Shown here: one piece after another, positions 1-52,251 of the stretch | How the letters are laid out: each line of letters opens with the position of its first letter | Numbering within the stretch: position 1 is the stretch's first letter | Assembly: GCA_038245195.1 (NCBI GenBank) | Contig: JBBRSU010000005.1 | Coordinates: forward strand, 1 to 52,251 | From: Candidatus Saccharimonadales bacterium | Lineage (GTDB): Bacteria > Patescibacteriota > Saccharimonadia > Saccharimonadales > UBA10212 | Reading direction: 5' to 3' | DNA length: 52,251 nucleotides | Program-made: the position numbers and the translations under genes | The notes under the pieces: model-generated | What the model saw: only the letters and a program-made list of their open reading frames with translations | Databases searched by the model: none | Told to the model about the DNA's origin: nothing

Positions 1-1
1 C

Positions 2-988
2 CCCCACCCCACCCACGCACAAACTACTACACCTACTGATGGTATTAGCTTACAGATATCTCCCTTACCAATTGAGCTAGTAGCTAAACCGGGTAGCTCA
101 CTTACAACTGATCTTAGAGTTAGAAATGCTGGAACTCAAACCGAGAAACTCCAAGTTAAACTACTTAAAGTATCTGAGGATAATAACGGAGTAGTTCATC
201 TGTCTACTCCAGGGCCTAATGATGCCTTTGTTAACTGGGTAAGCTTCGATAGAACTGTATTTGATGCACCTTCTAACCAATGGCAGACCATTAAGATGAC
301 AGTTAATGTGCCTAAGACTGCGGCCTTTGGTTACTACTGGGCGGTAGAGTATCTTAGAGCCAATGCCGAACCAACCCAAGCTGGTAAGGCGGTAGCCCGT
401 GGAGCCGTAGCTACCTTTATACTACTTAATGCTGATGCCCCGGGGGCTAAGCGCCAAGCTAGCCTAGTTAGCTTTGGAGCCGATAAAAAAAGCTATGAGT
501 TCCTACCGGTTAGTTTTAGCCTCAAACTTAGTAATACCGGTAATGTCCATGTAGCCCCACACGGCAATATCTTTATTAACAAAGGCTCAAAGCAAGTAGC
601 TTCAATTGCAGTTAATCCAACCGAGGGCAATGTGCTGCCGGGCGGGTCTAGGTTCTATGATGCTGCTTGGAATGATGGCTTTCCGGTCTATGTTGCTGGG
701 GCTGATGCTAAGGGTAAGATAACTAAGAGTTTAAAGTGGGACTTTTCTAAGGTTAACCATCTAAGGTTTGGTCATTATACAGCCCATCTATTGCTAGTCT
801 ACGACAATGGGACTAGGGATGTACCACTAGAAGCTAGTGTTAGTTTTTGGGTAGTACCGTGGAGGGTTATAGTTGGCCTGCTATTCATAGGACTATTTGT
901 GGGCATCGGCTTATGGTCTACTTTTAGAAAATCGGCTCGGTTTGTTAAACGCCGCTCATCAAAAAATAATAAACCCAATGAAACATAA
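2..988 (+). CDS. DUF916/WxL-interacting-protein-like membrane-anchored surface protein (5' partial)
   Basis: Frame is open from position 2 (PHPTHAQTTTPTDGISLQISPLPIELVAKPG...) into ORF 296..988. It has NTGNVHVAPHG, a beta-rich body, and a C-terminal TM helix (VPWRVIVGLLFIGLFVGIGLW) followed by a basic tail. Confidence 0.7.
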   Translation, partial: PHPTHAQTTTPTDGISLQISPLPIELVAKPGSSLTTDLRVRNAGTQTEKLQVKLLKVSEDNNGVVHLSTPGPNDAFVNWVSFDRTVFDAPSNQWQTIKMTVNVPKTAAFGYYWAVEYLRANAEPTQAGKAVARGAVATFILLNADAPGAKRQASLVSFGADKKSYEFLPVSFSLKLSNTGNVHVAPHGNIFINKGSKQVASIAVNPTEGNVLPGGSRFYDAAWNDGFPVYVAGADAKGKITKSLKWDFSKVNHLRFGHYTAHLLLVYDNGTRDVPLEASVSFWVVPWRVIVGLLFIGLFVGIGLWSTFRKSARFVKRRSSKNNKPNET

Positions 989-1955
989 AAGATTATTAAA
1001 TGTGTTTGGTCTAGCAGTATTTGGATTAATGCTATTAGCATACAAGCCAGCCGCGGCCATAGGTTCACCAGTACAAAAACCGTTGGGTATAACAATCTCA
1101 CCAGCTTTTCAACAAATCACCATCAAGCAAAGTGATGACAGCCAGGCCATGACTTTCACAATCACTAATAATAAAGCTAGTGTTTTGGTATTAAAACTCA
1201 GCACATCAGACTTTAACACATTGGATGAAACCGGCGGTTTGTTTTTTATTGGCTCTAACCCAACTGCAATCCAAAAAAAGTACGGCTTGGCCAAATGGGT
1301 AGAGTTACCTTATAAAACTTTAGATGTAGACCCAGGGCAAACGGTAACAGTAAACGCTAAGGTACTTAATCTATCTAGCCTTAACCCTGGTGGCCACTAC
1401 GGAGCCATAAACATTTCCGAATCTACTACCGACTTAAAAGCTGCAAACAAAATATCGGTGCATCCAGTAGCGTCTTGCTTATTTTTTGTAACTAAACTCG
1501 GTGGCGATATTCATCGTCTAAAGCTAGCCAATGTATATATAGATAAAAAAATATATAGACTTCCGAGCTCAATTAAACTTCGGTTTAAGAACGACGGAAA
1601 CACCCATCTAATACCACGCGGTGTAGTAACAATAGTTGATAGTAAAAATAAAATAGTGGGCTCCGGTATAATTAACCAAAATTCAAATATTATATTGCCA
1701 GAAACTTACCGCCAGTACCAGGTATTAATAAACAATATAAGTTCTACTAGTAAGCCAGGCACATACTATCTGAAAGTTATCTATAGGTTTGATGGCTATG
1801 ATAAATATGGGACATATCAATCCAAACTGGTATATATTCCATTACTCTATGGTCTATTGTTTCTGGGAATTCTGGTTGGTCTCGTTATATACGTAATTAG
1901 AAAAAGCACTATCAAATTTCGAGTAAAAAAATTAGAACAACTAAAGAATAATTAA
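978..1955 (+). CDS. Second DUF916/WxLIP-like surface protein (paralog of the upstream gene)
   Basis: ATG at 978 overlaps the upstream stop and gives signal peptide MKHKRLL...AAA. Motifs GITISPA, PGGHYGAI and NDGNTHLIPRG match the upstream paralog. C-terminal TM helix plus Lys-rich tail. Confidence 0.7.
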   Translation: MKHKRLLNVFGLAVFGLMLLAYKPAAAIGSPVQKPLGITISPAFQQITIKQSDDSQAMTFTITNNKASVLVLKLSTSDFNTLDETGGLFFIGSNPTAIQKKYGLAKWVELPYKTLDVDPGQTVTVNAKVLNLSSLNPGGHYGAINISESTTDLKAANKISVHPVASCLFFVTKLGGDIHRLKLANVYIDKKIYRLPSSIKLRFKNDGNTHLIPRGVVTIVDSKNKIVGSGIINQNSNIILPETYRQYQVLINNISSTSKPGTYYLKVIYRFDGYDKYGTYQSKLVYIPLLYGLLFLGILVGLVIYVIRKSTIKFRVKKLEQLKNN

Positions 1956-2208
1956 TATGTCCACACACTAATCCTTGTTCGCTAATTATTTACTAAAAGA
2001 AAATTGATTAAGTGAACTATTTAGTTATTCGTTTACTCCTTAGCGATTCGATTGATATGCTCTTTATACAGGCTAGATTGATACGTAGCTATTCTTAGTT
2101 TGAACACCTATTTTTGTATCTGTTATTACGCTTGTCAGTCTAGTTTTATGTTGTTATGCTTTAATCAACACAAACAGGGGTTGTGCAATAAGCAAAGCGC
2201 ACATAAAT

Positions 2209-5200
2209 ATGCGAATAACAAATTTCCATAAACTAACACTATTGGCAATCGGCCTAGCGAGTCTAGGCTTTTTGCTGTTAGTGCCAAAACCCACCTTAGC
2301 CGCTAACCCTGCTACGGTTAATTTTCAAGGTAAAGTTACCAATCCTAATGGCACCAATGTTACAGATGGCAGTTATAGCTTTGTGTTTAGGCTTTATCAA
2401 AACGTTAATATAAATACCTACAATCCAAATTCGTTAACTTGTTCGGCTGATACGAACTGTTGGTGGGAAGAGTCCGATACGTTAACCGTTACAAACGGTG
2501 TGTTCCAGGTTGAGCTTGGCGGAGTTTGTGCTTTTAGTTCGGCTTGTAACAGCGGGCATAGTGGTATTAATTTTAATGCCCAAAATGCCTTGTCATTAAC
2601 TATGAAATTTAATAGTGATGCAGCCGGTTACATGACCCCGCTACTGCACTTACAATCGGTGCCGTATGCTTACAATTCCGATAGTTTGGGTGGCATTGCG
2701 GCAGCTAATTATGTTCAGTTGGCCAATGGCTTGCAGACAGATACATCATCTACCAATGCTTCAATTGCAATAAATAAGACAGGTGGTACGGCAAATATCC
2801 TGACACTTCAACAAGCCGGTGTCGATACTTTTACAATTAATAATTCTGGGTCAGTTTTATCTAGAACCAATGTTAACTCTTCAACAGCCTTCCAGGTCCA
2901 AAACTCCGCCTCAACGAATCTGCTTACCGCCGATACGACCAATATGCGTTTAGGGGTTGATGTAACTTATTCCGCAATGTCAGCACCAGCCAGCCCAGCG
3001 GCCACCAACCCAGTCCAAACAGTTATCACCAGCGTTGTACCAACTGGTGGTACGGCCACTTCATATACCTATGAGGTAGTAGCCGCTACGACCACACAAG
3101 ACGGTAACCAAGCGGCATCGACTCCTGTTACTAACGCCACCGGGCCAGCTGTACTTAGCGCCACCGCTTATGAAACTATCAACATAACTCCCAGCTGCAC
3201 ATATACTTGTTACGTCTACCGTACTTCATCCGGTGGTAGCCCGAGCTCTACAGGTCTAATTGGTACCACTACTTTCTCTTCCTTTGTTGATGACGGCCGA
3301 CCAGCAAGTGGTGGCTCTGCGCCAACCCCAGCTGGTAGTTTAACTACAGCCACCCAATACTTTTACAAGATAACCGCCATCGATAGTGCTGGCGGTGAAA
3401 CATTGCCGTCTACAGAAGTTAGTGCCACCACTGCCGCCGGGCGTTTAACTAATGATGTATCCTGGACGATGGTAGACGGTGCCACCAGCTACAAGGTATA
3501 CCGCTCCACCACAAGCAACGCCGAAGTTTACCTCACTACTGTCGTTGGCAATACCACATATAACAACACTACAGTTTACTTCACTGACGATGGTTCCATA
3601 ACCATTGGCAGTGCTACTGTACCCACCACCGCCACCGCAAAAGTATCTACCAATAACTCTGCCTCCACAGTCCAGTTAACAATAGGCGGACTTGGTACGG
3701 CTACAGGACAAGTTTATGTTAGCGGGATGGCACCTGTGGACATAACCAGTGGTGGAGTAGCTTCTTTAAATACAGGTGCAGCAGTAGGCGCGAGGCCGTT
3801 ATACGTTGTTGGTGATTACGCGTATGTGCTTAACAACGGGGTCAATAAACTACAAGTGTTTGATGTTTCTAATCCAACCAGTCCGGTGAATCTAACAGGT
3901 AGTGGCGTGTCCACTGGGACGCTGCCGCAGGCTGTAAACGTACAAGGACATTACGCTTATGTTATCTCTCGGACCAGTGCAAAACTACAAGTTTTTGACA
4001 TTTCTAATCCCGCCATTCCATTGGATATATCAAACGGTGGTGTTAGTACCGTTTCCTCACCACAGGACCTGTACGTAAGAGGCTCTAATGTTTATATCGT
4101 TAATGATACCAAGTTGCAGATATTCGATGTAAGTATGCCAAGTTCTCCTTTTGATGTTAGTTCCGGCGGTGTAGCTTGCGGAATTACTTGTAGAAGAATA
4201 TACCTACAAGGGAATTATGCCTATCTAGCAGGTGACGGACTAGTAGCCTTTGATGTCTCAAACCCTTCTTCTCCAACTAATGTGAGTGGGAAGGGTATAG
4301 CTGTATCTGCTTCGTATGTGTATGGGTTATTCATTCAAGGCAAATATTTATACGCGGGTACTGCTGGTACTGCGTGGTCAATTTTCGATATCTCCAATCC
4401 AGCAACCATAATACATACTGGTGATGCATATACTATGTCTGGCTCGGTGGCAATGTTTGTGCAAGGTCGGTATGCTTACAGTATAGATTCGTCTCAATAC
4501 AAGCTAAATGTGGTTGATGTTTCTAACCCCGTTAAACCTATTAAGATAGCTAGCGTTGCTACCGCCGGGGCTTCTACAGATGGGTATGGGTTGTTTGTCC
4601 AAGGTCACTATGCCTACGTCTATTCTGGTAATAAAATACAAATATTTGAACTGGGGGGCACCTACACTCAACAATTAGAGGCAGGTGGCGCTAAGGTTGG
4701 CTCCCTGACCGTAAACGGGAACAGCCAACTTACGGGAGATCTTAGCCTGCAGGGTGGTTTACAGTTAGGGCAAAGTATCCAGGTCAGCGGCAACCTGGGC
4801 TTAGCTGGGGGTGCCAACCTGCTTGGCGGAGTTAAGCTCACTGGCGGCAAAAATCTGTTAGGCGCACCCACTAACTTATCTGCTGGTGCAGCTACTTCTG
4901 GCGGTTCACTAAGCGGTGTATATAAGTATTATGTTACTGCTTATGATGCTTTCGGTGGTGAAACTACTTTATCTAATGAGGTAACTACTGCCAGCTTAGG
5001 CTCTCCAAACCAAACAGAACCATTAACCTGGACGGCTGTTAGTGGTGCTTCGGGATACAAAGTATATAGAACTGCCTCGGCAGGATCCAGCAACAGTGAG
5101 AAAGCCTTAATAAGTGTAACTACCAACAGCTACACAGATAATAATGCAGTTACGCTTAGTGCCGCTGCTCTGCCGTCGGGGCCAGATAGCACTGGACAAC

Positions 5201-5919
5201 TGACTGTTCAGGGTTCGGCCTTATTCAGGAACAGTGCTGACTCTTCTACCGCGTTTCAGGTGCAGAACTCCTCGGGTGCAAGCATTCTTAACATTGATTC
5301 TGTCAATTTAAGTTTGAGGGTAGGAAATGCAACTGATAACCTTACATTTACAGCCGGCACTTATGAACCAGTGCTCAATGGCTCAGCCCGCCATACTCGT
5401 ATGATGACTTTTGTACCGGAGTACCCGGGGGCGGTTTTAACCGGTGATGGCGCAAACAATACCGGCACTATGACATCTGACTTTTGTTCTGGTTCTTCAC
5501 TGCGCAACATACCAAGCGCTAGCAACCCTTGCGCCGCCAGTGTTGAGCACAACTATTACACTTGGGTGACAACGTCGCAAAACGATTATGACATTTGGCT
5601 GCGTTGGCAAATACCTAGCGACTTCTCTGATTTTGCGGCTTCTAGCCCAATAACTATGTACGGTTGGCGTACGGACTCAACGGCTACCACCACTGTTGAT
5701 CTTAGCCTCTATAATGCAAGCGGCACGCTTTGTGGCACGACCACCAACGTGGCTACGGGTACCGCGGCCTGGACCTCTACAGCGCTGGGCGGAACGATTA
5801 CTTCGGCAGGTTGCTCTATATCAGCCGGCAACGTAGTTAGTTTTAGAATGCAAATGAACGCCAACAACAAAACAGTCAGAGCCGGTGAATTAACGGTAAA
5901 TTATTTAAGCAAATGGTAA
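2209..5919 (+). CDS. Large secreted mosaic surface/fibre protein with FN3-like modules and seven LVIVD repeats
   Basis: Signal peptide; N-domain VNFQGKVT...SVPYAYNSDSLGG; two STAFQVQNS repeats; three FN3-like units (e.g. YFYKITAIDSAGGET...SYKVYRS); seven xVxGxYAYV...FDVSNP repeats. Confidence 0.8.
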   Translation: MRITNFHKLTLLAIGLASLGFLLLVPKPTLAANPATVNFQGKVTNPNGTNVTDGSYSFVFRLYQNVNINTYNPNSLTCSADTNCWWEESDTLTVTNGVFQVELGGVCAFSSACNSGHSGINFNAQNALSLTMKFNSDAAGYMTPLLHLQSVPYAYNSDSLGGIAAANYVQLANGLQTDTSSTNASIAINKTGGTANILTLQQAGVDTFTINNSGSVLSRTNVNSSTAFQVQNSASTNLLTADTTNMRLGVDVTYSAMSAPASPAATNPVQTVITSVVPTGGTATSYTYEVVAATTTQDGNQAASTPVTNATGPAVLSATAYETINITPSCTYTCYVYRTSSGGSPSSTGLIGTTTFSSFVDDGRPASGGSAPTPAGSLTTATQYFYKITAIDSAGGETLPSTEVSATTAAGRLTNDVSWTMVDGATSYKVYRSTTSNAEVYLTTVVGNTTYNNTTVYFTDDGSITIGSATVPTTATAKVSTNNSASTVQLTIGGLGTATGQVYVSGMAPVDITSGGVASLNTGAAVGARPLYVVGDYAYVLNNGVNKLQVFDVSNPTSPVNLTGSGVSTGTLPQAVNVQGHYAYVISRTSAKLQVFDISNPAIPLDISNGGVSTVSSPQDLYVRGSNVYIVNDTKLQIFDVSMPSSPFDVSSGGVACGITCRRIYLQGNYAYLAGDGLVAFDVSNPSSPTNVSGKGIAVSASYVYGLFIQGKYLYAGTAGTAWSIFDISNPATIIHTGDAYTMSGSVAMFVQGRYAYSIDSSQYKLNVVDVSNPVKPIKIASVATAGASTDGYGLFVQGHYAYVYSGNKIQIFELGGTYTQQLEAGGAKVGSLTVNGNSQLTGDLSLQGGLQLGQSIQVSGNLGLAGGANLLGGVKLTGGKNLLGAPTNLSAGAATSGGSLSGVYKYYVTAYDAFGGETTLSNEVTTASLGSPNQTEPLTWTAVSGASGYKVYRTASAGSSNSEKALISVTTNSYTDNNAVTLSAAALPSGPDSTGQLTVQGSALFRNSADSSTAFQVQNSSGASILNIDSVNLSLRVGNATDNLTFTAGTYEPVLNGSARHTRMMTFVPEYPGAVLTGDGANNTGTMTSDFCSGSSLRNIPSASNPCAASVEHNYYTWVTTSQNDYDIWLRWQIPSDFSDFAASSPITMYGWRTDSTATTTVDLSLYNASGTLCGTTTNVATGTAAWTSTALGGTITSAGCSISAGNVVSFRMQMNANNKTVRAGELTVNYLSKW
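3793..4659 (+). repeat. Seven tandem LVIVD-type repeats of about 40-43 aa (predicted 7-bladed beta-propeller)
   Basis: Units end FDVSNPTSP, FDISNPAIP, FDVSMPSSP, FDVSNPSSP, FDISNPATI, VDVSNPVKP and IFELGG. Confidence 0.8.
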
Positions 5920-8270
5920 AAGTAATACATAACTACGTGGCCAACAGGGCTTTGCGCATTTTGTCATTATTCATTATGGTTATCTTTGCTCTTTCGATTA
6001 TAGCCTTGACTTCTAAGACTAAGGTTTCGGCCGCCGGTATCAGCTATGTCTGCGCCTCGTCGGCCGCTGCTACTTCCTCGGCTGCCTGCACCGGAGAGCA
6101 AAACGGCGACTTGCTGGTGGTTTTTGCCTACCGCTCTAATAGCGCCACCGCTCCGACCCTAGCCACTGGCTTTACGCAGATTAACACCACTTCTAACTCT
6201 TCTGGCGGTACTAATGGCAGTATGCGAGCCGGCTGGATAGTGGCCAGCGCCAGCACTACCACCAGCGGTACTTGGACCAACGCCACCCACGTGGCAATGC
6301 AGGTCTATCGTAACCAAAATTCATCGCCTATTGGCAACAATGCCGTTACCGGCGGTAACAACTCCGGTACAACCGTCAGCTACCCAGCTACAACTCTTAG
6401 CGTCGGCGACGGTTCATCTTGGTTTGCTGGCTTTGCTGGCCGTGGCACCGGCCAATCGGTATTGGCTACCGCACCCAGCGGTATGACAAACCGTACCTCG
6501 GCGCCAGCCACACCCCTGGTAGCCGGCCACGACACCAATGCTGGCACGGCAACTAACTGGTCGACTACCAGTGTCAGTGGCTTTTCGGCGTCCTCGAAAT
6601 ACGTTTCATTGGTGGTTGAAATAAAAGCCGCGCCCACGGCCAACCTAACGCAAGACCACTACCGCTGGCGCAACGATGATGGCAGTGAGACTTCTGCCAG
6701 CTGGCGGCGGGCCGAAGATACTTCGGCAACGGCTAATACTGGTGTCGTACGGCGACTAAGGATACAGATTGCCAATCTGGGAGCAGCCACGGCCAGCTCT
6801 ACCACCTATCGACTTGAATACGGTTTAAAATCGTCCACTTGTAGCGCCATAGGCAGTTGGACAGCCGTGCCAGTTACCGCCACGACCGAGAAATTTCAGC
6901 TGGTAAATAGTACTTACTACACCGATGGTGCGGCCACTACCGCCCAATTAACAGCCGGTAATACCACTTTTGTGGCCGGCCAAGTAAAGGATACCGGTAA
7001 TACCACCTCTGGTATATCTTTGACAACCACTCAGTATACCGAGGTAGAGTACGCTCTGACTGCCACTTCAAACGCTGCTACGCTAGATGACTACTGCTTT
7101 AGAGTGACCAACGCCGGTGACGCTAGCCTGTTTACGTATTCTACTTACGCCGAGTTAGTTATTGGCGATCCGATTATAAACCAAAACCACTACCGTTGGC
7201 GCAACGATGACGGCGGCGAGTCATCGGGTGGCAGCGTGGTTGCTGGTGCAACGTCAGACTCTACTCCCTTAGGTGCTACCGGCTGGACCAATACCACCGC
7301 CGCCTATGGAACTACAGCGGACACTACCTATGCCACCGCCACTCCATCTGGCAAGAACGTCACGGACACTACTGACTATAGTGGCTACGGCTTTAATATT
7401 CCCTCTAGCGCCTCAATTACCGCTGTTACAGTAAAAGCCAGCTATCACGTTAGTACTACTTCGAGCATTGCTACTTTTAATCTTACGCCAGGCTATATAT
7501 CCGGCACTACTGCTTACTGCTCGGCCAACACTGATGCGACAGAACCTACAACCGATACAACGTTTAGTGTTGACGTCAGCGCCTGTACCGCCTGGACGCC
7601 GGCCAGCGTTAATAACATAGTCCTAGAAACCGCGGGAACTAGAGGCAACAGCAATACGGCCGTTACCTTTAGTCTTGACTTTACAGAGATAGATGTAAGC
7701 TACACTATAACGCCGGCTAGCTATGTAGCGGCGGCCGACACAGCTGTTACCGGCGCAACCACCGGCCAGTCACTAAGGTTAAGATTTGAGGCCGCCAACA
7801 CCGGTGCGTCAGCCGCCAACCGCAATTTGCTGTTGGAATATGCTCAGAAAACCGGTGGCACTTGCAGTGGCTTGGCATATAGCGCCGTGCCCACAACTAG
7901 CGGCTCTGACTTTCAGATGGCAACCTCTAGCTACTTTACAAATGGCGACCCAACAACCACACAGTTAAGCGCAACCGGTACTTACACAGCCGGTGTGATG
8001 GTGGCCTCGCCGTCTAATTCCAGTGGTGGTGGGGTTCTAAATATAGGCAACGGCAACTATACCGAGGTTGAATATATTTTTTCCTCAGCCGGCACAGCCG
8101 TTGGCAAAAATTACTGCTTACGTTTGAGTGATAACGGCACAGACCTGGATACCTACACTCAGTACGCCGAAATTGGCTTTTTGGCCAACGGCCCGACCAT
8201 CGACCAAGTAATGCGCGGTGGCACCTGGTTCTCTAACGGTACCAAGCAAAGCCAGTACTGGTCACAATAA
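5913..8270 (+). CDS. Secreted Ser/Thr/Ala-rich surface protein with a duplicated HYRWRNDDG domain
   Basis: Signal peptide; start overlaps the upstream stop; two homologous domains (HYRWRNDDG...YTEVEY...YCxR...TYxxYAE); no C-terminal TM helix. Confidence 0.8.
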   Translation: MVKVIHNYVANRALRILSLFIMVIFALSIIALTSKTKVSAAGISYVCASSAAATSSAACTGEQNGDLLVVFAYRSNSATAPTLATGFTQINTTSNSSGGTNGSMRAGWIVASASTTTSGTWTNATHVAMQVYRNQNSSPIGNNAVTGGNNSGTTVSYPATTLSVGDGSSWFAGFAGRGTGQSVLATAPSGMTNRTSAPATPLVAGHDTNAGTATNWSTTSVSGFSASSKYVSLVVEIKAAPTANLTQDHYRWRNDDGSETSASWRRAEDTSATANTGVVRRLRIQIANLGAATASSTTYRLEYGLKSSTCSAIGSWTAVPVTATTEKFQLVNSTYYTDGAATTAQLTAGNTTFVAGQVKDTGNTTSGISLTTTQYTEVEYALTATSNAATLDDYCFRVTNAGDASLFTYSTYAELVIGDPIINQNHYRWRNDDGGESSGGSVVAGATSDSTPLGATGWTNTTAAYGTTADTTYATATPSGKNVTDTTDYSGYGFNIPSSASITAVTVKASYHVSTTSSIATFNLTPGYISGTTAYCSANTDATEPTTDTTFSVDVSACTAWTPASVNNIVLETAGTRGNSNTAVTFSLDFTEIDVSYTITPASYVAAADTAVTGATTGQSLRLRFEAANTGASAANRNLLLEYAQKTGGTCSGLAYSAVPTTSGSDFQMATSSYFTNGDPTTTQLSATGTYTAGVMVASPSNSSGGGVLNIGNGNYTEVEYIFSSAGTAVGKNYCLRLSDNGTDLDTYTQYAEIGFLANGPTIDQVMRGGTWFSNGTKQSQYWSQ

Positions 8271-8291
8271 AATTTAAACTTGGGGCTCTAA

Positions 8292-9038
8292 CTAGACTTC
8301 GATGCGGTTGAAGCGGTTGACGGCAAAAAGAGTAGTAGCTACAAAAAGTCCAATAAGTACTGCGCTATCCAGTAACAATGAAAAGTGATGCTGGCTAATC
8401 ATACTGAATCTTAATAAGTCTACAACGTAGCTAAGCGGGTTAACCTCGGCTAAAATCCTAAGCCAGCTGGGAGCATTAGTTAGCGGGTAGAGTGCACTGG
8501 ATAAAAAGAATAACGGAAAAATTAAGAAGTTATTAATGCCTTGAAAGCCCTGAAAATCCTCTACCATACTGGCGATGCCAGCGCCGAAACTAGTTAGGGC
8601 AACACTAATTGCCAGAACAATAATAAAGGCCAGCGGCAATTGTGCGTAATTTTCCGGCCGAAAACCCAAGCCTATCGAGATGAAAAATACCAGTAAAGCC
8701 TGAAACAGGGAGATAGTGGCTCCACCCAGTGCGTTGCCCAATAATATCTTTACGCGCGGCACCGGGGCGACCAACATTTCTTTCAAAAAACCAAAACGTT
8801 TATCGAACAAAATCTGAATCCCCCAGAATACGCCGGAAAATAGCAGAGTTTGAATAATGATCCCTGGTACTAAAAACTGTAAGTAGTTGCCCTGCCCGGC
8901 TTTTTTATAGACTGCGCCAATACCGTAGCCTAGCGCTAGCAAAAATAAGATTGGCTGACCAATCGCTCCCAGAACCCGCGACTTACTGCGTACATAACGC
9001 TTCATTTGCCTAAGCCAAAGTATATATATTACATCCAT
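8292..9038 (-). CDS. ABC-2 type exporter permease (DrrB/NodJ family)
   Basis: About six TM segments, YLQFLVPGII, GFLKEMLVAP, NPLSYVVD; coupled to the ATPase gene. Confidence 0.9.
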   Translation of the reverse strand: MDVIYILWLRQMKRYVRSKSRVLGAIGQPILFLLALGYGIGAVYKKAGQGNYLQFLVPGIIIQTLLFSGVFWGIQILFDKRFGFLKEMLVAPVPRVKILLGNALGGATISLFQALLVFFISIGLGFRPENYAQLPLAFIIVLAISVALTSFGAGIASMVEDFQGFQGINNFLIFPLFFLSSALYPLTNAPSWLRILAEVNPLSYVVDLLRFSMISQHHFSLLLDSAVLIGLFVATTLFAVNRFNRIEV

Positions 9039-9847
9039 TAGCGTAACCGGCTGTTCCTTAGCGCACCTCGCACATTCAGGCCGTTATTGCTCATGCTGGT
9101 TTCGTCACGAACCGTTCGGCCGGTTAGTTCCAAATAGGCCTCTTCCAAGCTATCGGTCTTAGTCTTTTTAGCTAATTCGTTAGCAGTCCCAGTAGCGATA
9201 ATTTTTCCGTGGTCAATTATGGCAATTCGGCTGGCTACACCCTCGGCTTCTTCTAGATAATGGGTGGTGAAAAATATGGTCATGTTTTCAGAATCACTAA
9301 GTTTCTTAACATAGTCCCACAGTAAGTTTCGAGTTTGAGTATCTAGCCCCAAGGTTGGTTCGTCTAAAAACAAAATCTTGGGATGGTGTAACAAGCCACG
9401 AGCGATTTCTAGGCGCCGGCGCATTCCCCCAGAGTAGGTTTTTACATAGCCGTCTTTACGGCCCCATAAATCTACTAGCCTTAGCAGCTCCTCGATCCGG
9501 GAATCTTGCTCGGTTTTTGGGATGCCATACAAAACAGCGTGGATTTTCATGTTTTCAGCTGCAGTTAGCTCCTCTTCCAAGGCTGGGTCCTGAAACACGA
9601 TCCCAAAAGACTTGCGGGCTTTAGCTTGTTCTTTGGTTACGTCGTGTCCATTTAACATTAGTTTACCGCTGGTTGGTCTAAGCATGGTGGTTAGCATGCT
9701 AATAGTAGTGCTTTTGCCGGCACCATTCGGTCCCAAAAATGCAAAAATCTCGCCAGCTTTAATATCAAAGCTAATATCGTCGACTGCTTTAATTTCTCCG
9801 AAATATTTTTTGACATTTCGGGCCTCAATAACTGAATTAGAACTCAT
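9038..9847 (-). CDS. ABC exporter ATP-binding protein (DrrA/NodI family)
   Basis: Walker A GPNGAGKS, signature YSGGMRRR, Walker B LFLDEPT, H-loop TTHY. Confidence 0.93.
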   Translation of the reverse strand: MSSNSVIEARNVKKYFGEIKAVDDISFDIKAGEIFAFLGPNGAGKSTTISMLTTMLRPTSGKLMLNGHDVTKEQAKARKSFGIVFQDPALEEELTAAENMKIHAVLYGIPKTEQDSRIEELLRLVDLWGRKDGYVKTYSGGMRRRLEIARGLLHHPKILFLDEPTLGLDTQTRNLLWDYVKKLSDSENMTIFFTTHYLEEAEGVASRIAIIDHGKIIATGTANELAKKTKTDSLEEAYLELTGRTVRDETSMSNNGLNVRGALRNSRLR

Positions 9848-9856
9848 TAAGCCTTA

Positions 9857-11158
9857 TTATACCGTTTCTAAGATATCTTCGACAAGGCTGCCCGGTTCAT
9901 ATTGGGTGAGTTTATGAGAATTCCAGTTATCGATTAATGGCTGTAGAACTTCCCAAGCGGCAATCACTTCCCCGCTAGACGCGAACAAACTCGTCCGGGA
10001 GCGAATGGCATCAACAATCACTTGTTCATAAGCATCGGGCAACTTATCAAAGTATTGTTCATACGAAAAATCTAGCGGTAATTTTTCTAATTTTTGGTCG
10101 TATCCCGGTTTTTTTATCCATAGTTCTAGTTCAATCGCCTCTTTAGGCTGAATCCGCATTTTCAATAAATTGGTTTGAGCCGATTGGGTTTTTTCAAAGT
10201 ATACCCGAATTTCGGTAAGCTTTTGATTTAACTTTTTGCCGGTAGTTAGCCGAATTGGGACACCATGCCAAATTGGGTCGTTAGATTTCAGCTCGAGCGA
10301 TACAAAAGTTTCGGTTTGAGATTTTGGATTATTAACTTCATGGCGATAGCCTTCATATTGGCCTTTTACTACATCTTTTATGCTAATAAGTTCCAGGGCT
10401 TTAAGGGCCGCCAGCCGGCGTGGCTGAACCATTGAAAAATCAAACACATCTGGGCAAGGTTCCATCAAAACTAAGGCTGCCAACTGCATTAGATGGCTTT
10501 GGACAAAATCACGCAAAGTTCCAGTTTTCTCCCAAAGTTCGGCTCGGTTTTCGATACCGATGCTTTCTTGGGCCACAATTTCGATTTTCTCAATAAATTG
10601 CTTATTCCAAACACCCCTAAACAAAGCATTACTGCCCAAAAAAACCGATATGTTCTGGGCCGCTTCTTTAGCCAGATAGTGATCGATCCGATAAACTTGC
10701 TCTTCTTTAAAATGCTGACTAATTTCAGCAATTAGTTTTTTAGCCGACGGCAAATCGGTGCCGAATGGTTTCTCCATTAGCAAACGGTACTTTATCTGAT
10801 TAAGCTGATTGGCTCCTAGCTGCTTAACGATCGACAAAACTGCTTGCGGAGGTACCGCAAAATAGAAGATAACTTGTTGGGTATCATTCAAATCAAGTCT
10901 GTCTTTTAATGTCTTATAATCTGTGGCCGAGTCGTAATCCATCTGATAAGTCTGAAACTGGGAAGCTAAGCTTTGGGTTTTTGGCTCCAGTACATCTTTA
11001 GTATCAAGTTTGTGCCGACTGACTCCTATTATTTGCAGATGGGCCCGCAAATCGGAGTTTTGACAGATTTCGGTTAAGGCTGGCAACAAATAACGCTTGG
11101 ATAAATCGCCACTAACCCCAAATATAACTAAAGTAGTTGGCTGCAACATCTCACTCAT
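9857..11158 (-). CDS. zwf: Glucose-6-phosphate 1-dehydrogenase
   Basis: IFGVSGDL, MEKPFGTD, YRIDHYLAKE. Start moved to ATG 11158 (MSEML), 7 nt below a TATACT box. Confidence 0.93.
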   Translation of the reverse strand: MSEMLQPTTLVIFGVSGDLSKRYLLPALTEICQNSDLRAHLQIIGVSRHKLDTKDVLEPKTQSLASQFQTYQMDYDSATDYKTLKDRLDLNDTQQVIFYFAVPPQAVLSIVKQLGANQLNQIKYRLLMEKPFGTDLPSAKKLIAEISQHFKEEQVYRIDHYLAKEAAQNISVFLGSNALFRGVWNKQFIEKIEIVAQESIGIENRAELWEKTGTLRDFVQSHLMQLAALVLMEPCPDVFDFSMVQPRRLAALKALELISIKDVVKGQYEGYRHEVNNPKSQTETFVSLELKSNDPIWHGVPIRLTTGKKLNQKLTEIRVYFEKTQSAQTNLLKMRIQPKEAIELELWIKKPGYDQKLEKLPLDFSYEQYFDKLPDAYEQVIVDAIRSRTSLFASSGEVIAAWEVLQPLIDNWNSHKLTQYEPGSLVEDILETV

Positions 11159-11216
11159 AATAATAAGTATAACGCTTCTTGAATGACCCCCTCTCAAACT
11201 GTTATAATTAATGGGA

Positions 11217-11300
11217 ATGCACAAAAGGTGTGATACAGCGACCAAGCAATTATTTGCTCAAGCCGCTCTCGTTTTTATGGGAGGAGGGCTTGTAGGATGA
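11217..11300 (+). CDS. Putative 27-aa small ORF translationally coupled to atpB
   Basis: MHKRCDTATKQLFAQAALVFMGGGLVG*. ATG is 8 nt below TATAAT (11203-11208) and its TGA overlaps the atpB ATG (ATGA). Confidence 0.4.
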   Translation: MHKRCDTATKQLFAQAALVFMGGGLVG

Positions 11301-12112
11301 TGCCTTTTTTTGGCTTGGAAACCGAACCGCTCAACGCTCAACGATTGTTTAGCATCGGCCCGCTAGACATCACCAATGCCATGCTCTTTTCAGTAACCAC
11401 TGCCGCTTTCACTGTTGGCCTCTTACTTATGGCCGCCCGCTACAGCCAACTGCACCCCAAATCGCGCTTGGCCTACATTATGGAGCTTTTAATCGATTTT
11501 ATTTGGGCCACGGCCATCGCCACCTTTGGTAATCGCCGTACGGCCTTGAAGCATTTGCCATTATTAGCCACCCTATTTACTTTTATATTAGTCGGCAACC
11601 TCACCGGCTCTGGCCTGTTGCCCGGCGTCGGCACCATTACCGCTCATACCGGCGGTGTTACCGAGCCATTGCTAAGGCCTTTCACCACCGACCTCAACGC
11701 CACCTTGGCGATGGCCATCCTGACTATTGGATTGGTCCAGTTTTACGCTATCAAGACTCTCGGTATTAAAGGCCATATCAAGCACTACTTTGCCAGCCCG
11801 ATTTACAATCCGATGAATCTATTTATCGGCATCAACGAAGTTTTTGGTGAAATACTCAAGATAGTCACGCTGTCGATGAGGCTTTTCGGGGTTATATACG
11901 CTGGCGAAGTATTGATAAACGCCGTGGCTCAATTAGGTGGGAACTTCGGCTGGCTGACGGCCGTTCCAACTGTTCTGCTTGAGGTGTTTTTCTCAGTTAT
12001 CCAAGCTTACGTGTTCATGATGCTTAGTGCCACCTACCTATCGGTAGCCATCGGTGACCAGCATGAGCACGAAGAAAAATCGCCCGCTAAGGCCAAGGTT
12101 GCGGCGGCTTAA
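11297..12112 (+). CDS. atpB: F0 ATP synthase subunit a
   Basis: PFTTDLNATLAMA, essential Arg in LSMRLFG, IQAYVFMML; GGAGG upstream. Confidence 0.95.
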   Translation: MMPFFGLETEPLNAQRLFSIGPLDITNAMLFSVTTAAFTVGLLLMAARYSQLHPKSRLAYIMELLIDFIWATAIATFGNRRTALKHLPLLATLFTFILVGNLTGSGLLPGVGTITAHTGGVTEPLLRPFTTDLNATLAMAILTIGLVQFYAIKTLGIKGHIKHYFASPIYNPMNLFIGINEVFGEILKIVTLSMRLFGVIYAGEVLINAVAQLGGNFGWLTAVPTVLLEVFFSVIQAYVFMMLSATYLSVAIGDQHEHEEKSPAKAKVAAA

Positions 12113-12133
12113 TTAAAGGTAAAAGGAGTAACT

Positions 12134-12352
12134 ATGAACCATGTAGACCCATCATTAATTAAAGGACTGGCCATCGGCCTAGGCGCAATCGGGCCGGCTA
12201 TCGGTGTCGGATTAATTGGTGCCTCAGCTGTTGGAGCCATTGGACGTAACCCCGAGATGCAAGGTCGAATCTTATCAACCGCCTTCGTCATGGCCGGTTT
12301 GGTCGATGCCGTTTTGGCCTTCGTCCTGTTAATCGTTTTCACTACCAGTTAA
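12134..12352 (+). CDS. atpE: F0 ATP synthase subunit c
   Basis: Gly-rich helix, RNPE loop, carboxylate in GLVDAV; SD AAGGAG. Confidence 0.95.
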   Translation: MNHVDPSLIKGLAIGLGAIGPAIGVGLIGASAVGAIGRNPEMQGRILSTAFVMAGLVDAVLAFVLLIVFTTS

Positions 12353-12365
12353 GTAAGGAGCCCAC

Positions 12366-12896
12366 TTGATTTTACCGGCTACAGAATTTGCGCAGTCCAG
12401 TTCCGGAGGCATATCATCTCTGGGGATTAACCTTAAGGCGTTTATATTTCAACTAATCACCTTTGTGATTGTGATGGCTATACTTCGCCGCTGGGTATTC
12501 CCTAAGTTGGTAGCTACTCTGGAAGAACGGCGAAAGACGCTGGAAGAAAGTTTAGTCCAGGCCCGACAAACCGAAGAGACTCTGCGTAAAGCCGAAGCCA
12601 AGGCCAACGAAATACTACAAGCCGCTCGGGCCCAGGCGGATACCGCACTGGCCGACGCTAATACGCGAGTCGAAGAGCTAATCGCCAAGGGCGAAACCGC
12701 CGCCGGCGAGCGGGCGGCTCGGATTATCAAAGAGGCCGAGGAGCACCTAGGACAAGAACGCGATCGACTTCATGGTGAACTTCGGGCGGAACTATCCGGT
12801 TTAGTAGCAACTGCCACCGAGAAGATTTTGAACAAAACGATTGATGAGCACGCCGACCGAGCTTTAATCGAACAAAGCTTAAAGGAACTGGCCTAG
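12366..12896 (+). CDS. atpF: F0 ATP synthase subunit b
   Basis: N-terminal TM helix (FQLITFVIV), LEERR coiled coil; TTG start after AAGGAG. Confidence 0.92.
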   Translation: MILPATEFAQSSSGGISSLGINLKAFIFQLITFVIVMAILRRWVFPKLVATLEERRKTLEESLVQARQTEETLRKAEAKANEILQAARAQADTALADANTRVEELIAKGETAAGERAARIIKEAEEHLGQERDRLHGELRAELSGLVATATEKILNKTIDEHADRALIEQSLKELA

Positions 12897-12897
12897 A

Positions 12898-13290
12898 ATG
12901 ACAAAGTTATCCAGACGCCAGCTAGCCGTTTATGGAGCCGACCAGCTTTTAACTAATAAAAGTCCGCACCAAGTGGCCAAAGAATTAGCCTCGGTATTGG
13001 TCAACAGCCGACGCCAAAACCAGGCTGAATTACTGGCTGACGATATTGGCTGGGAGCTAGAACGGCGAGGCCAGGTAGCTAATGCCAATATAACTTCGGC
13101 CCGAGCCTTAAGTGAAGCTTTGCTTAAACAAATTAGCACTCACATAAAACAGGCCGCCAAAGTCCGCAGTGTGATTATTAATCAAAATATCGACAAATCA
13201 GTGATTGGTGGCGTACGGATCGAAACTGCCGCCCATAGTTGGGACAAGACCTTGCGACGGAAACTAACAGATATACGGGAGATATTTTAA
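12898..13290 (+). CDS. atpH: F1 ATP synthase subunit delta (short form)
   Basis: Operon position; ITSARAL and [11 protein letters not shown] motifs. Confidence 0.88.
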
Positions 13291-14833
13291 TGGCGCAATC
13301 AGAGTTTAATGTTAAAAGTTTAGCCAAGGAAGTCCAGGAGGCGATTGGTGGCCTTAAAGAGCACGGCGAAGAACAATCGGCCGGAGTCGTAACCAGGGTC
13401 GGTGATGGCGTAGCTTGGGTTTATGGTTTAAGGGGCGTAGGTTACTCTGAAATGATTGAGATTGAAACCACCGACGGTGGTAAGCTTACGGCTTTTGCAC
13501 TTAATTTATTAGAAGATGAAATCGGAGCAGTTTTGCTTGGCGAAGACCAGCAAATCCGAGCTGGTGCACGGGTGCACTTAACCGGCAAAATCTTGTCAGT
13601 ACCGGTTGGGCCGGAGTTGGTTGGACGAGTAGTTGACCCGTTGGGCCGACCTTTAGACGATAAGGGCGAAGTTAAAACTAAATTGTTCGGTGAAATTGAA
13701 AAGATGGCACCCGGAGTAATTGAGCGAAAAAGTGTACATGAACCACTGCTTACCGGCTTAACCGCCATAGACTCGATGGTGCCGATCGGGCGGGGTCAGC
13801 GCGAACTTATCATTGGTGACCGCCAGACCGGTAAAACCGCTATCGCCGTAGACACTATGATAAACCAGGCCAAGCAGAAGACTGGAGTTATCAACATATA
13901 CGTGGCTATTGGACAAAAAAATGCTAAGGTCGCCCGACTGATTGATAGATTGAAGCGTGAAGGCGTAATGGATCAGTCGATTGTAGTTGCTACCTCAGCT
14001 GCAGACCCGGCCAGTTTACAATACTTAGCCCCTTACGCTGGTGCCGCCATCGGTGAATATTTCCGCGACAACAAACAACACGCTTTGATTATCTACGACG
14101 ATTTATCTAAGCATGCCAATGCTTATCGTCAGATGTCACTGCTACTACGCCGACCCCCAGGCCGTGAGGCCTACCCTGGCGACGTATTTTACTTGCACTC
14201 GAGATTACTGGAACGAGCCGCTAAACTATCCGATAAGCTTGGTGCTGGTTCGCTGACTGCCTTGCCAATAATCGAAACTCAAGCTGGTGATGTGTCGGCC
14301 TATATTCCGACTAATGTTATATCGATTACCGATGGCCAGATTTATTTAGAAACTGACCTGTTTTATCAGGGAATTCGTCCAGCCATTTCGGTTGGCTTAT
14401 CCGTTTCCCGTGTCGGAGGGGCGGCTCAGCCACAATCAACCCGCTCGGTAGCTGGTAGCCTAAGAATCAATTTAGCCCAATACCGCGAGTTAGCCGCATT
14501 CTCGCAGTTTTCCTCAGATTTAGATGCCGAAACTCAAGCCCGCTTAGCCCGAGGCCATCTGTTGACCGAAATTTTAAAACAACCCCAATATTCTCCACTA
14601 AGTGTTTGGCAGCAAGTTGTGTCTATCTTGGCTGCCACCGAAGGTGCCTTCGACGGCCTGCCAATCGAAAATGTTAAAACTGCTCAAGCCGCCTTGCTCT
14701 CCGGCCTGGAGCAAAAGCACAAAGCAGTCATCGACAAGCTAGATAAGGGCGAGAAGCCTACTGACGAAGACAAGAAAGTTATTGTTGATACTGCAACTCA
14801 AATCGCTAAGCAGTACAAAGGTGCCGCTAAATA

Positions 14834-14834
<1 letters not shown>
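13290..14834 (+). CDS. atpA: F1 ATP synthase subunit alpha
   Basis: [29 protein letters not shown]. Start ATG 13290 overlaps the atpH stop. Confidence 0.98.
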
Positions 14835-17120
<2,286 letters not shown>

Positions 17121-17121
17121 G

Positions 17122-17547
17122 ATGATTCATTTCGAACTCGTATCTGTTAGCGGCACTAAGTTCGACCAAGAAGCCTACGAAGTTTTAATCCCAGCCCAAG
17201 GCGGCACTATCGCGGTTTTTGAAGACCATATGCCCCTAATAAGTGCTGCTCAACCAGGCATAATCAGTGTTAGAAAAAAATCATCTGATCGGGACGATGC
17301 CTTGGAACACTTTGCAGTTAATGGTGGGATACTGGAAGTCGACGGCAAGAGTTTACGTTTTATAACCGACGATGTTACCGCCGACGATGAAATTACTGAA
17401 AAAGAAGCCGAGGCCGCACTGGCTAGAGCTGAAGAGTTAGTGGCCAATGCTGGTAACCAGGTGGCTTTGGCGGAAGCTCATCGGCTATTAAGCCATAGTC
17501 GGGCTCAACTAAACATTTCAAGACTCAATCGCCGCCACCACAGCTAG
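17122..17547 (+). CDS. atpC: F1 ATP synthase subunit epsilon
   Basis: GTIAVFEDHMPLIS, AVNGGILEV, C-terminal helices; last gene of the operon. Confidence 0.93.
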   Translation: MIHFELVSVSGTKFDQEAYEVLIPAQGGTIAVFEDHMPLISAAQPGIISVRKKSSDRDDALEHFAVNGGILEVDGKSLRFITDDVTADDEITEKEAEAALARAEELVANAGNQVALAEAHRLLSHSRAQLNISRLNRRHHS

Positions 17548-17575
17548 TACGAAAAAATATTGATACAATTAGTTC

Positions 17576-19291
17576 ATGTTAGTGCTTATTTTGGCATTCA
17601 TAGCCGGTGCCCTGACTGCATTGGCTCCTTGTGTTTTGCCATTACTGCCAATAATTATTGGAGGTTCTCTCAGCGGATCCAAAAAAGATAAATCACGCCC
17701 GATTATTATTGCCACATCTTTAGTTACATCGCTATTCATTTTTACAATTCTTCTCAAGGCAACCTCGTTACTAATTAATGTTCCACCTCAAACCTGGATA
17801 TACATATCCGGTAGCATTGTTATCGCTCTTGGTATTGCTAGTTTATTGCCTGAACTATTTGAAAAAATAATCGGTCGACTGGGCTGGCAGGCCAACTCAC
17901 AGCAGTTCTTGGCTAGCGGACAACGCAAAAAGGGTTTGCTCGGACCAATACTAATCGGTGCGGCCCTTGGACCAGTTTTTTCAAGCTGTAGCCCCACCTA
18001 TGCTTTTATTTTAGCGACCGTTTTACCAAGAAATTTTATAAGCGGGCTGGTCTATATAATCGTTTACTGTCTGGGATTAGTTATAGTTCTGATGTTAATT
18101 TCAATCTACGGCCGGCGCTTTATTGTACGCTTTAAATGGGCATCGGATACTCACAGTATATTTAGACGAAGTCTGGGAATATTGTTTATTGTTGTAGGTG
18201 TTTGCATTATTTTCGGCTGGGATATCAAGGCCGAAAACTGGCTCAATAATCACAGCCCAGTCAATATTACCAAAATTGACCAGAGATTAATCGAGCAGAA
18301 CAATAAAGCGTCTAAAAAAAGTAAGCTTGTTAAGCAGTTGCCGATAGATACAAGTAACCCAAGTCTATTTAACGTTGTGCCTACGCCGGCACCGGAATTT
18401 ACTGGTATCAGCTCCTGGATTAACTCTAAACCATTAACTCTAGTCAGTTTGAAAGGTAAAGTTGTGCTGGTCGATTTCTGGACTTACTCATGCATAAACT
18501 GCGTTAGGACCCTACCCTATATTGAAAAGTGGTATGAATTATACAAGGACAAGGGTTTTGTAGTAGTTGGGGTCGAGGCACCAGAATTTAGCTTTGAAAA
18601 AGTGCCAAAAAATGTCCAGAAGGCCGTGATACATGACCATCTTACCTACCCCATCGCTATAGATAGTAATCTTTATACTTGGAGTGCCTATAATAACCAG
18701 TATTGGCCGGCTCACTACTTGATAGATAGAGATGGGATAATCCGCAGCGACCACTTTGGTGAAGGTGATTATGCAACTACTGAGCAGGCTATTCAAAAAT
18801 TACTCGGCGAGTCATCTCCCCTAAGTGCTAGCTCGGATAATCCGCCGGCTAATAGTAGTATCAGCCCAGAGACTTACTTTGGAATTAATCGACGCCAGGG
18901 TTATGTTGGAACTTCAGTCCAAAAAAATGGGTTGGATATCTATACCCAGGCCAATAATCTTAATGTTAACGAATGGGATCTGAGCGGTAGTTGGCAAACC
19001 TATGCCGATAGGATCACAAGCTCTCAGGATGGTTCAACTCTCCGGTTTCACGTTCAAGCTAAAGACGTCTACGTGGTCGTTAGCACGACGGACGGTCAAA
19101 ATAAACAAATTAAAGTTAATGCCGATGGCACTTCATCATCCTGGACAACATCCGACGACCCTAATGGTCTTTTGAATCTCAGCAACTCCAGCATTTATCA
19201 TTTAGCCGCTTTTAGTTCTGTTCAAGATTCAACAATAAGCCTAGATATTCCATCTGGAGTTTCTTTGTACACTTTCACCTTCGGGGGATAA
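17576..19291 (+). CDS. dipZ: DipZ-type protein (CcdA/DsbD membrane domain, thioredoxin domain, C-terminal beta domain)
   Basis: LAPCVLPLLP and FSSCSP TM cysteines; DFWTYSCINC; SPETYFG and YTFTFG. Confidence 0.88.
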   Translation: MLVLILAFIAGALTALAPCVLPLLPIIIGGSLSGSKKDKSRPIIIATSLVTSLFIFTILLKATSLLINVPPQTWIYISGSIVIALGIASLLPELFEKIIGRLGWQANSQQFLASGQRKKGLLGPILIGAALGPVFSSCSPTYAFILATVLPRNFISGLVYIIVYCLGLVIVLMLISIYGRRFIVRFKWASDTHSIFRRSLGILFIVVGVCIIFGWDIKAENWLNNHSPVNITKIDQRLIEQNNKASKKSKLVKQLPIDTSNPSLFNVVPTPAPEFTGISSWINSKPLTLVSLKGKVVLVDFWTYSCINCVRTLPYIEKWYELYKDKGFVVVGVEAPEFSFEKVPKNVQKAVIHDHLTYPIAIDSNLYTWSAYNNQYWPAHYLIDRDGIIRSDHFGEGDYATTEQAIQKLLGESSPLSASSDNPPANSSISPETYFGINRRQGYVGTSVQKNGLDIYTQANNLNVNEWDLSGSWQTYADRITSSQDGSTLRFHVQAKDVYVVVSTTDGQNKQIKVNADGTSSSWTTSDDPNGLLNLSNSSIYHLAAFSSVQDSTISLDIPSGVSLYTFTFGG

Positions 19292-19413
19292 AATCCAATT
19301 AATCAATCGCCATTTAGCAGGCGGGGCGCGCCTCTCAAGAATTTTTAGGTAATATATTTAACTATTGCCCCACTAATGTTTACTGAACAAATTAGTCTAA
19401 GCAGGCAGGTCTT

Positions 19414-19422
19414 TGCTATAAT
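19414..19422 (+). promoter_or_regulatory. Extended -10 promoter for the RRM gene
   Basis: TGcTATAAT about 120 nt above the ATG. Confidence 0.55.
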
Positions 19423-19543
19423 ATAGCTAAGCAAGTGGTTACTATAGCCTCTCCGTTGAAGTAATTAGTTCTTTGTAACTTAGTTTCTCTCGGTTAGATA
19501 TTACTTAACGCGAGCGACATTATTTAATAGAAGGAAATTTAAT

Positions 19544-19834
19544 ATGACAAAAAAACTATACGTAGGTGGCTTGGCTTACAGCGTCACCGAGCAGGAATTA
19601 GAAACATTATTCGCCGAAATTGGCAAAGTTACTAGTACGGCCGTTATAAAAGACCGCGATACTGGCCAATCAAAAGGCTTTGGTTTCGTGGAAATGGAAG
19701 ATGATGCAGCTGCCGAAAAGGCTATCAAAGAGCTGAATGGTAAAGAACTCAGCGGCCGTTCTATCATGGTCAACGAAGCTCGTCCGCAAGAAGACCGACG
19801 TTCCGGCGGTGGTGGACAACACCGATCATACTAA
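19544..19834 (+). CDS. RRM-domain RNA-binding protein
   Basis: RNP2 LYVGGL, RNP1 KGFGFVEM, Gly-rich tail. Confidence 0.95.
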   Translation: MTKKLYVGGLAYSVTEQELETLFAEIGKVTSTAVIKDRDTGQSKGFGFVEMEDDAAAEKAIKELNGKELSGRSIMVNEARPQEDRRSGGGGQHRSY

Positions 19835-19947
19835 ACCCCTATAAAAGCTAGCTGGTCCTACATCTATGGCGTAGTTAACTGGCTATTTGATCTCGTGTGT
19901 CTAATGCATCGAGACTATCAACTAGCTTTAAACAATCGGATACGAAA

Positions 19948-21006
19948 ATGATAAAAATTAACCAACATATTGAGATAGTGTCATCTACATCGGTGGGGCT
20001 AAGTTCAATGAGCCAGAAATCACGTCTAGCTGTTTTGGCCGTATTGGCTAAGTACTATACAAAGGTAGGGGTCACAATCGTTAACAATTTATCAGACCTG
20101 GAAGAGCTGGTGGCAGATCAACCTGATCTTGTTTTTTTAGGTATGAAGTTTATTCCCCATGACACGAATGTTGGTCGAAAGGACCCGAATAAAATCTGGT
20201 TAAGCGAATATCTAGACTGCAACGGCATAGCCTATACCGGTTCGAATAAACCAGCCCACGAACTCGAATCAGATAAAGCCTTAGCAAAGCTACGTATGGT
20301 TAAAGCCGGACTTGATACATCGCCGTTTGTAGTAGTCCGAGAAAAAAGTACCCTTAATCCGCGAGAACTTGCACTTAAGTTCCCTGTATTTATTAAACCG
20401 ACGGACCGTGGTGGAGGAGCAGGTATCAACTCAGCTTCGCTGGCCACTAACTTTAAGGGGCTATCGACAAAAGTTGAATCAATCAGTGCCGAACTCAAGA
20501 CCGACTCATTAATAGAGGAGTATCTGCCAGGCAGAGAGTTTAGTGTGGCAATAATCAAAGACTTAATTTCAAATGAGTATAACGCGATGCCAATCGAGTT
20601 AGTTGCTCCAAATAATAAAAACGGCGATCGATTTTTAAGTTCGGAGATAAAATCTGGCGATCTAGAAACTGTTAAAACTATTGTTGATGGTTCACTCAAA
20701 ACCAGAATTACTGAACTAGCAATTAATGCCTTCCATGCTTTAGGAGCACGAGATTATGGCCGCATAGATATTCGTCTAGACGAATTTGGAAAAGCTCATT
20801 TTCTAGAAGCTAACCTTATGCCCAGTCTTATCGAAGGTTATGGTAGTTTTCCCAAAGCCTGCCTGTTAAGCATGGAGATGGGATTCGAGACAATGCTTTT
20901 AAGCATCGTAGATTTAGCTCTATCGCGTGCTTTACGGGCTGATTCTCGGAACCTCGATATGAGGGTAAGCCTTGGGGTGCCGAAGCTCATGCCTGAGGCA
21001 ATATAA
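19948..21006 (+). CDS. D-Ala-D-Ala ligase-like ATP-grasp enzyme (divergent)
   Basis: AYTGS, FPVFIKP, IEEYLPGREFSV, DYGRIDIR, FLEANLMPSL. Start at ATG 19948 is inferred. Confidence 0.8.
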   Translation: MIKINQHIEIVSSTSVGLSSMSQKSRLAVLAVLAKYYTKVGVTIVNNLSDLEELVADQPDLVFLGMKFIPHDTNVGRKDPNKIWLSEYLDCNGIAYTGSNKPAHELESDKALAKLRMVKAGLDTSPFVVVREKSTLNPRELALKFPVFIKPTDRGGGAGINSASLATNFKGLSTKVESISAELKTDSLIEEYLPGREFSVAIIKDLISNEYNAMPIELVAPNNKNGDRFLSSEIKSGDLETVKTIVDGSLKTRITELAINAFHALGARDYGRIDIRLDEFGKAHFLEANLMPSLIEGYGSFPKACLLSMEMGFETMLLSIVDLALSRALRADSRNLDMRVSLGVPKLMPEAI

Positions 21007-21216
21007 CGGTTTTTGGCTCTTTTACATATACAAAAAAGTTACGCTTGAATTTAGTGAACGACTTTTTGGACTTTTATTGCAGGTCACTTTGTTCTTAAAC
21101 TTGAGGGTCCATTGATCATCAGTAACGGAGGAATACTTTAATAGACGGTAAATAAATCGCTAACTGAGTCGTTTTCTGGTTTAATTAAGCATAAGAATGT
21201 CAAAAATGTTTAAAAA

Positions 21217-22605
21217 ATGCTAGACAAAATTATATCAAGTAAGATGCTAAACCCCGACTATACGGGAGAACTTAAAGAGTTCGCTCGGGTCGCTTCTAAA
21301 GAGAAACTGGTTCGAAGCCTAGGTTTAGTACTTATAATTACCGCTTTACTGCTTCAGGTTGTTGCTGTAATATTGCCCAGCAAAACCTCTGCCGCAGCTA
21401 GCCCCAATGACCTTATCCCTGGTGGTGTTACCTCTAAACAACAGCTAGTTCATGACTGTCAGGTTAATACAAATAGTATTGACCGAATCTTTAATTTCTA
21501 TGGTATTGATTGTTCGGATTTGAGCAGTGGAACGGTAATTTCGCTAAACTCATTGGATTATAATAAGCGGTTGTATTCCGTTGGGCACCTAGCCTATGGT
21601 TTACCCGGCGAAACACCTGTCAATATATCAGGTAAGACGGTCTACTGGCGTCCTCTACACGCCTGGGATACCAACGGATCATCGACCTACACGGCTCTAA
21701 AATTCACCAATAGCCAGAATAAGACTTTTTTCAGCTTGTTTACCTGTGGCAACTTAGTTTCTATAGGTTTGCCGAGCGAGGTAATTCCACCCACACCTAA
21801 ACCGGCACCAACGCCAACTCCGGCCCCAAAACCAACTCCTACCCCCGTCCCTAAACCGACGCCGACGCCTAGTCCAACCCCTCTCCCAACCCCTCTCCCA
21901 ACACCGACGCCGACACCAAGCCCCACATCACCGCCAACGCCGGTATGCCAATATAACTCTCAGATATTAGCGACAGACATCGACTGCAAACCGTGTTCCA
22001 GCTCAACCACTCAAGTCGACTCCCTGGCCTGTTTGATGTATCACAAAACTGCCGCTAATTTAACCCAGGCGGTTGCCGATGCCAACAATACGACCGCAAG
22101 AGCCGGCGATGTAATTCAATATAAGCTAAGTGTGACTAACAACGGAAAATTAACAGCAAAAAACTTTGTGATACAGGATAACATTGTTGATATCCTAGAT
22201 TACTCTGCTACCACTGATTTAGGTGGGGGAAGCCTAGATGCCAATGGTATTTTGAGCTTTCCGGAGACCAATGTTGAGCCGGGGGCGGTAGTCACAAGAA
22301 TTTTTTCAGTAACTGTTAAGAACCCTGTACCCACCACAGCTCCGTCTGCCGACGATCCACTAAAATTCAATAGTGTTATGACTAATGTATTCGGCGATAC
22401 AATTAATGTTAAGGTTCAGCAAGGAACTACCCAGGTTATCTTGGTAACTGCCACTAATCTGCCCAATACTGGTCCAGGCACCTCTATGTTTATCTATGCC
22501 TTGATTGCATCAGTGGCGGGATACTTTTATTCAGTCCGAAGACTACAGCTTAAAGAGGTAAGGTTTGCTCTTGAGCTGGCACGCCTGGACGGAGGAGTTG
22601 TCTAA
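21217..22605 (+). CDS. LPxTG-type surface protein with a Pro/Thr linker and DUF11-like domain
   Basis: Signal-like hydrophobic segment; PT linker; [17 protein letters not shown]; LPNTG (22459-22473) followed by a hydrophobic stretch and RR. Confidence 0.75.
21787..21942 (+). repeat. Low-complexity Pro/Thr repeat linker
   Basis: [52 protein letters not shown]. Confidence 0.9.
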
Positions 22606-22607
22606 AA

Positions 22608-23177
22608 ATGAGTGAACATTTGAAAAAATCTGAGCAAGATATTAATGCTAATAAAGAAGTACTGGTAAACCATGAGGTTCAACCACCGATCGCGGAGAAG
22701 AAGATCGCTCAGCATGAAAAGCTGGATATTGAAAAAACCCGAAGACAAGTAGAGCAACTCACCAAAGCATCTTTAGAGAAAAATGCCGACGAGCCTGACC
22801 GCCCTGGCATTAGCACTAATAATGTCTTGCAAGCTAATATGGAGCCGGCAGCTGTGGTGCTAAATAGGACATTAAGGGCAGTTCGTAGGAACCTTACACC
22901 GTCGGAAAAGGTTTTTAGTAAATTTATTCATAACCCAATCATTAATAACGTTAGCGAGCTAACCTCCAAGACCCTAGCTAGACCCTACGCCCTTTTATCC
23001 GGAGGTATCGTGGCAATTATTGGAAGCGCCGGCTATCTTTACTACACGCATCATTTGGGATACAAATATAACTATTTTGTGCCACTGCTTCTATTTGCAG
23101 GGGGGTTAGTTGCTGGCATTATCGTTGAACTATCATACAAAACCATTTCTCGAAGCAGAAAAACACCTAGGCTTTAG
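22608..23177 (+). CDS. Hypothetical membrane protein (two C-terminal TM helices)
   Basis: 189-aa ORF 2 nt after the LPxTG gene, GGAGG upstream, charged N-half. Confidence 0.75.
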   Translation: MSEHLKKSEQDINANKEVLVNHEVQPPIAEKKIAQHEKLDIEKTRRQVEQLTKASLEKNADEPDRPGISTNNVLQANMEPAAVVLNRTLRAVRRNLTPSEKVFSKFIHNPIINNVSELTSKTLARPYALLSGGIVAIIGSAGYLYYTHHLGYKYNYFVPLLLFAGGLVAGIIVELSYKTISRSRKTPRL

Positions 23178-23512
23178 TGTGGGATGTCAATCCAGACGGC
23201 ATTCTCGTTGCCAATTGTCCAGCCGTCATGGCCAGGCGGAATATGGCCAACTTCACCCGCCACAAAGTCTGTTTCTTGACCTTTGTTGTCTAGAATGGCC
23301 AGACTCCCCGATACCATGTAAATAATATGCTCTATCTGGCAAATATCAGTTTTTGCTATAGGCTTTATGTGCACTGACCATTTCCAACCTGGTTCAGCCG
23401 TAGCCCGAGGCAACTCTAATCCGCCAACTTTAACAATGTCCATCTTCATTTTTTCCACCTGATCCATTGTTTTATCTGGTGTACCGAAACTTTTCTTAAC
23501 CACATCACTCAT
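23174..23512 (-). CDS. Cupin-domain protein
   Basis: EPGWKWS, CQIEH, IPPGHDGW; SD AAGGAG. Confidence 0.85.
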   Translation of the reverse strand: MSDVVKKSFGTPDKTMDQVEKMKMDIVKVGGLELPRATAEPGWKWSVHIKPIAKTDICQIEHIIYMVSGSLAILDNKGQETDFVAGEVGHIPPGHDGWTIGNENAVWIDIPH

Positions 23513-23707
23513 GATAAACTCCTTACTTTATGTATATTCTAACCCCTGGGTTGTATAAACGACAAACAGATAATCGCTGGATAGCTTAGACGCGTTAGGA
23601 CCAAATTGATCGCAAGTCTATCTTAATCTGTCATACAGGTACAAGATTATTATGGGCAGCCATTCCGCAATTTGCTCTGACGTATGGAATTACTTATGAT
23701 AAACGTA

Positions 23708-24619
23708 ATGGATCATGCGATAGTCACTAACAAACTGTCTAAAAAATACCGCCAGGCTGACTCATATGCCTTGCACAACCTAACGATACACATCAATGCT
23801 GGCGAAGTATACGGCTTTTTGGGGCCGAACGGAGCCGGTAAATCTACCACGATCCGGACACTCATGAACTTTCTTTACCCGACTAGTGGCAGTGCGTTAA
23901 TTCTTGGCCATGACATTGCTAAGGACGCCGTTAGTATTAAGCGAGAAGTTGGCTATCTGGCTGGGGATGGCGCAGTTTACTCTAAAATGACTGGTCATCA
24001 GTATTTAGAGTATCTTGGCGAACTACAGCCGCCAACGACTAAAGACTATAAACAAGGCCTCGTCAAACGGCTGCAGGCCAATTTGGGCGTGCCTCTTGGA
24101 ACGTTGTCTCGTGGTAACAGACAAAAGATTTCGATTATTCAAGCTTTCATGCACCAGCCAAAAGTTATGATTTTAGATGAACCCAGTAGTGGCCTAGACC
24201 CATTAATGCAAGAAGTATTTTATGAACTAATTGCCGAGGCTAAAGCTCGGGGTACGGCTATTTTTATGAGTAGCCACATCTTGGACGAAGTTGAAAAAAT
24301 ATGTGACCGGGTTGGAATTATTCGTGAAGGCAAGCTGGTTGCTGAGCGTAACATTGCTGAGATGGCTAAAGAAGCTTCACAAACTTTTGACTTGACGTTT
24401 AGAGATGCCTGTCCGCTCAGTGAGTTAAGAAAACTTTCAAGTGTGAAAAAAATAGTTGTAAATAATCCTCGTGGTGTAACGCTGCATGTCCAAGGTGACC
24501 TTACGCCATTCTTTGCCTTGCTGGCTCAGCACCCGGTTAGTAAAATCGATACAAGGGTGCTCGACCTTGAAGAAGCTTTTGTTCACTACTACCAGATCAA
24601 AGGAAATCAGCATGCATAG
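23708..24619 (+). CDS. ABC exporter ATP-binding protein
   Basis: GPNGAGKS, LSRGNRQK, ILDEP, SSH. Start ATG 23708 chosen because it lies 7 nt below TATGAT. Confidence 0.9.
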   Translation: MDHAIVTNKLSKKYRQADSYALHNLTIHINAGEVYGFLGPNGAGKSTTIRTLMNFLYPTSGSALILGHDIAKDAVSIKREVGYLAGDGAVYSKMTGHQYLEYLGELQPPTTKDYKQGLVKRLQANLGVPLGTLSRGNRQKISIIQAFMHQPKVMILDEPSSGLDPLMQEVFYELIAEAKARGTAIFMSSHILDEVEKICDRVGIIREGKLVAERNIAEMAKEASQTFDLTFRDACPLSELRKLSSVKKIVVNNPRGVTLHVQGDLTPFFALLAQHPVSKIDTRVLDLEEAFVHYYQIKGNQHA

Positions 24620-25403
24620 TATATTGAAATGGACTCTCTGGCAACGTCGCTGGAGTATAGTTTGGTGGTGTGTTGGTGTCATTAGTTTGGTAGTAATAAC
24701 AATGGTCTTCTATCCAACTATACATAATCAAGCGGATTCGCTTAACAAAAGTTTTGGAGGCCTGAGCAACAACACCCTAGCTTTGTTTGGCGGCACCGAC
24801 TTCTTTTCACCAGTTGGGTATTTAAATAGCCAGCTCGTCTATTTGATGTTCCCACTCCTTTTGACAATTTTGGGAGTCGGTCTGGGCAGTAGCCTGATTG
24901 GTCGCGATGAGACAGATGGTACCATCGAATCCTTGTTGTCACGACCGATATCACGGACCAAATTGTTATCTTCTAAGGCCTTGGCTGGGGCTCTCATTGT
25001 TTTTATTGTTGCCAGCATTGGCTCGGCATTCATTATTGCAATGGCTCGGGTGGTTCATTTGGGTATTCCTCTTGGCAATATTGTCCTAGTCTGCACTGCC
25101 TGCTATCTCCTCGTACTCACCTTTAGCGCAGTGGCTTTCTTGCTAGCCGCAACTGGACGAGGCCGGGCCGCGGCACTTGGCATTGCGGGAGCCTACACCA
25201 TTGGTGGCTATATATTTGGATCACTGGCCAGTACCATACACTGGCTTAAGACCCCTAGTCTGATTTTTCCTTACCATTACTACCGTTCGGCAGACATTTT
25301 ACGTGGCGACTTCAATTGGTCATCAATCTGGTTTTTTACTATTTTTATCATAGGATGCTTGTTGCTGTCTTGGCTGAGCTTCCGCCGTCGAGACCTAGGT
25401 TAA
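24612..25403 (+). CDS. ABC-2 type exporter permease
   Basis: ATG 24612 overlaps the ATPase 3' end; DETDGTIESLLSRPISR; terminal FRRRDL; six TM segments. Confidence 0.88.
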   Translation: MHSILKWTLWQRRWSIVWWCVGVISLVVITMVFYPTIHNQADSLNKSFGGLSNNTLALFGGTDFFSPVGYLNSQLVYLMFPLLLTILGVGLGSSLIGRDETDGTIESLLSRPISRTKLLSSKALAGALIVFIVASIGSAFIIAMARVVHLGIPLGNIVLVCTACYLLVLTFSAVAFLLAATGRGRAAALGIAGAYTIGGYIFGSLASTIHWLKTPSLIFPYHYYRSADILRGDFNWSSIWFFTIFIIGCLLLSWLSFRRRDLG

Positions 25404-25664
25404 AATGACTATTTTACGCTAATAGATGACTACTATTACTTCATAGGTTCTAGAAGATTATTTTATTGTGCTCATGCTTCAGTCGCCTGTCTGCGACGAA
25501 GTTATAACCATACTCTAAAAAAAGGGGGGGCTGAACTTGAACAAGATAACAGATTAGTGAAATTCATTAACAGAGGTTAGATTTTAATTAGCTTGGCAAT
25601 ACAAATATTCCTGTCCTCTGTAAATAAGCATACCCTGCTATAAGGTCTTGTTTAATGCAAATTA

Positions 25665-25738
25665 TGGCTGGGAGTGAGGGATTCGAACCCCCGATCCTGG
25701 GACCAGAACCCAGTGCCTTACCGCTTGGCCAACTCCCA
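25665..25738 (-). tRNA. tRNA-Gln(CTG)
   Basis: TGGGAGTTGGCCAAGCGGTAAGGCA-CTGGG-TTCTGGT-CCCAG...GGTTCGAATCC...CTCCCAGCCA; TATAAT upstream. Confidence 0.95.
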
Positions 25739-25810
25739 TCAATTTTAACCCTGTTATTATAGCGTTTAACTTAATATATAACTAGGTACAGAGTATACTT
25801 AAGCTTAACT

Positions 25811-26440
25811 ATGATGCATCCGATTGAGCGTAATGAATTATGGCACGCCCAAGCCGCTATTTTCATAGCAATTCTTTTACAGCTGACACTATCTGACTCG
25901 CTCCGAGTCGGGCCGAAATTTCTAGTAGCCGGACTCGAGCTACTGCTTGTGTTGGGTGTTGGCTATACCGGACCCCGCCGTCATAAAGAAACAGCCACCA
26001 CTCACCGAACAATTTCTGTTTTACTTATCGGTTTAGTTTCAATGGCCAATGCCGGGCAGTTAGCTTTGCTTATCAGGGCCCTAATTAATGGCAGTAATCT
26101 GCCTGGGAAATCACTACTGACAGGTGCGTTGGCAATTTTTCTGACCAATATTATAATGTTTGGGCTATGGTATTGGGAGCTCGGCAGCCCCGGTTTGAGC
26201 GGCCATCACGAAGGTGATGGGGATAAGCATTTCTTATTTCCGCCAAACCCTAATAATAGAGATTGGCGACCAACGTTCTCGGACTATTTATATGTTTCCC
26301 TCACTAATGGCACGGCCTTCAGTCCCACCGACACTATGCCACTTACTCACGCAGCCAAAACTCTAATGAGTGCCCAGGCCCTAATTTCATTGCTTACTGT
26401 CGTACTTGTAACCGCCCGCGCAGTCAATATCTTAGGATAA
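25811..26440 (+). CDS. DUF1345-family membrane protein
   Basis: FGLWYWEL, WRPTFSDYLYVSLTNGTAFSPTDTMPL, ARAVNIL. Confidence 0.8.
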   Translation: MMHPIERNELWHAQAAIFIAILLQLTLSDSLRVGPKFLVAGLELLLVLGVGYTGPRRHKETATTHRTISVLLIGLVSMANAGQLALLIRALINGSNLPGKSLLTGALAIFLTNIIMFGLWYWELGSPGLSGHHEGDGDKHFLFPPNPNNRDWRPTFSDYLYVSLTNGTAFSPTDTMPLTHAAKTLMSAQALISLLTVVLVTARAVNILG

Positions 26441-26442
26441 TT

Positions 26443-27057
26443 CTAATTCGAAAGCATTCCGAAAAATTCACCAGCTTTTTGCCAGTTAACTACATTCCAC
26501 CAAGCATCTACATAGTCGGGACGCTTGTTTTGATATTTCAAATAATAAGCGTGTTCCCAAACATCAAGCCCCAATATGGGAGCGTGATTTTTATCTTCCA
26601 TAACTGGGCTATCCTGATTAGGTGTCGAGCAAATGTGAAGCTTACCTTGATATGAACAAAGCCAAACCCAGCCGCTACCGAATCGTGCCAATGCGGACTC
26701 TTTAAATTTGGCTTTAAACTCATCGGTACTACCAAAGGTGCTAGTGACAGCAGACGCTAACTCGCCACTTGGCTGTCTATCCCCATTAGGCCCAATTATG
26801 GTCCAAAAGAAACTATGGTTGGCATGTCCGCCTCCATTATTTCGCACTACAGTTCGAATATTCTCCGGGACCTTATCCAAATTAGTTATTAACTCCATGA
26901 TATCCATGTTTGATAAATCATCATGTCCAGCCAATGCGTCGTTAAGTTTAGTAACATAGGCCGAATGATGTTTATCGTGGTGAATTTCCATAGTTTGAGC
27001 ATCAATATACGGCTCGAGAGCATCGAACTCATAGCCTAAATCTGGCAGTTTGAACAT
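26443..27057 (-). CDS. sodA: Fe/Mn superoxide dismutase (Mn-type signature)
   Basis: [26 protein letters not shown]. Confidence 0.95.
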
Positions 27058-27084
27058 CTGTCCCTCCCCTAGTTTGAAATTAAA

Positions 27085-27570
27085 TTATCGTTTTGAATGC
27101 CACTTTAGCAACTCAGCGGCATATACCACCCAGAAAAGTAGGATACTTACTTCTAGGATAGTCCACCAACCCGGTGATTGGGTGAGATATTTACCAAAGA
27201 AGCCGCTGTTAGGTAGTTGACCGGCACCTCCGTTAACCGTGACTTGCAAGTTTTCGACAAACCAAAAGCCACTGACCAAGACTGCTAGGCTGATGCCGAA
27301 CATCCTAACCATGCCATTTAAATTTATTTGCAGTAAGCTTAATGCCCCCCAAACTTCCGCGACAATTACAACTACAGCCACAACCGCTGGCCAGCCGACC
27401 CGAATTTCATCTAACCAATCCTTAAATTTGCCAAAACTTACAATCTGTAGAATTGCCATCACAGCCAAGACAATGGCTGGTATGGCCAGAATGTTCCAGT
27501 GCCTTTGAGATAGACCTGGTTTTGTGTTTCCCCCACTCCAGTTCGCTCGATAGTCAGTAAATGACTTCAT
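27085..27570 (-). CDS. Hypothetical four-TM membrane protein
   Basis: Four hydrophobic segments; GAGGGG upstream; same strand as sodA. Confidence 0.7.
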   Translation of the reverse strand: MKSFTDYRANWSGGNTKPGLSQRHWNILAIPAIVLAVMAILQIVSFGKFKDWLDEIRVGWPAVVAVVVIVAEVWGALSLLQINLNGMVRMFGISLAVLVSGFWFVENLQVTVNGGAGQLPNSGFFGKYLTQSPGWWTILEVSILLFWVVYAAELLKWHSKR

Positions 27571-27623
27571 TACTTTTCCCCTCGTTTATTATTTATGTTC
27601 TTATAATACACCACGATGGAGGT

Positions 27624-28265
27624 TTATTTTTGGTTTTCTTTGCGCCACTTTTCGATTTGAGCATGGTGACCACTCAGCAAAACCTCCGGGACTTTTAGTC
27701 CTTGGAATTCTTCCGGTCGAGTATAATGCGGATGCTCTTTTTCACTATCTAAACTGAAACTTTCATTTAAGGCGCTGGTGGCTCCGCCCAGCACTCCTGG
27801 TATTAACCGAGTTACGGCGTCGGCTATAATCATAGCCGGTAATTCGCCCCCAGTTAGAATATATTTGCCAACCGAAATTTCTAAATCAACCAAGCTGGTG
27901 ATTCGCTCATCGTAGCCTTCGTAATGACCGCAAATCATAATTAACCCAGATTGAGTCGATGAAAATTCTTGAGCCAGTTTTTGATTAAACAACTGCCCTC
28001 GGGGGGTCATTAATAAAACTTGGGCATTGGGGTCAGATTTTTTTGCTTTCTCTACAGCTGCAAATAGCGGTTCGGGCTTTAGGACCATGCCATCGCCCCC
28101 GCCATAAGGAATGTCGTCGACCTGCTTACGAGCACCAATTCCAAAATCACGTAAATTGATGAGCCTGTACTGCACAAGGTTTTCTTTCTGGGCTTTCCAG
28201 AGCATACTCGAATTAAACACACCCTCAAACATCTCCGGAAACAGAGTAATTATTTGAATTGTCAT
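27624..28265 (-). CDS. trmD: tRNA (guanine37-N1)-methyltransferase
   Basis: VDDIPYGGGDGM, CGHYEGYDER, YILTGGELPA. Confidence 0.97.
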   Translation of the reverse strand: MTIQIITLFPEMFEGVFNSSMLWKAQKENLVQYRLINLRDFGIGARKQVDDIPYGGGDGMVLKPEPLFAAVEKAKKSDPNAQVLLMTPRGQLFNQKLAQEFSSTQSGLIMICGHYEGYDERITSLVDLEISVGKYILTGGELPAMIIADAVTRLIPGVLGGATSALNESFSLDSEKEHPHYTRPEEFQGLKVPEVLLSGHHAQIEKWRKENQK

Positions 28266-28272
28266 ACTGGGT

Positions 28273-28788
28273 TTATAAATCTAAGTCGTCAAGGTCTGCT
28301 AACTCGGCACGAGTCCGGCTGGCCAAATCGGCATGGTCGGTATCTTTAGTCGCCGTTTTCGGCAAATCGTCTTCGCTCATATCAATAGCCTCGGCTTTTG
28401 TTACCGGTGTCTCAGCTTCAACGGTTTCTTCAGCTGGTTTTTCGGAAACATCGCTGTCCGAATTAGTTTGTCTATGATCATCAGCTGGACTGTCGTTAGT
28501 TTGATTATCATCTTGCGGAGACCTTGGAGGCCGTTGACCACCAACATCGATAATTCTTAGATTATAGCGGGCATCGTTTTTGGTCCCTAAGGCCCGCAAC
28601 AAAGTGCGCAAACTCTGGGCAGTTGCACCTCGTTTGCCAATCACTCGACCAAGGTCTTCGGGATCAACCGTGAGTTCTAATAAAACACCTTTTTCGTCGA
28701 TTGTACGTTGGATTTTTACAGCGTCGGGATTTCCGACCACCGATTTCACGATATATTCGATAAATTGTTCGTCAATACTACTGGACAT
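28273..28788 (-). CDS. khpA: KH-domain RNA-binding protein KhpA with an acidic C-terminal extension
   Basis: DLGRVIGKRG; position between rpsP and trmD; ATG 28788 follows AAGGAG. Confidence 0.9.
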   Translation of the reverse strand: MSSSIDEQFIEYIVKSVVGNPDAVKIQRTIDEKGVLLELTVDPEDLGRVIGKRGATAQSLRTLLRALGTKNDARYNLRIIDVGGQRPPRSPQDDNQTNDSPADDHRQTNSDSDVSEKPAEETVEAETPVTKAEAIDMSEDDLPKTATKDTDHADLASRTRAELADLDDLDL

Positions 28789-28854
28789 CTGTCTCTCCTT
28801 ATCTAGTACCAATAATTATATCAGCTGGTTTTGACTTAATGAATCGATAAAGCT

Positions 28855-29400
28855 CTAGCTGGCTGGGTCTTGGGCTGGTTTTTCAGGTGTGTCTTCGATT
28901 TTAGAACTGTCATTAGTAGTGACTTCGTCTTGGTTTTGAGATTCAGGTGCATCGGGTTGAACGGTTTTTTCCGATTGGTCTTTAGGCTCGGTGGCTACAG
29001 CTTCTGTAACTGGTTCTGCATGGGTTTCCACTTCAGGAGCCTTGGGTTCGGTTGCTTGCCCCGTAGAATCCGCGGGTGAATCGTCTGGGGGTCGAGTGCT
29101 ACGGCGTTTGTCTGGATTGCGGGTGGTTTTTTCCTTAGGGCTATCAAGCTTGACCCATTCTGGTAGCTTAATACCTTTTTGTTTCATCAGTCGGGCAACC
29201 CTATCAGATGGCTGGGCACCACTGCTCAAATACTGGGAGGCCTTTTCAGAATCAATTTCAGATGTTTTAGTGTGAGGATTATAGCTACCCAAATAAGCTA
29301 CCACTCGGCCTCGAGTTGGGCTAAAACGGCTATCCTGAACAATCACCCTAAATTGGCTATGTCCGGAACGCCCGGTACGCTGTAAGCGAATAGCTAGCAT
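28855..29400 (-). CDS. rpsP: 30S ribosomal protein bS16 with a long acidic tail
   Basis: MLAIRLQRTG, LGSYNP, GAQPSDRV. Confidence 0.95.
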   Translation of the reverse strand: MLAIRLQRTGRSGHSQFRVIVQDSRFSPTRGRVVAYLGSYNPHTKTSEIDSEKASQYLSSGAQPSDRVARLMKQKGIKLPEWVKLDSPKEKTTRNPDKRRSTRPPDDSPADSTGQATEPKAPEVETHAEPVTEAVATEPKDQSEKTVQPDAPESQNQDEVTTNDSSKIEDTPEKPAQDPAS

Positions 29401-29430
29401 TAAATGTTTACTCCTTGCACAGTCTTACAA

Positions 29431-29459
29431 AGTTTACAGATATGCACCCCTGTTGTCAA
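29431..29459 (-). promoter_or_regulatory. Sigma-70-type promoter of rpsP
   Basis: TTGACA-N17-TAAACT on the minus strand, then AAGGAG and ATG. Confidence 0.75.
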
Positions 29460-29460
29460 C

Positions 29461-30150
29461 CTATGCATATTGCTTCAAGGCGTCGGCAGCCGCCGAAACC
29501 TGGGCGGCCTGCTTGCTGGGCCCACTTCCCTGGCCTTTAACTTCATTATTAACAAACACGCCAATTACGAATAACTTATCGTGGTCGGGACCGTCTTCAC
29601 TTAGCACTTTATATACTGGCGTAAAGCCTTCCTTGTTCTGAACAACCTCTTGTAACTGAGATTTAGGATCAAGCCAACTACCGGCCCGCAAAATCTCTTC
29701 GAAAGTCGGTAACAAGGTTCTTGTAATAAAGTCGAGCGAGGCCTGGTAACCTTTATCTAGATAAAGTGCTCCAATGACGGCTTCGTAGGTATTGGCCAAG
29801 ATTTGCTCACGGGCTCTGGCCGAACCGCGCTTTTCACCTCGGCTCAGGCGTAATAACACCTCGAACTCTTCTCGCTCAGCGGCGGCACTAATACTTTCGG
29901 TACGTACCAAGGCACTGCGCCAGTTGGTCAAGATTCCCTCAGGCTCTTTGTAGTTGTTATAAAGATGCTCGGTTACAACCATCTCTAATACGGCGTCTCC
30001 GAGAAACTCCAATCTTTCATTATGTTCTTGGGCAGTTTTTTTGTGCTCATTTAAATATGAACGATGGGTGAAAGCGGTAACTAAAAGCTTTATATCGTTG
30101 AAACCGCCAAAGTGAGTTTGGGCGAAATCTTGATATTTGGTAATGTCCAT
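29461..30150 (-). CDS. rnc: Ribonuclease III
   Basis: HNERLEFLGDAVL and a dsRBD (DPKSQLQE...SKQAAQ). Confidence 0.97.
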   Translation of the reverse strand: MDITKYQDFAQTHFGGFNDIKLLVTAFTHRSYLNEHKKTAQEHNERLEFLGDAVLEMVVTEHLYNNYKEPEGILTNWRSALVRTESISAAAEREEFEVLLRLSRGEKRGSARAREQILANTYEAVIGALYLDKGYQASLDFITRTLLPTFEEILRAGSWLDPKSQLQEVVQNKEGFTPVYKVLSEDGPDHDKLFVIGVFVNNEVKGQGSGPSKQAAQVSAAADALKQYA

Positions 30151-30168
30151 GAATTATTCAATATCTCC

Positions 30169-30663
30169 TTATTTAGTAGTTCTAATTTTCTTTAAACCAA
30201 GCAATATTAGTTTGCCGATATCATCATACTCAATTTTTTCTAAGGCATCTTTGGCGCTTAGCCAACCAAGACTGGTCATCCACTTTTCGGGCTTAATTTT
30301 ATCATCGTTGCCTAAAGCCTTAACTAAAAATATTTCGGTGGTCATTAGGACCAGGCTATTGCCCCGACGATAGCGAAAGTTTATTTTGCCCAACCAATCT
30401 TGAATTTTCATCTGTTGTAGACCAGTTTCTTCGCGGATTTCCCGCTCAGCAGTTTGTCGGGCGGTTTCTCCCTCTTCAATATGCCCCTTGGGAATTGTCC
30501 AGCGACCTTTGGAGTCCTGGATAAGTAATATCTCAATCTCGCTTGATTGGGACCGGCGATAGACAATCCCACCAGCGGTTGGCTCGCGAACAACTTCGCT
30601 GATAGCCGGCCGGTGTAGCTTTACAAACTTCTTAAAGCCGGTAATTGGCTTAGGTCGATTCAT
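30169..30663 (-). CDS. NUDIX hydrolase
   Basis: Nudix box GHIEEGETARQTAEREIREETG. Confidence 0.92.
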   Translation of the reverse strand: MNRPKPITGFKKFVKLHRPAISEVVREPTAGGIVYRRSQSSEIEILLIQDSKGRWTIPKGHIEEGETARQTAEREIREETGLQQMKIQDWLGKINFRYRRGNSLVLMTTEIFLVKALGNDDKIKPEKWMTSLGWLSAKDALEKIEYDDIGKLILLGLKKIRTTK

Positions 30664-30677
30664 GATCTAGTTTAAGA

Positions 30678-31154
30678 TTATTCCTTTTTAGATTTGGTAG
30701 TCTTTTTAGAGCTTGTTTTAGTGGTCTTTTCGGTTTGATTTCGCAATACTGTGCCTAGTACACCATTGATGAACTTAGATGAGTTATCACCGCCGAAGGC
30801 TTTGGCTAGCTCAACTGCCTCGTTAATCACAACTTTAGGCGGAACAGTCTCATCGAACATTAGTTCGTAAACACCTATTCGCAGGATTACTCGGTCCATT
30901 CGAGCAATCTGTTCGATTGGCCATTCGGGGGCTACTGGGCGAATCACATCATCTAATGCATCGCCCTTGGCACTGACACCGCGAACTAGGCTCTCGATAA
31001 AGGCTTTATCTTCAATCGTCTCTTCATAGCGGGCAATATTGCGCGCCAAGACATCCTCAAGATCAAGCCCTGGATCGTTAACCTCACGTCGAAAGTCCTG
31101 CTCATAAAGAGTTTGCAGGGCCACGATGCGTCCTAGATGGCGGTTAGCACTCAT
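30678..31154 (-). CDS. nusB: Transcription antitermination factor NusB
   Basis: [28 protein letters not shown]. Confidence 0.96.
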
Positions 31155-31212
31155 GTTGTTAATCTTTCCTTGCTAGACACTAATTTACAGTATACTCTAG
31201 CGTTTTGGTTGG

Positions 31213-31362
31213 CTACGAGTCGGTTTTGGCTGGGCTAGTTTTGGTTTTAGCTCCAACTTTTACCGGGCTTTTGCCGTTGACGCGTTTTGCCAGCTTGCTG
31301 AGCAAGTGGCTACGACGCATGCCAGTGCGGCGGGAACTGGTTCGTTTTTTGGGCTTACCCAA
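31213..31362 (-). CDS. rpmF: 50S ribosomal protein bL32 (49 aa, absent from the ORF track)
   Basis: TTG start 9 nt after GAGGAG; MGKPKKRTSSRRTGMRRSHLLSKLAKRVNGKSPVKVGAKTKTSPAKTDS*; matches the PKxxxSxxRxxxRRSH signature. Confidence 0.85.
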   Translation of the reverse strand: MGKPKKRTSSRRTGMRRSHLLSKLAKRVNGKSPVKVGAKTKTSPAKTDS

Positions 31363-31445
31363 CTTTCATTACTCCTCTTTGAGCTTTAATATTAACTTGT
31401 AGCTTATATCGAATTATAACGATTTTTAAGTCAGAAAACAAGGGG

Positions 31446-33887
31446 TCAGACAACTAGGCTGACCAGCCGACCGGGCACATAGATTTGTTTCTTAATGTCT
31501 TTGCCTTCCAACATTGAAGCAATCTTTTCATCGGCTTTGACGACTGATAATATATCGTCTTCCGAGGTATCTGCCGACAGACTTATCTCAGACCGAACTT
31601 TTCCATTAATTTGGATAGCAATGGTCATCATATCGTCTCTGATATATTTTTCATCCCAGGCCGGCCAGTTATCGACTTGTACGCTGGTTTGATGGCCTAA
31701 ATTATTCCACATTTCATCGGCAATGTGTGGCGCGAACGGGGCTACCAACTGGGCTAATGATTCAATGGCAAACTTCCATGAGTCGTTATCTTTAAAGCCG
31801 TTTTTAGCATTTTGGATGTACAGATCGTTAACGGCTTTCATCATAGATGCAATCGCCGTGTTATATTTTTGATGCTCCAAGTCGTTAGTAACTTTCTTAA
31901 TGGTTTTATGGGCAATAGCTAAGACGGCTTGATTAGTACCATCAATTTCTTCAGACTCGATAAATTCCTGTGTAATGTTCCATAGTCTATTCAAGAATCT
32001 GTAGGTCCCAGGAACACCCTTGGGATCCCACTTTATCCATAAATCGAGTGGGGCGGCGAACATTAAGTAAGTTCTAAGGGCATCGGCTCCATAACCACTA
32101 TTAATAATCTCTAGCGGGTCAACGCCGTTACCTTGACTCTTGCTGAAATTTTGGCCATCGGCGGCTGTAATTTTGCCGTTGAACAAAAATTTTTTAAAAG
32201 GCTCCGGGTTGTCAATTAAACCAATCTTATTAAAGAAACGACTTACGAACCGGGCATAAATCATGTGAGCCGTGGCGTGGTCACCACCATTGTAAAAATC
32301 AATCGGCATCCATTTATTGGCTACTTCGCTACCAAAAGCTGCTTGGTCATTGAAAGGATCCAGGTACCGAATCATGTACCAACTACTGCAAACGTAAGTG
32401 TCCAGCGTATCTGTTTCGCGCTCGGCGGGGCCGCCACACTTTGGGCAGATTATGCTCAGCCAGTCTTTGGCACGGTACAAAGCACTTCGGCCATCACCGC
32501 TAGGTTGAAAATCAGCTAATACTGGCAAAACTACTGGTAGATCTTTATCGTCTACCAGTACCTCGCCGCAATTTTGGCAATGGATTATCGGAATCGGAGC
32601 TCCCCAATAACGCTGTCGGCTAACACTCCAGTCACGCATTTTATAATTAACTTTTTCAACTGCCCTACCAGTTTTCTTTAATTCAGCCACAATCTTTTCA
32701 CGAGCTTCTGCCGACTCTAGCTCATCATATTTATCAGAATTAATTAATATTCCTTCACCACTATAAAGCTCATCACTAGCCGAAGGTTTTTTAATTACTT
32801 CAGTTATTGGTAGTTCGAATTTATTAGCGAATTCATAGTCTCGTTCGTCGTGGGCTGGTACAGCCATAATCGCCCCAGTACCATAGCCGATCAAAACATA
32901 ATCGGCTACCCAAATCGGAATTTTTTGATTGTTAGCTGGATTAATGGCATAAGAACCAGTAAAAACACCGGTCTTATCTTTGTCGGATTGGCGCTCCACA
33001 TCGGTTTTGGTAATTACCTGCTTCTGGTATTCCTCAACTTGGCTTTTTTTATTCGGAGCTGTTAGCTTGCCGACTAGTTCGTGCTCCGGTGCTAAAACTA
33101 AGAATGTTGCCCCATATATCGTATCCGGCCGAGTAGTAAAAACCGTAATTTCGACGTCAGGTTTATCGATTTTGAATTTTATTTCGACTCCGACACTTTT
33201 GCCAATCCAGTTTTTCTGGGCCAACTTTACGGTTTCGGTCCAATCTAGCTCATCAGTGGCTTCTAGTAATTCATCAGCGTATTCGGTAATTTTAAAGAAC
33301 CATTGTTTGACTTCCTTTTTTGCGACTATCGGATCATCCGGGCCGTCGTGACGCCAACATTTACCGTCAGCCGTTACTTGTTCGTTGGCCAACACAGTAT
33401 TATCGATTGTGCACCACCATTGCAAGCGTGAATCTTGATATGCCAAGCCCTGCCGATACATCTCGCTAAATATCCATTGAGTCCATTTATAGTATTCCGG
33501 CTTGTGGGTTGAAATTTCCTTAGACCAATCGTTACTCCAACCCATGGCTTTGTACTGTTTGTGATAGCTGGGGATAATTTTAGCCATCGATTCTTGTGGT
33601 GATACCCCACTCTTAATCGCATAATTTTCAGCTGGCAAGCCAAATGCATCCCAACCCACTGGATGATAGCTTTCATAGCCCTGCTGGCGCTTAAACCGGG
33701 CCATGACGTCACTTATTGTATAGTTCATGGCGTGCCCAATATGAATCCCAGCTCCACTAGGGTAGTTCAGCATGCTCATGCTGATATATTTGGGCTTAGA
33801 GCTAGCTAAATTGGCTTTGTATACTTGGTTTTCATCCCAAAGCTTTTGCCACTTTGGCTCAATTTCTTTTGAGTTATAGCTCCTCAT
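31446..33887 (-). CDS. leuS: Leucine--tRNA ligase
   Basis: YPSGAGIHIGH, GWDAFGLPAEN, CP1 domain TTRPDT/GTGAIMAVPAHD, SRQRYWG, NFSKS. Confidence 0.96.
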   Translation of the reverse strand: MRSYNSKEIEPKWQKLWDENQVYKANLASSKPKYISMSMLNYPSGAGIHIGHAMNYTISDVMARFKRQQGYESYHPVGWDAFGLPAENYAIKSGVSPQESMAKIIPSYHKQYKAMGWSNDWSKEISTHKPEYYKWTQWIFSEMYRQGLAYQDSRLQWWCTIDNTVLANEQVTADGKCWRHDGPDDPIVAKKEVKQWFFKITEYADELLEATDELDWTETVKLAQKNWIGKSVGVEIKFKIDKPDVEITVFTTRPDTIYGATFLVLAPEHELVGKLTAPNKKSQVEEYQKQVITKTDVERQSDKDKTGVFTGSYAINPANNQKIPIWVADYVLIGYGTGAIMAVPAHDERDYEFANKFELPITEVIKKPSASDELYSGEGILINSDKYDELESAEAREKIVAELKKTGRAVEKVNYKMRDWSVSRQRYWGAPIPIIHCQNCGEVLVDDKDLPVVLPVLADFQPSGDGRSALYRAKDWLSIICPKCGGPAERETDTLDTYVCSSWYMIRYLDPFNDQAAFGSEVANKWMPIDFYNGGDHATAHMIYARFVSRFFNKIGLIDNPEPFKKFLFNGKITAADGQNFSKSQGNGVDPLEIINSGYGADALRTYLMFAAPLDLWIKWDPKGVPGTYRFLNRLWNITQEFIESEEIDGTNQAVLAIAHKTIKKVTNDLEHQKYNTAIASMMKAVNDLYIQNAKNGFKDNDSWKFAIESLAQLVAPFAPHIADEMWNNLGHQTSVQVDNWPAWDEKYIRDDMMTIAIQINGKVRSEISLSADTSEDDILSVVKADEKIASMLEGKDIKKQIYVPGRLVSLVV

Positions 33888-33949
33888 GTCTGCAAATATT
33901 GTATCAGAGGTAGCCGATAGCGTTTTTCTGATATACTTTTAGCTAAGAT

Positions 33950-34915
33950 ATGAGCGACAAAAATGGTGTTTTGCTGGCTATAGTTGTGCCTGTTTATAAC
34001 GAGGGTTCCAACTTAAAGTCTTTTAATGAACAGCTGGTTAAGCAGGCAGAATCAGTCTCGTCTAATTCATATGAGATTATTTACATAGACGACGGCAGTC
34101 AAGATCATAGCGGTGTGCTACTTAAAGATTTCTGCGAAGCTAATAAAAATTTGAGGTTGATAAGTTTTTCGCGAAACTTCGGCAAAGAAATCGCCACAAC
34201 CGCTGGCATCCATGAGGCCGAGGCCCAAGCCATCATGACAATTGATGCCGATGGCCAACACCCCATTGAACTAATATCAGAGTTTATAAAAAAATGGAAA
34301 GCCGGTGCCAAAGTTGTTATCGGTGTTCGCAACTCGAATCATGGCGAGGGCTTTGTCAAACGCTATGGTTCAAAGCTGTTTTATAAGATATTTAATCGGC
34401 TCACCAAAGTAAGACTAATCGAAGGCTCCACCGACTACCGCCTGATAGACTCCTCCGTCCAGCAAGAATTTATCAAAATGACCGAACGCAGCCGCATTAC
34501 TCGCGGTCTGATTGATTGGCTAGGCTATAAGAGAGATTATATTAAGTTCGATGCCAATCCTAGGTTATCCGGCGAAGCCGGTTATTCATTCCGAAAGCTC
34601 CTTAAATTGGCTATTGATAGTACAATTTCCATGAGCTTATCACCTCTATATATTAGTGCCTATATCGGTGCAGCTGTACTACCGTTGTCGGTCCTAACAG
34701 GGCTTTTCATGATTATCGACGCACTGATCGGCGACCCTCTGCACCTGAAAGCCACCGGCAGTGCTTATATCGTTGTATTCTTAGTTTTCCTGGTTGGAAT
34801 ATTGCTTGTTTCGCAAGGCATCATTGGCTTGTATTTGTCTCATATTCATACCGAGACCCAAAATCGCCCTCTGTATATTGTCGACAAAGGCCGCTCGATT
34901 AACTTATATGAGTAA
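33950..34915 (+). CDS. GT2 polyprenyl-phosphate glycosyltransferase (GtrB-like)
   Basis: VPVYNE, DDGS, SRNFGKE, DADGQHP, two C-terminal TMs, RPLYIV. Confidence 0.92.
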   Translation: MSDKNGVLLAIVVPVYNEGSNLKSFNEQLVKQAESVSSNSYEIIYIDDGSQDHSGVLLKDFCEANKNLRLISFSRNFGKEIATTAGIHEAEAQAIMTIDADGQHPIELISEFIKKWKAGAKVVIGVRNSNHGEGFVKRYGSKLFYKIFNRLTKVRLIEGSTDYRLIDSSVQQEFIKMTERSRITRGLIDWLGYKRDYIKFDANPRLSGEAGYSFRKLLKLAIDSTISMSLSPLYISAYIGAAVLPLSVLTGLFMIIDALIGDPLHLKATGSAYIVVFLVFLVGILLVSQGIIGLYLSHIHTETQNRPLYIVDKGRSINLYE

Positions 34916-35321
34916 CCCTAAGCAATTATTGCAGCGCTCAGGCTATCGGTACGTAATTATTGGCGGAAGTGTTTATGCTTTGGAGTTGGTTGTTATTGTC
35001 ATCGCTCAATCTTTAGGAGCAACGGCAGTTGTGGCCGTAGGGCTTAGTTTTTGGATAGGCCTAGTAGTATCTTTCATGCTACAGAAACTGATTACTTTTG
35101 GTGATAAACGGGCAAATCATAAAGTCCTGATTCCCCAGATAGTCGCTTTTAGCTTACTGGTGTTATTTAATTTTAGCTTCACAGTGTTGGTTACCAAGTT
35201 ACTAATTAACGCTATTCCGGCCGTGGCTACTAGGACTCTAGCTTTACTCATCACTACCATTTGGAATTTTTACTTATACAAGACCCGAATTTTTAAACGC
35301 GATGAAGAGTTTGTTTATTAA
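34908..35321 (+). CDS. GtrA-family flippase
   Basis: RYVIIGG, four TMs, WNFYLYKTRIF; ATG 34908 overlaps the GT2 3' end. Confidence 0.88.
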   Translation: MSNPKQLLQRSGYRYVIIGGSVYALELVVIVIAQSLGATAVVAVGLSFWIGLVVSFMLQKLITFGDKRANHKVLIPQIVAFSLLVLFNFSFTVLVTKLLINAIPAVATRTLALLITTIWNFYLYKTRIFKRDEEFVY

Positions 35322-37930
35322 TGGCCAAGAAAAAGCCCTCAAAAAATTTGCACACTATCAGAAAAAATATAGACAAAAAACAGTCTGTAATTACCAAAAA
35401 ACCAATAACCGATCTTAAGAAAAAGCCTCCGAAGCAGGCTACTAAGCTGTCTAGGAAACCAAGTCATTGGGGGTTAGAGAATGCTAGGATACTCAGCCTA
35501 ATCGGTGGAACCGGAATAGTAGGACTATGGACAGTGATTCGCCATATCACAAATGGGGTAAACTTTGATGTAGTCGGCCAGATTGGTGTTGCTCAACAAT
35601 GGGCCCACGGGCAAATGTCAGGCACCCAACTAGGAGCCACTAGCTATCTTCTTAAGATGCCTTTTTATTACGTTGTAAATGCACTGCATTTTTTAAGTCC
35701 GATGAACCGTATTCTATTGATTGCTCTTGTTTTTAATCTCCTCACTTTTATTTTGCTCTTTTTAATGTTCGAAAAGATTTTAAAACTTTATGCGGTTAAA
35801 CAAACTTCCTGGTTGTATCTAGGCATGGCTTGGCTGGCCACCATCGCCGGGAATGTTTTTTGGCTTGACTATGCAAATTCACGGAATTTAGAAACTGTTG
35901 GTGGAATATTTTTTATATATTTGATTTTAGAATTCTTGTGTTATAGCCGGCTACGGACAGTAGTTTGGCTGACTTTAACCAGCTCAGTAGTCTTTTTCGC
36001 TGATCCTCTGCAGTTCTATGTTTGTGGACTCGGCACTAGTATATTTGTAATTAGTCGCTGGCTGTTACGACGTTCGCCAACTAATCTACTCCAAATGACT
36101 GGTGTTTTGGCAGCGATTGCCAGCGGATACGCCCTATCTCTGGGTTTCATACAGCTGGTCAAACATTTCCTACATGTAAGTTTTTTGGCAATATCAAATA
36201 ACCACGCATCTATTAGTATCTCGAACTTGGCTACAAGCCTTCGAGCTATTGCCATTAATACGCTAAAAATATTTGGAGTAGATTTTTATAAGCGACCTTA
36301 CGGTTTCAATTCGGTACGCGAATTGTTGAACGCTTTTGTTCTACTGGCCATAGTAGTTATACTAATTCGGGTTCTAATTAAGTCATATAAAAAAACTTCA
36401 TCAGGTCTGATAACTACTTTAATTGTGGTTAACTACTTGGCTTATGTCGCCAGTGGACAGGTACTGGGATGGCAGACATCTCGCTACCTTATAATGGTTC
36501 CCCTATTTATTATTCTTTTGCTGGCTAGCGGTGGTGATCAACTAAAGGGGAAATATGCCTCTATAATTCGCTATACTTGGGTATCTGTAGTTCTGATAAG
36601 TACCGTGATGCTGGTTGGTGCTCTGGTAAATAGCTGGCCCGGCAGACACACCAAAGATAGCCATATCTATACTCTGGTATCTTACATGCGACAGAATAAT
36701 TACGCATATGCCTTATCGTCCAGAGATGCTGGTATTACTGCCACCTACTTTAGCGGAGGCAAAAATACCGTACTTCCTATGGCCTGTCAGCCAGATCATG
36801 CTATCGAACCTACTAATCTATTTTTTGATAACTCTGGATTCCTAAACCTAAACCTTTACAGTAAAGATACCCCTGTGATAGTCCCATACGGTGGTATTGA
36901 GTTTGGGCCATACACTTGTACAGTAGCAGACATTATTGCCCAATTTGGATCTCCTCAACGCCAGGAGGCTATAGTTGGGTTCGGTACCGGCTTGGTCTAC
37001 AGTGGGGATAAAATACAATTCTCTGGTTCTAATAATCCCAAGATCGGACGACGGCTCTTAGATAAAATGACCGCCAAACAGTCGTCAGCCCTGCCCCATC
37101 TGTCTGGCTGCAGTAAAGGCACTTTAGATGTTATTGTGGCACACCCCGATGATGATTTATTGTTCATGAACCCTGACCTTAAAAATCAACTATCAGTAAG
37201 ATGTGTACGAACTATTTACGTAACAGCCGGCGACGATGGGCGTCATACAGGCTACTGGATGAGGCGCCAAAGCGGTATAGAAGCAGCCTACGCATCAATG
37301 ATTGGCTTGCCAAATGAATGGAACGACAGTTTGATAACTCTTGATGACCACAACATTTTGACACGTACGTTAAATGGTTATGGTGCTGCCAGCCTAGTAT
37401 TTCTACGCCTTCCCGATGGTGGTACCAGTGGTGCTGGGTTCGCTGATACTGGCTTCTCCTCTATAAAAAATCTTTACGACAATAGAAAATTAGTGTTGTC
37501 CACCATAGATGGTCGGTCCACTTATAATTACTCTCAGCTAGCTAAGATCATCAGCTCGATTATTTTCGCTGACAAACCCGACCGTATTTTTACTAGTCTG
37601 TCAGGGGGATATTTAAGTAGTGGTGACCACAGCGATCATTTACAAGTCGGGTTGCTGGCGGTAAATGCCAAAGCTTCGACGAAATCTCGAGCCATCCTAA
37701 CGCAATACGTCGGCTATCCAAGTAACTCCCTGCCGGCAAATCTGTCTACTGAACAAACAGCTCAAAAGAAAGCTGTTTTTGATGTTTATGCCTCTGAGGA
37801 CAGTGCTATCTGTATCCACCTTAACAATTGCCAGATTATCGAGAGTACTTACGGTAATTACTTTTCAAGAATGTACAAATCTGACACCGTTAACAATAAA
37901 ATAATACTGGAAGGCTCCCTGCCGTTCTAG
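35321..37930 (+). CDS. Multi-pass membrane protein (putative GT-C glycosyltransferase) fused to a PIG-L family deacetylase
   Basis: About 10-12 TM segments with RYLIMVP; C-terminal AHPDDD (37139-37156), TAGD, RLPDG and DHSDH. Confidence 0.75.
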   Translation: MAKKKPSKNLHTIRKNIDKKQSVITKKPITDLKKKPPKQATKLSRKPSHWGLENARILSLIGGTGIVGLWTVIRHITNGVNFDVVGQIGVAQQWAHGQMSGTQLGATSYLLKMPFYYVVNALHFLSPMNRILLIALVFNLLTFILLFLMFEKILKLYAVKQTSWLYLGMAWLATIAGNVFWLDYANSRNLETVGGIFFIYLILEFLCYSRLRTVVWLTLTSSVVFFADPLQFYVCGLGTSIFVISRWLLRRSPTNLLQMTGVLAAIASGYALSLGFIQLVKHFLHVSFLAISNNHASISISNLATSLRAIAINTLKIFGVDFYKRPYGFNSVRELLNAFVLLAIVVILIRVLIKSYKKTSSGLITTLIVVNYLAYVASGQVLGWQTSRYLIMVPLFIILLLASGGDQLKGKYASIIRYTWVSVVLISTVMLVGALVNSWPGRHTKDSHIYTLVSYMRQNNYAYALSSRDAGITATYFSGGKNTVLPMACQPDHAIEPTNLFFDNSGFLNLNLYSKDTPVIVPYGGIEFGPYTCTVADIIAQFGSPQRQEAIVGFGTGLVYSGDKIQFSGSNNPKIGRRLLDKMTAKQSSALPHLSGCSKGTLDVIVAHPDDDLLFMNPDLKNQLSVRCVRTIYVTAGDDGRHTGYWMRRQSGIEAAYASMIGLPNEWNDSLITLDDHNILTRTLNGYGAASLVFLRLPDGGTSGAGFADTGFSSIKNLYDNRKLVLSTIDGRSTYNYSQLAKIISSIIFADKPDRIFTSLSGGYLSSGDHSDHLQVGLLAVNAKASTKSRAILTQYVGYPSNSLPANLSTEQTAQKKAVFDVYASEDSAICIHLNNCQIIESTYGNYFSRMYKSDTVNNKIILEGSLPF

Positions 37931-37958
37931 GGCATTTGTTTTGGATAGTAAATGATTA

Positions 37959-38879
37959 CTATAGGTTTGTTAGCCAGCCCGACTTATCTGTCTCCTGACC
38001 ATGAAGAATCCGATTATGTATTCGCTTAATCTCGGATGTAATTGGGCCTATTTTAGCTTGCGAAATTTTTCGAGCGTCAACTTCTATTACTGGCGCGATA
38101 TAGGCCGATGTACCGCTTGCAAAAACTTCATCGGCAATATAAAGCTCGGTAAGATCCATCGGTCGCTCTATAACCTTTATACCTTGCTCTTTGGCGATTT
38201 GGATTACGGTTCGGCGATTGATGCCTTCTAGTAAATCCGATGTTGCGTCGGGTGTAATCAGTTGATTGTTCCTAACAATGAATATATTAGCAGCACTAAG
38301 CTCGCAAACGTGTCCTTGTGAATCTAGGAATATACAGTCGTCATAGCCACTGTCGATGGCGTCTTGTTTAGCAAGAACCGAATTAACGTATGCCCCATTT
38401 ACTTTGGCCCTAGATGGAATGGCATTATCAGGTATTCGTCGCCAAACACTAGTTTTTAGCCTAGCTCCGTCCTGCGGTACGATTGGCAAAGCTTCATAGA
38501 TAAAAATGCTGAGTAAGTTACTTAGTCCCCGCGAGCGAGTCCCAGCTACTGGCTCGTCAACATGCACTGTCGCCCTTACGAATACATCTTCGGTGATTTT
38601 ATTAGCATGTACTAAATTCTTAACTGCTTTTTCAAACTTTGTATAGCTCCATTCCTTCTCAAACATGTCCATTCCAATAATCTGAGCTGAGTCTAACAAC
38701 CTCTTAAAATGGTCGGCTAATCTAAAAGCTACCGGTTGGCTGGTCTCATTTATACAAACTGGGAAAACTGTATAGACACTTAGGCCATAAAGTACCGCTG
38801 AGCTGGTAATACTAAGGTTTGCATCTTTGAGCTCAATTAATTTATCCCTGAAAAATACCTTTTGATATACTTTTGCCAT
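37959..38879 (-). CDS. PLP-dependent fold-type IV aminotransferase (BCAT/D-amino-acid aminotransferase family)
   Basis: FRLADHFKRL, AKVNGAY, ELSAANIF, LEGINR, ADEVFASGT. Confidence 0.9.
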   Translation of the reverse strand: MAKVYQKVFFRDKLIELKDANLSITSSAVLYGLSVYTVFPVCINETSQPVAFRLADHFKRLLDSAQIIGMDMFEKEWSYTKFEKAVKNLVHANKITEDVFVRATVHVDEPVAGTRSRGLSNLLSIFIYEALPIVPQDGARLKTSVWRRIPDNAIPSRAKVNGAYVNSVLAKQDAIDSGYDDCIFLDSQGHVCELSAANIFIVRNNQLITPDATSDLLEGINRRTVIQIAKEQGIKVIERPMDLTELYIADEVFASGTSAYIAPVIEVDARKISQAKIGPITSEIKRIHNRILHGQETDKSGWLTNL

Positions 38880-38891
38880 CTTAAAACTCCA

Positions 38892-39797
38892 TTACTTATT
38901 ATCTCTCTGAACTAATTCGACAAATTTTTTGACCAAATTTGGCATGTCATGACCAGCAACCAATGACGATTTAGGAAAAAGACTCCCGGCTGTCATTCCA
39001 GGTAAGGTGTTTATTTCTAGAACGAAGGCTTTTTTTGAGGAGTTCAACATAATATCAATCCGAGATAGATGGCTACATTTCATTAATTTATGAACGCCTT
39101 CAGAAAGTCGTTGAAGATCTTGCCATATTGATATACTCACAGATTTTGGTGGGCAAAGTTCATGGGTCTGGCCGTTATACTTATTTTCATAATCAAATTC
39201 TTCATTATCGGGTGGGATAATTTCTATGATTGGCAGAGCGTTTTTATCTAAAATCGGAATTGTGACTTCGGTTCCAACAATTAGTTCTTCAATTATTGCT
39301 TCCGATTCCAGGGTAAAGATGCTGTCAAGTTGTGTTGTTGTTAATTTTTTCGATCGAGATACTACTAGAGTCCCTATGCTTGATCCCCCATGAGGCACCT
39401 TCAGCACATGAGGGTTTGCCGCTAATGGGTGATCAGTGTAGTTTTCTATATTTACCAACCCAGCTTTGGGCATCGCTATTCCGGCAGGCTCAAGTACTTG
39501 TCTCGTCCTCCACTTATCAAAACAATTTTTTGAAGATTTACTGTCGCTACCCAAAAAAGGTAAACCACGTTTTTCCATTTCGGCCTGTATCGTGCCGTCT
39601 TCGCCGCCTGCTCCGTGAAGTATTGGCAAAATTATTGTGTTCTTATCTAGACCATCAAAAATTTTGTAACCATCTTTAGGGTCAGCCGTGATAGTATCAA
39701 ACCCAGCTTGGCGGGCAGCAATCTCGACATTTTTTGCGGAGCGAAGTGAGACTTCGCGTTCCGGAGAATCCCCGCCCCCCAAAATTAGTAATTTCAC
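38892..39797 (-). CDS. ddl: D-alanine--D-alanine ligase
   Basis: GGDSPEREVS, LHGAGGEDG, GSSIG, FDYENKY, EINTLPG. Confidence 0.95.
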   Translation of the reverse strand: MKLLILGGGDSPEREVSLRSAKNVEIAARQAGFDTITADPKDGYKIFDGLDKNTIILPILHGAGGEDGTIQAEMEKRGLPFLGSDSKSSKNCFDKWRTRQVLEPAGIAMPKAGLVNIENYTDHPLAANPHVLKVPHGGSSIGTLVVSRSKKLTTTQLDSIFTLESEAIIEELIVGTEVTIPILDKNALPIIEIIPPDNEEFDYENKYNGQTHELCPPKSVSISIWQDLQRLSEGVHKLMKCSHLSRIDIMLNSSKKAFVLEINTLPGMTAGSLFPKSSLVAGHDMPNLVKKFVELVQRDNK

Positions 39798-41059
39798 TGG
39801 CCGAAAGCCTGACGTTTAACTTTCAACCACTCAGTGCTTTGGCGCACTAATTTCGCTGCATCATCGGAACTAGCCAATAAAATTTTTACGGCTTCTTCTG
39901 CATAGACTCTATTTTGTGAACCTTTAGCCAAAATTAGTGCACCGGGCTTAAGTATCGACTTAACATACTCACCGGCATCATACGGTGAATTGAATTCTTT
40001 GACTTCACAGCCCCGCTTTACCGCTGCCGGAGCCAAGTATTTATTTGCGTCTGGGCCTATTGTAACTACTAGATCCAGTTCGGTCGGTTCGCACAGATTA
40101 CCTATCTCTTCATGGGCGGTTTTTGAGGAATCACCTAGCTCGTTCATATTTCCCAAGATCGCGATTTTTTGATCAGCTTTCAATGTATATACATCCCTAA
40201 GCACAGCTTTTACAGCTGCAGGGCTAGCATTGTAGGTATCATCGATAATAGTTGAGCCACTTACTCCTCTAAGTACCTGCATCCGGCCACTATGTGGTTT
40301 TATATTAGCAATGCCCTGCTTAATCTGTTCAGTATTCATACCCAGCTGTAAGCCAACACTAATAGCCGCTGCTACCGTATACAATTGGGCTTCCAAGCCC
40401 GGCACAATAGTGGTTGCCAGTACCGGATTACCTTCATAATTAGCTTTAAAGCTGGCAATAAGTCCGTTATGAGATATGCCTGTAATCTGTAAATTGGCCT
40501 CATTTAGTCCATAACTAACAGAGTTCTCTAATTTATTAATGTATTTATCAGCACATAAATCACTATTAAATATCAACTGATCTGATAACTCCGACAGTAC
40601 AAGTTCTTCTTTGGCGACATTATCAACAGATTCAAAAAATTCTAGATGTTCGGAGGTTATAGAAGTTAGGACTCCAATATCGGCATTAATATACTTTTTA
40701 AATTGTGCTATTTGTCCAGGCCCATCCGTACCCAGCTCGATTACCGCAATTTTATAGGGATAGGTTTTTTTAAGCTGTTTGGAGTTGCGCAAAAATATAG
40801 CCAACCACGCAAAGGGGTTAAGCAGGCTTGGTAGCATCTCATCAAAAAAAACTAGCGGTACACTAACTAAATCGTTGTAGTTACCAACCTGATATCTAAC
40901 TTTGAATTTTTCTGATAAAACTTCGGAAATTGCTAGTTTGGTACTGGTTTTGCCAATACTCCCGGCTACCGCTATGACCTTTACATCGTTTTTCCTAAGT
41001 AGAGCTCGAACCTGTCGTCCGAGTATAATCGCCACGATGTTTCTGGCTATTTTTTTCAC
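39794..41059 (-). CDS. murF: UDP-MurNAc-tripeptide--D-Ala-D-Ala ligase
   Basis: GSIGKTSTK, DDTYNASP, LGNMNELG, KGSQ. Confidence 0.9.
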   Translation of the reverse strand: MKKIARNIVAIILGRQVRALLRKNDVKVIAVAGSIGKTSTKLAISEVLSEKFKVRYQVGNYNDLVSVPLVFFDEMLPSLLNPFAWLAIFLRNSKQLKKTYPYKIAVIELGTDGPGQIAQFKKYINADIGVLTSITSEHLEFFESVDNVAKEELVLSELSDQLIFNSDLCADKYINKLENSVSYGLNEANLQITGISHNGLIASFKANYEGNPVLATTIVPGLEAQLYTVAAAISVGLQLGMNTEQIKQGIANIKPHSGRMQVLRGVSGSTIIDDTYNASPAAVKAVLRDVYTLKADQKIAILGNMNELGDSSKTAHEEIGNLCEPTELDLVVTIGPDANKYLAPAAVKRGCEVKEFNSPYDAGEYVKSILKPGALILAKGSQNRVYAEEAVKILLASSDDAAKLVRQSTEWLKVKRQAFGQ

Positions 41060-41085
41060 TACCTCAGTATATCAAGTGGTAGAGC

Positions 41086-42912
41086 TTATTGCTGGGCTAA
41101 GCGTTTTCGTTTGTTGGGGTCAAGCTCACGTTTGCGAAGTCGCAGACATTTGGGAGTAACTTCTAACAACTCGTCGGTTTCCAGAAAGTCCAGACATTGC
41201 TCAAGGCTAAAAATTGTCGGAGGCGTTAGTTGGACAGTGCCGTCGCTAGAACTGCTGCGCATATTGGTTAGGTGTTTGGCTTTGCAAACGTTTATTTCCA
41301 TATCGTCATTGCGCCGATTTAGCCCAATAATTTGGCCGGCATAAACTTTTTCGGCCGGTCCAACAAAAATAGTGCCACGAGCTTCGGCGGTTTCTAGACT
41401 ATAAGCCATAGTCGTTCCGGTTTCATAGGCAATCAATACACCATTGCGTAGTTTTTGGAGTGGCGATCCCAGGGGGTTGTAACCAATCATTAAACTGTTC
41501 ATAATCACCGTGCCTTTTGTGCTGGTTATCAAAATATTACGCAGGCCAAGTAGTGCCCGGGTTGGCAGTTCGTAAATTAGTTTGGTCACGCCCTTGGGGC
41601 TAGCGAATTGTTCTTTGAGCATAGCCCGACGGGTGCCAAGTTCTTGCTGGACAGCACCAACGTGTTCGGCCGGCACTTCTATAATTAGCTCTTCGACCGG
41701 TTCGACGGTCTTGCCATCTTGCTCGTGGGTAACTACCTGTGGCCGGCCGACTTCAAATTCGTAACCTTCTCGGCGTAGCTCCTCAATTAAAACAGATAGG
41801 TGCAGCTCACCGCGCCCGGACACATTAAAGCCGATAGCTTCTTCTACAACCCTTAGGCCGACATTGGTTTCCAGTTCTTTTTTCAACCTATCACCAATTT
41901 GACGGCTGGTACTGAACTCGCCTTCAGTGCCTTTAAACGGGCTAGTGTTGGGGCCAAGATATATCTTTAGAGTTGGTGCTTCAACTTCCATTACTGGCAA
42001 AGCTTCGGGTTTTAAGTCGTCGGCGACGGTTTCGCCGATTTGGGCCTCGCCAATGCCAGTTAACTGCACAATGTCACCGGCAATCCCAGCTGCCACTTCG
42101 GCTTTACCGGTACCATGGCTAATCAGTACGCTATCCACCCTGGCTTTAGCCATGGTGCCGTCCTTTTTGCACAAAGTTACCTGTTCGCCCGGCCTAACAC
42201 TGCCACTGTTTATTCGGCCGATTACGTATTTGCCCTTAAAATTATCGTAAGCCAAAGCCGATATTAACATTTGGAATGGTTTGGCGACGTCAACCGCCGG
42301 TGCTGGAATTTGGTCGCGGATGGCGTCAAAGATAATTTCCAAATCACCAGTTGTTTCAATGTCAGTAGGCGGTTTGGCCCAGGCTTTACCGGTCCGACCG
42401 ACAGCGTAGTACACCGGGTAGTGCAGTTGGTCTTCATGCACGGCCAATTCTAAGAATAAATCGGCCAACTCGTCTTCTACCTCAGCAATCCTGGAACTGT
42501 TTTTGTCGATTTTATTGATTATGACAATTGGCTTCAGCTCATTTGCCAAAGCGATGCCCAAAACAAACTTTGTTTGGGGCATCGGGCCTTCTTGAGCATC
42601 AACAATTAGTAAACAGCCGTCTGCCATATTTATGGTGCGCTCGACTTCACCGCTAAAATCGGCGTGCCCGGGAGTATCAATGATGTTAATCCGGTAATCG
42701 TCGTGCTGTACGGCAGTTACCTTGGCCGTAATGGTAATACCCCGCTCACGCTCTTGATCACCGCTGTCCATAATTAAATCTTGGCTCATTTCAGCTTGGT
42801 TATCCCTAAAGGTGTGGCTCTGTTTTAATAACCCATCCACCAAGGTAGTCTTACCGTGGTCAACGTGGGCGATAATCGCAATATTTCGAATTTTAGATGG
42901 GTCTTGCTTCAT
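41086..42912 (-). CDS. typA: Translational GTPase TypA/BipA
   Basis: AHVDHGKTT, DTPGHADF, GRGELHL, ELLEVTP; start at ATG 42912 (MKQDP). Confidence 0.97.
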   Translation of the reverse strand: MKQDPSKIRNIAIIAHVDHGKTTLVDGLLKQSHTFRDNQAEMSQDLIMDSGDQERERGITITAKVTAVQHDDYRINIIDTPGHADFSGEVERTINMADGCLLIVDAQEGPMPQTKFVLGIALANELKPIVIINKIDKNSSRIAEVEDELADLFLELAVHEDQLHYPVYYAVGRTGKAWAKPPTDIETTGDLEIIFDAIRDQIPAPAVDVAKPFQMLISALAYDNFKGKYVIGRINSGSVRPGEQVTLCKKDGTMAKARVDSVLISHGTGKAEVAAGIAGDIVQLTGIGEAQIGETVADDLKPEALPVMEVEAPTLKIYLGPNTSPFKGTEGEFSTSRQIGDRLKKELETNVGLRVVEEAIGFNVSGRGELHLSVLIEELRREGYEFEVGRPQVVTHEQDGKTVEPVEELIIEVPAEHVGAVQQELGTRRAMLKEQFASPKGVTKLIYELPTRALLGLRNILITSTKGTVIMNSLMIGYNPLGSPLQKLRNGVLIAYETGTTMAYSLETAEARGTIFVGPAEKVYAGQIIGLNRRNDDMEINVCKAKHLTNMRSSSSDGTVQLTPPTIFSLEQCLDFLETDELLEVTPKCLRLRKRELDPNKRKRLAQQ

Positions 42913-42991
42913 AAAAAATAGCGCCCGAGTAGGGCAAATTAACAACTATTGCAGTATATTATAGCATAAGCAAGGTGTTAATGCTACAACT

Positions 42992-43672
42992 TTAGGCTTT
43001 TAGGGTCTGGATTTCCTCATCCGTTAAGTCTCGCCACCGGCCTGGCTTAAGTTCGTCGAGCGTTAAGGAGCCATATTGTGAACGGTGCAGTTTATTTAAA
43101 TCAAGACCAACAATCGATAGCATCCTTTTTACTTGATGATTTCGACCTTCGTGAATTGTCAGCTGAATTTTATCATCGCCTAACTTCAGAGCTTTGGCTG
43201 GAGCGGTTTTGCCGTCATCTAAAGCTACGCCAATACTTAACAAGTTAAGTATTTCAGCGGTTATATCTCCGCTGACTTCGGCTTCATAGACCTTATCTAC
43301 TTTAAAACTTGGATGAGTCAATCTGTTAATTAGCTCGCCATCGTTGCTCATTATCAAAACCCCAGTAGTATTAAAATCTAAGCGGCCGGCCGGTACTACT
43401 CTTTCAGGAATCCTAACTAAGTCAGTTACTTTTACCCGGTTCTCTGGGTCTTTTAGCGTGGTAACATAGCCAGCTGGTTTGTATAACAATATGTAGCGCA
43501 ATTTTTGAGTACCAACCCGGCGACCGTTTAGTTTTACATCATCGCTATCCGAAACATCATCATTGAGTTGACCCAGCCGTCCGTTCACCGAAACTCGCCC
43601 AGCTTTAATTAGTCTATCTGCTCCCCGGCGCGATGTTACCCCAGCCCTAGCCAAAAAAGCATTAAGCCGCAT
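42992..43672 (-). CDS. RsuA/RluB-family rRNA pseudouridine synthase
   Basis: S4 domain SRRGAD, GRLD, EGRNHQVKRM. Confidence 0.93.
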   Translation of the reverse strand: MRLNAFLARAGVTSRRGADRLIKAGRVSVNGRLGQLNDDVSDSDDVKLNGRRVGTQKLRYILLYKPAGYVTTLKDPENRVKVTDLVRIPERVVPAGRLDFNTTGVLIMSNDGELINRLTHPSFKVDKVYEAEVSGDITAEILNLLSIGVALDDGKTAPAKALKLGDDKIQLTIHEGRNHQVKRMLSIVGLDLNKLHRSQYGSLTLDELKPGRWRDLTDEEIQTLKA

Positions 43673-43862
43673 AAAAAGCCAGATATAAAAACACTACGCC
43701 CAAGCCGAAAAAAACAACCATGCCCTTTTTTTCGTGCTGCGGGGCATGCCAAACATGACCAAACTTAGTAAACCAAGTATTGTAACCGTACTTAATTTGA
43801 AGATAGTCCCGGTATATATGCAGGAAACAAAAGGTTGCTAACAATATAAAAATAATCTTCAT
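43662..43862 (-). CDS. Small hypothetical two-TM protein (66 aa)
   Basis: MKIIFILLATF...FLYLAFYAA; fills the gap between tRNA-Ala and the synthase and overlaps the synthase start by 11 nt. Confidence 0.55.
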   Translation of the reverse strand: MKIIFILLATFCFLHIYRDYLQIKYGYNTWFTKFGHVWHAPQHEKKGMVVFFGLGVVFLYLAFYAA

Positions 43863-43867
43863 TAAAA

Positions 43868-43944
43868 TGGTGGAGACACGGGGACTCGAACCCCGGACCT
43901 CCTGCATGCCATGCAGGCGCTCTAGCCAACTGAGCTATATCCCC
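43868..43944 (-). tRNA. tRNA-Ala(GGC)
   Basis: GGGGATATAGCTCAGTTGG...CCTGC-ATGGCAT-GCAGG...GGTTCGAGTCC...TCTCCACCA; G3:U70 pair. Confidence 0.95.
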
Positions 43945-43989
43945 GAACAAAAGAACAGAGTGAATTATACAAAAATTAACTTCTTAATT

Positions 43990-44424
43990 CTAGTGGTGGT
44001 GGCCGTGGCCGATGCCCCGGGCAATCATAAGTCGGTTAACCGGCACTGTAATAATAAAAGCTATTGCCAGTGATAGTAGTAGACTCCACCAAAATAACCC
44101 ATCGCCTAAATTGGCACTTATAGCACCTGGTACCAACAATATAAACATATTATCAACTGCTTCCATGGTGCTAATTGACACGGTATCGGTGGCCAATGCT
44201 GTTTTTATTGCTTTATTTCTGTCTTTAAGTTTTCGATAAACAGAGTTAAACGTTAGACCATAGCCGAAAACAAAAGCTAGCAATATCGAGATAATGATGC
44301 TGGCTAGATTAGACCATTTCAATGCAGTGCTTATAACCATTCCTAATATTTCACCAATGGCACAGCCGGTTAGGCAGTGCCTAGTATGGGTTATAGCTTG
44401 CCTGGTCAAGTTATCCAAATGCAT
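43990..44424 (-). CDS. DUF4396-like membrane protein
   Basis: THTRHCLTGCAIGE, DTVSISTME, PVNRLMIARG, His-rich tail. Confidence 0.8.
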   Translation of the reverse strand: MHLDNLTRQAITHTRHCLTGCAIGEILGMVISTALKWSNLASIIISILLAFVFGYGLTFNSVYRKLKDRNKAIKTALATDTVSISTMEAVDNMFILLVPGAISANLGDGLFWWSLLLSLAIAFIITVPVNRLMIARGIGHGHHH

Positions 44425-44479
44425 GAGTCTTATTGTACTGGCACAGACCCTTAATAAAAAACTTGATAGACTGTATTAG

Positions 44480-45115
44480 ATGGTTAATAAATCCGATGAG
44501 CCAAGAATTAGACATATCTTTAAAAATTTTTGGCTTGCGGCCAGCCTGGGTTTTGTTTTGGGAGTTTTGGTAGTGCTTGTTGTCAGATTCTCTACCTACA
44601 AAGTCCCGAGCACTCATTATCACGCTAATTTCGCGGTTTTCATTAACGGTCAACAGCAGTTGTTTAAGGACGATTTTTATTACCAGGAGGTAGGTGCTGC
44701 TTGCACTGCCCAAGCCAACATCACTCCACACGACCGGGCTCACATGCACGAGCATGAAGCTGGTTTAGTACATGTTCACGATAACGCGGTAACTTGGGGT
44801 CAGTTTTTCCAGAATATTGGCTGGGATATTAACCCCTTCTTTGTTAAAACTCCAACTCAAGTATTGTTAGCTGATGATACGCATAAAGTTACATTTTTGG
44901 TCAACGGCCAAGTGGTTCCAAATATTGAAACCCAGGTAATTGGTGACCGCGATAAGCTTCTGGTTGATTATGGCGATGAATCACCAAATACGCTGCAGAC
45001 TGAAACAAAATCTATTCCCTCAACAGCCGCCAAGGAAGATGTCACCCAAGACCCGGCCAGCTGTAGTGGCAGTACTCCGACCACCTTTCACGACCGTATC
45101 ACACACTTGTTTTAG
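44480..45115 (+). CDS. Membrane-anchored His-rich hypothetical protein
   Basis: One N-terminal TM helix; HYHANF, HDRAHMHEHE, HVHD; two Cys. Confidence 0.75.
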   Translation: MVNKSDEPRIRHIFKNFWLAASLGFVLGVLVVLVVRFSTYKVPSTHYHANFAVFINGQQQLFKDDFYYQEVGAACTAQANITPHDRAHMHEHEAGLVHVHDNAVTWGQFFQNIGWDINPFFVKTPTQVLLADDTHKVTFLVNGQVVPNIETQVIGDRDKLLVDYGDESPNTLQTETKSIPSTAAKEDVTQDPASCSGSTPTTFHDRITHLF

Positions 45116-45131
45116 TATAATCACTTATTAA

Positions 45132-45207
45132 GGGGCTGTAGCTCACCTGGTAGAGCGCGGCATTCGCATTGCCGAGGTAAGGAGTTCGAGTCTCCTCAGC
45201 TCCACCA
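45132..45207 (+). tRNA. tRNA-Ala(CGC)
   Basis: GGGGCTGTAGCTCA...CGGCA-TTCGCAT-TGCCG...GTTCGAGTC...CTCCACCA; TATAAT at 45116-45121. Confidence 0.95.
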
Positions 45208-45209
45208 TC

Positions 45210-45239
45210 AAAAAAACTCGTCGGTTTGACGAGTTTTTT
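45210..45239. terminator. Bidirectional intrinsic terminator
   Basis: AAAAAACTCGTC-GGTTT-GACGAGTTTTTT perfect inverted repeat giving a T-tract on either strand. Confidence 0.85.
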
Positions 45240-45243
45240 ACTT

Positions 45244-45362
45244 CTTCGCACAGCCCACCCGTGGGCCCGGGTACTTGCTTTTATTTTCGAGGCCAAAATT
45301 ATTTGGACCTTAACCTCTTGGGTGTTTATTTTGCTTGTATGCGCGAGCCCTGGTGCGCGAAG
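45244..45362 (-). ncRNA. Candidate structured ncRNA with a 6S RNA-like rod fold
   Basis: Hand-folded closing stems, A-rich central bubble and apical stem. G:U pairs favour the minus strand. TTGACA lies upstream and a terminator downstream. Confidence 0.5.
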
Positions 45363-45380
45363 CTTAACTACATTACACGC

Positions 45381-48900
<3,520 letters not shown>

Positions 48901-48934
48901 AGCTATATTATAGCCTAAAACAGGGGTATCATGG

Positions 48935-49804
48935 CTACAATTTCATTTCGCGGAGAGCGGCAACCCGGGCCTCGAGTGGCGGATGGGTGCTGAATAAGTT
49001 CAAAAGACTGTGGCCTTTTAGAGGGCTAGCAAAAAACATGTGAGCGGTTGAGGTGTTTTGGGCTTTGGTCGCGCTACCAGTGGTTTCTAGTTTTTCCAAA
49101 GCACTAGCTAGTCCTTCCGGGTAGCGAGTGGTTAGTGCCCCGGTGGCATCAGCCAAAAACTCTCGCCGGCGAGATATTGCCAGCTGTAACAACGAGGCCG
49201 CAAACGGCGCCAAAATGGCTGCCACAATAGCCAAAACAATAAATAACTGGTTATTGTTCTCGCGATCATCGCCACCAAAGAAAGAGATTCTTAAAAAGAA
49301 ATCCGCGATGAGTGAGATAACTCCTACTAGTGCAAACGCCAGAGTATTGACTCGCACATCATAGTTTTTGATGTGACCTAGTTCGTGAGCAATCACTCCT
49401 TGTAATTCGTTGTCGTCCATAATTTGAAGCAATCCGCTGGTGGCACAAACTACTCCGTGGTTATAATCTCGGCCGGTAGCAAAAGCGTTGGGTGCCGGGT
49501 CGTCCATTATATAAACTTTGGGCATCGGCAACCCATCGGTAATCGCCAAGTTTTCAACGGTTCGCCATAACCGCGGATCATCGGATTTTTGAATTTCCTT
49601 AGCCCCGTTGACCGCCAGTGCCATTTTGGCGCCAGCAAAATAGCCGAAAATACTATAGCCAATTGCAAAAATACCGATAAAGAACAATAGCCCTGGGTTA
49701 CCGGTGGCCTTGCTAACGACCAAAGCCAAGCCCCACAACAAAGCCAAAAAGAATACCATCAAAAAAACTGTCCGGCGCTTATTGCTGGCAATTTGGTCGT
49801 ACAT
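48935..49804 (-). CDS. htpX: HtpX (M48) membrane zinc metalloprotease
   Basis: PNAFATG, HELGH, RRREFLAD, STHPP. Confidence 0.93.
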   Translation of the reverse strand: MYDQIASNKRRTVFLMVFFLALLWGLALVVSKATGNPGLLFFIGIFAIGYSIFGYFAGAKMALAVNGAKEIQKSDDPRLWRTVENLAITDGLPMPKVYIMDDPAPNAFATGRDYNHGVVCATSGLLQIMDDNELQGVIAHELGHIKNYDVRVNTLAFALVGVISLIADFFLRISFFGGDDRENNNQLFIVLAIVAAILAPFAASLLQLAISRRREFLADATGALTTRYPEGLASALEKLETTGSATKAQNTSTAHMFFASPLKGHSLLNLFSTHPPLEARVAALREMKL

Positions 49805-49815
49805 CTGTATCTGTA

Positions 49816-50406
49816 TTATTTAGCTTTAGGCTCAGAATCGGCTGAGAAATCAACTTTAACTGGGTCGGCAACAGCAGCGGCTTCGCCAGCATCGACCTCG
49901 AAGAAATCACGAATTTTAAAGCCCAGCATCCCGGCGAATACATTAGTTGGAAAAGTTTGAATTTTGACGTTCAAATCGCGGGCCGCACCGTTATAGAAAC
50001 GGCGAGCAGCTTGAATTTTATCTTCGGTATCGACAAGTTCGGCCTGGAGCTGTTGAAAACTTTGGTTGGCCTTAAGGTCTGGGTAGGCCTCGGCCACCGC
50101 GAACAAGCTCTTTAGAGCCGTTTGGAACTGATTATCGGCCTTAGCGGCCTCTGGCACGGTTTGGGCACTTAATGCCTGAGCCCGGGCTTCTGTTACATCC
50201 TCAAAGACGGTTTTTTCATGTGAGGCATAACCCTTAACCGCGTTTACCAGGTTAGGTATTAGATCGTAACGCCGTTTCAGCTGTACGGAGATATCACTCC
50301 ACGCTTCATCAACTCTAACCTTGGCCCTAACTAAACCGTTATAAATATAAATGACCAATAGCACCAAAACGCCTAAAACTATCAAACCAATTACTGTTCC
50401 TGACAT
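49816..50406 (-). CDS. lemA: LemA family protein
   Basis: QLKRRYDLIPNLV, EAYPDLKAN, RRFYN. Confidence 0.95.
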   Translation of the reverse strand: MSGTVIGLIVLGVLVLLVIYIYNGLVRAKVRVDEAWSDISVQLKRRYDLIPNLVNAVKGYASHEKTVFEDVTEARAQALSAQTVPEAAKADNQFQTALKSLFAVAEAYPDLKANQSFQQLQAELVDTEDKIQAARRFYNGAARDLNVKIQTFPTNVFAGMLGFKIRDFFEVDAGEAAAVADPVKVDFSADSEPKAK

Positions 50407-50486
50407 AATCCTAAAATCCTCTCCTTTAGTTATAGATTATACAGAATATCACCGGCCATAAAAAGGTATTATGGTATTGATTAGTT

Positions 50487-51674
50487 ATGAGACATATATC
50501 AAACAAGCTCCGGTTGATGGTAGCCCTACTAATGTTTGGAGTACTAGTGGTTGGTTTATATCTACGCCCTTTGCCTCAAATCCAACCCGTTAATACTGAT
50601 ATTACACTGCCAAAAAGCACCGCGGTTGAACTAGCCTGGCCCTCCAGTGGGCAAGCGGCCTTCGGTGCCTTGGGCTATGGTTTATTAGAAGCTCACAACA
50701 ACACCGCTCCGCAATCAATTGCCAGTGTGGCAAAAGTTATTACGGCTTTGGCGGTTCTTCAGCAGAAACCTTTGATTTCCGCCAGCCAGGGTCCAATTAT
50801 AACGTTGGATGCTACAGATGTAGGTTACTACAATTACTACGCCACCAACGACGGTTCGGTAGTCAAGGTTAGCCAAGGTGAACAAATCAGCGAATATCAA
50901 GCACTTCAGGCAATGCTAATTGCTTCATCGAATAATTTAGCCGATTCACTGACCCGCTGGGCTTTTGGCTCACTGGCAGCCTATACCACCTACGCCAATC
51001 AAATGGTGGGCGGGCTGGGCTTGACCCACACAACTGTTGGCGATACTAATGGTTTTGACGACACCACGACCAGCACCGCCGATGATTTGGTGAAATTGGG
51101 CCTAAAAGCCATCCAAGACCCGGTAATTTCCGATATAGTCAACCAGCCAACTGCCACAATCCCAATAGCTGGACAGATTAAAAACGTTAATTGGCTGTTG
51201 GGCAGTGACGGTGTGATGGGCATAAAAACCGGCAATACCGATAAAGCTGGCGGCTGCTACTTGTTTGCAGCTAAACGGGTTGTAGAGGGAAGCAAGGTTA
51301 CGATGGTTGGAGCTGTTTTAGGCACCCCCAGCCTTAGTGCAGCTATTTCAGCTGCCCCACCCCTGCTAATCGCCGCTGATTCTGGGTTCCAACAACAAAA
51401 AGTTATCTCTAAAGACCAAGTAGTGGCCACCTACCACGCACCGTGGGGTGCTTCGGCTCAAGCAAAATCTACTAAGGACGTTTCGCAGTTAGCCTGGAAG
51501 GGCAACGAACTTAAATTATCAAATAATCTGCAATCTATCCGAGCGCCAGTGGCTTACAACTCAACACTTGGTTCAGTTACCATATCCAGTGGTAACCAAT
51601 CTACAAACTCCAGGCTGTTTCTTACTCCCGCTTTGCCCGGCCCAAGCTGGCACTGGCGTATATTCCATAGATAA
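50487..51674 (+). CDS. D-alanyl-D-alanine carboxypeptidase (peptidase S11, DacA-like)
   Basis: SxxK (SVAK), SxN (SSN), KTG; N-terminal anchor. Confidence 0.88.
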   Translation: MRHISNKLRLMVALLMFGVLVVGLYLRPLPQIQPVNTDITLPKSTAVELAWPSSGQAAFGALGYGLLEAHNNTAPQSIASVAKVITALAVLQQKPLISASQGPIITLDATDVGYYNYYATNDGSVVKVSQGEQISEYQALQAMLIASSNNLADSLTRWAFGSLAAYTTYANQMVGGLGLTHTTVGDTNGFDDTTTSTADDLVKLGLKAIQDPVISDIVNQPTATIPIAGQIKNVNWLLGSDGVMGIKTGNTDKAGGCYLFAAKRVVEGSKVTMVGAVLGTPSLSAAISAAPPLLIAADSGFQQQKVISKDQVVATYHAPWGASAQAKSTKDVSQLAWKGNELKLSNNLQSIRAPVAYNSTLGSVTISSGNQSTNSRLFLTPALPGPSWHWRIFHR

Positions 51675-51734
51675 TACTTAACTTGTTAAGTATTATCTAT
51701 GGCTATGGGTTTTGTGCTAAGCTAACAGGGGTAA

Positions 51735-51821
51735 GGGCGAATGGCGGAATTGGTAGACGCGCTAGCTTCAGGAGCTAGTGTTCGCAAGAACGTGGAGGTT
51801 CAAGTCCTCTTTCGCCCACCA
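51735..51821 (+). tRNA. tRNA-Leu(CAG)
   Basis: GGGCGAATGGCGGAATTGGTAGACGCG-CTAGC-TTCAGGA-GCTAG, long variable arm, GGTTCAAGTCC...TTCGCCCACCA. Confidence 0.95.
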
Positions 51822-52251
51822 AAGCTTCCTTATTCAAACCAACACGAGGCGCCCCCCACCCGGCGGGCGCCTTTGTCGTGGGCGCCAGCACCGCCCGGGC
51901 ACGGCTCATCCCAGCGGCCGCGAGCGGGGTTGTCGCGGTGAGCTGACGTACCTCAGGGCTGAGAAGGAGATCAAAGGGCTCTGCCAGGACGCCGGAGAGT
52001 TCGCCGTCTTCTTCGACGATGATCTTCTTGAACATGGCTTGATTGATCTTCCGCCGTACTGCGTCTGGTGCGCTTTGGTAGGCGACCTGGGTATTCGTTG
52101 CCAGCGAGAGCGCTGCGTTGAGCTGACTGTCTTGTCCTTCTTCAAGCCGGGCAGTTTCAGCAAATCTCTGTTCAATGTGGTTGAGTGCGTCGCCGATTCG
52201 CGCCTGTTCGCTCTTGAGCAGATCGAGGGGAACCGCTTCGGCGTAGTGAGC
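51775..52251 (-). CDS. Large serine recombinase, C-terminal part (5' end beyond the window)
   Basis: Frame is open from 52251: AHYAEAVPLDLLKSEQARI...YQSAPDAVRRKINQAMFKKIIV...LAEPF. This resembles the coiled-coil end of large serine recombinases and reads antisense into tRNA-Leu. The catalytic domain is not visible. Confidence 0.7.
   Translation of the reverse strand, partial: AHYAEAVPLDLLKSEQARIGDALNHIEQRFAETARLEEGQDSQLNAALSLATNTQVAYQSAPDAVRRKINQAMFKKIIVEEDGELSGVLAEPFDLLLSPEVRQLTATTPLAAAGMSRARAVLAPTTKAPAGWGAPRVGLNKEALVGERGLEPPRSCEH
51822..52251. mobile_element. Left edge of an integrative element or prophage at tRNA-Leu
   Basis: G+C rises just after the tRNA CCA (42/60 G+C at 51901-51960) and the recombinase-like gene converges on the tRNA. 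Confidence 0.7.

Follow-up and report, generated by a model that had tools for sequence, protein, structure and literature searches.

A single-copy structured small RNA of the order Saccharimonadales that is probably not a 6S RNA

What occupies the short interval between a Ham1/rdgB-like gene and a tRNA gene in a Candidatus Saccharimonadales genome, and does its resemblance to 6S RNA reveal what it is? The window (the whole 52,251-nucleotide stretch of DNA that was analyzed) contains this interval between the Ham1/rdgB-like gene at 45381-45938 on the minus strand, which matches Pfam Ham1p_like, and a convergent tRNA-Ala(CGC) gene at 45132-45207. The Ham1/rdgB-like gene is itself preceded by ligA (45935-47953, minus strand). 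It is a single inserted gene that separates ligA from the interval in the window; in most lineages ligA is directly upstream. The initial annotation of this DNA had proposed that the interval specifies an unannotated small RNA (sRNA), either a compact, divergent 6S RNA or a new sRNA class in a CPR genome. The features on which the evaluation of these possibilities depends are as follows, in the order in which the sRNA would be transcribed.

45395-45400, minus strand: -35 hexamer TTGACA, read from the sequence, within the final codons of the Ham1/rdgB-like gene upstream
45372-45377, minus strand: -10 hexamer TGTAAT, read from the sequence, with a 17-nt spacer to the -35 hexamer
45364-45366, minus strand: predicted transcription start, from promoter geometry, 6 to 8 nt past the -10 hexamer and 2 to 4 nt ahead of helix P1
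45354-45362, minus strand: 5' strand of P1, CUUCGCGCA, pairing with 45244-45252
45351-45353, minus strand: CCA, which forms the internal loop on its 5' side and differs in both length and sequence among family members; in the window's clade it may pair with the UGG of the G-motif (RNAalifold)
45344-45350, minus strand: 5' strand of helix P2, GGGCUCG, pairing with 45263-45269
45318-45336, minus strand: the earlier of two A-rich motifs, with AAAAUAAACA; in the window's clade it makes up the 5' strand of the "bubble", and the terminal loop of family members again has an A-rich motif
45289-45317, minus strand: clade-specific apical hairpin, GAGGUUAAGG (45317-45308), a 9-nt loop, and UUUUGGCCUC (45298-45289), present in folds and covarying in eight sequences of the window's type (g1)
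45275-45288, minus strand: the later A-rich motif, GAAAAUAAAAGCAA, which supplies the 3' strand of the "bubble"
45263-45269, minus strand: 3' strand of P2, CGGGCCC, from covariation and RNAalifold
45253-45260, minus strand: G-motif, GGGUGGGC, the 3' side of the internal loop between P2 and P1, exact in 45 of 50 loci
45244-45252, minus strand: 3' strand of P1, UGUGCGAAG, pairing with 45354-45362
45210-45239, both strands: bidirectional intrinsic terminator, a 12-bp hairpin flanked by A and U runs, present in folds and common to the convergent tRNA-Ala(CGC) gene

The interval has the signals of a stand-alone bacterial small RNA gene, a promoter of its own at a fixed distance and an intrinsic terminator, which together delimit a predicted transcript. 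The promoter proposed earlier, TTGACA followed after 17 nt by TGTAAT with a start near the stem, was readily recognized, and 48 of 50 homologous loci have at the same position a promoter-like pair of hexamers that matches TTGACA/TATAAT in at least 9 of 12 positions with 16- to 18-nt spacing. In the homologous loci the -35 element is located in the last codons of whatever gene is upstream, and in the window the rdgB stop codon (45381-45383) falls within the 17-nt promoter spacer. The bidirectional terminator that had been described as closing the unit is also present, as a 12-bp hairpin with a U run at 45239-45210. A terminator-like hairpin with a U run, or a U run straight after P1, was found in 35 of the 50 homologous loci. 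An automated promoter scan, which demands A at the second position of the -10 element, where this promoter has G, called no promoter at the sRNA, and an automated terminator scan likewise did not call the 45210-45239 hairpin under its own criteria.

One alternative is that the structure is only a cis element, a stable 3' untranslated region or terminator structure of ligA or rdgB with no function of its own. This would be consistent with the position of the sRNA downstream of a co-oriented ligA in 44 of 51 loci, some of which have one intervening gene (Ham1/rdgB or a membrane protein gene), and with the lack of a terminator between the upstream gene and the sRNA in the window, as a result of which read-through transcripts would carry the sRNA. 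However, a 3' end structure would have no need for the conserved promoter ahead of the sRNA, for the 8-nt internal-loop motif, or for the A-rich motifs, and most loci have a separate terminator hairpin after P1. Furthermore, the sRNA keeps its place where a different gene has been inserted upstream. A purely cis-acting element is quite improbable.

Being both a 3' untranslated region and an independent transcript is a known arrangement. The enterobacterial "type I" sRNAs MicL and DapZ overlap the 3' end of a gene and have their promoter within the upstream coding region. The Saccharimonadales sRNA resembles them in that its promoter lies within the final codons of the gene upstream and its terminator is shared, with the independent transcript in this case being predicted. 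MicL/DapZ-type sRNAs are Hfq dependent and pair with mRNAs through short seeds. In contrast, Hfq was not found in the window's genome (0 matches to PF17209, in a search for which the control was positive in 5 of 14), and the helices of the Saccharimonadales sRNA are much more strongly constrained than those of MicL and DapZ.

The predicted transcript (45365-45206, minus strand; about 160 nt with the terminator) folds with an energy of -53.1 kcal/mol (z = -4.10), and none of 200 shuffled sequences was as stable. The centroid of this fold retains P1, the apical stem, and the terminator. Most of the pairing listed in the initial annotation was recovered. The minus-strand pairing of 45362-45354 with 45252-45244 (P1) was present in the folds, as was the pairing of GGGCUCG with CGGGCCC (P2), and both helices covary in the family. 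The A-rich strands at 45336-45318 and 45288-45275 were found as described, and the apical stem was present. The small UAC/GUA pairing, which was not recovered by RNAalifold or by any prediction, was the sole listed pairing that was missing. The folding energy of a single sequence cannot choose the strand because the 119-nt core (45244-45362) yields similar scores on the minus strand (-37.5; z = -2.04) and the plus strand (-40.1; z = -2.14). The assignment to the minus strand comes instead from the conserved promoter, the terminator, and the G:U pairs. These wobble pairs, which had been pointed out as turning into mismatches on the other strand, recur in relatives.

The search for homologues started with a DNA search of 61 related genomes, in which most of the matches were to the tRNA. 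Two blocks of the gap recurred across many genera of the family in this search, one comprising the promoter and the 5' side of P1 and P2, and the other comprising the 3' side of P2, the G-motif, and the 3' side of P1; the middle between these blocks differs. A covariance model of P1 only (R1) matched 25 of 151 genomes of the order, with the distant copies appearing as short hairpins. MAFFT alignments (A1, A2, and A3) misplaced P2. Therefore, a model was seeded from four sequences (A4, R2) and rebuilt from Infernal alignments (A7, R3). Alignments A5 and A6, which had reverse-strand or N-containing rows, were left out. The final model, R3, consists of the 8 bp of P1, the 6 bp of P2, and 2 bp more.

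Model R3 detected a single copy of the sRNA in 98 of 151 Saccharimonadales genomes, representing 82 of 121 genera, a count that takes in one unpublished genome (G068) on which nothing else rests. One genome had a weak second match. The copy in the window scored 30.5 bits (E = 2.8e-4). When the class was sampled, matches came from 31 of 45 same-order genomes and from 0 of 105 genomes belonging to other orders. Seven of 151 genomes in a sample of the phylum matched, six of which were either same-order genomes or the genome of the window itself. The seventh match (G320) was attributed to chance and lacked the G-motif when it was read. R3 had no match in 53 of the 151 same-order genomes. At least one apparent absence, that in G047, was a filter miss, as a 141-nt copy was recovered only with the filters off; in four other genomes that had no R3 match, nothing was found within 1.5 kb of ligA. 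A second R2 match in L056 that might have been taken for a paralogue was the same sequence repeated over a run of N at an assembly gap.

Comparison with Rfam, at E ≤ 10 for the region and E ≤ 1 for 20 homologous loci, returned only tRNAs over threshold. Subthreshold matches to AgrB, FinP, FtrA, and Thr_leader were rejected, as they rest on the terminator hairpin or the A-rich tracts. A coding function for the interval was also rejected; its open reading frames are not conserved, and its length varies by non-multiples of three. As judged from its sequence, this is an uncatalogued RNA family, present in single copy across most of the order Saccharimonadales. The earlier alternative, that this CPR genome has a new class of sRNA, was thus borne out, with a separate promoter and terminator for the unit, and it extends to the order.

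The family has a conserved core of about 70 to 80 nt, which consists of P1, the internal loop with GGGUGGGC, P2, and a large A-rich loop of 25 to 45 nt that P2 closes and that contains motifs of the AAAAYAAAC type. The core matched by R3 was 67 to 132 nt long in 50 loci (median, 79), and the minimal forms were 67 to 85 nt.

The two helices of the core are maintained by compensatory changes across lineages, as expected for a structured RNA family. Among 17 sequences (A7), 97.3% of the cells were paired, compared with 73.0 ± 2.0% in shuffles, 11 of 16 pairs were doubly changed, and 0 of 500 shuffles were equal; among 53 sequences (A8), the corresponding values were 98.0% and 79.9%, with 10 of 16 pairs doubly changed; both alignments were fitted to the model structure, with pairing counts that are inflated as a result. 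The 53 sequences had 136 doubly changed cells, compared with 40.3 in shuffles (0 of 500), and controls in which the same sequences were slid had 23 to 59% of cells paired. In this model-fitted alignment of 53 sequences, four of eight pairs in P1 and four of six in P2 were doubly changed. One position in P1 is occupied by UA, CG, and GC pairs, and positions in P2 are occupied by GC, CG, UA, and AU pairs. Such variety in pair types is hard to explain other than by structure, despite the model-fitted alignments. A conserved fold, which the initial annotation had regarded as decisive for its proposal, is therefore found, with P1 and P2 kept and covarying in 53 homologues.

What is built on this core differs among lineages. 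RNAalifold of the eight closest architectures (alignment A9) yielded P1, P2, and an apical stem of 11 bp, with 9 of 32 pairs doubly changed. The apical stem is found only in these eight g1-type sequences, which are the window copy and its close relatives, and is absent from the forms of 67 to 85 nt. Elsewhere in the family the insertions are unrelated hairpins on one or the other side of the A-rich tract, or there is no insertion.

These lineage differences bear directly on the proposal that the sRNA is a compact, divergent 6S RNA whose A-rich bubble would pass for an open promoter, capture the sigma-70 holoenzyme, and serve as template for product RNAs. The resemblance is real in the window's clade: the window copy and seven close relatives form closing helices, a two-sided A-rich bubble, and the 11-bp apical stem, and the sRNA shares with 6S RNA (ssrS; RF00013) a separate promoter, paired ends, and the look of an abundant RNA, for which a consensus-like promoter would be expected. 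A canonical ssrS elsewhere in the genome, which would have counted against the proposal, was not found in a search of the whole genome at E ≤ 10. However, neither RF00013 nor any other Rfam model of such an RNA matched the region or the genome (E ≤ 10) or 20 homologous loci (E ≤ 1), in searches that for RF00013 were not very sensitive, the control being positive in only 7 of 14 reference genomes.

The architecture of the family is the stronger argument against 6S RNA. Most members lack the apical arm, which would be the upstream duplex, and their A-rich part is the terminal loop of a 67- to 85-nt hairpin rather than a bubble. The insertions of other lineages are on one side of the A-rich tract only. 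Thus, the rod with a central bubble described in the initial annotation is present in the window and seven close relatives but is not a feature of the family, which does not have the combination of closing stem, central bubble, and far terminal stem as a conserved rod. 6S RNAs are roughly 150 to 200 nt long. The predicted window transcript with its terminator, at about 160 nt, is in this range, and the family core, at 67 to 132 nt, is not. We know of no counterpart in 6S RNA of the near-invariant internal loop with GGGUGGGC. Because the rod-and-bubble shape is confined to a few close relatives, the sRNA is probably not a 6S RNA, and a divergent 6S RNA is in our estimation an improbable identity for it. 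As this case shows, an RNA of another kind can come to look like 6S RNA in a single genome through elaboration within its lineage. The earlier interpretation was half right, in that the locus represents a new, order-wide family of structured sRNA that is probably not 6S; our best guess for its role is that of a trans-acting decoy or scaffold.

The surroundings of the sRNA suggest another possible association, with tRNA-Ala. A tRNA-Ala gene with a GGC or CGC anticodon is downstream in 39 of 50 loci, which are relatives and thus do not provide independent counts. In 24 of these loci the tRNA gene is within 200 nt of the sRNA, 14 times on the same strand and 10 times convergent at a fixed distance of 32 to 39 nt. 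The GGUGGG of the G-motif might pair with the 3' end of tRNA-Ala (UCC-A-CC) to sense it, protect it, or help process it. Six contiguous pairs, one of them G:U, are possible between GGUGGG and the last acceptor bases plus ACC of the tRNA in the window, and the NCCA-binding loops in RNase P RNA and T-box leaders offer an analogy for such an interaction. However, three of the six pairs require that the acceptor stem be opened, and the sRNA has no specifier-like or elbow-binding element. The neighborhood shared among relatives reflects shared ancestry rather than independent evidence, and in 11 of the 50 loci there is no tRNA-Ala gene within about 1.3 kb. A role in binding tRNA-Ala is accordingly rated as unlikely.

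A ligand-binding aptamer, either an orphan riboswitch or a stand-alone sensor in which the conserved purines of both loops form a tertiary pocket, was also considered. Covarying helices with conserved loop nucleotides are typical of aptamers, and a terminator directly follows. However, clustering of the downstream open reading frames across the homologous loci revealed no conserved class, and thus the conserved, co-oriented downstream gene class that would characterize a riboswitch is not seen. The downstream genes are often convergent tRNA genes, leaving nothing to regulate in cis. In addition, the A-rich loop is variable in length and tolerates large insertions, and there was no match to a riboswitch family. 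An aptamer is very improbable.

RNase P RNA and tmRNA are located elsewhere in the genome, and a further housekeeping RNA to be considered is the signal recognition particle (SRP) RNA. The size, hairpin shape, single copy, and strong promoter of the sRNA would suit a missing, highly divergent SRP (4.5S) RNA of the lineage. No SRP RNA was found with RF00169 (0 of 41 relatives over the cutoff and 0 in the window's genome) or RF01854 (window's genome). The small bacterial SRP RNA is likewise a single-copy hairpin of about 70 to 115 nt with conserved internal-loop nucleotides and covarying helices. In contrast, the conserved part of the sRNA is near the closing helix and not at the tip, it has no GNRA-capped domain IV, and it does not match the SRP RNA models. 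The protein partner is also missing. The Ffh M domain had 0 matches in the window's genome and 0 in 101 genomes of the phylum sample; FtsY, like Ffh, was not found. No true SRP-type GTPase was found: 31 genomes yielded short P-loop matches only, no open reading frame with a DTAGR motif was found, and candidates of the size of a GTPase were Obg, Der, and DnaB. Two reports (PMC4508563, PMC8080830) already describe SRP as absent in CPR groups. The identification as SRP RNA was rejected on the basis of the missing RF00169 and RF01854 matches and the missing Ffh, and it is extremely unlikely.

The regulatory biology of the hosts of this RNA is almost unknown. Saccharibacteria live as obligate epibionts, and their genomes measure about 0.7 Mb. 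No literature on a Saccharibacteria 6S RNA was found, and a search of the main texts of the literature on CPR noncoding RNA and Saccharibacteria, PMC11665869 included, returned nothing on this sRNA. According to a 2022 preprint (10.1101/2022.03.25.485537), no small RNA had been validated in the Saccharibacteria strain TM7x. The new family adds a well-defined, easily modeled RNA with a core of about 70 nt to this lineage and gives work on cultured strains a concrete object for genetics, pull-downs, and the annotation of RNA-seq data. Its single copy, consensus-like promoter, covarying helices, and near-invariant 8-nt loop over most of the order suggest that it likely serves a core function.

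What that function might be is suggested by which parts of the sRNA change and which do not. The helices covary while two purine-rich single-stranded elements, the G-motif and the A-rich loop, stay fixed, as in RNAs that offer platforms for binding. The reading that we favor, with moderate confidence, is that 45365-45206 on the minus strand is a genuine, independently transcribed structured sRNA of a new single-copy Saccharimonadales family that acts in trans and is not an open-promoter mimic for RNA polymerase. The covarying helices would serve only to display the two platforms, and the sRNA would bind a partner in trans, the G-motif taking up a C-rich RNA and/or the A-rich loop a protein, as a decoy, a sponge, or the scaffold of a ribonucleoprotein. 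A comparable protein sponge is CrcZ of Pseudomonas, an A-rich RNA that titrates Hfq/Crc. The sRNA resembles CrcZ in holding repeated AAnAAnAA-like tracts single-stranded. Unlike CrcZ, it has only two such tracts and has an unrelated near-invariant G-motif, in a genome in which Hfq was not found.

For the G-motif to serve as a platform it would have to be accessible. The possibility that the ACC(C) beside P2 pairs with GGGU was rejected, as the ACC covaries with the 5' side of P2. The ACC changes together with this 5' partner (helix 3), and thus that pairing does not use up the G-motif. Within the clade of the window, the opposing CCA may pair with the UGG of the G-motif, which would leave less of the motif free.

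The best concrete candidate for a partner of this putatively trans-acting sRNA may be a second order-wide RNA, located between pth and dprA. The exact complement of the G-motif GGGUGGGC is GCCCACCC. The idea of this partner is a weak one, as the 8-mer turns up at 20 genomic sites, roughly as many as chance would give. One of these sites is the loop of a hairpin between pth and dprA (contig C3, approximately 19775-19812). The RNA with this C-loop is found in 55 of 61 relatives, and in 25 of 30 loci that were read the stem of the terminal hairpin covaries and its loop is invariant. Just upstream of its hairpin the C-loop RNA has a GGUGGG segment of its own. It resembles the sRNA in its order-wide distribution, in its style, and in having a loop complementary to the G-motif, and it differs in its locus, in its length of about 270 nt, and in a conserved loop that is C-rich rather than G- or A-rich. 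The R3 model revealed no homology between the two RNAs in the genome.

Tentatively, we propose as possible, if unlikely, that the sRNA docks via GGGUGGGC on the GCCCACCC loop in competition with the GGUGGG of the C-loop RNA, switching the activity of the C-loop RNA. If this were true, it would be a housekeeping sRNA/anti-sRNA pair in bacteria without Hfq and SRP. The match between the G-motif and the C-loop is no more than suggestive. Both motifs are near-invariant, and covariation therefore cannot test this pairing; no compensatory change was seen, as the core of the C-loop was unchanged in all five genomes that have a substituted G-motif. An uninformative hand count of 24 genomes, one per family (G037-G060), found both RNAs in 14, only the sRNA in 2, only the C-loop RNA in 5, and neither in 3.

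The 3' end of the Ham1/rdgB-like gene, which lies directly upstream of the small RNA gene, encodes a protein tail (window 45381-45410, minus strand) that is similar to LigA C-terminal tails (..FLKLIDKS and alike). The tails compared were those of ligA at loci L002, L006, and L011, from relatives that lack the inserted Ham1/rdgB gene. Therefore, the Ham1/rdgB gene seems, from this sequence resemblance, to have been inserted in front of the old ligA tail codons. Those codons hold the -35 element of the small RNA promoter. An additional element, YAAGC(G/T), is kept directly 5' of the -10 element in this promoter (window 45378-45383) and in its homologues. The same element was also found in a look-alike promoter that precedes a protein-coding gene in another genome (G148:C7, locus L067). 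It is possibly a promoter element specific to the clade. Across the whole genome that holds the window, the most frequent hexamer within 20 nt 5' of ATG was TATAAT (35 of 446 long ORFs), and AAGGAG was found within the same distance for 21 of the 446. The prevalence of TATAAT so near the start codon hints that many mRNAs of this genome are leaderless.

Where a tRNA gene neighbors the small RNA gene, it is almost always tRNA-Ala (GGC or CGC), with both orientations occurring among 50 homologous loci. In 10 of these, tRNA-Ala is convergent to the small RNA at a fixed distance of 32 to 39 nt, and a bidirectional terminator is common to both genes. The relevant features in the window are as follows:

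43868-43944, tRNA-Ala(GGC)
44480-45115, plus strand, 211-amino-acid ORF upstream of tRNA-Ala(CGC)
45132-45207, tRNA-Ala(CGC)

The N-terminal segment of the protein predicted from the ORF is hydrophobic, and the protein also contains histidine-rich motifs; it had no Pfam match at an E value of ≤0.001. At one homologous locus (L056, G109:C19), the 3' half of the RNA gene occurs on both sides of a run of N. This repeat is most likely a scaffolding artifact rather than a second gene copy.

Searches of the genome that holds the window and of 31 to 41 relatives found neither an SRP RNA nor an Ffh M domain nor an SRP-type GTPase, and the M domain was not found in 101 genomes of the phylum either. Passages in two previous reports (PMC4508563; PMC8080830) already describe SRP as missing from CPR groups.

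A second conserved noncoding RNA was found elsewhere in the genome:

C3:19769-20039 (genome contig, outside the window; locus L109/L110), minus strand, noncoding RNA flanked by pth and dprA (both genes identified with Pfam)

This RNA, which had no match in Rfam, is present in 55 of 61 relatives. At 25 of 30 loci, the C-rich loop of its terminal hairpin is invariant and the stem covaries. A GGUGGG segment lies immediately 5' of this hairpin and could form a pseudoknot with the C-rich loop.
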